Below, one piece after another: positions 1 to 64,000 of a stretch of 64,000 bases of DNA. The DNA is from a virus, in the IMG/VR virus record IMGVR_UViG_3300028559_000026, positions 12,488 to 76,487 of that record; one strand, 5' to 3'. The position numbers and the translations under genes are program-made. Under the pieces are notes generated by a model. That model searched no databases. It was not told the origin of the DNA and saw nothing but the letters and a program-made list of their open reading frames with translations. Each line of letters opens with the position of its first letter. Positions within the stretch are counted from its first letter, which is position 1.

Positions 1-1
1 T

Positions 2-349
2 AATATCCAAATAGGATGTGTCTAATGGATCATCACAACCAAGCACCAGACGCATAATACTGATAGTGCCAGCAGAAAGTAGGATGCTACCTATCAATTT
101 CTGAGCATTACCAATTGAAGATTGCGCCATCGGTATATTGCCGCTTTTGGTGCCATCTAACATACCAGAACGTAGTGTCGAAAGGACGGTTGACAAAAAT
201 GCGCTTTTAATCATCTCCTTGTAAGGTGAAGTAATTGGGGCATCATATCCAGTCATCTTAAGGATTGTGCCAGCACCATCAGTCAAGGCTTGCTCTAAGA
301 TGATATTAGCCTTATTGATTGCTTCTTGCTCGATTTGGGTGATGTCCAT
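2..349 (-). CDS. Partial hypothetical protein, probably baseplate-associated (runs off window start)
   Basis: Hand-translated open frame from ATG at 349 (MDITQIEQEAINKANIILEQ...) directly after the stop of the upstream gene; absent from ORF track. Confidence 0.7.
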   Translation of the reverse strand, partial: MDITQIEQEAINKANIILEQALTDGAGTILKMTGYDAPITSPYKEMIKSAFLSTVLSTLRSGMLDGTKSGNIPMAQSSIGNAQKLIGSILLSAGTISIMRLVLGCDDPLDTSYLDI

Positions 350-1345
350 TTAGTCGTTCTCGTTATTAGAGGAGAGGTAGCTTCCATTCTCAAACACCCT
401 AATGGCTTGTATGGTAAGTTTAATGAGCTGGGTGACTCCGGTTAGCTGTACTGAGATAGCGGCGAAAGATGGTGCTGCCAATGTACCGCCTACTACTGGA
501 ACAGCTATTAGTCCTGATGCGGTCTTGAGCTGGGTGGCCATCGTTTCGTTTAATGTAGACAGAAACGTCAAAATATTGACCATGGTATTGTGCATGCTGG
601 ATTCTGACCGACGGTAATCACTAAACAGTGGGAACTTGTTTGTTGCTCTACCTACTTTAATGCCATTATCAGCCTTCAATTCCACAGTCTTATTTGGTTG
701 ATTGATGGCTATGGTTTGGTTGTCGGTATTGGCAGTGACAGAACCATTAGAGGAAAAAGAAAGTGTTGACTTTTTCTCAGTATTGGTGTGCTTGCCATCT
801 ATACCAGTAGGCCCCGTCCTAGACAAAGTGATCTCGCCCTTGGCATTTATGGATAAAATCACACCATTAAGTTCAGACTGGAAAACGATGTTATTGTCAA
901 GGAAATTCTGGTCGCCACTGTCCTTTTCATCTCTAAGACCACCCAGGATAATAGCTTGGTTGTGCTCACTGTTCACACAAAGCAATAAAACCTTAGAGCC
1001 CATACCCAAGCCTTCACTGTCCCTTTTGTTGTCAGCTCGTAGCTGCATAAAGCTACGATCCGCTAGGCCAGCTAATGGATTGATTAAAACGCAGTTGGAG
1101 TATTCCCTAGAGGTTCCGGTACGTGTTTCGGGATCTAGATACTGAGCTTGCACTCTATACTCTACAAACAGCTTAGACAAACTACTGGCGCTAGAAGGCA
1201 ATATCACTTCTACCACTTCACCAACCTTTAGAGTGGTATCACTAAAAGCCCCATCATTCTTAGGCGTGTGTAGCTCTAAGTAATGTGGTAGTATTGATTC
1301 TGGGGATAGGCTACCACCTGTATATGATGTAGGGCGTGATATCAT
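350..1345 (-). CDS. Baseplate spike / gpV-Gp138-like protein
   Basis: OB-fold-like N-terminus (GSKVLLLCVN...AIILGGL) then beta-strand repeats; downstream of hub and tape measure; ATG 1345 preferred to avoid overlap. Confidence 0.6.
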   Translation of the reverse strand: MISRPTSYTGGSLSPESILPHYLELHTPKNDGAFSDTTLKVGEVVEVILPSSASSLSKLFVEYRVQAQYLDPETRTGTSREYSNCVLINPLAGLADRSFMQLRADNKRDSEGLGMGSKVLLLCVNSEHNQAIILGGLRDEKDSGDQNFLDNNIVFQSELNGVILSINAKGEITLSRTGPTGIDGKHTNTEKKSTLSFSSNGSVTANTDNQTIAINQPNKTVELKADNGIKVGRATNKFPLFSDYRRSESSMHNTMVNILTFLSTLNETMATQLKTASGLIAVPVVGGTLAAPSFAAISVQLTGVTQLIKLTIQAIRVFENGSYLSSNNEND

Positions 1346-1347
1346 AA

Positions 1348-3357
1348 TTAAAAGGTTGTTATCGACGGGTCGTCGATATCCTGGGACCACTGCTTGACCG
1401 AATCAATATCATTGATTTTATCCCTAAACCCTTCATTGGTTAAACCAGGGTCCATATCTCTTTGATCTTTTTGATTGATTCCAGAGTATAGATAAGAATC
1501 ATCATCAATGCGACCTTCTTGATAAACTTCATCGGTATCAGTCCTCATTCCATGTGTAATAGTGATAGTGGTTGTAAAACTGCTAGTAGGGCGTTCAGTA
1601 TGGTATGACCTACTGCAGTTATGTGTTACTGATTCGATATGACCAATAATACCATCCCATTCTATGTTATCGCCGTGGATAATAGGTGACTGGACACCAA
1701 GCATAACGATACTGCCATTCATGGTCATGTTTTGGCCCATGAGCCAGTCGCTAGCTATTTCCATCCACTTACGTGGTCCTCGTGCAGAATCCTCCAGTGA
1801 ACATGCCACCATGGTCATATATGGTCTTAGACCGTTTCGCTGGATATCGAGATCATCCCTAATGGGTGGATTGCGGACAAGCTGATAAGTCAGGTTATTG
1901 TTCTTCTTGGGTGGTGGGGATGACTGACCATAGATATGGATAAAGTTGAATCTAGCAGCATCCGATCTGCCTAGCTGGTCCTCATATACCAATGACGGAT
2001 GTATTACCCACCTTGGTATCTCTAGGTATGGAGTCAAGACAATATTGCTCTTTTCCATATTCTTCGTGGTCACTTCAGTGGAAAATGGCATTTGACGTAC
2101 CACTACTGTGGGTACTACGTCGCCAATTTCATTTACCCTCAAAGCTGTATACATCTCATTGATGGTTGGGTTAAGCCATTGTTGAAGGACGGTCCATAAG
2201 GGTTTGTTGCTAAAATCTGGAATGGTGGGCACAAATTGGCCAAGCATTCCTTTGCCAGTCCTCTTATGAGGCTTCACATAATTACCACCTGGAACAGCCT
2301 CTATGTTCTGGGCAATGCCATCTGGAACGAATACAGACCATGGTGCCACATCCCCTGGCTGTGTACCTGCTACACCGGAAAAGCGCTGTACACCAGTCAA
2401 TAGCTCCATGATGTCGGCAAAAGCCAAAATCTCAGTCTTGGATCTGGAAGTCTTACCAAGTAACTGCCCTACTTCACTTGGTACTAGATAGGCGTATGGT
2501 GCCTCTACGCTATCGCCTTGAACACCACCAGTCACAATTCGTAGGTGTGAGTCCTGGCCTGGATTGGCATATCTTTGTGGAATACCATCGCCTAGAATCA
2601 GGTCTACAAAGAATGGGATTACTTCATTAATATCTATAGCTGCTGTGGAAGCAAAGTCATTGGATGGTGTATTGAGTAATTGTGAAATACTCTTACCTAA
2701 TTTAGCCAACCAAGATCCCATCAGCTTGTTACTCTCGGCCAAATGTGGATCATAGAAAATCATGGTATCCAATTCTTGGAAACCTACTGCGGACAAGGCG
2801 TAGTGTACTGTGGTAGTTCCACCACCTCGATCCCTCTGTCGCATTCTGCGCACATCATGGACACGACCAATAAACTTCAAACCATCATCAAACTTATTGA
2901 CTTTTTCTAAATTGCGAATTCTCTTGACAATATCCTTGCACTTATCTTGTGATTGCGTCATCCATGCCATCACCCAATCTCCTGGGAGAATCGCGGACAT
3001 ATAATTATTTTCAGAACCTAGTAGCTGTGCTGATAAAGATGATGTATGCTGTGATTTGGATGAAGTCACCATCATTTCTACGCAGTCATCAGTAATGACC
3101 AGTACTGGACCTCTAGTGTGTACACCATCAGCAGGGTTCTTAGAGATACTTACAGTGTCGCCAGGAGATGATGCCAGGAGCTTGTTTCGGTCTAGTGATA
3201 CAGGTCGTGATAGCCGAATGACCGCTATAACCCAGGACGCTGAGACACTTATCTCCTCAGCGGCAGTCTCTCTTTCCTTATTGGTCTTGGGGCGATTGAG
3301 TAGAAAGTCATCCACCAAGTGGTATCGGGGAGCAAGCGAGCCGGTACGTTCTAACAT
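1348..3357 (-). CDS. Baseplate hub / tail-associated protein
   Basis: 669 aa after tape measure; C-terminal NGSIVMLG...GHIESVTH...FTTTITITHG typical of hub proteins. Confidence 0.6.
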   Translation of the reverse strand: MLERTGSLAPRYHLVDDFLLNRPKTNKERETAAEEISVSASWVIAVIRLSRPVSLDRNKLLASSPGDTVSISKNPADGVHTRGPVLVITDDCVEMMVTSSKSQHTSSLSAQLLGSENNYMSAILPGDWVMAWMTQSQDKCKDIVKRIRNLEKVNKFDDGLKFIGRVHDVRRMRQRDRGGGTTTVHYALSAVGFQELDTMIFYDPHLAESNKLMGSWLAKLGKSISQLLNTPSNDFASTAAIDINEVIPFFVDLILGDGIPQRYANPGQDSHLRIVTGGVQGDSVEAPYAYLVPSEVGQLLGKTSRSKTEILAFADIMELLTGVQRFSGVAGTQPGDVAPWSVFVPDGIAQNIEAVPGGNYVKPHKRTGKGMLGQFVPTIPDFSNKPLWTVLQQWLNPTINEMYTALRVNEIGDVVPTVVVRQMPFSTEVTTKNMEKSNIVLTPYLEIPRWVIHPSLVYEDQLGRSDAARFNFIHIYGQSSPPPKKNNNLTYQLVRNPPIRDDLDIQRNGLRPYMTMVACSLEDSARGPRKWMEIASDWLMGQNMTMNGSIVMLGVQSPIIHGDNIEWDGIIGHIESVTHNCSRSYHTERPTSSFTTTITITHGMRTDTDEVYQEGRIDDDSYLYSGINQKDQRDMDPGLTNEGFRDKINDIDSVKQWSQDIDDPSITTF

Positions 3358-3364
3358 ATAAGCA

Positions 3365-3369
3365 AGATT
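3365..3369 (-). promoter_or_regulatory. AATCT late-promoter-like motif
   Basis: AATCT-N7-ATG(3357). Confidence 0.65.
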
Positions 3370-3372
3370 GGA

Positions 3373-3621
3373 GTGTGTTTGATGAAATTTACATACGGCG
3401 GCATTAGTATTGATGACGATACATGGGCTAGTGCATCACCATTTCCATGCGATAACCAGGATGGGTCTTATATTAAAGTGGAGTTTAATGGATCACCTCC
3501 TGTATGTCTAACTGAGAAATTCTTGATTCACGCTCTGGGATTACTCAAATTTGATGCCAACTACAAGAAATACACAGAATGTGTAGATCGTATCAATAAG
3601 TCTATGGAGTTATCTAAGTAA
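3373..3621 (+). CDS. Hypothetical protein
   Basis: 82 aa ORF, stop overlaps next start (TAATG). Confidence 0.6.
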   Translation: MCLMKFTYGGISIDDDTWASASPFPCDNQDGSYIKVEFNGSPPVCLTEKFLIHALGLLKFDANYKKYTECVDRINKSMELSK

Positions 3622-3815
3622 TGCTCTCTTATAGAGATACTAGACAAGCAATCCTTTGTCGTCTTAATTTCGATAGGGCACAAGGTGTCAGTGAGAAGGA
3701 TTTGCAAGCACTTACTGGTCTAAACGCACAAGAGGTAGATACAGTACTGTCGGACCTGGAAAACGAAGGTGTTATCCGATGGTCCAGACTTATCAAAGAA
3801 TGGATTATCGTTTAG
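3621..3815 (+). CDS. Small winged helix-turn-helix protein
   Basis: GVSEKDLQALTGLNAQEVDTVLSDLENEGVIRW wHTH pattern. Confidence 0.6.
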   Translation: MLSYRDTRQAILCRLNFDRAQGVSEKDLQALTGLNAQEVDTVLSDLENEGVIRWSRLIKEWIIV

Positions 3816-6405
3816 GTGTGGCTTGGCGACTGGAAGGCAGACCTCTGATACGACGCTCTGCAGTTTGGATAGCGTCGGTTAGACCGTTAAGTGCCGCTGC
3901 TACTTGGTCTGCTGCCATACCAACCGATTGACCTACTCGGTTCAGGCTTTCCATGCTTTGCCTACGCTCTGAGATCATACCCTGGATATGGCCAGTACTT
4001 TGCTCGATCCACTTCTCATTGTCACCTTCAAATTCCGATGTCTTAGCTAACTGCTTAAGCTGATCGGAGCCTTGTGCTGGGTCGCCTACACCACGTCCAG
4101 AAACTCTCTTGCCATTAACATAGCTGCCATTGGTGCCTAGACCACCCTGGATACGAGCTAGTGACTGACCAGCCATATCAGAGTTTGCCCAGCCGATATC
4201 TTGGTAAAACGCCCCCTGATTAACAAAGGCACGATCCTGGAATGCTTTGGCGTCTTTACCTGATAAACCTAAGCGCTGTGGTGCATCTTGTAGGAACTTC
4301 TTGAAGTTGCCACCATATTGCTCAGTAACTATCTTGGCTTGTTTTTGGACATCGTTTAGGCCAGCTTGTTCTGGACTGGCTCCAATATTGCGATCATACG
4401 CTCTAGCAAAAGTCTTCTTGGCGAACTGCTCTACTGATTCAGAAGTAATACCTCTAGCTTTCAATTCTGCTGGTACACGACCTGTGGCTAGTACTTCGGC
4501 AATGGTGGCCGGATCTAGTGTAGCTAGATACTCTTGGGACATTACACTACCACCGGGTAGAGCCTGGATAGCATTGAGTAGGTTGGAACCTGACTGGTAA
4601 GCGTCGATCTTACCACCAGTCACATTGCCCATCGCACCCAAGCCTTGCGGCATGAAGTTCTGTAGGAGCATGTCCTGGGCACCATTCGCACCACGACCAT
4701 ACTGATACATGGCACCAAGCATGCCCTGACCGGACGTGATCGGATTGCCACCCATAAGGGCACCAGAAAGCGTCCCAGCCATTCTGGAAGCTGCCCCCCT
4801 ATCCATGCCCCCATTGCCACCAATCGCGCCTGTAAACTGATCCCAGAGTCCTGGGTTGCCTACTAGGGCTGCAGTGCCCGCCATCAGTCCGGCGTTAGGT
4901 AGATGGCCACCGAGGTTTCCATAAATGGCTCGATGCCGGTATTGTTGCCCAGCTTGATAGCCCGCTACACCAGCAACAGCATGTTGCCCACCAATAACCT
5001 CTTCAGGGCTGATTGCATTGTTTTGGTAGCTACGCATAATACGACTTGCATAGTTACGCTTTTCAATTGGATCGCCACCCATAATGCTTGACAACCCCTG
5101 CATAATGGGATTGCCAGAAGTGGACCAGTTTTCTCTAAAGACCTTGGTACCTGCACCAAGACCACGCATATGACTAATAACACTGCCAGCATTCTCTTGG
5201 AAGTGACGGACACCAGCGAATTCAAGTGGATTGGCTTGCTCCATTTGCTGTGCGTACTGCAACATAGAACCAGCTTGCTCTACAGGGATATTGTCTTTGG
5301 TTCTTACAGCTTCATTGACTGCACCAAACGGGTCTAGGCCAAATACACCACGCTTAACTGCCCTACCCATAATGTCCCACATACGGGAGTTAGAACGGTT
5401 AAACTCAAAACCGCCATTTCGATTGGTGGTGCCACCACTTGGAGCCCAAGCACCAAAACCGTGGCCATACATCGCCCTGGAACCTTCGCCAAGTCTGCCA
5501 AAGTCCTCGGTAAAGTACTGGTTAGACCTCATCACCCCCATTGCATGCAGCAGTGTTAGATCGCCACCCCTGATGCCCATGGCTGCATTACCATAAGCAC
5601 CGCCCTGCTTTACAGATCGAGCTATGAAGTCATGCGGGGACGCTTGTGCTTCTGCCTGGGTGGATCGAAGAGTGTTGACGATGGTTTTACCTACAATGTA
5701 CCCAAAGACTGCTGCACCGCCAGCCTTCATCATTCCGTCAGATACACCGAGGCGGTTGACAATATCACGTACTCCACCGCCACCAGAACCAGGGGCACCA
5801 GCCATTGCCCCGCCACCAGCACCAGCTCCTCTACCACCACCATAGCCGTTAAGCTGTGCATATCTCTGTTGCAGCATCCCCTCACGGGATTGTGCAGAAC
5901 CTAGTTCCTCGAATTTGTCAAGCATTTTCCCGCGTACTTCTTCGGGATTGCCGACATACAAACGCCCCGCACCCTTATATTTCTCCATATGTGCGTATTC
6001 GCGGTTAAGGTCTTCGATATCCTTCTTTAACCTACGTATGTCCTGCTGCTGTTTGCCTACCTCATCCTTTAGAGCACCCGACATTACACGTAGCGCATCC
6101 TTGGACGAAGAAGCTATGGTCTGAAATAACTGCTTGTTTTCCAGGATCTGTTTTGTTAGCATTCCACCAGCACCAGCCATGGAGCCGCTTTTGATGGCTT
6201 CATTAGCTGGGTTGAACTTGGTTGCTGACTGACCACTCATCTGGGCACCAGCACGACCATTGGTGCCACCCAACACACGATTCAGGTCTTGTGTGGTTTT
6301 CTGTGCTTCTCTGGCTAGTTCACGTAGCAGGTTCACACCCTTACGGACGCTAGCTTCATCCATGCCGAGTGTAAATTTTAGTTCCTTGTCTTGCGGTGTA
6401 CCCAT
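3805..6405 (-). CDS. Tail tape measure protein
   Basis: 866 aa Gly/Ala/Met-rich helical protein with coiled-coil N-terminus, between chaperones and hub. Confidence 0.75.
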   Translation of the reverse strand: MGTPQDKELKFTLGMDEASVRKGVNLLRELAREAQKTTQDLNRVLGGTNGRAGAQMSGQSATKFNPANEAIKSGSMAGAGGMLTKQILENKQLFQTIASSSKDALRVMSGALKDEVGKQQQDIRRLKKDIEDLNREYAHMEKYKGAGRLYVGNPEEVRGKMLDKFEELGSAQSREGMLQQRYAQLNGYGGGRGAGAGGGAMAGAPGSGGGGVRDIVNRLGVSDGMMKAGGAAVFGYIVGKTIVNTLRSTQAEAQASPHDFIARSVKQGGAYGNAAMGIRGGDLTLLHAMGVMRSNQYFTEDFGRLGEGSRAMYGHGFGAWAPSGGTTNRNGGFEFNRSNSRMWDIMGRAVKRGVFGLDPFGAVNEAVRTKDNIPVEQAGSMLQYAQQMEQANPLEFAGVRHFQENAGSVISHMRGLGAGTKVFRENWSTSGNPIMQGLSSIMGGDPIEKRNYASRIMRSYQNNAISPEEVIGGQHAVAGVAGYQAGQQYRHRAIYGNLGGHLPNAGLMAGTAALVGNPGLWDQFTGAIGGNGGMDRGAASRMAGTLSGALMGGNPITSGQGMLGAMYQYGRGANGAQDMLLQNFMPQGLGAMGNVTGGKIDAYQSGSNLLNAIQALPGGSVMSQEYLATLDPATIAEVLATGRVPAELKARGITSESVEQFAKKTFARAYDRNIGASPEQAGLNDVQKQAKIVTEQYGGNFKKFLQDAPQRLGLSGKDAKAFQDRAFVNQGAFYQDIGWANSDMAGQSLARIQGGLGTNGSYVNGKRVSGRGVGDPAQGSDQLKQLAKTSEFEGDNEKWIEQSTGHIQGMISERRQSMESLNRVGQSVGMAADQVAAALNGLTDAIQTAERRIRGLPSSRQATPKR

Positions 6406-6412
6406 AAATGGA

Positions 6413-6417
6413 AGATT
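6413..6417 (-). promoter_or_regulatory. AATCT late-promoter-like motif
   Basis: AATCT-N7-ATG(6405). Confidence 0.65.
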
Positions 6418-6419
6418 GC

Positions 6420-6447
6420 TTGACAGGCGCTATGAATTTGATACTAT
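6420..6447 (+). promoter_or_regulatory. Sigma70-type early promoter
   Basis: TTGACA (6420-6425), TGnTACTAT extended -10 (6439-6447), SD GGAGAGGAG before ATG 6469. Confidence 0.55.
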
Positions 6448-6468
6448 AAGTGGAGAGGAGTTGTAAAC

Positions 6469-6975
6469 ATGGAAAATGAACGATGGGAGCGGGACTTTGA
6501 AATTACTCTACGCTTTCTTCTAAACACCCAGAAGGATGGTGTTTGGATGATGGTGAATTACCAGACTGGTGAGTTTGAGAGGGCTGATGAATGGCTAGCT
6601 AAGAATGGCAAGACTAGCATGAACATTGACCTGCCCAGTATGTTTTCAGGGGCGGTTGGTGCGCGTGGGTTTTCGCTAAGCGACGACCAGAAACAAGAAT
6701 ACCGAAATAAGTATCACAATGTACGCTTGTGTGAGGTTATGGAGTTTGATGGCCTCAAGATTCTAGCGCCCAGGAATGAGCACAAGCTCATCACACTTTT
6801 TTTGACGAAGTGGAGTGGTGAGGAGTGGCTATACAAAGATGATTTTATTGAGGAAGTACAAAAATGGCCACAGCAGGCCTTTGTGCCCGTCCGTATTGAC
6901 CTAGTACCAAATACAGGTATGCCAGTTATGGATGCCATGAAGAAGTTGTTTTTTGCAACCATTATGGAGGAATAG
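6469..6975 (+). CDS. Hypothetical early protein
   Basis: 168 aa ORF with strong SD. Confidence 0.75.
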   Translation: MENERWERDFEITLRFLLNTQKDGVWMMVNYQTGEFERADEWLAKNGKTSMNIDLPSMFSGAVGARGFSLSDDQKQEYRNKYHNVRLCEVMEFDGLKILAPRNEHKLITLFLTKWSGEEWLYKDDFIEEVQKWPQQAFVPVRIDLVPNTGMPVMDAMKKLFFATIMEE

Positions 6976-7222
6976 ATGAAAGTATATGTACTGATTGAGG
7001 TAGATGTGGATGAAAACCACAAAGGCCGCTAACGGTAGGGATTATTTTCGGGACGGTGTTGAGGTTCTAAACGGAATCGCAGTGTCAGTTTCCAAGAAAG
7101 AGATGATTCTTAAGCATTTTCGTGAATGGAAATCCAAGTTTTTTGGTGAATGGCCGTCCCGTATTGTAGACACCACCTTTACTTCTCCGCCACGAGAAAT
7201 ACTCCTTCCACATTCTTACTAG
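6976..7222 (+). pseudogene. Small hypothetical gene, apparently frameshifted
   Basis: ATG 6976 with GGAGG gives MKVYVLIEVDVDENHKGR*; the longer coding-like frame (7004-7222) is offset. Confidence 0.35.
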
Positions 7223-7230
7223 GGAACCAA

Positions 7231-7917
7231 ATGAGCGAACCAGCTATGGAAAAAGAGATGTTAAGTAAATCTATTCAAGAGGTTATCTGCAAGGAGGATG
7301 CTTCGGCATGTGTCCTGTTGGGGCGACTGTGCCTACAATTTGGCCAAGTTAATCGTATCACCAAACATCCAGATGGTGAGCTAGAGAGCGATACCGACCA
7401 CACTTTCATGCTAACCACGCTGGCGTGTTCCTTCGCGTCTAAGTACCGTCCAGACCTGGACATTGGCCTGATTGCGCAGTATGCGACTGTACATGATTTT
7501 GTGGAAGTGTATGCAGGCGATACTGATACGCTGTCCTCATTTGATGCAAATCAGAAGCATGACAATGAGGAACAAGCACTACGCAAGCTAAAGTCGGGCT
7601 TCGATCATTCTTTGCCATGGGTTAGTAAGACTATTGAGGCATACAATCGACTAGATACACCAGAAGCGCGTTTTGTCAAGTTTATGGATAAGATTTTGCC
7701 CAAAATCACGCATTTGCTTAACGGCGGTGGTGTTATTTGGGAACATGGCATGTCGATCGACAGCATTAATAAACGAAATCAACAACAGCTTGCCACGATC
7801 TGTGCTACGTATGGTAAGGATTTTCCAGAAGTCAAAGAATTGTTTGAGAAGACGCACGGACTACTCATGGCTTTTCTAACTACCCACCAGGGTCATCCTC
7901 AAATTCCATCTGGATAA
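7231..7917 (+). CDS. HD-domain phosphohydrolase (YfbR/5'-deoxynucleotidase-like)
   Basis: ESDTDHTF, ATVHDFVEVYAGD, FVKFMDK motifs; ATG 7231 preferred. Confidence 0.85.
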   Translation: MSEPAMEKEMLSKSIQEVICKEDASACVLLGRLCLQFGQVNRITKHPDGELESDTDHTFMLTTLACSFASKYRPDLDIGLIAQYATVHDFVEVYAGDTDTLSSFDANQKHDNEEQALRKLKSGFDHSLPWVSKTIEAYNRLDTPEARFVKFMDKILPKITHLLNGGGVIWEHGMSIDSINKRNQQQLATICATYGKDFPEVKELFEKTHGLLMAFLTTHQGHPQIPSG

Positions 7918-8440
7918 CTGGCGGTAATTGCTCCATATCTGCCAGTTTCTGTTCTCCCCCCAAAGCATTTTTCATCTTATTGATCTTACCTGCTAAATTC
8001 AGGAGTTTTTGCTCCTGCTCTGCAGCGGCCTGGATTCCTGATGCCGGGTCTGATCTAAATGCTTTACCCTTCCACAATGCTTGCTGTTCTTGCTCGACCA
8101 TGCGCTGTAGCTTATCCCCCTTGTGCTTGTCATCCTCATCCTTAGCCACTCTGACTTTGCGCTCTGCTTCAGTTTCGGACAGGATGTCCCTTTCTCTTGT
8201 CAAGAAGGGTCTTTGGTCCTGGTCCTTTTCATCGGGTTCTAGGTCTTCAAGTTCCTCATACTTGGCTTCAAAGTAGTTTTGAAGCACATCGTCTAGGGGT
8301 AGTGCGGATACTTCGTGTAGTGGTGTGCAAAAGTGTGTGCTATACCACCTAAAGATTCTTCTCAGCTCATATCCTGGATCGGAACCAGGAAACATGACAC
8401 TGCTGAGCGCATTGATCCTATGAGCTGAGAAGATATCCAT
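7880..8440 (-). CDS. Tail assembly chaperone 2 (putative)
   Basis: RRIFRWYSTHF.TP pattern; lies upstream of tape measure on same strand. Confidence 0.55.
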   Translation of the reverse strand: MDIFSAHRINALSSVMFPGSDPGYELRRIFRWYSTHFCTPLHEVSALPLDDVLQNYFEAKYEELEDLEPDEKDQDQRPFLTRERDILSETEAERKVRVAKDEDDKHKGDKLQRMVEQEQQALWKGKAFRSDPASGIQAAAEQEQKLLNLAGKINKMKNALGGEQKLADMEQLPPVIQMEFEDDPGG

Positions 8441-8442
8441 GG

Positions 8443-8868
8443 TTATGATGCCTGATCTTGTTCCTCATCCTTATGCTTTGCGTCACGTAGCTTGGCTTGG
8501 TTGGCTAGTGCTTTCTTGGCCACTGCATCAATCAAGTCCTGTTCTGGCTTGATAGCTTCGGGGTAGACCGCCTGGATAAAGGCTACGGACGGCTTGGGAC
8601 CGCTCATCAGGCTTGTCCACAGGGGCGGGGAGGACACGATACGGGTGTTGATGGCTGCCAGCATGAAAGCCACCGCATAGGTGTTCTCGCTGGCGTTCTT
8701 GGGGTCGCCAGACAGGTACTCTCTGAGTAGCTTGTCTTGGCGGAACACATCTTCTGCACTGAGCTTGATCTTGAAAGTAAACTCTGCAGACAGCGTGTCG
8801 CCGTAAAGGTCTGTAATGCTTATCGTTACCGGTTTTGATTCATTTAGGAAGCTATTTGGAAAGCCCAT
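8443..8868 (-). CDS. Tail assembly chaperone 1 (putative)
   Basis: 141 aa with EFTFK...RIVSSPPLW pattern; between tube and tape measure; SD AAAGGTGA. Confidence 0.55.
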   Translation of the reverse strand: MGFPNSFLNESKPVTISITDLYGDTLSAEFTFKIKLSAEDVFRQDKLLREYLSGDPKNASENTYAVAFMLAAINTRIVSSPPLWTSLMSGPKPSVAFIQAVYPEAIKPEQDLIDAVAKKALANQAKLRDAKHKDEEQDQAS

Positions 8869-8953
8869 GCGTCACCTTTCTTGTTGCGTCTCAAAATATT
8901 TAATGCTATATAGTAATAGTTACTGTTCCTCAAACCACTCAAGGAGATTGTCT

Positions 8954-9478
8954 ATGAAGAAGCTGTCGATCCAAACGTATTTTAGTCGTGCATGCACCGA
9001 GTTTGCCGTGTCTCTGCTAGATAGCGCTCACAAGATTGTATCTGGACCTATTCCTGGTGTGATTGCAAGTGACATCGCTTTTGTCAATGGCAAAGCCATC
9101 AATGTTTTTGGCAAGATTACCGAGCTTGCCCAGAAGCAGGCAGAGCTGTACGCTAAAGACGACATCGAGAGCGATGCTAAGCGTGCTGCACTACAAGGTG
9201 TGGCCGCTCCGGTCGCTAAGCCCGTCCCGCGCCTTGTCCAGCCTCGCAAGATGAATGGTGTATCGTCCCGTAACGTATTAGCGCTTTGTCTTGGTGTCTC
9301 GAATGAGGAGATTCCAGAGAAGATTGTCAATCTTATCAATGATTTGAATGCAGCCAGTACTATGAATGATGATGTATATCTGAAGATTATCCAGCTCGGC
9401 AACGCCCTAGTGAATGACGGCACCATTGGTCGTAAGCCTGGCAAGCCTCGCAAGGCTGTAGCTACTCCTGCAGTTTAA
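8954..9478 (+). CDS. Hypothetical protein
   Basis: AAGGAG SD before ATG 8954; possible TTGCGT-N17-TATATA promoter at 8884-8912. Confidence 0.75.
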   Translation: MKKLSIQTYFSRACTEFAVSLLDSAHKIVSGPIPGVIASDIAFVNGKAINVFGKITELAQKQAELYAKDDIESDAKRAALQGVAAPVAKPVPRLVQPRKMNGVSSRNVLALCLGVSNEEIPEKIVNLINDLNAASTMNDDVYLKIIQLGNALVNDGTIGRKPGKPRKAVATPAV

Positions 9479-9494
9479 CTGTCAAAGGACAACC

Positions 9495-9914
9495 ATGACT
9501 AAAAATCAAAAAATCCGTAGTATTGTAGAGCGATTGCTTGTACTTGCTAGTAACCCTAAGATGCTACGTCTAACCCTTAGAAGTAGTGTTCCGCAGGACC
9601 GATTTGCGGTAATTGTCAAGACACTTCGATGGATGCCACGTAGTGTACGCAAAACACAGCAGCTTAATAGCTGGTCGGATATTGACAGCCTTCTGAGTGC
9701 TCGTGAAGTGTTGGCAATGTTGATGGGGACGTGTGATTGTGAACTACCTATCAGTGTCCTGAAGTCTTTGGGCGACCTGTCCATGGTCAAAGCTAGTGGC
9801 GTTCCTGATGCGCTCAAGCGGCTAGCGGAAGTACTCGCCAACATGGATAAGCAGGAGCAGCACTATCGTGTAGAAGCTGGTCCAGACGGTCTTCTCTTCT
9901 TTCCTATTCGCTAA
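9495..9914 (+). CDS. Hypothetical protein, weak paralog of upstream gene
   Basis: AAGGA SD; shares S.R.VLA..G....E.P motif with 8954-9478. Confidence 0.75.
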   Translation: MTKNQKIRSIVERLLVLASNPKMLRLTLRSSVPQDRFAVIVKTLRWMPRSVRKTQQLNSWSDIDSLLSAREVLAMLMGTCDCELPISVLKSLGDLSMVKASGVPDALKRLAEVLANMDKQEQHYRVEAGPDGLLFFPIR

Positions 9915-10164
9915 ATCCTCGTATTTCCTGCCTTTACACTTCGCAGTGAAGTCTGGTATATTCTTTTCATAGGAGATCATCCCAATGAAAACCAGACCCA
10001 ATCAAGCTATCCGAAACACTGTTACTCAGATTATCCGCCGGGATGGGTGCTAGAGGCTGGACGATCTGCAGTGGTGGCAGATGATAAGAAGAAAGCGCAG
10101 CGTCGGGAAATTGTTAATAAACAACGGCGGGCACGCACCAGCGCCATGCAATCTCTTGGTATAG

Positions 10165-10851
10165 TTAAGTCATCCGAGGTTTATTGAGTCTGCCCCGGTT
10201 GGCTAATCTATCCGCTAGCTCATTCTCTGGATGACCTGAATGGCCTTTGATATGGCTAAAGGTCACATGTCCTGGAAATTGATTGCGTTTATATATCTCA
10301 TGCCTAATTCTTGCCACTAACTCATGATTCGACTTGATTTTCCACGAGAAGTCAGAAGCGCACCCGATTGCATACATAGAGTCAGGTCGGATCATGATAG
10401 TTGCAGACAAACATGGGATGGCATAAAACACTCTCATTACCGCTGATAGCTCGGCATGGTTATTGGTCCCATTACCGCACGATTCCGCAATTTCCGTTTT
10501 AGAGAATACATTGCCAGATACGTCCTGCTCTATAATCACCACACCTATACCTGATGGCTTATCAGGACTGGTACCACTACCATCTGTGTAGGCGGTGTAT
10601 GACCGTGATGGCTGTTGAATGCTTATTCCATTAAAGGTGCGGATACTGGCTAGTGTGTTTTCGATTGGGTAGTGCCGATAAAACGCGAAGTGTCTGTTGG
10701 TGCCTGGGCGACCAGTATAGATACCGATATCACTTACACTAAATGAATCTAGGTTGTGCTCGATAAGAGCTGAGTGGATGTCAAGTAAAAGGCGACGGGG
10801 CCAGCCGAGTTTTAATGCCTCGCTGGCGTGTGATCTATCTAGTCCAGACAT
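10165..10851 (-). CDS. rnhA: Ribonuclease HI with N-terminal extension
   Basis: YTDGS, GTNNHAEL, DSMYA, HIKGHSGHPENELADRLA. Confidence 0.92.
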   Translation of the reverse strand: MSGLDRSHASEALKLGWPRRLLLDIHSALIEHNLDSFSVSDIGIYTGRPGTNRHFAFYRHYPIENTLASIRTFNGISIQQPSRSYTAYTDGSGTSPDKPSGIGVVIIEQDVSGNVFSKTEIAESCGNGTNNHAELSAVMRVFYAIPCLSATIMIRPDSMYAIGCASDFSWKIKSNHELVARIRHEIYKRNQFPGHVTFSHIKGHSGHPENELADRLANRGRLNKPRMT

Positions 10852-10852
10852 A

Positions 10853-11083
10853 TTAGTGCTTGTGGTTACAGTGTTTGTGGTTTCGGCTATGCCAATAGCG
10901 ATCAGCCACCAGGATTACTGCAGAAGTAAGAACACCTAGCCCGAGATACAGAGGCAAGTTTTCCTTGTGGTCATGGCTAGCCACAGCACCAACACCCAGG
11001 ATGGATGCAATCAGGCTCAAGTGTGCAGGGCACAGCAAGCAGAACAGAAGCGGAGTACATACAGCGGCAATTTTAGCTTTCAT
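10853..11083 (-). CDS. Small membrane protein with Cys pair and His-rich tail (MerC/MerT-like)
   Basis: Two hydrophobic segments, FCLLCPAH, C-terminal HSRNHKHCNHKH. Confidence 0.5.
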   Translation of the reverse strand: MKAKIAAVCTPLLFCLLCPAHLSLIASILGVGAVASHDHKENLPLYLGLGVLTSAVILVADRYWHSRNHKHCNHKH

Positions 11084-11087
11084 TGGT

Positions 11088-11717
11088 TTACCTTATCGAA
11101 TGGTTTAGATCTAGATGCTCGATCAACATACGCATGAACATCTCGCCCTGTTCAATAGCGTCATCAATGCCGACATGAGTGTGTGGACGCTCAGCAGAGA
11201 ACCACCGTGGTGGCATCTCTCTTTTACCTACACGGTGATATGGTGTCTTCAGTACAGCAGCGGCGTAGGTCTTTGAGTCTAGTGCGCTGAAGCCAAGTGG
11301 GCTGTACTTAAAGAAACGAATTAGGTACCAGTAGGCCCACATGAAATCGAATCCTGCGGGATACCCAACAAAGACAGGCCGAATTTTGCGGTCAGTGGCG
11401 CTCTGTTGTGTAGAGACTACTTTCTCGATCCAGGCAGCAAAGTTACGCATACCAGCAACAGGCGCTTCTGTGTTTTGCCTAGTAGCTGTGTAGGCGTCTG
11501 GATGCTTAGCCCAAAATTCCATAGTATCGGGGCATTCAGTGGCATCGGATAATGTCTCTAAGTTGACGCTGAAAGTTGAGAGTAATACGAAGGTGTTATT
11601 ACTATTCAGCCGATACGCTGCCGATCCCAGACTAAGCATCGAGAATAGGCCTGGAATTGGACCGTTAGTCTCAACATCAGTACTGAAGTAAATCTCATTA
11701 AAATGTGGGTCGGTCAT
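11088..11717 (-). CDS. DEDDh 3'-5' exonuclease
   Basis: STDVETNGP, PAGFDF, HVGIDDAIEQ motifs. Confidence 0.88.
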   Translation of the reverse strand: MTDPHFNEIYFSTDVETNGPIPGLFSMLSLGSAAYRLNSNNTFVLLSTFSVNLETLSDATECPDTMEFWAKHPDAYTATRQNTEAPVAGMRNFAAWIEKVVSTQQSATDRKIRPVFVGYPAGFDFMWAYWYLIRFFKYSPLGFSALDSKTYAAAVLKTPYHRVGKREMPPRWFSAERPHTHVGIDDAIEQGEMFMRMLIEHLDLNHSIR

Positions 11718-11926
11718 TACTTGCGCTCCATAATCTTGCGGACTGAACCAGCAGACACCAAGGTTAACGTACTAGCGTCCACACAATTATTCACTCTGAA
11801 TGGCTTATTTCTTCTAATGGTCGGAGTGACGCTCTCAATCCAAACCCTATCACTGTCCTTATAGGACGTAGTGACTAGGTATACACCATCCTTATCTTTC
11901 ACTTTGTCGCCTCGATAGAACTTCAT
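11717..11926 (-). CDS. Small KOW/SH3-like hypothetical protein
   Basis: MKFYRGDKVKD...; start trimmed to ATG 11926 to avoid overlap with opposite-strand gene. Confidence 0.55.
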   Translation of the reverse strand: MKFYRGDKVKDKDGVYLVTTSYKDSDRVWIESVTPTIRRNKPFRVNNCVDASTLTLVSAGSVRKIMERK

Positions 11927-11953
11927 CTGATTTGGCTCCGCTATGACTGAATT

Positions 11954-12244
11954 ATGGAATCTATAGTAGCACCAACGATCCAGAAACGTCAACGTAAAAA
12001 TTTAGGAAAAGTGAAAGCCTTGTTTGAAAAGGCTTCCGTGCCGCAGGAGGCGGCTGTATACATCGAGGGTGATGGTGAACACGCCATGCTTTGTGTCCGG
12101 GTGGTTCATTCAAGACAGGTGTATCGGCAACTTCTATCAGAAATTGCTCACTCTTTGGTTGAAAGGACGATTGTTCAGGATGTGGCGGCAAACCCTGTCA
12201 AGAAAAAAAGAAGGTTTTTTGCTAAGCGTGGACTTTTAAGGTAA
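11954..12244 (+). CDS. Hypothetical protein
   Basis: 96 aa ORF, basic C-terminus. Confidence 0.55.
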   Translation: MESIVAPTIQKRQRKNLGKVKALFEKASVPQEAAVYIEGDGEHAMLCVRVVHSRQVYRQLLSEIAHSLVERTIVQDVAANPVKKKRRFFAKRGLLR

Positions 12245-12324
12245 GTGCCCGATATAATTGATAACAAAGTTATTGACTATTATCATGGTGGCAGGTAGGA
12301 TGAGTTATCAAAGGCGGTGATTTT

Positions 12325-12791
12325 ATGTTTAGACTTGGCGACAAAGTTCGAGTAATTGGTAATCCTGCATGGAAAGCTGATGTAATGGCTAGCATTGTAG
12401 GTATGGTGGGTGAATACTAGATGCCAAAGGATGCGATATTTCCTCGCTTGAAAATATCGACGTTACAAGCACTTCCATCCTTATGGAAGATGCGGACGGC
12501 ATGGAATGGGCGTGGAAACCGAATTGTCTGGAGCTTGCTTATGAGAGCAGCGAATCGAAAATTGACCGATTAGTCAATGATGTTCTCTCATTAATCAAGA
12601 GTCGCGAGGCTGAAGGCGAGACTGACTTGGAAATTAAGGTTTTGCCGAATGGTTGCGTACCATTGATCTCAAGACTGGTGCGGTCGAGCATCAATGGAGT
12701 GAGTCGCAAGAAAATTGCATCAAATGTGGCGACCACTGGTTTATGTCTAGTCTTACATGTCTGGGTGATATCAGGAAAGACCAATGCCTAG
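12325..12791 (+). pseudogene. KOW-like small gene interrupted by a frameshift at ~12414
   Basis: MFRLGDKVRVIG...VGMVGE stops at 12420; the other frame continues LDAKGCDISSLENIDVTSTSILMEDADGMEWAWKPNCLELA into ORF 12483-12791. Confidence 0.55.
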
Positions 12792-12878
12792 TAATACTAC
12801 CGATTGCATTATTTCGATACTAGATGCACTAACTGCTATTATCTTACTAGTTGCCCTCTTTAAGACCAGGAGTCGATA

Positions 12879-13295
12879 ATGCCTATCCGTTTTCAGAAGA
12901 TGATCTATCGCAAGGATTTGCGATCCAATCCTAACACCCTGTATGTGTTTGGCGATAATTTGAAGCGTCAGGGAATGGGTGGGCAAGCTGCAGAAATGCG
13001 GTACGAGCCTAATGCTTGTGGTGTGGCGACTAAGAAGTCACCTGGAACTAGCCCTGCCGATTACTTTCGCGATAATGAATATATAAAGAATTTAGAGATT
13101 TTCCATAACGATTTAGATCGTGTAGAAAATCATCTTAAGGTTGGTGGTGAAGTCGTATTTCCTACCAATGGTTTGGGTACTGGCCTGTCTAGGTTGACGC
13201 AAACAGCGCCGCAATCGTATCAGGCATTGACAGACATTATTGCTGAATTTGTAAAAAAATATGGTATGGTTGATATGAGTGAGCCGGAATATTAA
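12879..13295 (+). CDS. Conserved phage protein (YVFGDN...GGQA family)
   Basis: NPNTLYVFGDNLKRQGMGGQAAEMR, VVFPTNGLGTGL; SD AGGAG. Confidence 0.75.
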   Translation: MPIRFQKMIYRKDLRSNPNTLYVFGDNLKRQGMGGQAAEMRYEPNACGVATKKSPGTSPADYFRDNEYIKNLEIFHNDLDRVENHLKVGGEVVFPTNGLGTGLSRLTQTAPQSYQALTDIIAEFVKKYGMVDMSEPEY

Positions 13296-13337
13296 CCATG
13301 CGAAGATCTGCTCAATCATTTTGCAGGAGCTTTTTTA

Positions 13338-13535
13338 TTGATGACTCTTACGAGTGCTAAGCCCGAATCACACCAACCCACTCCAGTAATGGAAGGCTTC
13401 CACCAGGATTCACGGACGTATGGCCAGTGTGGCGATTGTGAACTTACATTCTGGGAAGACGAGCTTGAGTCTGATGGACATCTTCATTTTCCCAGACGTT
13501 TATGTAAAGATTGCTTAGGGCGGGATAGGTATTAG
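13338..13535 (+). CDS. Small zinc-finger protein
   Basis: CGDC and CKDC pairs. Confidence 0.45.
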   Translation: MMTLTSAKPESHQPTPVMEGFHQDSRTYGQCGDCELTFWEDELESDGHLHFPRRLCKDCLGRDRY

Positions 13536-13555
13536 ACTAGATATAGTACATTTCC

Positions 13556-14026
13556 TTACGGAAGGGACGTGCTATCATTTGGTTCGTGGTTATCAGTGGA
13601 CTCATCATCGACGATAATGCCAATATAGGGCATCGACATCTGCGTTAATTGACGTGCCGCAAAAGATGAGTTATAACCCAACGGACGCACATCCCGAATG
13701 GTCGCGACCGACACAAGCGATTGACGATCCACAATACCGATCTGGATATACTCGTGATTGAGCAGATCTTTGATATTAGGTACCCGACCTTCGATATGTG
13801 CTCCATGGTTAACTACACGCCAACCCGATGCAGTGCAGTTGACCGGCTCAACCGAGGTATAGTCGATTGAGGCAGCAGTGAACCGACCCAGGATAAATGC
13901 TGGCGTAGCATCATACTGGAGCCCGTAAGAAAAGTTATCGTAAATTCCGACTACTAGGACTTGCTTTGTATTGGGGTCTACCATGCCAACTTTGGCTCTG
14001 GCACCCGACATAATTTTTGGGGGCAT
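13556..14026 (-). CDS. Tail tube protein
   Basis: 156 aa immediately downstream of sheath; SD AAGGAG. Confidence 0.8.
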   Translation of the reverse strand: MPPKIMSGARAKVGMVDPNTKQVLVVGIYDNFSYGLQYDATPAFILGRFTAASIDYTSVEPVNCTASGWRVVNHGAHIEGRVPNIKDLLNHEYIQIGIVDRQSLVSVATIRDVRPLGYNSSFAARQLTQMSMPYIGIIVDDESTDNHEPNDSTSLP

Positions 14027-14035
14027 TGTTACTCC

Positions 14036-16543
14036 TTATCCACTAGCCGATGAACTTACTTGAGAGATTTTCAAATTGATTGGTACAAAGTAGATTAGAC
14101 CAGCTAATTTACTCTCGACATTCACGATAGCCGCAGTACCCTTAATTTCGACTCTGGCATTCTTATAGCCGCCCGGTGCGTCATCTGATGGGGCGGTCAG
14201 CTTAAGGCGTAAACACTCGCCCATGATCGACTTGAGGACGTTTAGAGCCTGTGCTGCGGTGATGTCTGCCTGCGACTCTCCTACCAAAGCGTCTTCCAGG
14301 TCGCGGGATAGCTTGAGTGCAATCTGGTCGCCAACATACACAGCCTGAACACTGTTCCAGTAGAAATTAGCGTCCTTGGTGTAGGTGGTCTGATCAGAAG
14401 CCCATACGAAATTGTCGCTATCATCCGTCTTGATCGGAAGTAGACCAGCAAGCAGCGCTCTCTCTACATCTGCCAGATCCGATGGGTCATAACTACCATC
14501 ACGCATAACAACACCATTCTGATTAGGTGTGCGATGCACAATTCCCTTATAGAAGCCTGCAGCTTGCATACCTGCAGCGATTACTGCCGACATCCAAGGC
14601 TGATACTGCACAATGCCCTGGCCCACAGAAGGACGGATAAAGTCAAGGAAGCTGAGTGATACTCGCCCATGCGCGAGCTGATTAGCTGCATTCTGGTCAT
14701 TCGTGAATGAATCCAGGAGCGACAGAAACGCTTGGCGATGCCGTTTACGTCGCATAGTGGACATATTGATAACGTGGGTACGTACCAGTGCGTTGATATT
14801 GGCAATCGTATAGGTAGAGCTGCTGTCCGTTTCACCATCAGCGATATCTGCAGAAGCGTCACGAGACATCAGAGGAACCACGAAGTTAACTCGCAGCTTC
14901 TCTAGTGCGGTAATTGCTGCCTCAATACCAGCTTCGGTAGTTCCACCCTTAGTACCACCACTCAGATACGTAGTAGCGCTCACAACTGCTGGGAGTCCAG
15001 AAACCGCTGGGATATTCGTAGCAGTCGTAGTGCCTAGCTGCAGAGCAGACGACAGAGTTTGAACATTGGTGAAGAAGGTAACTGCATCAACCTTCAGACG
15101 ACCAGTTTTATTTCCGAAGTCACTGCAAATACCAAGTGCAGAAACCTCATCCAGCATGGTAGGAGCCTTCTGGCCCAGCAGTGTGGTAGTTACACTGCAA
15201 GTATACCCAGGCTGTGCATTGATGAAGGTACACAGATCCGAGATGGTTGGGTACTTAGAGAAGGTAAGGTTTAGATTTGAGCCAGCGCCACCAGTGACGG
15301 TGGTTGATAGGCCCGTGGCAGTCACAGTCAGGGTAGCGGTGGTTCCTTTATAGCCGATTGACATAGCAATCTGGCCACCAGCGGTAATGGCTTCTACCAC
15401 ATTGTCAAGCGAACGTGCTACATTCAGAGTGACTGAATACTCAGAAGCACTGGTCAACAGCTTAGGAGTAGTAGACTTGCTGATCCAAGTAACCTTCGTG
15501 GTGTTTAGGCTGTAGCACAGATCGGTAAATCGACCAGTGCTGGAAGTCAGCTCGTTAACCTCAAGATTCTTGCCAGCACCATCAATTGGTAGTGCAGTCT
15601 CAAGAGTCACGGTCAGAGGAGAATAAGCCTCCACATCCGTAACAGCCACCGCAGCGGTCGCTGCGACACTTTCTGGAGCGGTGAGGGCACCAGCACCACC
15701 CGAGTCATCCAAGAGCTTTGTAGCAACAACCACGGTGTTTGTGACTGAGGTTACGACATATGAGCCACGGTTCTTGTTGGTTGCGCCCTGGATAACAGAC
15801 CCGGAAGGAATGTACAGCGTGTCACCCACAACAGGGTTAACAGCCCACGCAATACTACGGGTGATGGCTACAGAGTTACCAGTTGCAGCCAAAGCTAGTG
15901 TACCAGCCACAGTCAAAATGGCTCGGTTTACACCACCAGTACAAGCAATGCCGCTCAGTGCATCTAGCTGGGCCTGGATTGTATCAGGCGTGTCCAGTGC
16001 GGTTAGCTGGGTAGAAACTGCAGTACCACCATTCGCTCTAAACGTGATATCTGTTGCGTTGTTTGGCACCAGCAGAGTAAACAGACCAGTGGTCGGAATT
16101 ATCTCTGGGGTCTTCTGAGCGATGGTAAAGGAATACAGATTCCCATTCTCGCCATAGTTACGATCGGCAAGAGTGTGATACGTGCCACCAGCGAGATTCA
16201 GAATGACCTTAGAAGCCTTGTCGCTGACATTGGTTTTGACCAGATAGATGCGGGTCGGAGCACCAACCAGCTTCACATCAGCACTAGGAGTGACTGCCGC
16301 CACAAAAGCGTCAACCAGTCGTCCCGTACCATATTTAGCTCGTACATCACCATCCTGGGTGGGGCTAAACCAATTCTGTGATAGTGCAGTCTCTTGACTA
16401 TATGCAGGGCCTGCATCGGACTCGCCCATCAATACCATGACGCCGCTTACGGGTAGTCCGCTAGCGGAAGCCTCAACTTCAATATTCGGGTACGCTCCTG
16501 GTACAATGAGAGTCCCCTGCGGGGTTTGATATGCCTGTGCCAT
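14036..16543 (-). CDS. Contractile tail sheath protein
   Basis: LIVPGAY N-terminus, LMGESDAGP, KYGTGRLVDA, sheath-type C-terminal domain, large beta-rich insertion. Confidence 0.92.
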   Translation of the reverse strand: MAQAYQTPQGTLIVPGAYPNIEVEASASGLPVSGVMVLMGESDAGPAYSQETALSQNWFSPTQDGDVRAKYGTGRLVDAFVAAVTPSADVKLVGAPTRIYLVKTNVSDKASKVILNLAGGTYHTLADRNYGENGNLYSFTIAQKTPEIIPTTGLFTLLVPNNATDITFRANGGTAVSTQLTALDTPDTIQAQLDALSGIACTGGVNRAILTVAGTLALAATGNSVAITRSIAWAVNPVVGDTLYIPSGSVIQGATNKNRGSYVVTSVTNTVVVATKLLDDSGGAGALTAPESVAATAAVAVTDVEAYSPLTVTLETALPIDGAGKNLEVNELTSSTGRFTDLCYSLNTTKVTWISKSTTPKLLTSASEYSVTLNVARSLDNVVEAITAGGQIAMSIGYKGTTATLTVTATGLSTTVTGGAGSNLNLTFSKYPTISDLCTFINAQPGYTCSVTTTLLGQKAPTMLDEVSALGICSDFGNKTGRLKVDAVTFFTNVQTLSSALQLGTTTATNIPAVSGLPAVVSATTYLSGGTKGGTTEAGIEAAITALEKLRVNFVVPLMSRDASADIADGETDSSSTYTIANINALVRTHVINMSTMRRKRHRQAFLSLLDSFTNDQNAANQLAHGRVSLSFLDFIRPSVGQGIVQYQPWMSAVIAAGMQAAGFYKGIVHRTPNQNGVVMRDGSYDPSDLADVERALLAGLLPIKTDDSDNFVWASDQTTYTKDANFYWNSVQAVYVGDQIALKLSRDLEDALVGESQADITAAQALNVLKSIMGECLRLKLTAPSDDAPGGYKNARVEIKGTAAIVNVESKLAGLIYFVPINLKISQVSSSASG

Positions 16544-16567
16544 TTGTTACCATTACCTTTCTAATGA

Positions 16568-16572
16568 AGATT
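16568..16572 (-). promoter_or_regulatory. AATCT motif upstream of SD-led sheath gene
   Basis: AATCT then N7 then short leader AAAGGT...ATG(16543). Confidence 0.5.
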
Positions 16573-16573
16573 A

Positions 16574-17794
16574 TTACTTTGTTTTAACGGGTGGAGCCAC
16601 AGCGGAAGTCCTAGATCCAAAAATCCCACTACGGATACGTGCCAATACAGATCCGGCAGCTTGTGGTTTAGGGATAAGTGGATTAGCGCCAGTAGGACCA
16701 TCAGCGGGCTTTACTGAGCTTTGCGTAGTAGACGCAGGCACCCCATTGGGACGATTGAAGTCAAGGCTCTGTGCAGGCTTCACACTGGAGCTGATCGGAA
16801 TTGAACGAAAATTGCCCGCTGGACCCTTAACGCCCGGAAGTGTTTTATTTGGTGCGTTGGCTGGCAGTTCGGTATTCTTTGGCAGTAGACCGAGTAGGGC
16901 CTTGAATAGTTCCTCTACAGGTGCATCTTTGGAATAACCCTTATAACCAGTAAACTCAAACTTAACCAGCTTCTCTGCTTTCTTCTCAGTCTCAGCGCTA
17001 GGACCGGTCCAGGATGCGTTATTGCCCATTAGACGCTCATACATAATAAGCATGTTTGCGTGCTGACTGGCTGAAACCTCATCCTTGTAGCTAATAGACT
17101 TGTTTAGACCATTAAGGTGATGTGCAGCACCACTAAGCAATTCAGCCTTGGACATCGAAGCGGGCATATGCTTAATGCGGAGTGCTTCAAACTGTTTCTC
17201 GGTTTCATTCTTCATTACCGAAGTTGATACACTGACACGGGAAGTAGTAGAGGTGGATGCTGCTTTAGGTGGCTTAGCGGTAAGCACCTTAGACTTGGCA
17301 GAGAGCTTGGGTGAACCACCAGCGCCCGGTGGCTTAGCTGCAGGCACTTCAGCCTTTGTGGTTTTGTCTGGTTGCTTCTGTTGCTCTAGTGGCTTTACTT
17401 CTTTATGCTCTTGTGGTAGTGCGGCAATGGGCTGCTGCATCATACCGATACCCAGACCGGTTACGAATGAGCCTACACTCTTCTTAACAGGCTTGCCCGT
17501 ACCCTTACACATCTTGCAAAGAGAACTTGACTTTCCTTTGCAACCAGAGCAGGTTTCGGTAAGTGCCATCTCGTCCTTGCCGAGCTTAGGCTTTCCACCA
17601 CCAGAACCATCGCCGTTATCTACAGACTTCCCAGCCTTGGGCATACTTTTCAGCCCTTGTCCACCGATATTTTTATAACGATTCTTATCGGAATCATTTG
17701 CGTTATTCAGATTAATCAGGTCTTCGGACTTGAGAATATTAGTCAAACTCTTCTCAAGTCTTGAAAGTTGCTTTTCGATGTTTGTGTAATCCAT
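16574..17794 (-). CDS. Low-complexity putative head-internal protein rich in xxK[SA]E motifs
   Basis: AATCT-N7-ATG(17794); LEKSL, ILKSED, VKKSV, TTKAE, MSKAEL, LNKSI; CSGCKG/CKMCKG zinc knuckle. Confidence 0.65.
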   Translation of the reverse strand: MDYTNIEKQLSRLEKSLTNILKSEDLINLNNANDSDKNRYKNIGGQGLKSMPKAGKSVDNGDGSGGGKPKLGKDEMALTETCSGCKGKSSSLCKMCKGTGKPVKKSVGSFVTGLGIGMMQQPIAALPQEHKEVKPLEQQKQPDKTTKAEVPAAKPPGAGGSPKLSAKSKVLTAKPPKAASTSTTSRVSVSTSVMKNETEKQFEALRIKHMPASMSKAELLSGAAHHLNGLNKSISYKDEVSASQHANMLIMYERLMGNNASWTGPSAETEKKAEKLVKFEFTGYKGYSKDAPVEELFKALLGLLPKNTELPANAPNKTLPGVKGPAGNFRSIPISSSVKPAQSLDFNRPNGVPASTTQSSVKPADGPTGANPLIPKPQAAGSVLARIRSGIFGSRTSAVAPPVKTK

Positions 17795-17814
17795 AAACAC
17801 AAGATTAATTCGGT

Positions 17815-18825
17815 TTATGGTGGTTGCGGTAGTCCATATATATCTATGTCATCATCCTCATCACCAACAATAGGTGCATCATTGTCTGGCTGACTTAAGA
17901 ACTTACCACCACCAATTACTTTAGGGCGAGCTAGCGTGTTATTGATTCTGTCATCCTCAGACTCCACCCACCACTGGAGTATGGCACCGCTGATAGAAAT
18001 GAATCGGGTAAAAATGGGTTGTGCTTCCACACCTTCAAAGTATCGAGCTAAGCCAAAGTCACCAGAGTCTAATGCTGTAACCTCAAAGCCTCGGCCTTCT
18101 ATTAATGCTTTACGGTTTCTGAGCAGCACGAAAGTTAGAATGGAATGTAGGTATGTGAGATGTATAGCTTCTGACTGGACATGGGTACCTATTGCGTAAG
18201 TCTCCTGGAACCGAGCATTACCAAACATCAATAGCTTTGGTGGAAATGCTCCTCTAAACACTGACCCATTAAACTCATCGTTAATGTTGGTGTCTAAAAC
18301 GATGGTGTTAGGATTGTCTTTGCTACGTGATATAACTTCTAGTATCTTGTACTGATTACCATTGCGAGTGACCAGTATTTGGCCAGCGGTTAACAGAAGC
18401 TGCTTGGATATCGCTTCTGGAATTACCATAATACCTGTTGATCGGTTGTAAGAAAGTGGATTGAATGAATCAGAGATATTGTTCCATCCAGTTAACTGTG
18501 ACGCCTCTCTCTTTTCATAGTTAACATCTGCTAGCGTGTTATTGCTTTCACTGGACTTCATAATGGCAATAGTGATACAGGGGAATTGGACCTCACCGAG
18601 TCTCCGATTAATTACCACTGCGACATCAGTTGACAGAAACCAGCGCTTGGCTTCAGCAATTTCCTTTTCACCATAACGATTTTTGGTAAGGTCGTCTTTG
18701 GCAAGACTAGCAAAGCAAAAGTCAAGCAAATAAGGCTTCAACCTCATTTCGTGTAGACCTGCCATAATAGCGGTTCTAATGATGATGTCCGACTGGAAAA
18801 TACCAAGAGCTTTTGTTTCGACCAT
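17815..18825 (-). CDS. Tail completion / neck protein (putative)
   Basis: FPCITIAI..SSE motif and position upstream of sheath; AATCT-N7-ATG. Confidence 0.6.
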   Translation of the reverse strand: MVETKALGIFQSDIIIRTAIMAGLHEMRLKPYLLDFCFASLAKDDLTKNRYGEKEIAEAKRWFLSTDVAVVINRRLGEVQFPCITIAIMKSSESNNTLADVNYEKREASQLTGWNNISDSFNPLSYNRSTGIMVIPEAISKQLLLTAGQILVTRNGNQYKILEVISRSKDNPNTIVLDTNINDEFNGSVFRGAFPPKLLMFGNARFQETYAIGTHVQSEAIHLTYLHSILTFVLLRNRKALIEGRGFEVTALDSGDFGLARYFEGVEAQPIFTRFISISGAILQWWVESEDDRINNTLARPKVIGGGKFLSQPDNDAPIVGDEDDDIDIYGLPQPP

Positions 18826-18835
18826 ACAGAAGAGA

Positions 18836-19600
18836 TTAAAGTCTAGCCTCTATATATTTTACAAGTGACGGAGCAATGAGGTTATCCCACTGTTGTTGCG
18901 CCCAATCAGAAGCCTCATTCATAAAGTTCATAGGGGCAGTACCTGGATGGTCCCATTTATCAGCAGACTCTACATGCTTAGATGAAGCTATACGAAATGT
19001 CATAATAGATCTTTGCACATGGTCATTACCTTTTTTATCCTTGACCTTGTGCTGATATATCTTGGCACCTTTCAAGATTGGAAAGTTCTGTAATGGTGAT
19101 GGAAAGTTAATGGAATGGAGCATGCCGAGTTTGGGCTGTCCAGTTTCCTTATCCTTCTCTATTTTTCCAAACGGTATACGCGACTTCTTTAGTTCCTGCT
19201 TGATAGTGGCCACAATATTGGCTTGTGCTGGTGTAGCCACACTTGGTCCTACATTATGCTTAAACGGTATAGCAAGATACTTAGAACCATCCTTAGCTGT
19301 TTTGGCTTTAGGTGATGCTAAAAGATCTAGCAGCATATTGTGCTCTGATACACCTTCCTCAATCCATCTAGCTTCACCATCTAGTGTGATAAGAAATGTG
19401 TGTTCATTGACCTGGGAGTGATGCAACGCCTCAATATACATCTCTCTTCTGGAGTGTAGTTTTTGGGCAGCCTGTTCTACTATTCGGGCATGCGTCATGA
19501 TAGTAAGCTGCTGCCCAGTCTTTTCAATTTCGCTCTTGATAGCGTCAGGCAGACTTAGCATCTTATCTAGCGGAGTTAAATCTAGGTTAACAAAGAACAT
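18836..19600 (-). CDS. Neck / head-tail joining protein (putative)
   Basis: ARWIEEG, YLAIPFKH, TFRIASS, WDHPG motifs seen in SPO1-like neck proteins. Confidence 0.65.
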   Translation of the reverse strand: MFFVNLDLTPLDKMLSLPDAIKSEIEKTGQQLTIMTHARIVEQAAQKLHSRREMYIEALHHSQVNEHTFLITLDGEARWIEEGVSEHNMLLDLLASPKAKTAKDGSKYLAIPFKHNVGPSVATPAQANIVATIKQELKKSRIPFGKIEKDKETGQPKLGMLHSINFPSPLQNFPILKGAKIYQHKVKDKKGNDHVQRSIMTFRIASSKHVESADKWDHPGTAPMNFMNEASDWAQQQWDNLIAPSLVKYIEARL

Positions 19601-19623
19601 GAATCACCTAATGGTCATACTTG

Positions 19624-22600
19624 CTAATCGGATGGCCGAAGCGAGCTGGTGGGATGTCCATAGTCAGCAGCCGCTGTTTCTGGTTGCTTAGACATAATTA
19701 AACCGGTCCTACCCTCTTTCCATCTCTCACCAGTAGGCGTCAACACCTTAAATCGACCAGAAGACTCAATTACAGTGCCTACTGGCAGCTTAATACGTGG
19801 TTTCTTTGGTGCATGTGGCATGGGTAAGCCAGCCTTCTCTAAATGGCTTGCGTATGCTGCTTTTAGCTTCTTTATCAATTCTGGATCTTTGGCATTAGGG
19901 GATAACTCATCCTTTAAGGTGTAGCCATACCCACCAAACTTCTCATCATACGGTCCTTCTGGTTTATCTACTGCTTTATCGCCAGACAGTACCTTAACTC
20001 CACTATGGAAAGCATGTGTCATTAAAGACTCATACATGGCAGAGCCCAGGCCCATCTTGCGATGCTCTGGATGAACCTCTGAATGTGCAATCTTTAGTAT
20101 ACCGTTATTAATAAGACCATTACAAAAACCTATATGCTTGCCATCTTTAATAACATTTGCCTCGACTTCCTTACGATTAATCCATCCTGGGACCGAGGAC
20201 TCGTGTACTACTAGGTTGTATCCAGGACTCGCCATGTGTGAATAGTCGTAGCTCTTATTGTCCTTTCCAGCTAGCTGACTAACCAATGGGTCTAGTGCCC
20301 CAACAGGAGCATCCACGGTATCGTCGTTCTCCTCGTTATCCAGAGTAGATGCAAATCTATGACCATTAGCAAAGCTATCTGTATACGACGTAGAATTAGG
20401 ATGTGACACTGTAATGTGTTTATGGTTGAGATCGCCAGTGACATGAGCACTATATCCATATGGCAAGCTATACTGTTTTCCACCATTAGCTGTACCAGTC
20501 AGTGTAGGCGTGATTAACTTTCCCACCTGATTGTTGGCTAAAGCCATTTTCGTTAATGGCTCAGACTTAGCTGTCGGCTCCAATTCATCCTTCAAGGTGT
20601 AATTATATGGTTGAAACTTGTTGTCGTACGGACCAGTTGGAACCTCATCAGCTCCTGGATATTTTTGTGGTCGGTACTTCATTCCATGCTTACGTGCCAA
20701 TGCGGCATGGGTAGCACTAGCCAAAGAGGAGTGAGTGCTACCAATAACTCTTTTATAGCCATTATGATAAGCGTGAGTCATCAACGCTTCATACATAGCA
20801 GAACCTAGACCTTTTTGGCGGTGTTTGGCATCTATACGTGCATAATCAATGGTTAGTGCTCTTTTCTTGTAATGTGGATAAGGCCCCATTTCTACGTTAG
20901 CCATTCCGCCTTCACAAAAACCCACATAATTACCGTTATGCAGGATATGTGCGGTTACTTTTTTTCCAGTATGATTGACTATCATCTTATACTCTTTGCC
21001 ATTAGGTGGCAATAGGTGTGAATAGTCATAAGCATGACTTTGTTCCAATAGAGGAATGCCGGTGTGCTTACTCACTAAATCATCAACCATAGCAGATACG
21101 ACATTACCCATATTACTCATATGAGCATCACGACCCATTTCCATAGATGACGATTCGCCGCTATACGCAATGTGTTTAAGTGGATAGATATTCTTGTCTT
21201 TGAGGGTGGTGTTGTATTCGTGGTCTGTGGGGCTTTGTCCTGGAGCATGCACTAGGGCGTTAACAAATTTACTACCACTACTTTTGGGTGCAATACTCAC
21301 AGTGTGGCCGGTAGGTAACTGATAGTTTTTACCACCATCACTAGAATCTGGTAGTGGTTTGGGCTCAATCGGTTTGCCCGGTGTATTGTCTGCCAAAGCC
21401 ATCTTTGCTAGTGGCTCTGATTTAAGGGCATAGCTGTATGGGCCAAACCTTTCATCGTATGGACCAGGAACGGACTCGCCATTTGGATTTACCTTGGGCT
21501 TGTAATTCATCCCATGTTGCTCAGCTAGTCTTTTGTGTACTGACGACGCCATAGAAGAATGTACATCGCCTTCAACATTCTTGTATCCATTATGAAAAGC
21601 ATGTGTCATTAATGCTTCATACAATGCTTTACCGAGCCCTTGTCCTCGATGATTGGGATTTAACTTGGAATGTCCAATATGCAAAGAACCATTAGTGAGG
21701 AATCCGGCACAAAAGCCGACATGCTCACCATTGCGAAGAATATGCGCTTGTATCTTAATAGGTGATAATTTAGAAAATGAATTAGATTGATGATTTAGTA
21801 AAAGAGTATATGATTTATCTGGCAGTAGATGTGAGTAGTTGTAACTGGCACGATTTAGATCTTCCGTCTTCATGCCAGTCAACGACTCCACTATGCCATG
21901 TACGGCTGTATGCAATGGACTGCTGGTGGTATTATCACTATCCATGATATTACCCTTACTGTCCTTAAAATACTTTTGGGTGAACACGTTTCCTTTCACT
22001 CTATGACGAACCAGGGCGGTAGCAACATGACTAGTACTTTCATCATGTATTTTCACTTCAGCAGTGTGATTATCTGGAAGTTGAAAGTGTTGAATATTTG
22101 CGCTTGGGGAACCATCATTGGCTAATTCTGATAAATGCGGATATTGCTCCTCAAACTTCTTCGGGACAACCACTTGACCAGTCTTATTATCAGCCAATGC
22201 CATTTTGGACAGGTCTTCTGACTTGGCTAGATCAGGCTTATTGACTTCGGGCGATAAGCTACGAGCCATATCAATGACGTTTTGGGTCAAACCAATAAGG
22301 ATTTGATATACCTCTGGTGACTTCTCTCTAAGCTGCTCTAACTCTGGAGCCTTCATTCTCATAGCCTGAAGGACTTGGGCTATCTTCTGTTTGAGCTGAT
22401 TGGATTCCTGAATAACTCTTTCAGTTTGCTCGGCATCCACCATATCTTGTTTCTGTGCATACTCGTGTAGAGCACTTTCAAAAGTGGGCGATGGGGATGG
22501 TTCTGATTTGTCAAGCTCCTTTAGCTCATTTTTCATGGATGGAGAATAGATCAGTACTCGGCCACCACCACGACCCTCTGCAGTCCTGCATGCAATTTCT

Positions 22601-22896
22601 GCATCAGCCAATGAACTACCTACACCAACAGACATAGGTGTACTAATAACTTGCTGGTATGCTTCTACACGCTCTATTAGTTCGTGTAGATGATTAGCTG
22701 GTAGTGTTGCTCTACCACCCATACTGTCAATAATGGTAATGCGACCCCCTACAGCTTCCAGCCAAGCCTTCCAGGTATTCTTAGCAGTCTCCATGGATTG
22801 ACTAGCGTTGTTCAAACCTTCGGTATCTTCACGCATAGCCATACCAGTCAGCTTCTTAGGAATTTGGTCGTTTGACCATGAAATATAAAGTTGCAT
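19624..22896 (-). CDS. Polyprotein: degenerate mCpol-like domain plus three tandem GNAT acetyltransferase units
   Basis: Three acetyl-CoA motifs (HRGQGLGKALYE, HRQKGLGSAMYE, HRKMGLGSAMYE), each unit opening with KSE-x-L-x-KMALA[DN]N. Confidence 0.85.
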   Translation of the reverse strand: MQLYISWSNDQIPKKLTGMAMREDTEGLNNASQSMETAKNTWKAWLEAVGGRITIIDSMGGRATLPANHLHELIERVEAYQQVISTPMSVGVGSSLADAEIACRTAEGRGGGRVLIYSPSMKNELKELDKSEPSPSPTFESALHEYAQKQDMVDAEQTERVIQESNQLKQKIAQVLQAMRMKAPELEQLREKSPEVYQILIGLTQNVIDMARSLSPEVNKPDLAKSEDLSKMALADNKTGQVVVPKKFEEQYPHLSELANDGSPSANIQHFQLPDNHTAEVKIHDESTSHVATALVRHRVKGNVFTQKYFKDSKGNIMDSDNTTSSPLHTAVHGIVESLTGMKTEDLNRASYNYSHLLPDKSYTLLLNHQSNSFSKLSPIKIQAHILRNGEHVGFCAGFLTNGSLHIGHSKLNPNHRGQGLGKALYEALMTHAFHNGYKNVEGDVHSSMASSVHKRLAEQHGMNYKPKVNPNGESVPGPYDERFGPYSYALKSEPLAKMALADNTPGKPIEPKPLPDSSDGGKNYQLPTGHTVSIAPKSSGSKFVNALVHAPGQSPTDHEYNTTLKDKNIYPLKHIAYSGESSSMEMGRDAHMSNMGNVVSAMVDDLVSKHTGIPLLEQSHAYDYSHLLPPNGKEYKMIVNHTGKKVTAHILHNGNYVGFCEGGMANVEMGPYPHYKKRALTIDYARIDAKHRQKGLGSAMYEALMTHAYHNGYKRVIGSTHSSLASATHAALARKHGMKYRPQKYPGADEVPTGPYDNKFQPYNYTLKDELEPTAKSEPLTKMALANNQVGKLITPTLTGTANGGKQYSLPYGYSAHVTGDLNHKHITVSHPNSTSYTDSFANGHRFASTLDNEENDDTVDAPVGALDPLVSQLAGKDNKSYDYSHMASPGYNLVVHESSVPGWINRKEVEANVIKDGKHIGFCNGLINNGILKIAHSEVHPEHRKMGLGSAMYESLMTHAFHSGVKVLSGDKAVDKPEGPYDEKFGGYGYTLKDELSPNAKDPELIKKLKAAYASHLEKAGLPMPHAPKKPRIKLPVGTVIESSGRFKVLTPTGERWKEGRTGLIMSKQPETAAADYGHPTSSLRPSD

Positions 22897-22944
22897 AAAT
22901 TGAAGATTGCTTTCTCGCGGTATTTAATAGCAGGAGGACCGACG

Positions 22945-23424
22945 ATGCAGACACCAAAGTTTGAGACAAAGGATTCTGGAAGTAAGGATAAGACGGCCAC
23001 GGGCGCTAAACGCGATTCAGAGGCTGGCAAGGGTCGCCCTGACCTACTGCCATGGGAGTGGATCGAAAAGCTGTCTCAAGCAATGGAGAACGCAGATCCA
23101 GACGCTTTAGAAGGGCTGAAGCTGGTACCTGTAAGCTGGCTGATTCGGCTGGCTAGTTTGTACGGGCGTGGTGCTAAGAAGTACGGTGCCAATAATTGGA
23201 GGAAAGGTTTTCCACTAAGCCGGACATTTTCATCTATGATGCGGCACGCAATGAAATGGGCTCAGGGCTGGAATGATGAGGACCACCTGATCGCTGTCAT
23301 TTGGAATGCCATCACTATTATTGAGACGGAATATATGATTGATGCCCCTGCGTCAGTTATTCCTAAAGAGTATGCAGATTTTGGTCCTAATAAACCCAGG
23401 CTGAAAGAGGATGTAGGAGAGTAA
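22945..23424 (+). CDS. dATP/dGTP diphosphohydrolase-like protein (DUF5664-type)
   Basis: [37 protein letters not shown]; SD AGGAGG before ATG 22945. Confidence 0.82.
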
Positions 23425-23426
23425 GA

Positions 23427-23870
23427 ATGGATACCCCAATTAAGATCAAGAAACTGCGTGATAATGCTCAAATCCCTCAGTACCAGACCGCTGGTTCTGC
23501 TGGTGCCGATCTAGTGTTTGCACCAGAAAACCGCCATGCCGTTGCAATGCTAGATCCTATGGACCGATTTCTGCTAGAAACAGGTCTGTCAGTAGAGATT
23601 CCACCTGGATACGAAATCCAGATTCGACCGCGTAGTGGTCTAGCTAACAAGTATGGTATTACTGTCCTTAACTCTCCTGGCACTATTGATAGTGATTATC
23701 GGGGAGAAATCAAAGTATTGCTCGTTAACCTGGGCGATACACCAGCCATTATCAATCCTGGTGATAGAATTGCACAAATGGTGGTAGCTATGGTACCACG
23801 AGCTATGTTTGTTGAGACTGAACTAGAGGAGTCGGTAAGGGGCGCTGGGGGATTTGGTAGTACTGGTTAG
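23427..23870 (+). CDS. dut: Trimeric dUTPase
   Basis: [37 protein letters not shown]. Confidence 0.97.
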
Positions 23871-24583
23871 ACTCTCTTCAAATTCTTCACATTGATATGT
23901 CGATATGGATGCTTCTTTACGTACTCCTGATATTCAGAATCACCCTGGTATCCAGCCATCTGTTGTGGGCTATCGCGGCGTTCACTTACTGCGACGTGCC
24001 CCGCCCTGCCACACATATCACAGTCGCACTGTTGAACAGTCCAGGTTTTGCTTCCATCAGCGCCCTTAGCTTGGCCAGTAGAAGCCAGGAAATTGGGAGT
24101 TAGGCGTACTTTGGCACCCACAGCAATGGGTGCTGATTTGTCTTGACCTTTAGATAGCTTTACAACATCAACCAATAGCTTGGCTAGTGGTAGAATTTGA
24201 TTAAGTTCGCTGCGGAGCAGTGGTAGTTGGTCGGCTGCATGTGCCATAAATTTCACCCTTTTCTGATTAATATCCGGTATTACTTGCTTGACTTCTGGTG
24301 GAACAGGTCCTGCCGGGTTATGTCCTAGAGCCCTCATATAAACATCATACATCATCTTGTGTTCTTTGGATGATGGGTCTGCAACTGCTGATGCTGCAGT
24401 AAAAGCCTTCCAGTGATGTGCTGCAGCTTCAATATAGTTCTTGACCCTGTACGATTTGTATGCCTTCTCTTCGGCGTCCTGGCGTGGCATGTTCTGCCCA
24501 AATTCAAGCTCAGCAGCATGGCGGTCTAGGTGTTCCGCATGTTTCGGGTCTAGTATATCCTTGCCTCTCCATTGGGTAAGCAT
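23867..24583 (-). CDS. Hypothetical head-region protein
   Basis: 238 aa; contains [16 protein letters not shown] module shared with 27089-27349. Confidence 0.7.
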
Positions 24584-25365
24584 TATCTTAGCTCCAAAGC
24601 AAGCATCATTAACGCTTCCGTGTCTTTGGGTGCTGTCAAGATAAATCCGTCTGTCGTAGGGGTTGTGGTTGCATGCTTAGCTAGTTCAGAGTAGCAGAAG
24701 CACCCCACAAACTTACCAGCCTTAAATCGGGTAGTCTTACATAGCTTACATTCCTGCATAGACTGACTCTTTGTTACCTTAACAGTCTTACCTGGAATAG
24801 CACCTTTCTTTGGTGTTTGGGTAGCTACACTCTTAGGGGCTACTGGTGCCATTGCGTTCGTGGCGTTTGCGGGTGGGTTAGCGTTTGTTGGCTTGGCAGT
24901 GGTGCCCTTGGGTTCTGCCTTACCGATCTGCAGTTTGTGGAGAGGGGACTTTTGCATGACACTACGCACTGCCGCACGATTCTCATTCTTGATTACTGTA
25001 CCAATCATCTGATCAAGCGATTTGCCTAGCTTGACGATATCTTCTGATTTAGCCATCACGTCAGGAATTTCAGCTCCTAGACTGATCGAGACGTATGCAC
25101 CAATCTCCATCGCCGACTTCTGGCTATACTCCAACACCTTGCCATTTAGAGTGGCTGAGCCCGTATATAGACCATTAGTCCTTTCAAACTTAATCATATT
25201 CTTGGTGCCGGGTACCAAGCCTTCATACCTTTCACCTACTGCACCGATCCATGACAGAATAGCTCTTGGCAGTAACACAGCACCAAGCTGGGAATGTTTC
25301 CTAACCACACTCTCTAGCGCTTCTGAACAATGTTTACCCAGCAAAGCCTCTAAAAATACATTCAT
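24583..25365 (-). CDS. Hypothetical head-region protein with C-terminal Cys cluster
   Basis: MAKSED, LGKSLD, IGKAEP motifs; CKLC...CFC; start taken at ATG 25365. Confidence 0.7.
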   Translation of the reverse strand: MNVFLEALLGKHCSEALESVVRKHSQLGAVLLPRAILSWIGAVGERYEGLVPGTKNMIKFERTNGLYTGSATLNGKVLEYSQKSAMEIGAYVSISLGAEIPDVMAKSEDIVKLGKSLDQMIGTVIKNENRAAVRSVMQKSPLHKLQIGKAEPKGTTAKPTNANPPANATNAMAPVAPKSVATQTPKKGAIPGKTVKVTKSQSMQECKLCKTTRFKAGKFVGCFCYSELAKHATTTPTTDGFILTAPKDTEALMMLALELR

Positions 25366-25523
25366 GATAAACAATAGATTGACTTTCTGTGCTATACTTA
25401 TTTCAATGATTGATATTATGATAGCTATGCCATCTATTGTATGGTTGGTGATTATACCAACCGCAATGGCTATATGCTGGTGGGTGGTGGTTAAAACGTC
25501 TTCTATGCTCGAAAGGAAATTTC

Positions 25524-25946
25524 ATGCGACCAGAATGGAATAAGTATTTTATAGATATGGCAGTAGTGGTATCCAGTAGAGCAAGCTGTCCAAGACGTTC
25601 TGTTGGCTGTCTGATTGTAAGTGTTGATCATCGAATCCTGGGAAGCGGTTATAATGGCGCCCCAGCTCACCTACCACATTGCATTGATCTTGGGTGTGAT
25701 TTGGTTGAGGGTCATTGTGTACGAGCCAATCATGCTGAAACTAATGCTATTTCACATGCAGCTAAATATGGCGTGTCCATTAATGGTGCTTCAGCCTATA
25801 TTACTACATATCCGTGCTGGCCTTGTTTCAGACAATTGATCTCTGCGGGAATTAAGAAGGTGGTGTTTAAGGATATCTATAGACCAGATGAGCGTGTGGC
25901 TAATGCGGCTAGATTAGCTGGTGTGCATATTGAAATGCTAGCGTGA
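25524..25946 (+). CDS. dCMP deaminase
   Basis: SGYNG, HAETNA, PCWPC; SD AAGGA. Confidence 0.95.
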   Translation: MRPEWNKYFIDMAVVVSSRASCPRRSVGCLIVSVDHRILGSGYNGAPAHLPHCIDLGCDLVEGHCVRANHAETNAISHAAKYGVSINGASAYITTYPCWPCFRQLISAGIKKVVFKDIYRPDERVANAARLAGVHIEMLA

Positions 25947-26768
25947 ACCGAAGTCTAGTGTTTCTTTGGGCGGTCTTACCTGTCTAGCTTTGTTTGAGTT
26001 TGCTACAGCCAATTCATCGTTATCTTGATTTTCAAAGAAAAACTCTCTCTGAATCACTGCAAACTGCGGCATCTTGGTAACTTGCTTAGTGCCATTCAAA
26101 TAGTCCTCTTCTGAGGAGCCTACGCGGATTTCATGTGGCAGATGGACAATATACCAATAAGGATGGTATGTGTAACGAATACTGTATACTGTGCCACGGT
26201 TTTCATCTGCAATGAATCTAGGCTGCCTAGAGCCCCAGCGTATACGACCATCCACAACAGAAAAGTCTACACCCTCTGCATACCTTTCCATGTCTGCATC
26301 AATCAGGTCGATAACTTTGCTAACTGGAAAATTCAGCTTATCAGTGCCGGACATACCAACTTCGGCAAGTTGCCAAAACGGGACTGTAATACCGTCCTCA
26401 TCTAGATATAGGCGGTCAAATGGTGCCACCATAACCAGTTCCATGCTCTCATCATAATGTCTTGGAACAGTAATGCTGGCAGAGGCTGAGTTAATCAAGC
26501 CTGGGTCATCCGATCGAGACGACATAGAGTTACCAGTGAAAAGACAGGTGATGCGGCCTGCCATAGTGTAGAGATAGCCGTTAGAGCATCCAGAGTGGTC
26601 TGGGTGAGGTCTACGAATATCCTTTGGATCTACTAGGCCAACAGGGCATTTCATGGCTCTCCAATGTTTGAATTGGACACCATGATTTTTGATAGCAGCA
26701 TCAAATGCCGCTACATCAAATCGCACTTCTTTCTCAGGTAAGTCTATTTGCCAAACAGGGTCTGCCAT
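25938..26768 (-). CDS. Head closure / neck protein (putative)
   Basis: WRAMKCP...CSNGYLY and YSIRYTYHPYWYI..LPHEIR as in SPO1-like neck proteins. Confidence 0.6.
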   Translation of the reverse strand: MADPVWQIDLPEKEVRFDVAAFDAAIKNHGVQFKHWRAMKCPVGLVDPKDIRRPHPDHSGCSNGYLYTMAGRITCLFTGNSMSSRSDDPGLINSASASITVPRHYDESMELVMVAPFDRLYLDEDGITVPFWQLAEVGMSGTDKLNFPVSKVIDLIDADMERYAEGVDFSVVDGRIRWGSRQPRFIADENRGTVYSIRYTYHPYWYIVHLPHEIRVGSSEEDYLNGTKQVTKMPQFAVIQREFFFENQDNDELAVANSNKARQVRPPKETLDFGSR

Positions 26769-27079
26769 TGTCCTGGATACTCCCCTTGCAATTTCCTGGT
26801 AAGCACTCTAGCGTCTGGTAGGTATTCGGCCATCTCATGGATTGACAGCGAGTCTGATTTAAGTAGCTTATCCACCACCATATTGGGTTCAGCCTTTTCA
26901 GCCAAGAAACGTGCAATACCAATATGAGGACCAGCTCCAAGAGTGCGATAAGTGCCCTTGTCTTTCTGGACGGCGACTACCATGTGTAGTCCACCGCTGG
27001 TAGCTATATGAAAAACGTCGGCATCATCCAGATGTCCGATTCGCTGTTTGGTGGAGATATGCTTTTTTTCTAGGTTCAT
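26744..27079 (-). CDS. Hypothetical protein
   Basis: 111 aa ORF in the late operon; LLKSD motif. Confidence 0.65.
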   Translation of the reverse strand: MNLEKKHISTKQRIGHLDDADVFHIATSGGLHMVVAVQKDKGTYRTLGAGPHIGIARFLAEKAEPNMVVDKLLKSDSLSIHEMAEYLPDARVLTRKLQGEYPGQWQTLFGK

Positions 27080-27088
27080 TTTGCAATC

Positions 27089-27349
27089 CTACGGTCTGTT
27101 ATAAATGCCCTTGACAGATTGATATGGCGTATACCACCCTTTAGGTTTTGGGGCCGCTGCATGCTTGATTTGGTCATGTTTTGGGTCGTTATGCTTCCAG
27201 GAAAAGGAATCGGAATGGAATGTAATTTTCCCCTTGCATTCATGGCATGGAGATACATCACCATTACGTGGCTCTGCTTTGGATAGCTTCATCACGTCAA
27301 GTAATAGTCGGGCTAGTGGGAGTACTTCTTGTAATTGATTAGATACCAT
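27089..27349 (-). CDS. Small protein with LPLARLLLDVMKLSKAE leader
   Basis: AATCT-N7-ATG(27349); leader shared with 23867-24583. Confidence 0.65.
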   Translation of the reverse strand: MVSNQLQEVLPLARLLLDVMKLSKAEPRNGDVSPCHECKGKITFHSDSFSWKHNDPKHDQIKHAAAPKPKGWYTPYQSVKGIYNRP

Positions 27350-27445
27350 AAAAAAGAGATTGTTATGCGTAAAGCCGCTTCTGTCTTGATGTAATCTACA
27401 AAATCTACATTAACATAACAACTGAATCCTTCTAATCTCTTATAG

Positions 27446-27655
27446 ATGAAGGGTCGCATTAACGGTCTGGTGCGTTATGTACCAGAAGCTCGGAAATGTA
27501 GCACACACGGTATCACAGCACATCTGTGCGATGTGATATGTCAGTGCGGCCACAAGTGTCGTAGTCATCGGCGTAATCATCCACGTCAATGCCTATTTTA
27601 TGCTTTACCACATAAGTCGTGTAGATGTACGAGATTTATGGGTAAAATTATTTAA
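27446..27655 (+). CDS. Cys/His-rich small protein
   Basis: AATCT(27434-27438)-N7-ATG; CQCGH...C...CRC. Confidence 0.6.
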   Translation: MKGRINGLVRYVPEARKCSTHGITAHLCDVICQCGHKCRSHRRNHPRQCLFYALPHKSCRCTRFMGKII

Positions 27656-28919
27656 CCCACAACATATTAATACTCAAATCCAGGTCTGCCAGTGGCAATA
27701 GCTTGACTGTTTTGATACGGTCAAGCACTTCATTAGGCTGTAGATGATACATGGTAATAGTTTTAGATACTTTGTCTGTATCTATCTGATTAATCCATTG
27801 GTATATCTCGGTGATTGCCATCTGGTTAGTGCGTGGCATTATCTTGGCCTTATCCTCTAAGGATAGGTTATTGAACTTAGACAACGCCCATGCACGTAGA
27901 TAGAACGGGACGAATGAATACTTATCTCGTGCTGGATCAAAACCTTCTCTGAAAGTCGCCCCATGGTCGATAAGTGCCACTTTCTTTTCATGCGACACCA
28001 TCATATTACGGCCATGTCTATCAGGATTAGCTAGTATCCAATCAAGAACAGCCCAACGATGTAGTGCCCCACTATCCAGGTATGGCTTTAGGGCAAGTCT
28101 TGATAGTCCTGGGTTGCTTTCCTCTTCATCTTCCAGCAGATGGAAAGTATTGTTAAGCATTTTGATAGCTGCCATTTTATTGACACCAATCTGGAGCCAA
28201 TCAGCCTTTGGTATGTATTGACCTAGAGCTAATTCCTCTGCCACATAGTAAAAGGCGGCTTCTTTTTGTGCCTGTCCCGAGCTGTCGTCTGGCTTAAGAA
28301 AGAATGTGGTTTGTGTTTCTGGATCGGTACCAACCATAGCGCCAGTCGAGTGCTTGCCATGAAAGGACGCTGTAAAGACCTTATTGTCATTAAAGGCCCT
28401 GGTTAAGGCCTCTGCGGAATCCTTACCCTCCGGTACTACTGATAGAGCAGATATTGGCTCTACTTCTTGTTTGACTGATGCCTCTGGCACTCTATTAGAA
28501 ATATTGATCCATGCAGCCACCGCCTTGACATTTTCGTCCGAAACGGGCTGTTTGTATGCTTGCAGTGCGGCCTTCTTACTATCACCATCCTCATCCCATA
28601 AGAATGCGCGCATTTCATCATTACTGATGGGCTTGCCATTAGTCATGAATCGCACTGCTTCAAAAGCCTTGTCTTTGTCTAATATCTCATTCTTTATCAA
28701 TTCAGGCTCTACATCAGACAATAGGCCGTCATCCTCTTCAATATGAAGATCAAACATCTGCTGTGCTGAAACTATATGTAGCAAATCAATCAATGTTGTT
28801 TCGCTACCATATTGCGATAGCCATGGCATTTCAATCATTAGTTGATTGCGGATATCCTCCGATGTACCCTCTATCGGGGTGGATGTATCGAGATACACAT
28901 TATGTAGGATTATTTTCAT
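27648..28919 (-). CDS. HipA / PI3-PI4-kinase-like protein
   Basis: FFLKP, KEAAFY, DWILANPDRHGRNMM, LIDHG. Confidence 0.85.
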   Translation of the reverse strand: MKIILHNVYLDTSTPIEGTSEDIRNQLMIEMPWLSQYGSETTLIDLLHIVSAQQMFDLHIEEDDGLLSDVEPELIKNEILDKDKAFEAVRFMTNGKPISNDEMRAFLWDEDGDSKKAALQAYKQPVSDENVKAVAAWINISNRVPEASVKQEVEPISALSVVPEGKDSAEALTRAFNDNKVFTASFHGKHSTGAMVGTDPETQTTFFLKPDDSSGQAQKEAAFYYVAEELALGQYIPKADWLQIGVNKMAAIKMLNNTFHLLEDEEESNPGLSRLALKPYLDSGALHRWAVLDWILANPDRHGRNMMVSHEKKVALIDHGATFREGFDPARDKYSFVPFYLRAWALSKFNNLSLEDKAKIMPRTNQMAITEIYQWINQIDTDKVSKTITMYHLQPNEVLDRIKTVKLLPLADLDLSINMLWVK

Positions 28920-31831
28920 TTCTTGTTTTCCTGTTCATAGCGATCCAGCCACTGCATAAGTTGTCTTGGAGTTTGATGGTTAGTGAGGTTACTACTTTGA
29001 TTTCTATTGGTAATCCTATACTTACCACCATATTCCTCATAATTGATATCATGCCCCTTAGCCTGCATACCCTCAATGCGTGTATGTAGAGCACGATACG
29101 TCACTCTGGGTAAAGCAGGGGCTGTCGGCGGTTTGACGATTTCTGGGTTCAGTGAATCGTGATACCATCTATCCCCAAAGTTCTCTACACCAAATTTACC
29201 AATATCATCAAGCATATCTGCGCGTTGATGAAAATTAGTGCGGATATGCTCTCTGATACGTTCATTCTTAATATGCCTTAATTGGTTATCCATCTCTGCT
29301 CTAACCTTAGAGCCGTTTTCTCCCCACCACTCAAATGCTGGACGATAGTTGTCCATTAGCTTCATTTTTTCGTCAGGACCCGATGGGTGTGGTGAATTAG
29401 TCGCTGTACTGCGACCGACGCTATATGGATCAACAGTGCTGATGGCTGTATCAAAATGGTAATTCGAGAAGTTGTCTTCTTTGTGTCGATCTTGTGCTAC
29501 TTCAGTATCTGACGACCTGCTGTGGCGTTTAGCTCTGTGATACTGGAAGGATCGGGGATGGTCAATGGCAAGGATTTGTCCTTGATCGTTATACATCAAG
29601 TTTCCGCCATGCCGATCATGGTTGTTGGTTAAAAAATCCATGATAGCTATCTTACGGACATCAGCTCTTGATTGATCAGTGGTTGGTCTTTGTTTTTCCT
29701 GATTTAACATCATTACAGGCTTAAAACCATGGTCCATCTTAATAACTAGGGATGGTTCATTCTCGAATCCCGGCCCCATATTATGCTCTTGAACATGCAC
29801 CTTTTGATGTAGATGGCCTATACCACCAGCATGGTAGAGTGCTTGGTTGGCCATTTCAGCCCATCCCTGAATGGGGTGTTTCTGGTATCTAATATTCCTC
29901 TCTAGGAGTTTTTCATGGTATGGTTTAACCATATATCTGGTATTGTTAGGCTCACCAGCGATTGGCTCAGTACCATACACCAACTTCCTAGAAATACCCA
30001 TATCCCTTGAGGTTTCTTTAGCTTTGTGAGGCTTCACTACTCCTGGTGCATTCACAATATTGGTGTGGTAGTTGTCTACAAAATGTTGAATAGATGATGG
30101 GTGTGCATCCATCTGTCCTTTGTGGTCTACTACATCTCGTCCAGCAGTGTCAGTAGCGCGCACAATGGACTTGAAATGTCCGGGGTCCACACTTTTGGCT
30201 AGTGTCTCAGATTTCTGCACATCCGTCTTACCAGACATTGCCATATACGCTTGGTTCTGTTCTGGTGTGGCTACTCGTGACTTGATAGCTCTAGCAATCA
30301 AATCCAGGTCTGCACTAGCAATGGCATTGTCTACGTAAGATGAGTTAAGATCGGGTGATGGTGACTCAAAGACAGCAGCTCTGACATCTGGGTGTATGTC
30401 TCTCAAAGCATTGTCTAGATGCTTGGCAGTGACGTTATAGCCCGTAAGCGCGTTGCGGCGTACTTGTGCGTCAGAGTCAGGGTCAGCACTGGCAGTTTGG
30501 CCATGGGCTAGAATATCGTCAATCAGATCTGGCGGCAGGTCCGGGTTGGATGATGCAGCTAGTCTCAGACCAATCTGGTTGCTCTGTAGAGCGGCGCGGA
30601 GTGATTGTGGCGACACTGCCCCATGCTTCAAAGCGTCCACCGCCATAGAGCCTTGCAGGGGCGTTGCTGACGATAGGGCTGCGCTTACTACACCATCTAA
30701 AATATCGGGTGGGCAGACTGGATGCCGCACTACCAGATGTCTAATGTCTTCACACGAAGGATTGGACCACATATCTCTCAGCAGGGATCTGTTAAGTTGT
30801 GGGTGTGAGGCGATTGCTTGAAATACCGCGCGGTCCTGCACATCGCCTGGATTATGGCTTACCGTATCGTATAGAGCTGATAGATGGTCTGGTCCAATAT
30901 CATCTCTGCTTAGTGCGTCTAGCTGAAGTGCATGTCGATTCTTAATACGCATCAACAGCATTAACAGGTCGCCCTTCATATCATTGTGATGCAGGGCGGC
31001 TTGCTGAAGTGTGGGGTCTTCACTGTATAGACCCTTAGCAATCTGTTGTGGAGATACACCATCCAGTTTCAAAGCCATTGAGCGTTCGTGTGGATTGGGA
31101 TGATTCATTAAATCATCAATCTCGTTTTTCACCAGCAATGGTTGTGGCTTAGAATCAGTCAAAACAGGATTTTCAAACTCCTCAGTTAGAGACTTGACAA
31201 TATCCAAAACCACAGGTGTGTTAGGTGAGTGACCGATAAACCCATCTTGGTCATGCCACTCGATATACATCGTACCTGGATAGTATGGATCAATACGCAC
31301 CTTTGCTTTGATGTTCGACTTCCCACACCATTCAGCCTTATCCATGTGCTGAATAAAGGACGCTAGAAAAGCAGGCTCAAACTTCTCGATGGTTTCTTTC
31401 TGAAGACCAAGTAGCCGCAAGGTGATGTTTTTAGGTGCGTGTAAGTTGCTAGCCACCTTGTCTGGAAGTCCATTAGAGATATCAATCCACTCCCATGTCT
31501 CGACCTCATTGTCTGGGTCGTTTTCACTGGTTGGGGTTTGGTCAGTGACAGTGCGATAGGAGTGGATACGGTACTTGCCCGATGTACCTTCACCAAGTCT
31601 TGTAAGGTCATGCGCGTCAATTCCAGCCTCTTCCTTGGCTTCTCTACGCGCACCACCTTCTGGCGATTCATTCTCTTCCAGATGTCCACCAGGAGTGGTG
31701 TATTTACCAGAATCTCGCCTCTTACCCATCAGTATGGCTGTACCTTCGGTATTGAAAATAGCTATGCTGGCCACATCAATAGGGTCTTTGACTCTTTCGG
31801 ACTTGCCCAATTTTCGGAATTTATTATACAT
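28916..31831 (-). CDS. Polyprotein: Nudix hydrolase, HEAT/LRV-like repeats, HipA/PI-kinase-like domain
   Basis: Nudix box GGHLEENESPEGGARREAKEEAG; helical repeats; DFLTNNHDRHGGNLM...AIDH; start taken at ATG 31831. Confidence 0.85.
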   Translation of the reverse strand: MYNKFRKLGKSERVKDPIDVASIAIFNTEGTAILMGKRRDSGKYTTPGGHLEENESPEGGARREAKEEAGIDAHDLTRLGEGTSGKYRIHSYRTVTDQTPTSENDPDNEVETWEWIDISNGLPDKVASNLHAPKNITLRLLGLQKETIEKFEPAFLASFIQHMDKAEWCGKSNIKAKVRIDPYYPGTMYIEWHDQDGFIGHSPNTPVVLDIVKSLTEEFENPVLTDSKPQPLLVKNEIDDLMNHPNPHERSMALKLDGVSPQQIAKGLYSEDPTLQQAALHHNDMKGDLLMLLMRIKNRHALQLDALSRDDIGPDHLSALYDTVSHNPGDVQDRAVFQAIASHPQLNRSLLRDMWSNPSCEDIRHLVVRHPVCPPDILDGVVSAALSSATPLQGSMAVDALKHGAVSPQSLRAALQSNQIGLRLAASSNPDLPPDLIDDILAHGQTASADPDSDAQVRRNALTGYNVTAKHLDNALRDIHPDVRAAVFESPSPDLNSSYVDNAIASADLDLIARAIKSRVATPEQNQAYMAMSGKTDVQKSETLAKSVDPGHFKSIVRATDTAGRDVVDHKGQMDAHPSSIQHFVDNYHTNIVNAPGVVKPHKAKETSRDMGISRKLVYGTEPIAGEPNNTRYMVKPYHEKLLERNIRYQKHPIQGWAEMANQALYHAGGIGHLHQKVHVQEHNMGPGFENEPSLVIKMDHGFKPVMMLNQEKQRPTTDQSRADVRKIAIMDFLTNNHDRHGGNLMYNDQGQILAIDHPRSFQYHRAKRHSRSSDTEVAQDRHKEDNFSNYHFDTAISTVDPYSVGRSTATNSPHPSGPDEKMKLMDNYRPAFEWWGENGSKVRAEMDNQLRHIKNERIREHIRTNFHQRADMLDDIGKFGVENFGDRWYHDSLNPEIVKPPTAPALPRVTYRALHTRIEGMQAKGHDINYEEYGGKYRITNRNQSSNLTNHQTPRQLMQWLDRYEQENKK

Positions 31832-32687
31832 TGCTAGAAAACACCTTGAGTCCTGATAGGTTTTTGATTTTTTTGATATACGCATCTCTTTCCTGGGAGA
31901 GCTTATTTACCAAAGTATCGTATACTTGTGGTCCTGGGCCAGATGTGGATTGCGACAATCCATCAATCCCTAAACTAGCTGAAGTAGCCAAACCTGCAGA
32001 AGCTGCTAGCATTGCTAGAATATCTATAGCAGCAACAATACCAATCAGATAGTTAAGGACACGGGGCAGCATTCCATCTTTATATCCACAAGTATACGAA
32101 ATCTGCCAAAAAGCCGGTATCCAGTGCTTGTAGGACATGAATGAAAGAAACGCAGCACCACCACCAGCTTGGCTGTTTACCACAAGGCCGTTCATATCTG
32201 GGGTCGAAATGGTCATAGGAATAATGTTGATTTGCCCCCGGATAAGGTACGCAGTTTCAACCCACTCCAAAGGCACGGTAAATACATCAACGCCATTACT
32301 AGGCGTGACGGTTAGACTTTCAATGGACGATACAGGTCGATTCTTAGTCATCATATAACCAAACGACTCATATTGATTGCGGTCAAATGGATACTTCTCT
32401 TTGAAAGAGACTGGAAAGATAATGGTGCCAGTTAGCATTTCGACCTTGCTAACTGCAACTAAAATTAATCCCTTTATATCCTCATCCGTGATTTCACTTC
32501 TCTTCTTAGTGACTGGATGTGGTATCCAGCTTACAAGGGGAATGCCAAACAAATGCCGACGGCGTAAGGTAGCTGCATCAATAAGCGGTTCTAGTCGGTC
32601 CCAACCCGCAGTGTCAATTGCGTTTTGTGGATATATCTCACCAGCCTTGGAGCCAGTGGCATACTTGGATTTAGAGAAATCGGTCAT
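31824..32687 (-). CDS. Head-tail adaptor protein (putative)
   Basis: RPVSSIE, ISYTCG, SLGIDGLSQS motifs typical of adaptors; downstream of capsid gene. Confidence 0.7.
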   Translation of the reverse strand: MTDFSKSKYATGSKAGEIYPQNAIDTAGWDRLEPLIDAATLRRRHLFGIPLVSWIPHPVTKKRSEITDEDIKGLILVAVSKVEMLTGTIIFPVSFKEKYPFDRNQYESFGYMMTKNRPVSSIESLTVTPSNGVDVFTVPLEWVETAYLIRGQINIIPMTISTPDMNGLVVNSQAGGGAAFLSFMSYKHWIPAFWQISYTCGYKDGMLPRVLNYLIGIVAAIDILAMLAASAGLATSASLGIDGLSQSTSGPGPQVYDTLVNKLSQERDAYIKKIKNLSGLKVFSSNV

Positions 32688-33095
32688 TTAGACACCACTA
32701 TCTGCAGCAGCAATTGCTGGTTGTAAAGTGCCGTAAAGCGTTTGTGACCCCTCTACTAGCTTCAAACGCATTTGGACTGTACCCCTAATTTTGTCGGTAG
32801 GCAGTAGGGTAATTTTCCAAATGCTGCTGTCTTGGTTAGGATATGGCAATGTAGCCATTCTGATAATGGTTTTGGCACTATCCAATGACTCAAAGGTGAT
32901 TTGAAGTGTGGCTCCTACCGCAGCAGCGTATCGGCGATACGCTGGCTTGAAGCCTTCATCAGAAGTGTCTAGTGTAGTATCAATAAGCTGTAGGTAGAGG
33001 GGTGCTGTATCACCGACTGACATCTGCCAAACATCGGTGGTTCTATATCGGTTTACACTACATATATCTTTAAGTGGGCGGGCTGATAACGACAT
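32688..33095 (-). CDS. Ig/BppU-like virion protein (putative)
   Basis: GDT..LYLQL beta-sandwich pattern; AATCT-N7-ATG. Confidence 0.55.
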   Translation of the reverse strand: MSLSARPLKDICSVNRYRTTDVWQMSVGDTAPLYLQLIDTTLDTSDEGFKPAYRRYAAAVGATLQITFESLDSAKTIIRMATLPYPNQDSSIWKITLLPTDKIRGTVQMRLKLVEGSQTLYGTLQPAIAAADSGV

Positions 33096-33112
33096 ATCAG
33101 CAAGATTGGTAC

Positions 33113-33463
33113 TTAATTGAGTAGTGCAGCTTTACGACGTGCTTCAGAGTCCAGAAGTTCTCCGATAAGACGGTCAGATAGGCGGCGATAATAACTGTCT
33201 GATGCTCTACACTTGTTTGAGCAGTACAGTTTAGTGGTGGTAGGGAACTTGGCATTAACCAGAATTCGGAAAGACTTATTGCATCGACCACTCATGCACT
33301 TAAATACACCAAACGATTTGACTGGAAGCCAGCCAACACTATTTCTGAGTATAGAAAGCTCAAAACGAAATGGCATCTTGTTAACGCGGATAACAGTTGT
33401 TGTGTCCCAATGTGGAGTAGGAAGATGTTTGAGAGCGATGCTGAAACCTTGTTTTTCGTTCAT
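33113..33463 (-). CDS. Zinc-finger protein
   Basis: C...CNKSF...YCSNKC. Confidence 0.55.
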   Translation of the reverse strand: MNEKQGFSIALKHLPTPHWDTTTVIRVNKMPFRFELSILRNSVGWLPVKSFGVFKCMSGRCNKSFRILVNAKFPTTTKLYCSNKCRASDSYYRRLSDRLIGELLDSEARRKAALLN

Positions 33464-33507
33464 ACAGCTTTATAGCGCAATGAATTTGGCTACGCTATTT
33501 GGAAGGT

Positions 33508-33785
33508 ATGAAAACTCCTGAACAGAAGAAAAAGAAGAGAAAAATAGTAAATGTAAGATCTGTTTCTCTACAGAACCTAAAGGTTTTGGTAGATTTCATG
33601 TTGATCACGATCATCAAACGGGCAAAGTACGAGGTCTACTATGTAGTCATTGCAATGTGGGCTTAGGACACTTCAAAGAAAATGCCGCACTCTTGCGAGA
33701 TGCGGCATCTTACGTAGAAACTGAAGGAGTGGACATGATCCACACCTATGTACCTGATTTAGCTGCCGAAAACAGCACCACGTAG
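33508..33785 (+). pseudogene. Endonuclease VII-like (HNH-type) gene, frameshifted
   Basis: Frame from 33522 reads KCKIC...FHVDHDHQTGKVRGLLCSHCNVGLGHFKEN but has no start; SD-led ATG 33508 is in another frame. Confidence 0.75.
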
Positions 33786-35171
33786 GTTGTCGATCAGTAC
33801 ATTGCGTCTCGGCTGAAAGCACTTCAACGTGCAAAACCTAAAATGACATTCTGGCTGACTCAGATCGGTCACTGCCAGCTTCAGACGGGAGTACGGGGTA
33901 AGCTCCGCAATCTCCATCGTATCACCCTGCAGCAAGAAGCCAGTCACGAAACCCGGAACCTTATTGCCAAGGTCATCAAAAATGGTGGTGCCAGCGCCAC
34001 CATCCAGAACCACTCGGCCAATGTAACGCGCCTTGCTGCCACCAGCCTCAGTACGATACACATTGAAGAACCGAGCCACACCGCTAACTGGATGCGTGAT
34101 AGTGAGGCGAAGGACATCGCCAGCAGCAGCCACAGTGACAGTCACAGCCGCAGTACGTGGGCTCTCACCAATCTCATTGCCCGAGGTCACAAAGTACGTA
34201 TACTTCTCAGCAGCCGCGAAGGCAGTAACAACATTGGCAACCGTAACAGAAGCCACAGCGAGGTTGGCAGGGGCAGCAGGACCGTTGGGACGGGGACGTG
34301 CTGGTGAGGTCTTGCCACTGAGGAAACGTGAAGCCTCGATAGCGATCTGCTCGCCTGAAGTCCACTGCTTACGAAGCGATGCGCCAGTTGCCTCCTGAGG
34401 AGAGCCAGCCAGCATAACACGCTGCATACCGTACACAATCTTGTTGTACGCACTGAGAACCTTCGGATCAACAACCAGCTTGTCAGCGCTACCCATGTTC
34501 ATCGCAGAACGAACCTGAGCATCTTCGATATTCGCCTGGGTGAGCGTCCCGCCACCGGGGATCACAACCGACTCATCCGAGCCATATTCCGAGAACATCA
34601 GATCCTGGGTATTAGCCTGGGCATCCGACTGACGAATCTGGAGATCCAGACCACGCATGTTAGGCAGAGCTGGGATAGCACCAGGATGGCCATCGAAAAC
34701 ACCACCATTGCTAAAGTCTGCACAACCCCGGAACAAATCAAACTCAATGTCCCCTGCGATGCGCTTTGCCGCATCAGTTGCCATACGCTCCGAACCCTTA
34801 ACACCATCAACAGTATCAACCATATCGGCAACAATCGTCACTCGACGCACTTCCGAATAGAAGCACATTGGGACCGTGATGCGGACAAAGTTGCTAGTCT
34901 CTTCATTACCAACGCCGCCTTCAAGCTGGGCGCTACCACCAAACTGGCCATAGCTTAGCTGACGAGTAAACTGCGCCAGATTCGACTTACACGACTTCAC
35001 CTTCAGCATACGCTGCAGCTTAATGGCGCTATCATCGTAGGTCACGTTGTGCATGACGGGCGACAAGTCTTCAATCTGAATTGCACTGCCCTGCGTCAAT
35101 GTCCCCGGCGCGGCATTGTACGAGCCCGCTTCAAGGGCTTTGATTAGATCCTGAATTTGATTCATTTCCAT
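33759..35171 (-). CDS. Major capsid protein
   Basis: 470 aa; LIKAL propeptide-like start, AIQIEDL, and an FN3/Ig-like insertion (YTYFVTSGNEIGES...FNVYR) as in SPO1/Twort-like capsids. Confidence 0.9.
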   Translation of the reverse strand: MEMNQIQDLIKALEAGSYNAAPGTLTQGSAIQIEDLSPVMHNVTYDDSAIKLQRMLKVKSCKSNLAQFTRQLSYGQFGGSAQLEGGVGNEETSNFVRITVPMCFYSEVRRVTIVADMVDTVDGVKGSERMATDAAKRIAGDIEFDLFRGCADFSNGGVFDGHPGAIPALPNMRGLDLQIRQSDAQANTQDLMFSEYGSDESVVIPGGGTLTQANIEDAQVRSAMNMGSADKLVVDPKVLSAYNKIVYGMQRVMLAGSPQEATGASLRKQWTSGEQIAIEASRFLSGKTSPARPRPNGPAAPANLAVASVTVANVVTAFAAAEKYTYFVTSGNEIGESPRTAAVTVTVAAAGDVLRLTITHPVSGVARFFNVYRTEAGGSKARYIGRVVLDGGAGTTIFDDLGNKVPGFVTGFLLQGDTMEIAELTPYSRLKLAVTDLSQPECHFRFCTLKCFQPRRNVLIDNLRGAVFGS

Positions 35172-35185
35172 AGTAGATTTTTCCT

Positions 35186-35959
35186 TTACTTTACGAACAA
35201 GCCCGCGAGGCCAGTAATGGTTTGAAGGAGAGCTGGGTTCTGCTGTCCTCGGTTATAATAATCATTGATAAGATCACGCTCATGCTTACTCAGCTTCGAC
35301 TGGTCTGGGTCACGACACAGAGCAACCAGCTTGGCATGCAGCTCTGCCTTGTTTAGTGGCTTGGCAGGAGCAGCCGCAGTACCTAGACGAGCAGCAGCGT
35401 TAGCACCGGTAACAGCCTTCTGACCAACACGGGGAGTAGGCTTACGCGAATCTTCCAGGGACTTCTTCAAATCAATGCAGACAGCTTTCAGATTGGCAAT
35501 CTCACTCTTCATGGCTGCCATCTCTGGACCACCCTGTGGGGGCGGGGAAGCCTGTCCTTGACCCTGTGGCGGGCCACCAGCACCTGCAGCACCAGCCGCA
35601 GCTTGATATGCCTGCGTAGCCGCTTCCAGGTGCATCTTCAGCTCCTCTGGAGGCAACTGTGAATACTGCTGTACCAATTCCTCCATCGAAGGAGGTGCAT
35701 CATCACCAGGAGCGCCACCGGGGGCACCTTGTTCAGCACCGGACTCTTCACCAGGAGCGGTACCAGGAGGGGCATCCGAAGCGCCTGGAGTCTCTGCAGC
35801 ACCCTCAGAAGCTGGGGGAGCACCACCACCATCGGCAGCGCCGGGACCATCAGTGTCATCCTCTTCGCCAAGACCCTTCTTGAGCGAATTCACCTCATTA
35901 AGCAAAAGGCTGGAGAGAATCCCCTTAACCTCTTGGACTGTTTGATCTAGATTTTTCAT
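35186..35959 (-). CDS. Scaffold protein (putative)
   Basis: Acidic Pro/Gly/Ala-rich with coiled coil, directly upstream of capsid gene, several K[SA] motifs. Confidence 0.65.
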   Translation of the reverse strand: MKNLDQTVQEVKGILSSLLLNEVNSLKKGLGEEDDTDGPGAADGGGAPPASEGAAETPGASDAPPGTAPGEESGAEQGAPGGAPGDDAPPSMEELVQQYSQLPPEELKMHLEAATQAYQAAAGAAGAGGPPQGQGQASPPPQGGPEMAAMKSEIANLKAVCIDLKKSLEDSRKPTPRVGQKAVTGANAAARLGTAAAPAKPLNKAELHAKLVALCRDPDQSKLSKHERDLINDYYNRGQQNPALLQTITGLAGLFVK

Positions 35960-35972
35960 ATGGTCACTCCTA

Positions 35973-36428
35973 TTACTGCTGAGCCGTCATCTTGTTGTAT
36001 AGATCGGCCTCAATCACAGCGGTGATATTGGCGTCAATGAATTGGGCCGCAGAAGGTGCAGTGCCGTTGGTGGACTGATACAGACGGACCTTGGTGCCAC
36101 GAACCGACAAAACAGAAACAATGGTCATAATGAGGTAGTCAACATTCAGAGCCACACCAGCCTCACGGACAAACTGAATCTCGTGAACCGAATACACGCG
36201 CTGGGGAAGACCAATAACATCAACAGGCAGCGGCCAATCAAGAGGCTTGACCTTAACCAGACCACCAGCCGCACCAATAACACCAGTACCGATCTTAATC
36301 AGTGGGTTCTGGTCGGTATCAAAACTCATTTCGGCAACCACTACCGGGGTAGGGATCTTCTGCAAACGCAGATTTAGCTCGTCCCGCAGAGCACGGGCAA
36401 TTTCAGTCGCTTTCGTCGTTGTAGCCAT
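35973..36428 (-). CDS. Virion structural protein (possible head decoration)
   Basis: Co-operonic with scaffold and capsid; AATCT at 36474-36478 and SD AAGGA. Confidence 0.55.
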   Translation of the reverse strand: MATTTKATEIARALRDELNLRLQKIPTPVVVAEMSFDTDQNPLIKIGTGVIGAAGGLVKVKPLDWPLPVDVIGLPQRVYSVHEIQFVREAGVALNVDYLIMTIVSVLSVRGTKVRLYQSTNGTAPSAAQFIDANITAVIEADLYNKMTAQQ

Positions 36429-36520
36429 ATTTGGGAATCCTTTACGTTAAATGTTAACTAACAGCTAATTAACAGATTATGGCAATATTTATACAAAAAA
36501 TTTGACACAATCTAAGGATT

Positions 36521-36820
36521 ATGAAATGCAGAACTTGTTATTTAGATTTGGATGAATTGCAGTTTCATAACAATGGGGAGGGGTTCTCACCACAATGCAA
36601 GAAGTGTCGTTCTGACCTGTACTTCAGTAAGAAGTATGGTCAGTGCTCACAATGTTTAAGACATAGGAAGACGTACCAAAACAGTCTATGTAATGACTGT
36701 AATGAATCTTTGGGCGTTAGAGAGTGTAGGCAGTGTGGATTGTTGTTATGTGTAGCTTTCGCTTTTCATAACATCAGAAAGACCTGCATAGACTGTAGAA
36801 GAATTAGGAGGCGAGTGTAG
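36521..36820 (+). CDS. Multi-CxxC zinc-finger protein
   Basis: Six CxxC pairs; AATCT(36509-36513)-N7-ATG. Confidence 0.7.
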   Translation: MKCRTCYLDLDELQFHNNGEGFSPQCKKCRSDLYFSKKYGQCSQCLRHRKTYQNSLCNDCNESLGVRECRQCGLLLCVAFAFHNIRKTCIDCRRIRRRV

Positions 36821-37178
36821 CTGGTACTGATTGTTCTAGCTTATCAGTCAATTCGAGTAAAGTTGCTCGCTGCACTTCTGGAAGCTGTGGATGTGCAGCC
36901 TCTTGCCGGATTTCGTGTATGTATGTTTTAAGCTCCCATGGAGGGACATACCACATATATACTGATATTCCAGTTGAAAGTAGATGGGAGATTAAATACC
37001 GATACTCTACATTGTAATATCGTGTATTTTCTGGTCCTTTGACACCACAGAATTGGTAAGTAATATAACCATCGGTGCTTAGCGGGTCTTTTATTGCCGT
37101 TTTTAGATCGTCTAATAGAGATAGGAGTTGATCTCTATTGAGGACTGTCTGAATTACGCCTTGTCCCGATTCCGTCAT
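36804..37178 (-). CDS. Hypothetical protein
   Basis: 124 aa ORF with AGGAG SD. Confidence 0.65.
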   Translation of the reverse strand: MTESGQGVIQTVLNRDQLLSLLDDLKTAIKDPLSTDGYITYQFCGVKGPENTRYYNVEYRYLISHLLSTGISVYMWYVPPWELKTYIHEIRQEAAHPQLPEVQRATLLELTDKLEQSVPATLAS

Positions 37179-37187
37179 ATTAGGCTC

Positions 37188-37571
37188 CTACTTGATTTTA
37201 GTGATAATGAGCGTGGAATTTGCTGCCCCATCCCACTGTATAGCAATAGCCTTCTTCTCATTAGAAGGGTCTAGCTCGGGGTCCATACCCACGATAAACG
37301 ATGATGCAGAATCCCTAGAATCAAACGCCTTGGGGCCAGAGTCCGCTGCTGGTAGTGCCATATCTGCATCAGTTGGCGTATCAGTTGGTTTGCAATATAG
37401 GATTTGGACACTTTTACCAAATACACCATTAGGTACACGGCAGAGATAGTAGCCGGGAGCTAGTGCGACTACTTGAGGTGCTGTGCCAGTTTTGTTAAGT
37501 GTGGCTATTCTGGTCTGGGACTGTGAAGTGACAATACCATATGAGGCTGTGCGGGAATCGAGTGGTAACAT
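37188..37571 (-). CDS. Hypothetical virion protein
   Basis: 127 aa; AATCT-N7-ATG. Confidence 0.65.
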   Translation of the reverse strand: MLPLDSRTASYGIVTSQSQTRIATLNKTGTAPQVVALAPGYYLCRVPNGVFGKSVQILYCKPTDTPTDADMALPAADSGPKAFDSRDSASSFIVGMDPELDPSNEKKAIAIQWDGAANSTLIITKIK

Positions 37572-37581
37572 AATCCTTAGA

Positions 37582-38559
37582 TTACTTGCCTACGAGACTA
37601 TCACCCGCAACATAGACAGAATCAGACGCCTGCTCATTAGAATCTTTATATTTACCATGTTTAGCTATGACCATTGCCTGTCTAGCGGATTCCAAGGAAT
37701 TTCCAATACCTGCGGACATGGTAATTTTGTACGAACCACCTACTGCGGGTAATTCTTTCTCACCCTCAATTAGCTGGCGTAGAAACAGAAAAGCATCCTC
37801 TTTGGAGTCCATAAAAAGCACAAAGCAATCGCCACCATCCCGAAAACTATCACCATGAGCTAACTTAGCTACCAAGCCACCAAACGCCACAATTGCTTCA
37901 TCAGCCTCTTTCCAGCCAACTTCGTTAGCCTTATGGAAATCATTAAGGTCCAGGCTGATAACCACGTTGGTTGGCTTAGAGCGCTCTAGTGCCAGAAGGT
38001 TTCCAAAGGAAGGTATCATCATATCTCTAGTCAAGTCATCATCCTTTGGTTCTGGGGCTTTCTCTTCAGCTTTATGTAGTGCATCGGGTGGGCGATGGTA
38101 TCTAAGTGTAGCCACACCTTTATGCACATTACTCAGAATAGTCGATGCTTCTGCTGGTGAAAGGGCATGACCATTTAGAATCAACACATCGCCTTGTGAT
38201 TCAAGAATTTGTGGTTGTGACATGCCGACCTTCATATACTCAAATACAGAAGGTATTTCATTGGCCACATCTTTTGGCATTTCCTCTAGCTTCGCTTCTG
38301 GGATTTCTGAATCATCCTTGTCTTGCATGTATGAATCCCACGGACGTACCAAGATATACCTGGAATTCATCTGGTGAAGCAATGCGTTGCGGGCAGTTTC
38401 ATTAAATGGACCATCTGGCATAGCCTGTCTAAGTCTATGACCATGATAGTCCTCAATCACTTTGGTCTTGCCATCACCCACCACCACCCGGCCCATACGG
38501 TTTTTAAGTAGTTGGCTGCCAGAAGTCTTTAGTCTGAAAAAGCTGTAAATTCCATTCAT
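37582..38559 (-). CDS. Protein with C-terminal GGDEF-like domain
   Basis: DDLTR, SLDLNDFHKANE.GWKEADEAI, FRDGGDCF, ITMSAGIG, AMVIAKHGK. Confidence 0.78.
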   Translation of the reverse strand: MNGIYSFFRLKTSGSQLLKNRMGRVVVGDGKTKVIEDYHGHRLRQAMPDGPFNETARNALLHQMNSRYILVRPWDSYMQDKDDSEIPEAKLEEMPKDVANEIPSVFEYMKVGMSQPQILESQGDVLILNGHALSPAEASTILSNVHKGVATLRYHRPPDALHKAEEKAPEPKDDDLTRDMMIPSFGNLLALERSKPTNVVISLDLNDFHKANEVGWKEADEAIVAFGGLVAKLAHGDSFRDGGDCFVLFMDSKEDAFLFLRQLIEGEKELPAVGGSYKITMSAGIGNSLESARQAMVIAKHGKYKDSNEQASDSVYVAGDSLVGK

Positions 38560-40574
38560 TATTTGCGCTCCGGCAATGCTGCTGTAAATACCTGTTTACG
38601 TGTCGGTTGTCCATGTCCGCGAATTGCACCTTGCACACTACGCAGTCTGTGTCCCGCTTCTGCAGCCAAATCGGCATCTACACCATTCTTGATGAGGCTG
38701 GCTTCTAGGTGTTTACTGTCTAGCTTGTTAGCCCACTCTATGGCTGCTGGGTGTATTGGGTTTGGTCCAGTATCCACGTTACCCTTGTCGCTTAATTCCC
38801 AATAATGCGGTAGCGACCTAGAGCTGTTTTCAAATAGCATCTCATTATCTATTAGATGTAGTCCATTTTTAGAAAACAGGTAATTATTGGCATGGCGGTC
38901 ATGTGACCCCATCACTGCATCCATAATCCCTAACTTATCCAAATCACCATTACCGGTAAGATTAGAAATTATATTTTTTTGATGCGAAGAGTCGCGAAGT
39001 TTTGAATAATCAGGCCAATGCACATCAGCATGCTCTGCACCATCCACAGCGTTCTGAATAGTGAATCTGTTGTTACCATATATCGACGTAGTGGGATGTG
39101 AAAAAGCTGCTGTGGTTGGTACGTATTGGCCTAGACCAAAGAAGTCTCTAGCCATGTTATGAAAAACAGCCTCGTGTCCATTGCCAGACTCATCATGCTT
39201 CATATACGCCAAACCACCTTTAGGTGAACGGACCCATCCACTTTGTTCTTCATTGATACCAGCCAAAAAGTGTGATGGTTCAGAAGCACGCCAAGTAGCT
39301 GTATCAGCACCATGAATCAAAGCTCTTTGCTCTGGTGATGTATTAAGATGTGCTATGCCGTGCTTATCTGCATCCATCTTAGGTTTGAAAGAATTATTCA
39401 TCCAGACCTCATGGGCATATGCAACATTTTTGAAATGGGTACCCTCTTTGTTCTTAGGCAGCTTGACTACAGTATTTGGCTCCTTGCTTGGAATAGCTAG
39501 GTAATGTGTCTTATTATCCTTGACAATGGTGTATTGCTCGTCTTTTGAGTGTGCAATGCCGGGATGGACGGGCTCACCACGAAAATATATAACCTTAGCT
39601 GCGGGCTTGGCTTGATTATCCATATCATTTTTAAGTAGCATTACCACCTGTTCCATCTTGAACAGAGCCATACTGTCAGTCGATGCAACAATGACTGGTA
39701 CACAGTACAGATGGTAGGCGAGTAGTGATGCGACCAACCCACATTGCTGCCGGACCTCTTCCAGAATTTGAATGAATTTGCTAGACTGTGTACCAACATC
39801 AGCCTTTTCAAGAGTGTTGATGCCATACTTGTCAACAATATGTGCTATCTGGCCCATTACATTGCCATGCAAAGCAGAACCGGATAGCTGTGCATCGTAC
39901 AATGGCCGAATTAGCCTGTCGAGAATGACTGCGGGAAATAGAGCCTGTTCTGGGTCATCCGTTAGCGCTGGATACTTGTTAACCACAAAGTGATATGCCG
40001 GGTGGTCTTCCATCGACATATCATTAGTGCGAGTAGCTTTGTCATCCAGCTCTTGGATAGAATCATAAACAGGCATATTCCCGACACCCAGCATACATAA
40101 TGCCAAGAGTGGGATATTAGGCCATTCCAGTCCGTCTTCCCTAGCTGTCTGGGATAGTTCTGTTAGCTCATTTTGCTTTTGGTCGATTGTTTTGAGCTTG
40201 GCGACATCTGGAATGTGTTTTTCATTTCTCGAAAAAACGGTGTTAGCCTTGTAGTAAGCTCTATTCCATTCTGGAAGTTCACCACCATTAGCACCTTTGA
40301 CAAATACGTCAATGTTGATGGGTTGTGCTAGATCAGTGCCAGTAATAGCATCCATCAAATGACCATAGTTTTTAACCTCTGGTATTGAATTGAAATTTGG
40401 CATAGCGGCAGCTACAAAAGCAGCTTGACGGATAAGATACGGCGAAGACCTACCAAGAGACAGGGCATGGTTAAGTGGAAGCCATTGGGCCATAAATCGA
40501 CCAAACTGCTTCAAATCAGCGCTGTTCAATATAGTGTTGTAGGTATCTACATCGTCGATATTGTAATCATACAT
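38559..40574 (-). CDS. Polyprotein: degenerate HhH-like domain plus HipA/PI-kinase-like domain
   Basis: DAVMGSHDRHANNYLF...LIDNE kinase; N-terminus aligns by eye to the spliced C-terminal domain of the upstream protease gene. Confidence 0.8.
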   Translation of the reverse strand: MYDYNIDDVDTYNTILNSADLKQFGRFMAQWLPLNHALSLGRSSPYLIRQAAFVAAAMPNFNSIPEVKNYGHLMDAITGTDLAQPINIDVFVKGANGGELPEWNRAYYKANTVFSRNEKHIPDVAKLKTIDQKQNELTELSQTAREDGLEWPNIPLLALCMLGVGNMPVYDSIQELDDKATRTNDMSMEDHPAYHFVVNKYPALTDDPEQALFPAVILDRLIRPLYDAQLSGSALHGNVMGQIAHIVDKYGINTLEKADVGTQSSKFIQILEEVRQQCGLVASLLAYHLYCVPVIVASTDSMALFKMEQVVMLLKNDMDNQAKPAAKVIYFRGEPVHPGIAHSKDEQYTIVKDNKTHYLAIPSKEPNTVVKLPKNKEGTHFKNVAYAHEVWMNNSFKPKMDADKHGIAHLNTSPEQRALIHGADTATWRASEPSHFLAGINEEQSGWVRSPKGGLAYMKHDESGNGHEAVFHNMARDFFGLGQYVPTTAAFSHPTTSIYGNNRFTIQNAVDGAEHADVHWPDYSKLRDSSHQKNIISNLTGNGDLDKLGIMDAVMGSHDRHANNYLFSKNGLHLIDNEMLFENSSRSLPHYWELSDKGNVDTGPNPIHPAAIEWANKLDSKHLEASLIKNGVDADLAAEAGHRLRSVQGAIRGHGQPTRKQVFTAALPERK

Positions 40575-43500
40575 TACATACTCCCGCGACCTTCTCTAAT
40601 CCTGGCTTGCTCTAGTAGCTTAGGAATAGCGTAGCGATAATAAAGAGTCAGGGCTGGCATCTCACCATATTGTCTAACCCAATCGGCATGCTGTTTAGCA
40701 GTCTGTGCAGGCACTGTGGTATCAATCTCACTCTTCTTTACATTCAGAAAAGGATTGACAGCTTCCCAATACGGTGTGTGGTCTGTATCGGCATTCATAC
40801 CAAAGGTTTTCATTCCTCTGGCTTCCTCATGTGGAACAATACTCATCCAGTGTTTCCAGAATGCTGGAAATACCGCAGATTCATCGTTGTGAAATAAACC
40901 TGCGTACTTGGGATGATTGCGCATATGCTTAACAGCGTCATGGTGTTTGGCGTAATACCTGTCAATGCCGTTCATAACTTCGGAGTTATTGGGCTCCCAC
41001 AAAACACTCTTTAGATGCTCAATAGTATTAGCATCAGCACCTTTCTCTAGGCCGAATAGATGACGGACAAAATGCGTATCGGGCACAACTGAGTTAGCAC
41101 CACCAAGCATGCCATACATATATCTAGCGGTCTTAGGAGCTAATCCAGGCACATCTGGACCGTTATAGGGGCCGATATCTGGCTTGCCTGCAGAAATAGC
41201 CCTATCACGCTTAGCCTTATGCTTCTGGCTATTCTCTTTATGCAGCATCAGCTCTTGGATAGCTGAGCGGGTATCGTCCTTGTGGCGGTTTACTAGGTCT
41301 ACAAGCGATTGGTGTAGGCCATGGTATTGGGCCATGTTTTTCAGCTTGTTATTAGCAAGCATAAAACTCTGTACTTGTCCAGCGGTGCGACCAACTTTAC
41401 CAGTAGTGGCTGAAACATAAGGCTTGGTACTGCTCTGATATTGGCCGTTAACCAATTTACCAATACGCACGGATGGACCAAGGTTTTCAAAATAAGATCT
41501 TCCAGTCACTGGCAGGGTATCGGGCTTGTCACGGCTAAGCCAATCTGGTCCCACTTCACCTTCAAACTTAGGGCTGGTGGCGTCGATACCCTTATCCTTC
41601 ATGGAATCAACTAGATGGCTATTGCTAGTGATAATGCCGTTAGGCAGTAGGAAGTTGTGCTTTACGTGGGCAACTTCAAGATCGTACATTTGTCGTTGGC
41701 CCACGGGACGCCATCGTACAACGCCCCGACACACCAAATTCCTGGTGTTGGAGATTGGAGAATCCGAGTAAGCCAGATCATGGCACCTTCCTTCATTTTC
41801 TTGGTTCTGCTTGAGAAATTCTCCATCGAGAGACGGATTAGAGTGATATCGCCCCTCCGTAAAGCCTCTTGATTTAGAAGCATGTCCCGGTGCTGGCGAT
41901 ATTGCAGATTTTTCACAGCCGATTCTTTTTCCGAACCTGAAAAAAAATGCCAAAATCCGTCCACTTCTATCCATATGTTTTCGTGGACTAAATCCACCTG
42001 TTTGACAATATCTCCACATTGAATCAGTCCCGATGTCCAACCCAGTTGCCCTTTTAACTCCTCTTCGATATAGGAATGAGAAGAAGCTGAAGTTTGACCA
42101 GCGGCGATAAACTTTCTTGCAATATTCCCGAATTCCTCTGGATGGGTTTCGCGCCATTCCTGGCCCAGAATCGACAATTGGGTATAGTTGTCCCGAAACT
42201 CCTCTGGATGTTCCAGTCTCCACTTCTTGGCCGCCGCTGTTAATTTCATGGCATGCCATTGGACCATGGCTGGATGCCTCTTTTGCCATTTCAGCATTGC
42301 TTGACTGGCCTTCTTTTGGCGCTCCAGAAACTCGTCTCTCTTTTCCACTTCCCATTTGCGAATCCCCACCATCATCAATTCGGGATTCTGTTCTTTCCAT
42401 ATTTTCTGTGCAGCATGGGCTTGTTGAAGTAATGCCTTGGATTTCTCGGGATTCTGAACATGCCATTGCTTTGCCGATTCTACACGGGCTGTGGCGCGTA
42501 TATCCTTGCATGCCTGACACTCTTTCCGATGCGCCTTGAACAGCACTTCTGTCCGAAATGTTTGACCACAACGGCTGTCCCAGCCCGTCGTCCTTGGTTT
42601 TTGTGGCACTAAAAATCTCCAATCCAGAAGCAATTATTTGGGAAATCGGCACCATTCCTTGGGTGGTCAAAAACTTGTGATTTTGAGAACAAACCACACG
42701 ATAACCATCCGAAAACTCGACTTCTATAGCTTCCATAGCGCCGTGGTTGTGGAGTGCTACTACTTCCGTAGTAATAACTTCCCCATTCTGACTTACTCCA
42801 AAAACCTTGTCCCCTGGTAGAAAATTCTTGATTTTCTTGATTGTGTTGTCGCATGTGCTTAAATTTGTGTCCTGATCGAGACAAAACATGATTTCCTGCA
42901 TCGGAACTGGCGTGTTTCCAGTTACGCATACATGACCACTTCTTCTCATAAAGAAAAAGGTGTTAGGCACTACTGGACACCACATACCGACCTTACCTAC
43001 ATATCGACGGATATGTCTCTTGTCTAGCTTAGCGTGCTTCTGTCGTAGCTTAGTAACCCAAAACTGAGTACCATCATGTGTTATCGAGGATGCGTGACCC
43101 AATATAGTGAGAAAAGCCTGCTCGGCATCAGCGCGTTCTTTGCTCTTGGTCACCATGGTTTTGGTATTATACTTACGGGTATAGGCTGCCCACTCCCCAT
43201 CTTTATCAACCACTGCCATATGTTGATACAGACTCGATATATGCGATACGTCTGGGGTAAAGCCATTATCGTCCAGTCGGGATTTGGCAGTGCGATGAAT
43301 TAGGTCTGATGGATTAATAGTTACAGAGGTTTTCTCCTGTACATTATTCCGACCAGACTTAACCAACCAGCGATGGTCAGGCGTAGTGATGGCATGAAAC
43401 GACCTTGACTTAAGCTCGACCAGAGGGCCTTCATAATCCGGGAAGAATCGCAGATCAGTGGGCTTTTGCCATTCCGCCATGCCAGTCTTGGGATTCTTGG

Positions 43501-44860
43501 TTAAAATCCAATCATCCATAGTTAGATCGAAACCCTTGACCCACCCTCGTTTCGTCAGTGCTTCCGTCTCGGCATCCAGGCAGTTAGGGCTAAGTTGTGA
43601 AAACAAAGTACCGTGCATAACCACTTCTGGCGGCAACTGTCCAGCTTTTAGCAATCCATTGACCTTGGACCAATTGTCCATGGCCTTGTCGTGGAAAGCT
43701 GACACCTTGGGATCATTCATAATTTTATCGAACGATTCCTTACCCCTTGCATCAGGATCACGCGAAGGGATGTACATAGGGAAAGAGCCTTGTGGCGTGT
43801 GTAGTACACCAGTGCCCTCATCAAAGAAACTCTTAGAGAGGTGCTGATTGGGCGCTACCTCCTTGCCACGAATGGTTAAATTAGTGCTTGGAGTGGCTGC
43901 AGGCGCTTCTGTGGGCCCTGTTTCCTGTGCTGGTGGTGGAGTGACCACAGCTGGCGGCTTCTTGGCCTTGGGCTTCTTTGCGGGCTCAGCTTTCGCTAGT
44001 GACTTTTTGACCTGATAGTCCTCAGCTAGATCGGCGAAGCGATCCAGAAACGAGTCGTCAGCTTCTGGGAGTCGGGACTTGAGAAGTTCACGAAATTCAG
44101 CTTTTACAAACGGTTTGGAGTAATCCCTAATGGTTGCCAGAACCACACCTTTCATACGCTTCATTACATCCTCCCTTACCAATGGGGATGACGCAGGAGC
44201 GCTCCCGTTTCCAGCAGTCAAAGTCTTAGATAGCACAATTGGATCAAAAGCAACTGTTACCGCACCAAAGGTTTTGATAATATCGCCATTTTCGTTTCTG
44301 GCTAAAATCCCCTCAATTAGAGAGGATGATGCGTCTTTCTTTTTATCTGATTGCGGATCGAAGACTACACCAGATACACATGACTTATTACATGGCTTAA
44401 CAGTACAGGCTACTTTGCGGGCGATGGATCGCTCTAGGCGGTTGCCATTCTTCTTAAGAGTAGAGCCCTCGATACTATAACGGCACAGTATTTTCTCATT
44501 GTTCTTGACGTGATCACGGATTTGTGCTGCTAGTGCGATGGCTCCTGGATGGCCTGAGCCATCATACAGGCGTGACTTAATGTAGATGTATGGCAACTTA
44601 ACCATATTCCAGTAGTTACGCTGTCTCTGGTCCGAGGCGTCTTCCTCTTTGAAAATCTTTTTGGCATAAATGATATGGCCTACATTGTCGTTTGCTGACG
44701 CACCTTTAGCATCCTCGCCTCGGTGTTCCCAATTCAGTAGACCATCGCCATTTTCTAAAGATGAAATATCGCATCCTTCAACATCTAGGATTTCACCACT
44801 AGAGTCAATCGCTTCAGACGCTGCAATACCATCAATTATCATTCCCGTTCCCGTCGTCAT
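40574..44860 (-). CDS. Prohead protease fused to HhH DNA-glycosylase-like domain, with two inteins
   Basis: IDGIAASEAIDSSGEIL, LNWEH, YSIEGS, VACTVKPCN protease motifs; GLAPKTARY...VVPDTH HhH-like motif; two Hint domains. Confidence 0.88.
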   Translation of the reverse strand: MTTGTGMIIDGIAASEAIDSSGEILDVEGCDISSLENGDGLLNWEHRGEDAKGASANDNVGHIIYAKKIFKEEDASDQRQRNYWNMVKLPYIYIKSRLYDGSGHPGAIALAAQIRDHVKNNEKILCRYSIEGSTLKKNGNRLERSIARKVACTVKPCNKSCVSGVVFDPQSDKKKDASSSLIEGILARNENGDIIKTFGAVTVAFDPIVLSKTLTAGNGSAPASSPLVREDVMKRMKGVVLATIRDYSKPFVKAEFRELLKSRLPEADDSFLDRFADLAEDYQVKKSLAKAEPAKKPKAKKPPAVVTPPPAQETGPTEAPAATPSTNLTIRGKEVAPNQHLSKSFFDEGTGVLHTPQGSFPMYIPSRDPDARGKESFDKIMNDPKVSAFHDKAMDNWSKVNGLLKAGQLPPEVVMHGTLFSQLSPNCLDAETEALTKRGWVKGFDLTMDDWILTKNPKTGMAEWQKPTDLRFFPDYEGPLVELKSRSFHAITTPDHRWLVKSGRNNVQEKTSVTINPSDLIHRTAKSRLDDNGFTPDVSHISSLYQHMAVVDKDGEWAAYTRKYNTKTMVTKSKERADAEQAFLTILGHASSITHDGTQFWVTKLRQKHAKLDKRHIRRYVGKVGMWCPVVPNTFFFMRRSGHVCVTGNTPVPMQEIMFCLDQDTNLSTCDNTIKKIKNFLPGDKVFGVSQNGEVITTEVVALHNHGAMEAIEVEFSDGYRVVCSQNHKFLTTQGMVPISQIIASGLEIFSATKTKDDGLGQPLWSNISDRSAVQGASERVSGMQGYTRHSPCRIGKAMACSESREIQGITSTSPCCTENMERTESRIDDGGDSQMGSGKERRVSGAPKEGQSSNAEMAKEASSHGPMACHEINSGGQEVETGTSRGVSGQLYPIVDSGPGMARNPSRGIREYCKKVYRRWSNFSFFSFLYRRGVKRATGLDIGTDSMWRYCQTGGFSPRKHMDRSGRILAFFFRFGKRIGCEKSAISPAPGHASKSRGFTEGRYHSNPSLDGEFLKQNQENEGRCHDLAYSDSPISNTRNLVCRGVVRWRPVGQRQMYDLEVAHVKHNFLLPNGIITSNSHLVDSMKDKGIDATSPKFEGEVGPDWLSRDKPDTLPVTGRSYFENLGPSVRIGKLVNGQYQSSTKPYVSATTGKVGRTAGQVQSFMLANNKLKNMAQYHGLHQSLVDLVNRHKDDTRSAIQELMLHKENSQKHKAKRDRAISAGKPDIGPYNGPDVPGLAPKTARYMYGMLGGANSVVPDTHFVRHLFGLEKGADANTIEHLKSVLWEPNNSEVMNGIDRYYAKHHDAVKHMRNHPKYAGLFHNDESAVFPAFWKHWMSIVPHEEARGMKTFGMNADTDHTPYWEAVNPFLNVKKSEIDTTVPAQTAKQHADWVRQYGEMPALTLYYRYAIPKLLEQARIREGRGSM
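41621..42883 (-). mobile_element. Intein 2 (421 aa) carrying an out-of-frame endonuclease gene
   Basis: F|CLDQDTNL, CSQNHKFLT block B, MYDLEV..KHNFLLPNGIITSN|S. Confidence 0.9.
41662..42609 (-). CDS. Vsr/DUF559-like PD-(D/E)xK endonuclease nested in intein 2 in another frame
   Basis: GGAG (42620-42617)-N7-GTG(42609); W..[EQ][HN]PE helical repeats; SYIEEEL, QVDL, IEVDGFWH, RDMLLN, LIRL. Confidence 0.8.
   Translation of the reverse strand: MPQKPRTTGWDSRCGQTFRTEVLFKAHRKECQACKDIRATARVESAKQWHVQNPEKSKALLQQAHAAQKIWKEQNPELMMVGIRKWEVEKRDEFLERQKKASQAMLKWQKRHPAMVQWHAMKLTAAAKKWRLEHPEEFRDNYTQLSILGQEWRETHPEEFGNIARKFIAAGQTSASSHSYIEEELKGQLGWTSGLIQCGDIVKQVDLVHENIWIEVDGFWHFFSGSEKESAVKNLQYRQHRDMLLNQEALRRGDITLIRLSMENFSSRTKKMKEGAMIWLTRILQSPTPGIWCVGALYDGVPWANDKCTILKLPT
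42914..43582 (-). mobile_element. Intein 1 (223 aa) with degenerate LAGLIDADG remnant
   Basis: N|CLDAETEALTKRGW, TPDHRW block B, MWCPVVPNTFF...VTGN|T. Confidence 0.9.
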
Positions 44861-44867
44861 GTTGAGT

Positions 44868-44872
44868 AGATT
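44868..44872 (-). promoter_or_regulatory. AATCT late-promoter-like motif
   Basis: AATCT-N7-ATG(44860). Confidence 0.65.
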
Positions 44873-44888
44873 AGGCGGGACAAAGGAT

Positions 44889-45053
44889 TTATCGGACGGG
44901 CGGTTTGCGTAGTTCTTCTAGAATTAGATCTGCATCGTCTTGTACGTCTTTAGCAGCTTTCTCAATAACTGGTATCTCTTCTGCTGCATTCTTAGCTCTT
45001 TTGCTTTTCAATGCTGCCCATAAGTCTTTAATAATATCTAATAGAGCACCCAT
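44889..45053 (-). CDS. 54 aa hypothetical protein (below ORF-track cutoff)
   Basis: MGALLDIIKDLWAALKSKRAKNAAEE...; starts right after the lipoprotein stop. Confidence 0.55.
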   Translation of the reverse strand: MGALLDIIKDLWAALKSKRAKNAAEEIPVIEKAAKDVQDDADLILEELRKPPVR

Positions 45054-45356
45054 TTACCATCTCCCACATGCGGTATTGGCAAGTACCAATCGGCCAGCAG
45101 CTTCTGCTTCAAGGTCGATACCAACCTCACCAACTGCTTGTTGCTTTTTAGCTGCCAGAATAGCTGTGATAGCTGCTGTAGCAGTGGTAGAGCAACCACC
45201 AGCTTCTTTGCATAGACCGTTATTCTTCTTACAGTCCAGTGCAGCTCTATGCACCTTATTCTGCAATCTGTTGACTTGCGAAATGGTACTGACACATCCA
45301 GACAGCAATACACAAAACACAATAGCTGATAGCAACTTACTGATTAGAGTATTCAT
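45054..45356 (-). CDS. Lipoprotein
   Basis: Signal peptide with lipobox LLSG|C. Confidence 0.7.
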   Translation of the reverse strand: MNTLISKLLSAIVFCVLLSGCVSTISQVNRLQNKVHRAALDCKKNNGLCKEAGGCSTTATAAITAILAAKKQQAVGEVGIDLEAEAAGRLVLANTACGRW

Positions 45357-46086
45357 CGTGGTCCTTTTTAATAAAGGTTACTCGCCCGTCGTCGCCAAAG
45401 CCATATCCAGGCAGGAGCATGACTAATGAACAACGGCAGTATGGATGAAGACCGCTAACGCTAGGTTTATTATCGCCTTTCTTGTGATATCCGTGTTGTA
45501 GATCGCTCATTTTCCAGACAATTGGCTTGCCATCAGGGCGAAGGTGTAATCGACGACATTCTTTGCACATAAACCCATCACGAACAGTGACAAAGTATAC
45601 TGATGGGTCGTCGATGTTCATTGATGAACTAACTTTGACAATGCCGTCCAAAGTACCAGTATTTCGAGCAGTGGTGCTTTCAGTGTCGATAATGCGCTTG
45701 ACTGCATCAGAAGTTTTAGCAAAGATTTCCACCAATTGTCCACCTAGCAAGGTATTTGGATTGCCTTCAGGATTGGTCCTAACGAAATTTTCAATCGTTT
45801 TGACTACAACAGCCTTAGCTGTATCCCGTTGTGAATTGATATGATTTTCAGCTATACTCATCACTGAATTTAGCAGTTCTTTATCTGGGGACGTATTGCC
45901 CTCGTTTACTGATGAGGAAACATACAAATTGGGCAAGGAAAACTGCATACCAACCTGTTTCCTGGTCAGTCTCAGAGAATCGGATTTATCTGCTGGCTTG
46001 CCTAAGAACTTATCCTTAAGGCGAGAAAACACAGCATCAATACCTTTCTCTATTTTAGAGATTTGGGCTGGTGATAGAACTTTCAT
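45337..46086 (-). CDS. MuF / gp7-like head morphogenesis protein
   Basis: RIIDTE, CKEC, LHPYCRC; directly after portal. Confidence 0.85.
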   Translation of the reverse strand: MKVLSPAQISKIEKGIDAVFSRLKDKFLGKPADKSDSLRLTRKQVGMQFSLPNLYVSSSVNEGNTSPDKELLNSVMSIAENHINSQRDTAKAVVVKTIENFVRTNPEGNPNTLLGGQLVEIFAKTSDAVKRIIDTESTTARNTGTLDGIVKVSSSMNIDDPSVYFVTVRDGFMCKECRRLHLRPDGKPIVWKMSDLQHGYHKKGDNKPSVSGLHPYCRCSLVMLLPGYGFGDDGRVTFIKKDHDEYSNQ

Positions 46087-54654: not shown

Positions 54655-56201
54655 AGATTTATATCCTTTGCCGGTGAATATATATCGGCGCAGAATGCAC
54701 GTCTTGTAGCAGCATGTCTGTGTAATACATCAACATTGGTAATATCAAAATCGACGAAATAGAATTCGCTCTTTCCATCAATTCGTGTACCTCTGCCTAC
54801 ACATTGACGAAATTGAACTTCGCTTTGACCACCAGCCAAGTAAATAATCGCTAATCCACCTGGAGGACGTATATCGGTACCTGTCCAAATGCACGAAGTA
54901 CCTATCAAAACTGGTAATTTACCAGCGTTAAAGTCCGATACCAATTGTTCTGGGTCAGACTTGTGTAGATATTCAGGCAGTTTCCCTGAGTTACCCTTTT
55001 TGCTTTGAGTATTCTTGATAGGATCACCCATTTTGTTTTGGGTAACTCCACCATGAGCTAAGCCGAATTCCGTTTTGATATTGTTGATTAACGGCATTAC
55101 TTGGCCTAATTCATCAATCAGCACCAAAACTTTCTTTCCCGAGGTAGCGAACTTGTTGATTAGCTTACTGGCAAGTACACCCACCCCTGCATTTTCGTAT
55201 AGATGTTTCCTGGTCATGTTGTTTGGGTCTTTGGAAAAGTACTTGACCTTACTCTCCATGTTGACAATTGAAAAATGCGGTTTAGCTAAGAAACCTTGGT
55301 TTACGCCTTCCTCTACCGACATACTGAACACTGTAGGTCCAATAATTGCCTTTAGGAGCAGTCCTAGTCCGTCACTTCGTAGTTGTGTACCAGAAAAGAA
55401 AAATCTCCAAGGCGCGTTTGCTACTAAACCTGGATTCCAAGAATCATTCTCCCAATTCCCCAAACAAACCTTTGTGAGAGTTTCTGCTGGTGTCAAGTGT
55501 GATTCATCTGCGATAAAAACCTGCGTTTGAGCTAAATCAATCCAGCCCTGACTTCCTGGTTCAAGGCGAGTGAGTGATTGACCTGTAGCAACTGTGATTA
55601 ACTTGTCTGTGCATTTCTTGCTATCAAAATAAGCACCTACATATTTTTTACCAAGGTATTCAATATGGTCTTTGAATAATTGGTTAGCAATGCTAATGCT
55701 TGGTGCCATAATTACTGTCTTAAGGCCGAGATCTCTTACCAAGTTGAGAATAATAAAGCTCTTTCCTAAGCCTGTACCGATTTCTACATTGGCATGTTTC
55801 TTTTCAAGCAATAACCTGTGTGCTTCGATTTGGTAAGGTCTTGCTACTTTAGGGGATTTCATCCAAGGAATAGGGTTTGGTTCTGGGTACTTAACCAGAT
55901 TTTCTAATTCCAAATCAGGGAAATAAGTCTTGAGGTAGTTGGTTAATCCTGAATAAGTATACTGATTTTCATCTTTGTCAGAGAACAACAAGACTTGCTT
56001 ACGAAAAGAAAGCAACCTCTCGTACTCTTCTTTCCATGCCTCCTCTCCCATTTTATTAATTAACCAAGAAGCACTATTCTTAAACTTCTTAGCAGCAAAC
56101 TCCATTCTTTTGTCAGTGTAGGTCAATACAGACCGAAGTAGTTTTTCATCTAGTCCAGGAGGTAGCTCGACCAGTACCGGATCTCTCATAATCATTTGCA
56201 T
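54651..56201 (-). CDS. SF2 DNA helicase (UvsW-like)
   Basis: RPYQ, GTGLGKS, IADESH, SGT, QCVGRGTR. Confidence 0.9.
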   Translation of the reverse strand: MQMIMRDPVLVELPPGLDEKLLRSVLTYTDKRMEFAAKKFKNSASWLINKMGEEAWKEEYERLLSFRKQVLLFSDKDENQYTYSGLTNYLKTYFPDLELENLVKYPEPNPIPWMKSPKVARPYQIEAHRLLLEKKHANVEIGTGLGKSFIILNLVRDLGLKTVIMAPSISIANQLFKDHIEYLGKKYVGAYFDSKKCTDKLITVATGQSLTRLEPGSQGWIDLAQTQVFIADESHLTPAETLTKVCLGNWENDSWNPGLVANAPWRFFFSGTQLRSDGLGLLLKAIIGPTVFSMSVEEGVNQGFLAKPHFSIVNMESKVKYFSKDPNNMTRKHLYENAGVGVLASKLINKFATSGKKVLVLIDELGQVMPLINNIKTEFGLAHGGVTQNKMGDPIKNTQSKKGNSGKLPEYLHKSDPEQLVSDFNAGKLPVLIGTSCIWTGTDIRPPGGLAIIYLAGGQSEVQFRQCVGRGTRIDGKSEFYFVDFDITNVDVLHRHAATRRAFCADIYSPAKDINL

Positions 56202-56226
56202 TAAATACCTATAGCGTCTAAGTCTA

Positions 56227-56557
56227 TACTACAGCATAGGGCATAGGAGTAGTATCCATATTGCTGTAGTACCTAGTACAGCATAGGAGGATCGTGATAA
56301 TATTATTCTATATCTATATATACTAATTACATATTATTATATTATATTATAAGTATTATTTAATATTATTATCTATTAATAATACTTATAATAAATTCTC
56401 GCGGGGGCACTACGTGCGACCCTCGCGGGTCCCCCGCGAGAAATTCCGCGTGAAGGCTTGCGTGCGATTCCGCGAGGGTCCTCGCGTGAGCCCCATGGCG
56501 CGCACGCGATTCATATGATGGTATGCCCGTACTACAGCATAGGGCATAGGAGTAGTA
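56227..56557. repeat. 28 bp direct repeats flanking AT-rich tract and GC-rich inverted repeats; candidate replication origin
   Basis: TACTACAGCATAGGGCATAGGAGTAGTA at 56227-56254 and 56530-56557; nearly pure A/T ~56296-56397; inverted repeats 56396-56407/56431-56442 and 56418-56428/56470-56480. Confidence 0.8.
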
Positions 56558-56592
56558 CTCGTAGTACGGAAGTGATGCGCTATAGGCATTGC

Positions 56593-58431
56593 ATGGGAAA
56601 AGTAAAGAACACGTCCACCAAAATCGTACTGCCTAAAAGCAAAAAGTTACAAGACATCGTGGTTAAGACCATGGGTATCATCGAGGATATCGTCGGGGCC
56701 ACTCTAGGTCCTGGTGGTTGCCCTGTAATGCTAGAGCGTTCAGAGTCCGGTTTGCCACCAATGGTGTCGAAAGATGGTGTCACCGTTATCAAAGCTCTGG
56801 GATTCAGAGAGCCTATCGCTGACGGTGTACTGGAACTTGCTAGAGATGCAAGTGTGCGTACCGCCAATGAAGCTGGTGATGGTACTACAACCGCTGCTGT
56901 ACTAGCTGCAGCTATCGTACGAGAGACATTCAGATTTTGTGAAAAGAATCCAAAGATCAGCCCTCAGTACGTTGTCAGATCGCTGATGCGAGTTTTCCGT
57001 GAGGTGATCGAGCCTGCCCTAAAGAACAAGTCAACCAAAATTGACCTGGATTCCGACAGTAGAACTTTGCTTTGGAATGTTGCCATGATCTCAGCAAATG
57101 GTGATTCTGATTTGGCTGATGCGGTTATGGAAGCTGTCAAAATCACTGGGGACGAAGGTAATATCACGATCGTGGAGCAGAGTGGCCCATCTGTGTACCG
57201 GACAAACAAGATTGACGGATATCCTATCGCTCTTGGCTACGAGGATTCTGCGAGAAAGTTCTACTCAGAATTCATCAACGATGCAGCACATAACCGCTGC
57301 CTGCTACATGCTCCAGCATTCATCCTGTACCACGGCGTGATTACCAACCGGTCAGTGTTCATGGAAGCATCCCGAGTACTTACAGAGGCTTGGATGGCTG
57401 CACAAAATGGTGAGGATCGAGGTGTTTACAGTCCAAACTTTGTCCTAGTAGCTACTGGCTTTTCTGACGCATTCCTTGGTGACTTAGCGACTAACTTCGC
57501 CGCCGACGACACCATGAATATTGTCCCCTTGCTTACCCCCCGCACACCCATGCAGCAAGGTCAGAAAGACCTCCTGATGGATCTGGCAGCAATCACTGGT
57601 GCTACCATCTTCGATCCGACTACGCGCCCACTAGATACAATTACCCCTGAAGATGTCGGTCCAGGTATTCAGGTTATTGACGAAGAAGGTCATATCCGTC
57701 CAGGCAGCATTGAGATTTTTAGGTCCAAGACAGTTGTACGCGGTCGCGCTCTAGGTGAGAAGTCGGAGCAGAAGCACCTAAAGCGCATCGAGGATTTGAT
57801 TACTCAGTCAAGTAACCCAGAGTCCAAGCTGGATGCAATCCTGCTGAAAGAGCGCCTAGCCAAGCTGACTAGCGGTATTGCACAGCTAGTCGTGTCTGGT
57901 GCCTCTAATGCTGAGCTTAAAGAACGTCGTGATCGTGCTGAGGATGCTGTATGCGCTGTCATTGCAGCGATTAAACATGGATGCCTGCCGGGTGCATGTT
58001 GGGGATTGGCTTATGTCGCTAATCTGCTAGCTAGTGCTCAAGTATCATTGCCTAGCGATATCAATTTCTGCCGAGAAATCCTAGTACCAGCTTTGGGGGC
58101 ACCGCATCGTCGAATTTTGTCAAATATTGGAGTGTCTGATAACGAAATTGATGTAGTCTTGTCCCAAACCATGAAGAACGCCTCAAATGACATCCCCTGC
58201 GTTTATAACGCTAGAGAGCAAGAATGGGTAGATGCCTTCAAGGAGGGACTGCTGGACGCAACCCCAGCGGTCCTAGAGGCCCTGCGTAACGCAATGAGCA
58301 TTGCCCTTCAGCTTGGTACTCTTGGTGGGGCTGTGATGTATGAGCGGGATGAAATCCTAGAGCGGCAAGAGACAAGAGCTGATATTGACCATCTACGAAG
58401 TGTCAGCGAAGGTGAGAGTATGGAGGATTAA
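56593..58431 (+). CDS. groEL: GroEL-like chaperonin
   Basis: TLGPGG, SKDGVTV, AGDGTTTA, ERLAKL, RAEDAVCA; true start ATG 56593. Confidence 0.93.
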   Translation: MGKVKNTSTKIVLPKSKKLQDIVVKTMGIIEDIVGATLGPGGCPVMLERSESGLPPMVSKDGVTVIKALGFREPIADGVLELARDASVRTANEAGDGTTTAAVLAAAIVRETFRFCEKNPKISPQYVVRSLMRVFREVIEPALKNKSTKIDLDSDSRTLLWNVAMISANGDSDLADAVMEAVKITGDEGNITIVEQSGPSVYRTNKIDGYPIALGYEDSARKFYSEFINDAAHNRCLLHAPAFILYHGVITNRSVFMEASRVLTEAWMAAQNGEDRGVYSPNFVLVATGFSDAFLGDLATNFAADDTMNIVPLLTPRTPMQQGQKDLLMDLAAITGATIFDPTTRPLDTITPEDVGPGIQVIDEEGHIRPGSIEIFRSKTVVRGRALGEKSEQKHLKRIEDLITQSSNPESKLDAILLKERLAKLTSGIAQLVVSGASNAELKERRDRAEDAVCAVIAAIKHGCLPGACWGLAYVANLLASAQVSLPSDINFCREILVPALGAPHRRILSNIGVSDNEIDVVLSQTMKNASNDIPCVYNAREQEWVDAFKEGLLDATPAVLEALRNAMSIALQLGTLGGAVMYERDEILERQETRADIDHLRSVSEGESMED

Positions 58432-58667
58432 TGATTGTAAATCTCGAATGCACCAAGTGCTTACATACAAGAAAGTATTTTTTAGCAGATTCGACACAAA
58501 GACCAGATTGTTGTAAATGTGGTGGTCCAACCAAAAGGTCTGCACTGCCACCCTCGCTACAGGTTGTAGAAACGATAGACAACGGGTTTATGGCCAAAAG
58601 AATCGAAAGACTCTCTAACGCCCCAGAACTTTACTCCAAACGCACTTCTACCCGAGCCATAGAGTAA
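58431..58667 (+). CDS. FmdB-like zinc ribbon protein
   Basis: CTKC...CCKCGG. Confidence 0.65.
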   Translation: MIVNLECTKCLHTRKYFLADSTQRPDCCKCGGPTKRSALPPSLQVVETIDNGFMAKRIERLSNAPELYSKRTSTRAIE

Positions 58668-60767
58668 ATGTCGAAAATCGGTATCGAATCTCTTACACTG
58701 CAAGGTTTTCAGTCATTCGAGGACAAGGTGGAAATTTCTCTACCAAGTTCTGGAGTTACACTCGTTAGTGGTAAAAACCTTGACAGTGGCGGTGATAGTG
58801 GTAGTGGTAAAACCAGCCTTGTAAACAGCATCGCTTATCTCTTCAATTACTGTCACACACCAGCTACTGAGCTTAAATCCTGGTACTGTGACAGTATGTC
58901 CGTTTCTGCCAATATACTCATTGATGACCAGAAAGTTAAATTTTCCAGAAGTCCTGGTGCTTTCGTTATCCAGCAAGGTGATGTAGTAACTCGTGGTGAA
59001 GCTGCTGAGAAGTTGTTACAAAAATGGCATAAGCTACCATCTGGGTTTATCGAGTCTATGGCTTACAGGCACCAACAAAAGCCGGGTAAACCTAGTGGCG
59101 GATTCTTAGGAATCTCCCCTGCAGACAAGGCACGTTTTTTGTCTAAGCTACTAGACCTAGATAAGTACGAAACCAGTTACGAGGCTTCTAAGCAAACTTT
59201 GGATGCTTTAGAAAAGCAGTTAGTCCTGGTGGATGGTAACAGTCTTCACTGGCAGAAAGAGTCAGAGCAAGCTAAGCAAAAGCTCAATGAGCTAGTGGAC
59301 CAGGATTTTGGCATTTCCGGTATGGAAATGGATCTAAGTCGCACTGAAAGTAATTTACGAGAAGCACAGCGGCGTTTATTGCTACGCAAGGAAGCTGCCC
59401 TGGAAATAGAACAAAAGGACAGTGAGCAAAAAGAGATTGTGAAGTTGGAAACTAGCAATAAGGTTTCATCTATATCAAGTACTGTGGTTGATACGTCTGA
59501 AGTTGATGCGAAAATTCAAAAGGCTGTAGACATCCTACAGCAGCTTACTTTTAACGAGAAAGTACTGTACGACAACTTTCAACAGAATCGTACCAAAGCT
59601 CGTGAGCGGTTGTCGGCAATTAACCGACAATTATCTATATGGGGTGACTTGGACTCCAGGATCGCAGACCTTCGGGCGCAGCTTGTCGATTTGGAACAGA
59701 GACGTTGTAGTAAGTGTCAAAGGCTCTGGATTGATTCCCAGGACGCTCCAGAAGCACACTCATGGGCCGATGAGATGCAGAGCACCAAGGATGAGCTAGC
59801 CAAGCTTGTAGAGGCGCGGGAGTGCAAACAGGGCATGACAGAGATAATGATACCGGAAATAGAGGCCATCATCTCTGAGCAGTTTGCTGCAGACCCGAGG
59901 ATTCAAAAACTTGAGAAACTGAAACAGAAATTGGAGTTTCAGAGGACGTTACAAATTAACGAATTTGAGAACAACAAACGTCAGCAGATATGTTCCCTTC
60001 AAGAGTCAATGAGGGCTGAGCTAGCCAAGGGGCTTTCTGATCCTATTTTTCAGTCGATTTCTCAATATAATAGCCTGATCCAGAAGCTGCAACTTGAGAT
60101 GGCTAATAAAAAGTCAAGACTGGAAACAGCCCAAGAACAACATCAGTCACGAATTGCACTGCGTAACGAAAGAAATGAAAGACTACAGCGTGCAACAGAA
60201 AAGTTGGTTGAGATAGATGCAGAGCGGATAGCATTGACTGAGCAGATAAACGAAGAGAAGGATTTTGCGTTACTTGTAGGTAGAACAGGGTATCTGGGAG
60301 CTATTTTTGAGGAGGTTTTAGCAGATATCTCCTCAAGAGCTAGTGCAATGATGTCACTGATCCCCAATATTAGTCATTGCTCCATCAGGCTAAATACCAC
60401 CAAGGTTACTAAGTCGGGTGAAAAAAGAACCATTCATCCTACTGTCATGATTAATGGGTTAGAGCGTCCATTCAGCAGTTGTTCTGGTGGTATGACCAAT
60501 TCTATTACTCTAGCTGTTGATCTAGCAGTTAGACAGGTGATCTCTGAAAGAATCGGCATTAGTCTTGGCTGGTTGGTACTGGATGAGTGTTTTGATGGCA
60601 TGGATATGGCCTCAAAAGAGGCGTGTTTGTCGCTATTGAGAGATGTATCAGAAGAACAGCAGATCCTGATTTTTGTGATCGAGAGAGATTCGATCAAGGA
60701 AATGTTTGAGACAGTTATCGAAGTAGTTTGTGAAAATGGACGTTCATCTATCACCAAGGAGAAATGA
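58668..60767 (+). CDS. Rad50/SbcC-like ATPase
   Basis: GFQSF, GSGKTS, coiled coil with CSKC hook, CSGG signature, VLDECFDGMD. Confidence 0.92.
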   Translation: MSKIGIESLTLQGFQSFEDKVEISLPSSGVTLVSGKNLDSGGDSGSGKTSLVNSIAYLFNYCHTPATELKSWYCDSMSVSANILIDDQKVKFSRSPGAFVIQQGDVVTRGEAAEKLLQKWHKLPSGFIESMAYRHQQKPGKPSGGFLGISPADKARFLSKLLDLDKYETSYEASKQTLDALEKQLVLVDGNSLHWQKESEQAKQKLNELVDQDFGISGMEMDLSRTESNLREAQRRLLLRKEAALEIEQKDSEQKEIVKLETSNKVSSISSTVVDTSEVDAKIQKAVDILQQLTFNEKVLYDNFQQNRTKARERLSAINRQLSIWGDLDSRIADLRAQLVDLEQRRCSKCQRLWIDSQDAPEAHSWADEMQSTKDELAKLVEARECKQGMTEIMIPEIEAIISEQFAADPRIQKLEKLKQKLEFQRTLQINEFENNKRQQICSLQESMRAELAKGLSDPIFQSISQYNSLIQKLQLEMANKKSRLETAQEQHQSRIALRNERNERLQRATEKLVEIDAERIALTEQINEEKDFALLVGRTGYLGAIFEEVLADISSRASAMMSLIPNISHCSIRLNTTKVTKSGEKRTIHPTVMINGLERPFSSCSGGMTNSITLAVDLAVRQVISERIGISLGWLVLDECFDGMDMASKEACLSLLRDVSEEQQILIFVIERDSIKEMFETVIEVVCENGRSSITKEK

Positions 60768-61096
60768 GAATGGCAAAGGGAAAGATGGGTAAAAAGTTTC
60801 GTGATCCATGGGAGAAGTTGCCACCAGAATTCAAAGAGGAAGCTGAGCGAGCTGACGAGGCTGGTCTTCGCAAGATGGTTAGCGATAGCTCGCTAAATCA
60901 GGCCGCACTGATGCTGGCCAAGGACCAGGATGAAGACCTACGCCAGAAGGCGCTACTGCATTCTGAGGCATCACGCATGTACCGTGAGGGCTCCGCACTG
61001 AACAAGCTCAAGGCAACTTATTTGCGCCAAATGCTTGACAGTAAAGGTTGTGCTGTGCCTATGTCTAGCGACTTTCTGCCGAAGGAATCCGTTTAG
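60764..61096 (+). CDS. Hypothetical helical protein
   Basis: 110 aa with AAGGAG SD. Confidence 0.7.
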   Translation: MRMAKGKMGKKFRDPWEKLPPEFKEEAERADEAGLRKMVSDSSLNQAALMLAKDQDEDLRQKALLHSEASRMYREGSALNKLKATYLRQMLDSKGCAVPMSSDFLPKESV

Positions 61097-61433
61097 TACG
61101 TTTTTTCTTGACTGCCACCACATCAACAGGGCGACGGATTAAGTACCCCTTAAGATATTTGACTACATTCTCCGCCCTTGGAATAGATATACCCCGACCT
61201 ACGTAAAAGTGGTTGCAGGTCCAGCAAAGTAACCCTCTGACATACATCTTCCTCTGTTCTGGTGGCATCAACTTCCATCCTTTTACATGCTCATGATCTA
61301 TACAGAGCCTTCCTTTTGTGGGCTCATTTTCGCAAATGAAGCATCTATGGTTTTGGTTATTGGCCATTGCGAGCCAATCTTCAATTCCCAGGCCGTACCT
61401 AGCAAGGGTTTGTTTAGTGGGTTCTAGTAGCAT
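61065..61433 (-). CDS. Endonuclease VII-like protein
   Basis: RYGL, CFIC, LCIDHEH, VRGLLCWTCN. Confidence 0.88.
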   Translation of the reverse strand: MLLEPTKQTLARYGLGIEDWLAMANNQNHRCFICENEPTKGRLCIDHEHVKGWKLMPPEQRKMYVRGLLCWTCNHFYVGRGISIPRAENVVKYLKGYLIRRPVDVVAVKKKRTKRIPSAESR

Positions 61434-61500
61434 GATCCATTGATTACCTTTCTAAGTACTTTATATCGTCATACGGATCTATGATTATAACGATATCTGT

Positions 61501-63729
61501 ATGTTTACATTATTGGAGGACACAGTGAATAATATCCCGAGTGGTTGGTCAGAATATGCACATACAATTGCCATGCAGCGATACGCTCATGACATGGGTT
61601 TAGAGAAGGAATCGTGGTCTTTGGTGGCTCGCCGTGTAAGTGAAGCTGTGATGGGTGCAGTGAATGCACCACGAGATGTGGTTGACGCGATTGCTGAGCT
61701 TATCGACCAGCGTATCTTTTTGCCGGGTGGTCGATATCTGTATGCAGCGGGTCGCCCACTACATCAGACTCAGAATTGCCTTTTGACTAGGTGCAAGGAT
61801 ACCCGTGAAGGATGGGCAGACCATCTCCACAAGCACGTTATGGGCCTGGGGACTGGTGCAGGCATGGGTACTACGTACAGCGCTCTACGTGAAGCTGGCG
61901 CTGTTCTGAAGCGTACTGGCGGTATTGCTAGCGGTCCTCTTCCACTAATGGTAGCTACCAATGAGGTAGGCCGTGGTATGCGTCAAGGTGGCACTCGACG
62001 TTCTGCTCTATGGGCAGGTCTGCATTGGTGGCATCCAGATAACCCCGCATTTTTGAAGTCCAAGAATTGGTCAGAGGAAGTCCGCCGACTAAAGGCGAAG
62101 GATTATGACTTTCCCGCCGCCCTGGACCAGACTAATATCTCCAATGCCTTGGACGATATGTTTTTTGAGGCATACCACAATCCCGATTTCATGGGGCGTA
62201 CTCCAGTTTATCATGATGCACATCATGGCTATGCCGTAACCCATAAGATGGCTCAGGATTCATACTGGACTACGATTCGCCAGATGTTGGAGACCGCAGA
62301 GCCTGGGTTTTCGGTTGATGTTGGCGAGAATGCGGGTGAAGATCTCCGCAATGCCCCTTTGTGCAAGGAAACTTCTGTTCTAACTTCAGAGGGGTATCGG
62401 GAAATCTCCCAAATCATTGGTATCCCATCCACCGTGTGGACTGGTAAGCAATGGGCGTCTGACGTTGTTTTCAGGGAAACCAATCCTGCTGCCCGTATCG
62501 TGCGAGTGTCGTTTACTGGCGGGAGGACAATCCGTTGTGATGCAGGTCATCCTTTTCTGGTTGAAGGTAAGGACTATCCATCTACCATAGACCGGATACC
62601 AGCATCCTACCTAATGGTAGGCGACATCCTGCACGTATCCCTACCGCCAGTAGTCCGGTCTGGTGCATCGCCTCGGGAAATTGCAGAATATAATTTCCAT
62701 CACCTGGAACACGGTAATCTCACAGGCCCATCAATGATCAAGGTGGAATCTGTAGAAGAGGATGGGGTGGAAGCGGTTTATTGTGCGGATGTTAAGGTGG
62801 CAGAGCACAGTTTTCAGGCTGAAGGTGTCATTGTCTCTAATTGTACTGAGGTAACTAGCCGTGATGACAATGATATCTGTAACATTGGCTCTATTAACAT
62901 GGCTCGCATTACCAGTCTAAGTCAAATGCGGTCGGTTGTAGAGCTGGCCACTATGTTTCTGATTGCTGGTTCTGTGTACAGTCATCTGCCATATCCTGGT
63001 GTGTCGATTATCCGAGAGAAGAACCGTCGTCTTGGTTTGGGCCTTATGGGTATTCATGAATGGCTGCTGAAAAATGGCAAGAAATATAGCCCTGATCTGG
63101 AGCTTGGAAAGTATCTAGAGATTTACCGTGACACTTCCACTCTGACTGCTCAGGTTTATGCAGACTTTCTGGGGATTAGCCGTCCCGTCAAGGTGCGTGC
63201 AATTGCTCCAAATGGTACGATCGGAATTGTCGCCCAGACCACCCAGGGTATCGAGCCGATCCTGTATGTAGCTTGCAAGCGTCAGTATTTTAACGGGAGT
63301 ACACGGCACTACCAGTATGTTATTGATCCATGTGCCAAGAAGCTGATCGACGAAGGTATGCGACCAGAAGACATTGAGACGGCATACAGCCTAGCTTCGT
63401 CCATGGAGGGTATTGAGCAGCGTGTGGCATTCCAGGCATGGGTACAGACCTATGTGGATCATGGCATTAGTTCCACAATCAACCTGCCTGAGTGGGGTTC
63501 TCCTCAGAATAACGAGGATACTGTCAAGCCCTTTGGTGAAATGCTGATCAAGTACTTACCTAAGCTGCGTGGCATAACTGTTTACCCAGACATGGCCCGT
63601 GGTGGACAGCCATTCACTCAGGTACCGTACGAGAGAGCTATCCGTGATCTAGGCAAAGAATTCAGTGACACCATCGTCCAGCAAGGTGATGTTTGCGAGA
63701 TTACCAAGGGCGGTACCTGCGGATCGTAG
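61501..63729 (+). CDS. nrdJ: Class II (B12-dependent) ribonucleotide reductase with intein
   Basis: PGGRYL, QNC, AEPGF, spliced LRNA/CTE, CNIGSIN, RRLGLG, APNGT, DHGISSTINLP, C-terminal CEITKGGTCGS. Confidence 0.9.
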   Translation: MFTLLEDTVNNIPSGWSEYAHTIAMQRYAHDMGLEKESWSLVARRVSEAVMGAVNAPRDVVDAIAELIDQRIFLPGGRYLYAAGRPLHQTQNCLLTRCKDTREGWADHLHKHVMGLGTGAGMGTTYSALREAGAVLKRTGGIASGPLPLMVATNEVGRGMRQGGTRRSALWAGLHWWHPDNPAFLKSKNWSEEVRRLKAKDYDFPAALDQTNISNALDDMFFEAYHNPDFMGRTPVYHDAHHGYAVTHKMAQDSYWTTIRQMLETAEPGFSVDVGENAGEDLRNAPLCKETSVLTSEGYREISQIIGIPSTVWTGKQWASDVVFRETNPAARIVRVSFTGGRTIRCDAGHPFLVEGKDYPSTIDRIPASYLMVGDILHVSLPPVVRSGASPREIAEYNFHHLEHGNLTGPSMIKVESVEEDGVEAVYCADVKVAEHSFQAEGVIVSNCTEVTSRDDNDICNIGSINMARITSLSQMRSVVELATMFLIAGSVYSHLPYPGVSIIREKNRRLGLGLMGIHEWLLKNGKKYSPDLELGKYLEIYRDTSTLTAQVYADFLGISRPVKVRAIAPNGTIGIVAQTTQGIEPILYVACKRQYFNGSTRHYQYVIDPCAKKLIDEGMRPEDIETAYSLASSMEGIEQRVAFQAWVQTYVDHGISSTINLPEWGSPQNNEDTVKPFGEMLIKYLPKLRGITVYPDMARGGQPFTQVPYERAIRDLGKEFSDTIVQQGDVCEITKGGTCGS
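62356..62841 (+). mobile_element. Mini-intein (162 aa), Pro1, class 3-like
   Basis: NA|PLCKETSVLTSEGY, CDAGHPF, VYCADV, GVIVSN|C. Confidence 0.88.
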
Positions 63730-63751
63730 TTTGTAGTGCTATATAGTTCTG

Positions 63752-64000
63752 ATGACGCAACTAATAAATCTCGATAATGTAAATGACCGCTTTGCCGTTG
63801 TACAAGAGTTATTGGCTCTTAAGCGGTCAAATAGTAATATTGCAAACACTGATCCCAATCAAGCCCTAGTTTTTGCCACATCTCTTGTGGATGCTTTTCT
63901 TGATAAAGAGGTTGCCAAGTTGATGGGAATTGTACCCACAACCGAAACACACTCCTTCACTCTCAAGGAAGTAGAAATTATCAAGAAAATGGTAGCGACT
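63752..64000 (+). CDS. Partial hypothetical protein (runs off window end)
   Basis: Hand-translated open frame MTQLINLDNVNDRFAVVQELL... Confidence 0.55.
   Translation, partial: MTQLINLDNVNDRFAVVQELLALKRSNSNIANTDPNQALVFATSLVDAFLDKEVAKLMGIVPTTETHSFTLKEVEIIKKMVAT

What the first reader, a model, noticed from the sequence alone, without database searches (positions are those of the whole stretch)
41621..42883. Intein whose endonuclease is a separate overlapping gene in another reading frame
Seen: intein 2 has intact splicing blocks at both ends, but its ~315-residue middle reads as S/G/R-rich nonsense. The +1 frame over the same DNA (41662-42609) encodes a coherent protein with W..[EQ][HN]PE helical repeats and a Vsr/DUF559-like nuclease (IEVDGFWH). 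It has its own GGAG-N7-GTG start just after block B and stops just inside block F. Both frames are stop-free for ~950 nt. Established: intein homing endonucleases are normally in-frame domains, mostly LAGLIDADG or HNH. Inference: a dual-coding selfish element in which the nuclease is translated independently of splicing while the intein frame is kept open as a disposable linker so the host polyprotein survives. I do not know a description of this architecture, but cannot check the literature here.
Basis: partly seen in the sequence, partly recalled or inferred. Interest (0 to 1): 0.93.

Follow-up and report, generated by a model that had tools for sequence, protein, structure and literature searches.

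The report
Intein with out-of-frame homing endonuclease gene
A phage head-region gene carries a self-splicing protein insert (an intein) whose DNA-cutting "homing" enzyme is a separate gene written one base out of step over the same DNA; the layout is real and kept by selection, but this kind of layout has already been described.

Summary
Intein 2 (window 41621-42883, minus strand, 421 aa) has intact, confidently folded splicing ends. Its 282-residue middle is unconserved and predicted disordered. The +1 frame of the same DNA (42609-41662) encodes a 315-aa protein: a zinc-finger-like module, a helical repeat array and a Vsr-like nuclease domain (Vsr Z 10.7; I-Bth0305I Z 8.3). It has its own GGAG-N7-GTG start.

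The layout recurs in 20 related loci, in three different host genes. Stop-creating codon pairs are absent from the intein frame (0 of 1586) but common elsewhere (1093 of 4263). A split-intein relative (L004) has 30 stops in that frame and serves as a natural control. Substitution patterns show purifying selection on the nuclease frame. This switches to the intein frame over the last ~22 codons (block F).

Contigs from four other metagenome runs match the window with no indels. Host-gene alleles exist with no intein, with either intein, or with both.

Translation, splicing and cleavage are inferred, not shown. The novelty claim does not hold: out-of-frame intein endonucleases were described in 1998 and in 2025-2026 preprints. 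This scan has also noted the same +1 Vsr-like layout on other DNA (131 notes, at least 112 genomes).

The parts
40574..44860 (-). Host ORF (1428 aa, P0001). Function unknown. It lies downstream of the portal gene and carries two inteins.
   Evidence: Intein-free homologues L024-L027 and L030 are colinear across both sites.
41621..42883 (-). Intein 2, contiguous, 421 aa (Cys1 to Asn421, Ser at +1)
   Evidence: Pfam Intein_splicing 36.9 bits. Boundaries fit intein-free alleles ..QELMY|(G/A)HLVD... Alignment A3.
42599..42883 (-). N-terminal splicing domain (intein residues 1-95, blocks A and B, ..SQNHKFLT..)
   Evidence: pLDDT 89-97. Foldseek matches the Npu DnaE intein 4kl5, E 5e-8. Residues H45, H47, H69, K70, F71 and L72 are invariant.
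41750..42595 (-). Intein-frame linker (intein residues 97-378): stop-free, unconserved, predicted disordered
   Evidence: pLDDT 33-44 with no secondary structure. No conserved columns, and the region is absent from the mini-intein relatives. Stop avoidance is shown.
41621..41749 (-). C-terminal splicing domain (intein residues 379-421, blocks F and G, ..MYDLEVAH.KHNF..TSN)
   Evidence: pLDDT 85-97. DLEV, HNF and TSN are invariant. The intein frame dominates selection here.
42617..42620 (-). Shine-Dalgarno-like GGAG, 7 nt upstream of the nuclease GTG
   Evidence: A GGAG-like motif lies 5-9 nt before the ATG or GTG in all 13 contiguous relatives examined.
41662..42609 (-). Homing-endonuclease ORF in the +1 frame (315 aa plus TAA), GTG start
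   Evidence: AlphaFold2 model has mean pLDDT 86.3. 280 cluster representatives match the family profile.
42508..42585 (-). Zinc-finger-like module of the nuclease (GW..RCG...H...C..C, residues 9-34)
   Evidence: Conserved in A1 and A2 and repeated 1-3 times in relatives. Weak Pfam Phage_zn_bind_3 hit, E 0.02. Model shows a beta-hairpin plus helix, pLDDT about 95.
42091..42516 (-). Helical repeat array of the nuclease (residues 32-173, five W..[NH]P[EA] repeats). Presumed DNA-binding region.
   Evidence: Seven helices of about 20 residues. Repeats located. No DNA-level tandem repeat. The DNA-binding role is inferred.
41677..42087 (-). Vsr-like (EDxHD-type) nuclease domain (residues 175-311)
   Evidence: VIA-align: Vsr 1cw0_A Z 10.7 (rmsd 3.0, 120 aligned); I-Bth0305I 3r3p_B Z 8.3; 3hrl Z 7.5. 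D206, E215, D217 and H221 are invariant and D242 is at least 90% conserved.

Best explanation
Intein 2 is a contiguous, splicing-competent intein of the mini-intein (HINT) type. Its homing endonuclease is not an in-frame domain. It is a separate gene overprinted in the +1 frame across the loop where intein endonucleases normally sit. The host mRNA is read in two ways. (1) Ribosomes translating the host ORF pass through about 280 codons of stop-free, disordered 'linker'. The N- and C-terminal splicing halves then fold together, excise the whole insert and ligate the exteins. (2) Ribosomes that initiate internally at GGAG-N7-GTG (42609) make a 315-aa protein: a zinc-finger-like module, a helical repeat array and a Vsr-like nuclease. 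This protein is presumed to cut intein-less alleles near the ..QELMY|GHLVD.. junction, so that repair copies the intein and nuclease in as one unit. Selection therefore acts on the nuclease frame for protein sequence. On the intein frame it acts only for the absence of stops, except over the last ~22 aligned codons, where block F dominates, and over the last ~50 codons, where the nuclease tail and the C-terminal splicing domain are both functional. Shown here: anatomy, dual-frame selection, folds, recurrence and the sporadic distribution of alleles. Inferred: internal initiation, splicing, DNA cleavage and homing.
For: Twenty loci share the layout. The intein frame is open across the whole nuclease ORF and belongs to ORFs of 757-1830 aa, while the third frame is closed. 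Stop avoidance is complete: 0 of 1586 T-ending codons precede AA/AG/GA codons, against 1093 of 4263 elsewhere, and 0 of 2000 synonymous shuffles per locus were stop-free. The split relative L004 has 30 stops against 28.5 expected. Codon position 3 of the nuclease frame is the most variable (identity 0.41, against 0.54 and 0.57). Amino-acid identity is 0.40 in the nuclease frame and 0.26 in the intein frame, reversing to 0.49 and 0.67 over block F. An SD-like motif plus a start codon is conserved. The nuclease model has pLDDT 86 with a Vsr or I-Bth0305I fold. The intein-frame model has folded ends that match the Npu DnaE intein and a disordered middle. The nuclease and the N-terminal splicing domain co-diverge, Spearman 0.66, 0 of 5000 permutations. 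Host-gene alleles exist with no intein, intein 1 only, intein 2 only, or both. Mini-intein relatives keep remnants of the nuclease ORF. Independent contigs show no indels.
Against: There is no direct evidence of translation from the GTG, of splicing or of cleavage. Pfam, PHROGs and PDB sequence searches do not recognise the nuclease; DUF559 is matched by only 2 of 24 members at E 0.03, so the family assignment rests on fold and motifs. The intein lacks the usual penultimate His (..TSN). One distant relative, P0085, has the nuclease fused in frame to the N-intein, so the out-of-frame state is not universal in the wider family. No sigma-70-like promoter lies inside the intein.
Confidence: 0.85

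Rival explanations
1. Assembly or sequencing artefact: two compensating indels moved an in-frame endonuclease domain out of frame.
For: None found.
Against: Contigs from four other runs are identical with no gaps, and one spans both frame transitions. The same +1 relation holds in 20 independently assembled loci at 26-59% protein identity. An artefact would not leave the wrong frame stop-free; shuffles never did in 2000 trials.
Confidence: 0.01
2. The intein carries a decayed in-frame endonuclease, and the +1 ORF is a chance open frame without function.
For: The in-frame middle looks like nonsense, as decayed domains can.
Against: The +1 product is conserved and matches 280 cluster representatives. 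It folds confidently into a Vsr-like nuclease with invariant acidic and His residues. Its third codon position is the most variable.
Confidence: 0.01
3. The nuclease is made not by internal initiation but by +1 ribosomal frameshifting, as a fusion to the N-extein and N-intein.
For: The nuclease start lies inside a translated ORF. A distant relative, P0085, is an in-frame N-intein-nuclease fusion.
Against: The +1 frame is closed by TAA 24 nt upstream of the GTG, which leaves a very short window for a shift. An SD-like motif at proper spacing from an ATG or GTG is conserved in all contiguous relatives. In split relatives the gene is free-standing with its own ATG.
Confidence: 0.04
4. The nuclease no longer drives homing. 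It has been domesticated for a phage function such as exclusion of competitors or DNA processing, or the intein-nuclease unit is now fixed and inherited vertically.
For: Nuclease clades follow the insertion site and host gene. Cleavage specificity is unknown.
Against: Host-gene alleles occur with and without the intein at the same site. The intein occupies three different host genes. Deletion derivatives fit a gain, decay and loss cycle.
Confidence: 0.08

Closest known systems
Non-canonical actinobacteriophage inteins (Gosselin, Arsenault, Gogarten; bioRxiv 10.1101/2025.01.02.630785)
   Same: The intein is contiguous and the homing endonuclease is encoded in a separate frame over the endonuclease-insertion region. 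The in-frame translation of that region has no recognisable structure. A Vsr-like nuclease with an extra helical stretch is among the types reported.
   Different: There the Vsr-like gene is on the antisense strand, and the only same-strand out-of-frame case is endonuclease VII-like in frame 3. Here the Vsr-like gene is on the same strand in the +1 frame, in uncultured lake phages, in DnaE and two unknown host genes.
Cyanobacterial dnaX intein with an out-of-frame endonuclease (Gorbalenya 1998, NAR 26:1741; Phillips, DeSimone, Gogarten, bioRxiv 10.64898/2026.09.14.751524)
   Same: Same-strand overlapping ORF with a Shine-Dalgarno-like motif. The in-frame middle is disordered. Selection is frame-dependent, with purifying selection in the endonuclease frame. 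Mini-intein alleles coexist.
   Different: There the nuclease is LAGLIDADG in a +2 ORF and the host is cellular. Here it is a Vsr-like nuclease in +1 and the hosts are phages.
Fractured genes: split inteins flanking a free-standing Vsr-like endonuclease gene (Dassa et al. 2009, PMC2677866)
   Same: Same nuclease type and same kind of hosts, including DnaE. The 3' end of the nuclease gene overlaps the start of the C-intein part. Relative L004 has exactly this arrangement.
   Different: In fractured genes the intein frame is interrupted and the two halves splice in trans. In the window the intein frame stays open through the whole nuclease gene, so splicing is in cis. Their model has no out-of-frame contiguous state.
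I-Bth0305I, prototype of the EDxHD homing endonucleases (Taylor et al. 2011, PMC3239194; PDB 3r3p)
   Same: The catalytic domain has a Vsr-like fold (Z 8.3, 90 of 98 residues aligned). The architecture is bipartite, with an N-terminal DNA-binding region and a C-terminal nuclease.
   Different: I-Bth0305I is encoded in a group I intron and has NUMOD/HTH motifs. Here the gene lies in an intein and the N-terminal region is a zinc-finger-like module plus W..NPE helical repeats. No sequence-level match was found.
ShiLan 'hidden' HNH endonuclease insertions in phage methylases (Arsenault et al. 2025, PMC11855218)
   Same: An out-of-frame endonuclease ORF with a GTG start lies inside a host ORF that stays open across the insertion.
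   Different: Those insertions have no intein splicing domains, so the insertion stays in the host protein, and the nuclease is HNH.

Membership tests
Intein (HINT splicing domain) | N-terminal nucleophile (Cys, Ser or Thr at position 1) and block B (T/S)xxH | tested here: met
   Cys1. Block B is ..SQNH.., with H69 invariant in 16 relatives.
Intein (HINT splicing domain) | C-terminal Asn followed by Cys, Ser or Thr at +1, with blocks F and G | tested here: met
   ..MYDLEVAH.KHNF..GIITSN|S, with DLEV, HNF and TSN invariant. The penultimate residue is Ser, not the usual His.
Intein (HINT splicing domain) | HINT fold and a profile match | tested here: met
   Pfam Intein_splicing scores 36.9 bits against a cut-off of 35.8. 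Foldseek matches Npu and Ssp DnaE, RecA and DnaB mini-inteins, E 5e-8 to 1e-5, probability 1.0.
Intein (HINT splicing domain) | Insert is absent from homologous host genes and the exteins are colinear across the site | tested here: met
   L024-L028 and L030 read ..PVP.QELMY|(G/A)HLVD.. with no insert.
Intein (HINT splicing domain) | Protein splicing activity | not testable with these tools
   Needs expression of the precursor.
Vsr-like / EDxHD homing endonucleases | Vsr-type nuclease fold | tested here: met
   1cw0_A Z 10.7 (rmsd 3.0, 120 aligned) and 3r3p_B Z 8.3, well above the unrelated rows below them. Foldseek on the whole model was not significant.
Vsr-like / EDxHD homing endonucleases | Conserved catalytic residues corresponding to Vsr Asp51, Glu at the Phe62 position, His69 and Asp97 (PMC2677866, PMC3239194) | tested here: inconclusive
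   D206, E215, D217 and H221 are invariant and D242 is at least 90% conserved, in ..KQVD.. / ..IEVDGFWH.. / ..RD... The one-to-one mapping onto Vsr residues is my own motif alignment, not a tool result.
Vsr-like / EDxHD homing endonucleases | Sequence-profile membership (Pfam Vsr or DUF559) | tested here: not met
   No hit for the window protein. DUF559 is matched by 2 of 24 relatives at E 0.034, below the cut-off. PDB profile and sequence searches found nothing.
Vsr-like / EDxHD homing endonucleases | Site-specific double-strand cleavage of the insert-less allele | not testable with these tools
   Needs purified protein and a substrate carrying the junction.
Non-canonical intein with the endonuclease in an overlapping alternative frame | Contiguous intein ORF with a complete endonuclease ORF in another frame over the endonuclease-insertion region | tested here: met
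Non-canonical intein with the endonuclease in an overlapping alternative frame | Purifying selection in the endonuclease frame; the intein frame is unconserved and disordered there | tested here: met
Fractured gene (split intein plus free-standing endonuclease gene) | The N-intein ORF ends in a stop and the C-intein ORF has its own start | tested here: not met
   The window ORF is uninterrupted from 44860 to 40574. The feature is met in relative L004.

The most novel reading that the evidence does not exclude
The +1-overprinted contiguous intein may be the evolutionary intermediate that gives rise to naturally split inteins. A single nonsense or frameshift mutation in the dispensable linker frame would convert a cis-splicing intein into a trans-splicing 'fractured gene'. 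The reverse path would need about 30 coordinated synonymous changes and is practically closed. The same intein-nuclease lineage is seen here in three states: contiguous (20 loci), split (L004, whose stop count has fully relaxed to the shuffle expectation) and nuclease-deleted mini-intein. The root of the tree and the direction of change are not established.
Probability: 0.4. Interest if true: 0.6.

Novelty: new member of a known kind. Interest (0 to 1): 0.45.

Why it matters
This is a clean natural case of long dual coding: about 950 nt with two open frames under different kinds of selection, one for protein sequence and one only for the absence of stops. It shows that a free-standing type of homing endonuclease can live inside an intein without breaking the host gene. 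It also links contiguous inteins to the split-intein 'fractured genes' of phages. In practice, standard gene callers and annotators report such inteins as having an odd low-complexity middle and often miss the nuclease. The intein also tolerates a loop of about 280 disordered residues, which is relevant to intein engineering. The general architecture is already in the literature, so the value lies in breadth and in the strength of the evidence rather than in a new principle.

Tried and rejected
- Megablast of the host gene and tblastn of the nuclease against the phage collection found no match.
- Pfam and PHROGs on the nuclease gave only a sub-threshold zinc-binding hit.
- PDB sequence and profile searches with the nuclease gave only chance hits.
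- Foldseek on the whole nuclease model found nothing at E <= 0.001, with Vsr at prob 0.35-0.54. VIA-align was needed.
- A search for longer, fused forms of the nuclease found none, which is weak evidence. The exhaustive search found one, P0085. Its DNA was not found in viral contigs. The metagenome scan gave only 38-58% identical relatives, of which L031 was read and has the nuclease out of frame in a split arrangement.
- No RNA holder was listed among the sequencing runs, so expression could not be examined.
- No sigma-70-like promoter was found in 41400-43100.
- The helical repeats have no DNA-level tandem repeat.
- Pfam on the host protein, its intein-free homologues and the 757-aa host gave no family. 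There were only sub-threshold PI3_PI4_kinase hits near the C-terminus of two of the longer homologues scanned.
- BLASTP did not support paralogy between the host protein and the downstream ORF 38559-40574; the best E was 0.49.
Full report
**Where the window comes from.** The window is part of a 76.5-kb IMG/VR virus record, roughly half complete. The same DNA occurs in several lake-water metagenome runs. The gene in question is the 1428-aa ORF at 40574-44860 on the minus strand (P0001). It lies downstream of a portal gene, which matches Pfam Phage_portal. Its function could not be assigned.

- P0001 contains two inteins only 10 residues apart.
It starts with Cys, ends ..TSN and is followed by Ser. 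It matches Pfam Intein_splicing above the curated cut-off.
- A second ORF runs in the +1 frame. TAA at 42636-42634 closes that frame just upstream.
- GGAG (42620-42617) is followed by 7 nt and then GTG (42609).
- The ORF ends with TAA at 41664-41662, inside block F of the intein.
- Both frames are open for 969 nt, while the third frame has 17 stops.

**It is not an artefact.** Logan contigs from four other runs match with no substitutions and no gaps. One contig spans 41466-42700 and so covers both ends of the nuclease ORF. These runs may belong to one sampling campaign. The decisive point is that the layout recurs elsewhere, as described next.

**The layout recurs.**
- The +1 product has homologues at 30-50% identity (alignment A1).
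- Scanning IMG/VR with A1 gave 22 loci.
- In 17 of them a full-length nuclease ORF (273-382 codons) is overlapped throughout by an open frame one base upstream. That frame belongs to an ORF of 757-1830 aa, while the third frame is closed.
- Two more examples sit on contigs binned as Omnitrophota and Myxococcales MAGs.
- With the window, that makes 20 loci. A few are near-duplicates (L005/L006, L012/L013, L002/L016).
- The inteins are homologous to each other (alignment A3) and occupy three host genes:
  - the window's gene (W, L002, L003, L016);
  - a 757-760-aa protein of unknown function (L005, L012);
  - DNA polymerase III alpha, at GFNK|SH (L007, L008, L011, L014, L017 and others; Pfam).

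**Selection on the two frames.**
- In this frame relation, a stop in the intein frame needs a T-ending nuclease codon followed by a codon that starts AA, AG or GA. Across 18 loci this pair occurs 0 times in 1586 opportunities. T-ending codons make up 1093 of 4263 (26%) elsewhere.
- Permuting synonymous codons within each nuclease gene gave 8-19 stops on average and never zero in 2000 trials per locus.
- A natural control exists in L004, a split-intein relative. It has 30 stops in that frame against 28.5 expected, and 30 of 90 T-ending codons at the risky positions.
- On a codon alignment guided by the nuclease protein, nuclease-frame position 3 is the most variable (identity 0.41, against 0.54 and 0.57 for positions 1 and 2). 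Amino-acid identity is 0.40 in the nuclease frame and 0.26 in the intein frame.
- Over the last 22 aligned codons the pattern flips. Position 2, which is intein position 3, becomes the most variable, and identity is 0.67 in the intein frame against 0.49 in the nuclease frame.
- So the nuclease frame is under purifying selection. The intein frame is kept merely open through the middle, and it takes over where block F begins.

**What the two products look like.**
- The +1 protein, modelled with 24 relatives, has mean pLDDT 86.3. It has three parts:
  - a small beta-hairpin-plus-helix module carrying the conserved C...H...C..C pattern;
  - seven helices of about 20 residues carrying five W..[NH]P[EA] repeats;
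  - an alpha/beta domain at residues 175-311.
- That last domain matches E. coli Vsr (1cw0_A, Z 10.7, rmsd 3.0, 120 residues), the catalytic domain of the homing endonuclease I-Bth0305I (3r3p_B, Z 8.3) and a DUF559-like protein (3hrl, Z 7.5). These stand clearly above the rows below them.
- Invariant or nearly invariant residues D206, E215, D217, H221 and D242 sit in motifs that resemble the Vsr-like active site described by Dassa et al. and Taylor et al.. The residue-by-residue mapping is my inference.
- Sequence profiles (Pfam, PHROGs, PDB) do not recognise the protein.
- The intein-frame product, modelled with 16 relatives, has two confident parts: residues 1-95 and 380-421, at pLDDT 85-97. 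Together they match mini-inteins such as Npu DnaE (E 5e-8).
- Residues 97-378 have pLDDT 33-44 and almost no secondary structure. They are S/G/R-rich and have no conserved columns. They are missing altogether from the three mini-intein relatives.

**How the nuclease is probably made.** In all 13 contiguous relatives examined, an ATG or GTG at the start of the conserved nuclease sequence is preceded at 5-9 nt by a GGAG-like motif. The +1 frame opens only 0-34 codons upstream of that start. This points to internal initiation on the host mRNA. No promoter-like site was found inside the intein. No RNA data were available, so translation remains inferred.

**Evidence that the unit is mobile.**
- Homologues of the window's host gene occur in four states:
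  - with no intein (L024-L027, L030);
  - with intein 1 only (L028, L029);
  - with intein 2 only (L002, L003, L016);
  - with both (the window).
- The empty site reads ..QELMY|(G/A)HLVD.. and the occupied site has Ser at +1.
- Pairwise identities of the non-overlapping part of the nuclease correlate with those of the N-terminal splicing domain (Spearman 0.66; 0 of 5000 permutations). Nuclease clades follow the insertion site. Intein and nuclease therefore travel together.
- Two of the mini-intein relatives in DnaE (L020 and L023) keep the start region and the tail of the nuclease ORF but lack its core. They are deletion derivatives, as expected in a gain, decay and loss cycle.
- L004 is a classic fractured DnaE gene. 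The N-intein ORF ends in a stop that overlaps the nuclease ATG. The C-intein ORF starts inside the nuclease 3' end.

**Comparison with the literature.**
- Homing endonucleases encoded in another frame or strand of a contiguous intein were proposed by Gorbalenya in 1998, as cited.
- They were described for actinobacteriophages in 2025: antisense LAGLIDADG, antisense Vsr-like, and same-strand frame-3 endonuclease VII-like.
- They were described for the cyanobacterial dnaX intein in 2026: LAGLIDADG in a +2 ORF, with frame-dependent dN/dS.
- Vsr-like homing endonucleases were first described as free-standing genes between split-intein halves, with 6-69 bp of 3' overlap (Dassa 2009).
- Their prototype, I-Bth0305I, has been characterised (Taylor 2011).
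- In the papers I read, I did not find a same-strand, +1-frame Vsr-like gene inside a contiguous intein. This case is therefore a further combination within a known kind, not a new kind.
- Earlier notes of this scan report the same layout on other DNA: 131 notes in at least 112 genomes. Those notes are unchecked AI notes. I did not rely on them, but my results agree with them.

**Family size.** A profile of the nuclease (A2) matches 280 cluster representatives among 1.84 billion proteins at E <= 0.001, and 46 at E <= 1e-30. Almost all are 120-430 aa, which is the length of a stand-alone ORF. One distant member, P0085 (779 aa), is a DnaE fragment whose N-intein runs in frame into the nuclease. 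Its DNA could not be retrieved.

**Verdict.**
- The most interesting open reading is that this contiguous overprinted state is the source of naturally split inteins. The asymmetry between losing and regaining a stop-free frame favours that direction, but the root of the tree is not established.

Noticed in passing
window 42914-43582 (-), spacer 42884-42913: A second, unrelated intein (intein 1, 223 aa, C...VTGN|T) sits only 10 residues (TPVPMQEIMF) upstream of intein 2. Host-gene alleles carry intein 1 only (L028, L029), intein 2 only (L002, L003, L016) or neither, so the two move independently.
   Followed up: partly
L014:5247, L015:5670, L017:5625: In three DnaE relatives the first intein residue is Thr (GFNK|T...). 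It is Ser in most relatives and Cys in the window. Thr is an unusual N-terminal nucleophile for an intein.
   Followed up: no
P0085 (protein only): This 779-aa DnaE fragment contains a complete mini-intein, then a second N-intein that continues IN FRAME into a distant relative of the nuclease and ends there. It may be a natural N-intein-nuclease fusion or a frameshift error. Its DNA was not found.
   Followed up: partly
L031:2198-9548: A DnaE gene broken into several ORFs by at least two split inteins, each with a free-standing Vsr-like gene that overlaps the neighbouring intein part. This is an extreme 'fractured gene'.
   Followed up: no
L020:5905-6171; L023:4770-5135: Mini-intein relatives (188-201 aa) keep a short +1 ORF with the zinc-finger start and the conserved tail of the nuclease but no nuclease core. 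These are internal deletions of the endonuclease gene.
   Followed up: partly
window 42091-42516 (-): The W..[NH]P[EA] helix repeat occurs five times in the window nuclease and its closest homologue P0004, but once or twice in most other relatives. There is no DNA-level tandem repeat, so the expansion is old.
   Followed up: partly
BLASTP gives only E 0.49 over 28 residues, so this simple test does not support the claim.
   Followed up: partly
L033, L034: The same dual-frame DnaE intein occurs on contigs binned as Omnitrophota and Myxococcales MAGs. Whether these are prophages, mis-binned phage contigs or cellular dnaE genes was not examined.
   Followed up: no
L002:3894-8939, L026:4678-8136: Longer homologues of the host protein carry a sub-threshold PI3_PI4_kinase-like stretch near the C-terminus (E 5e-5 and 1e-4, below the Pfam cut-off). 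The window's host ORF ends before that region.
   Followed up: no
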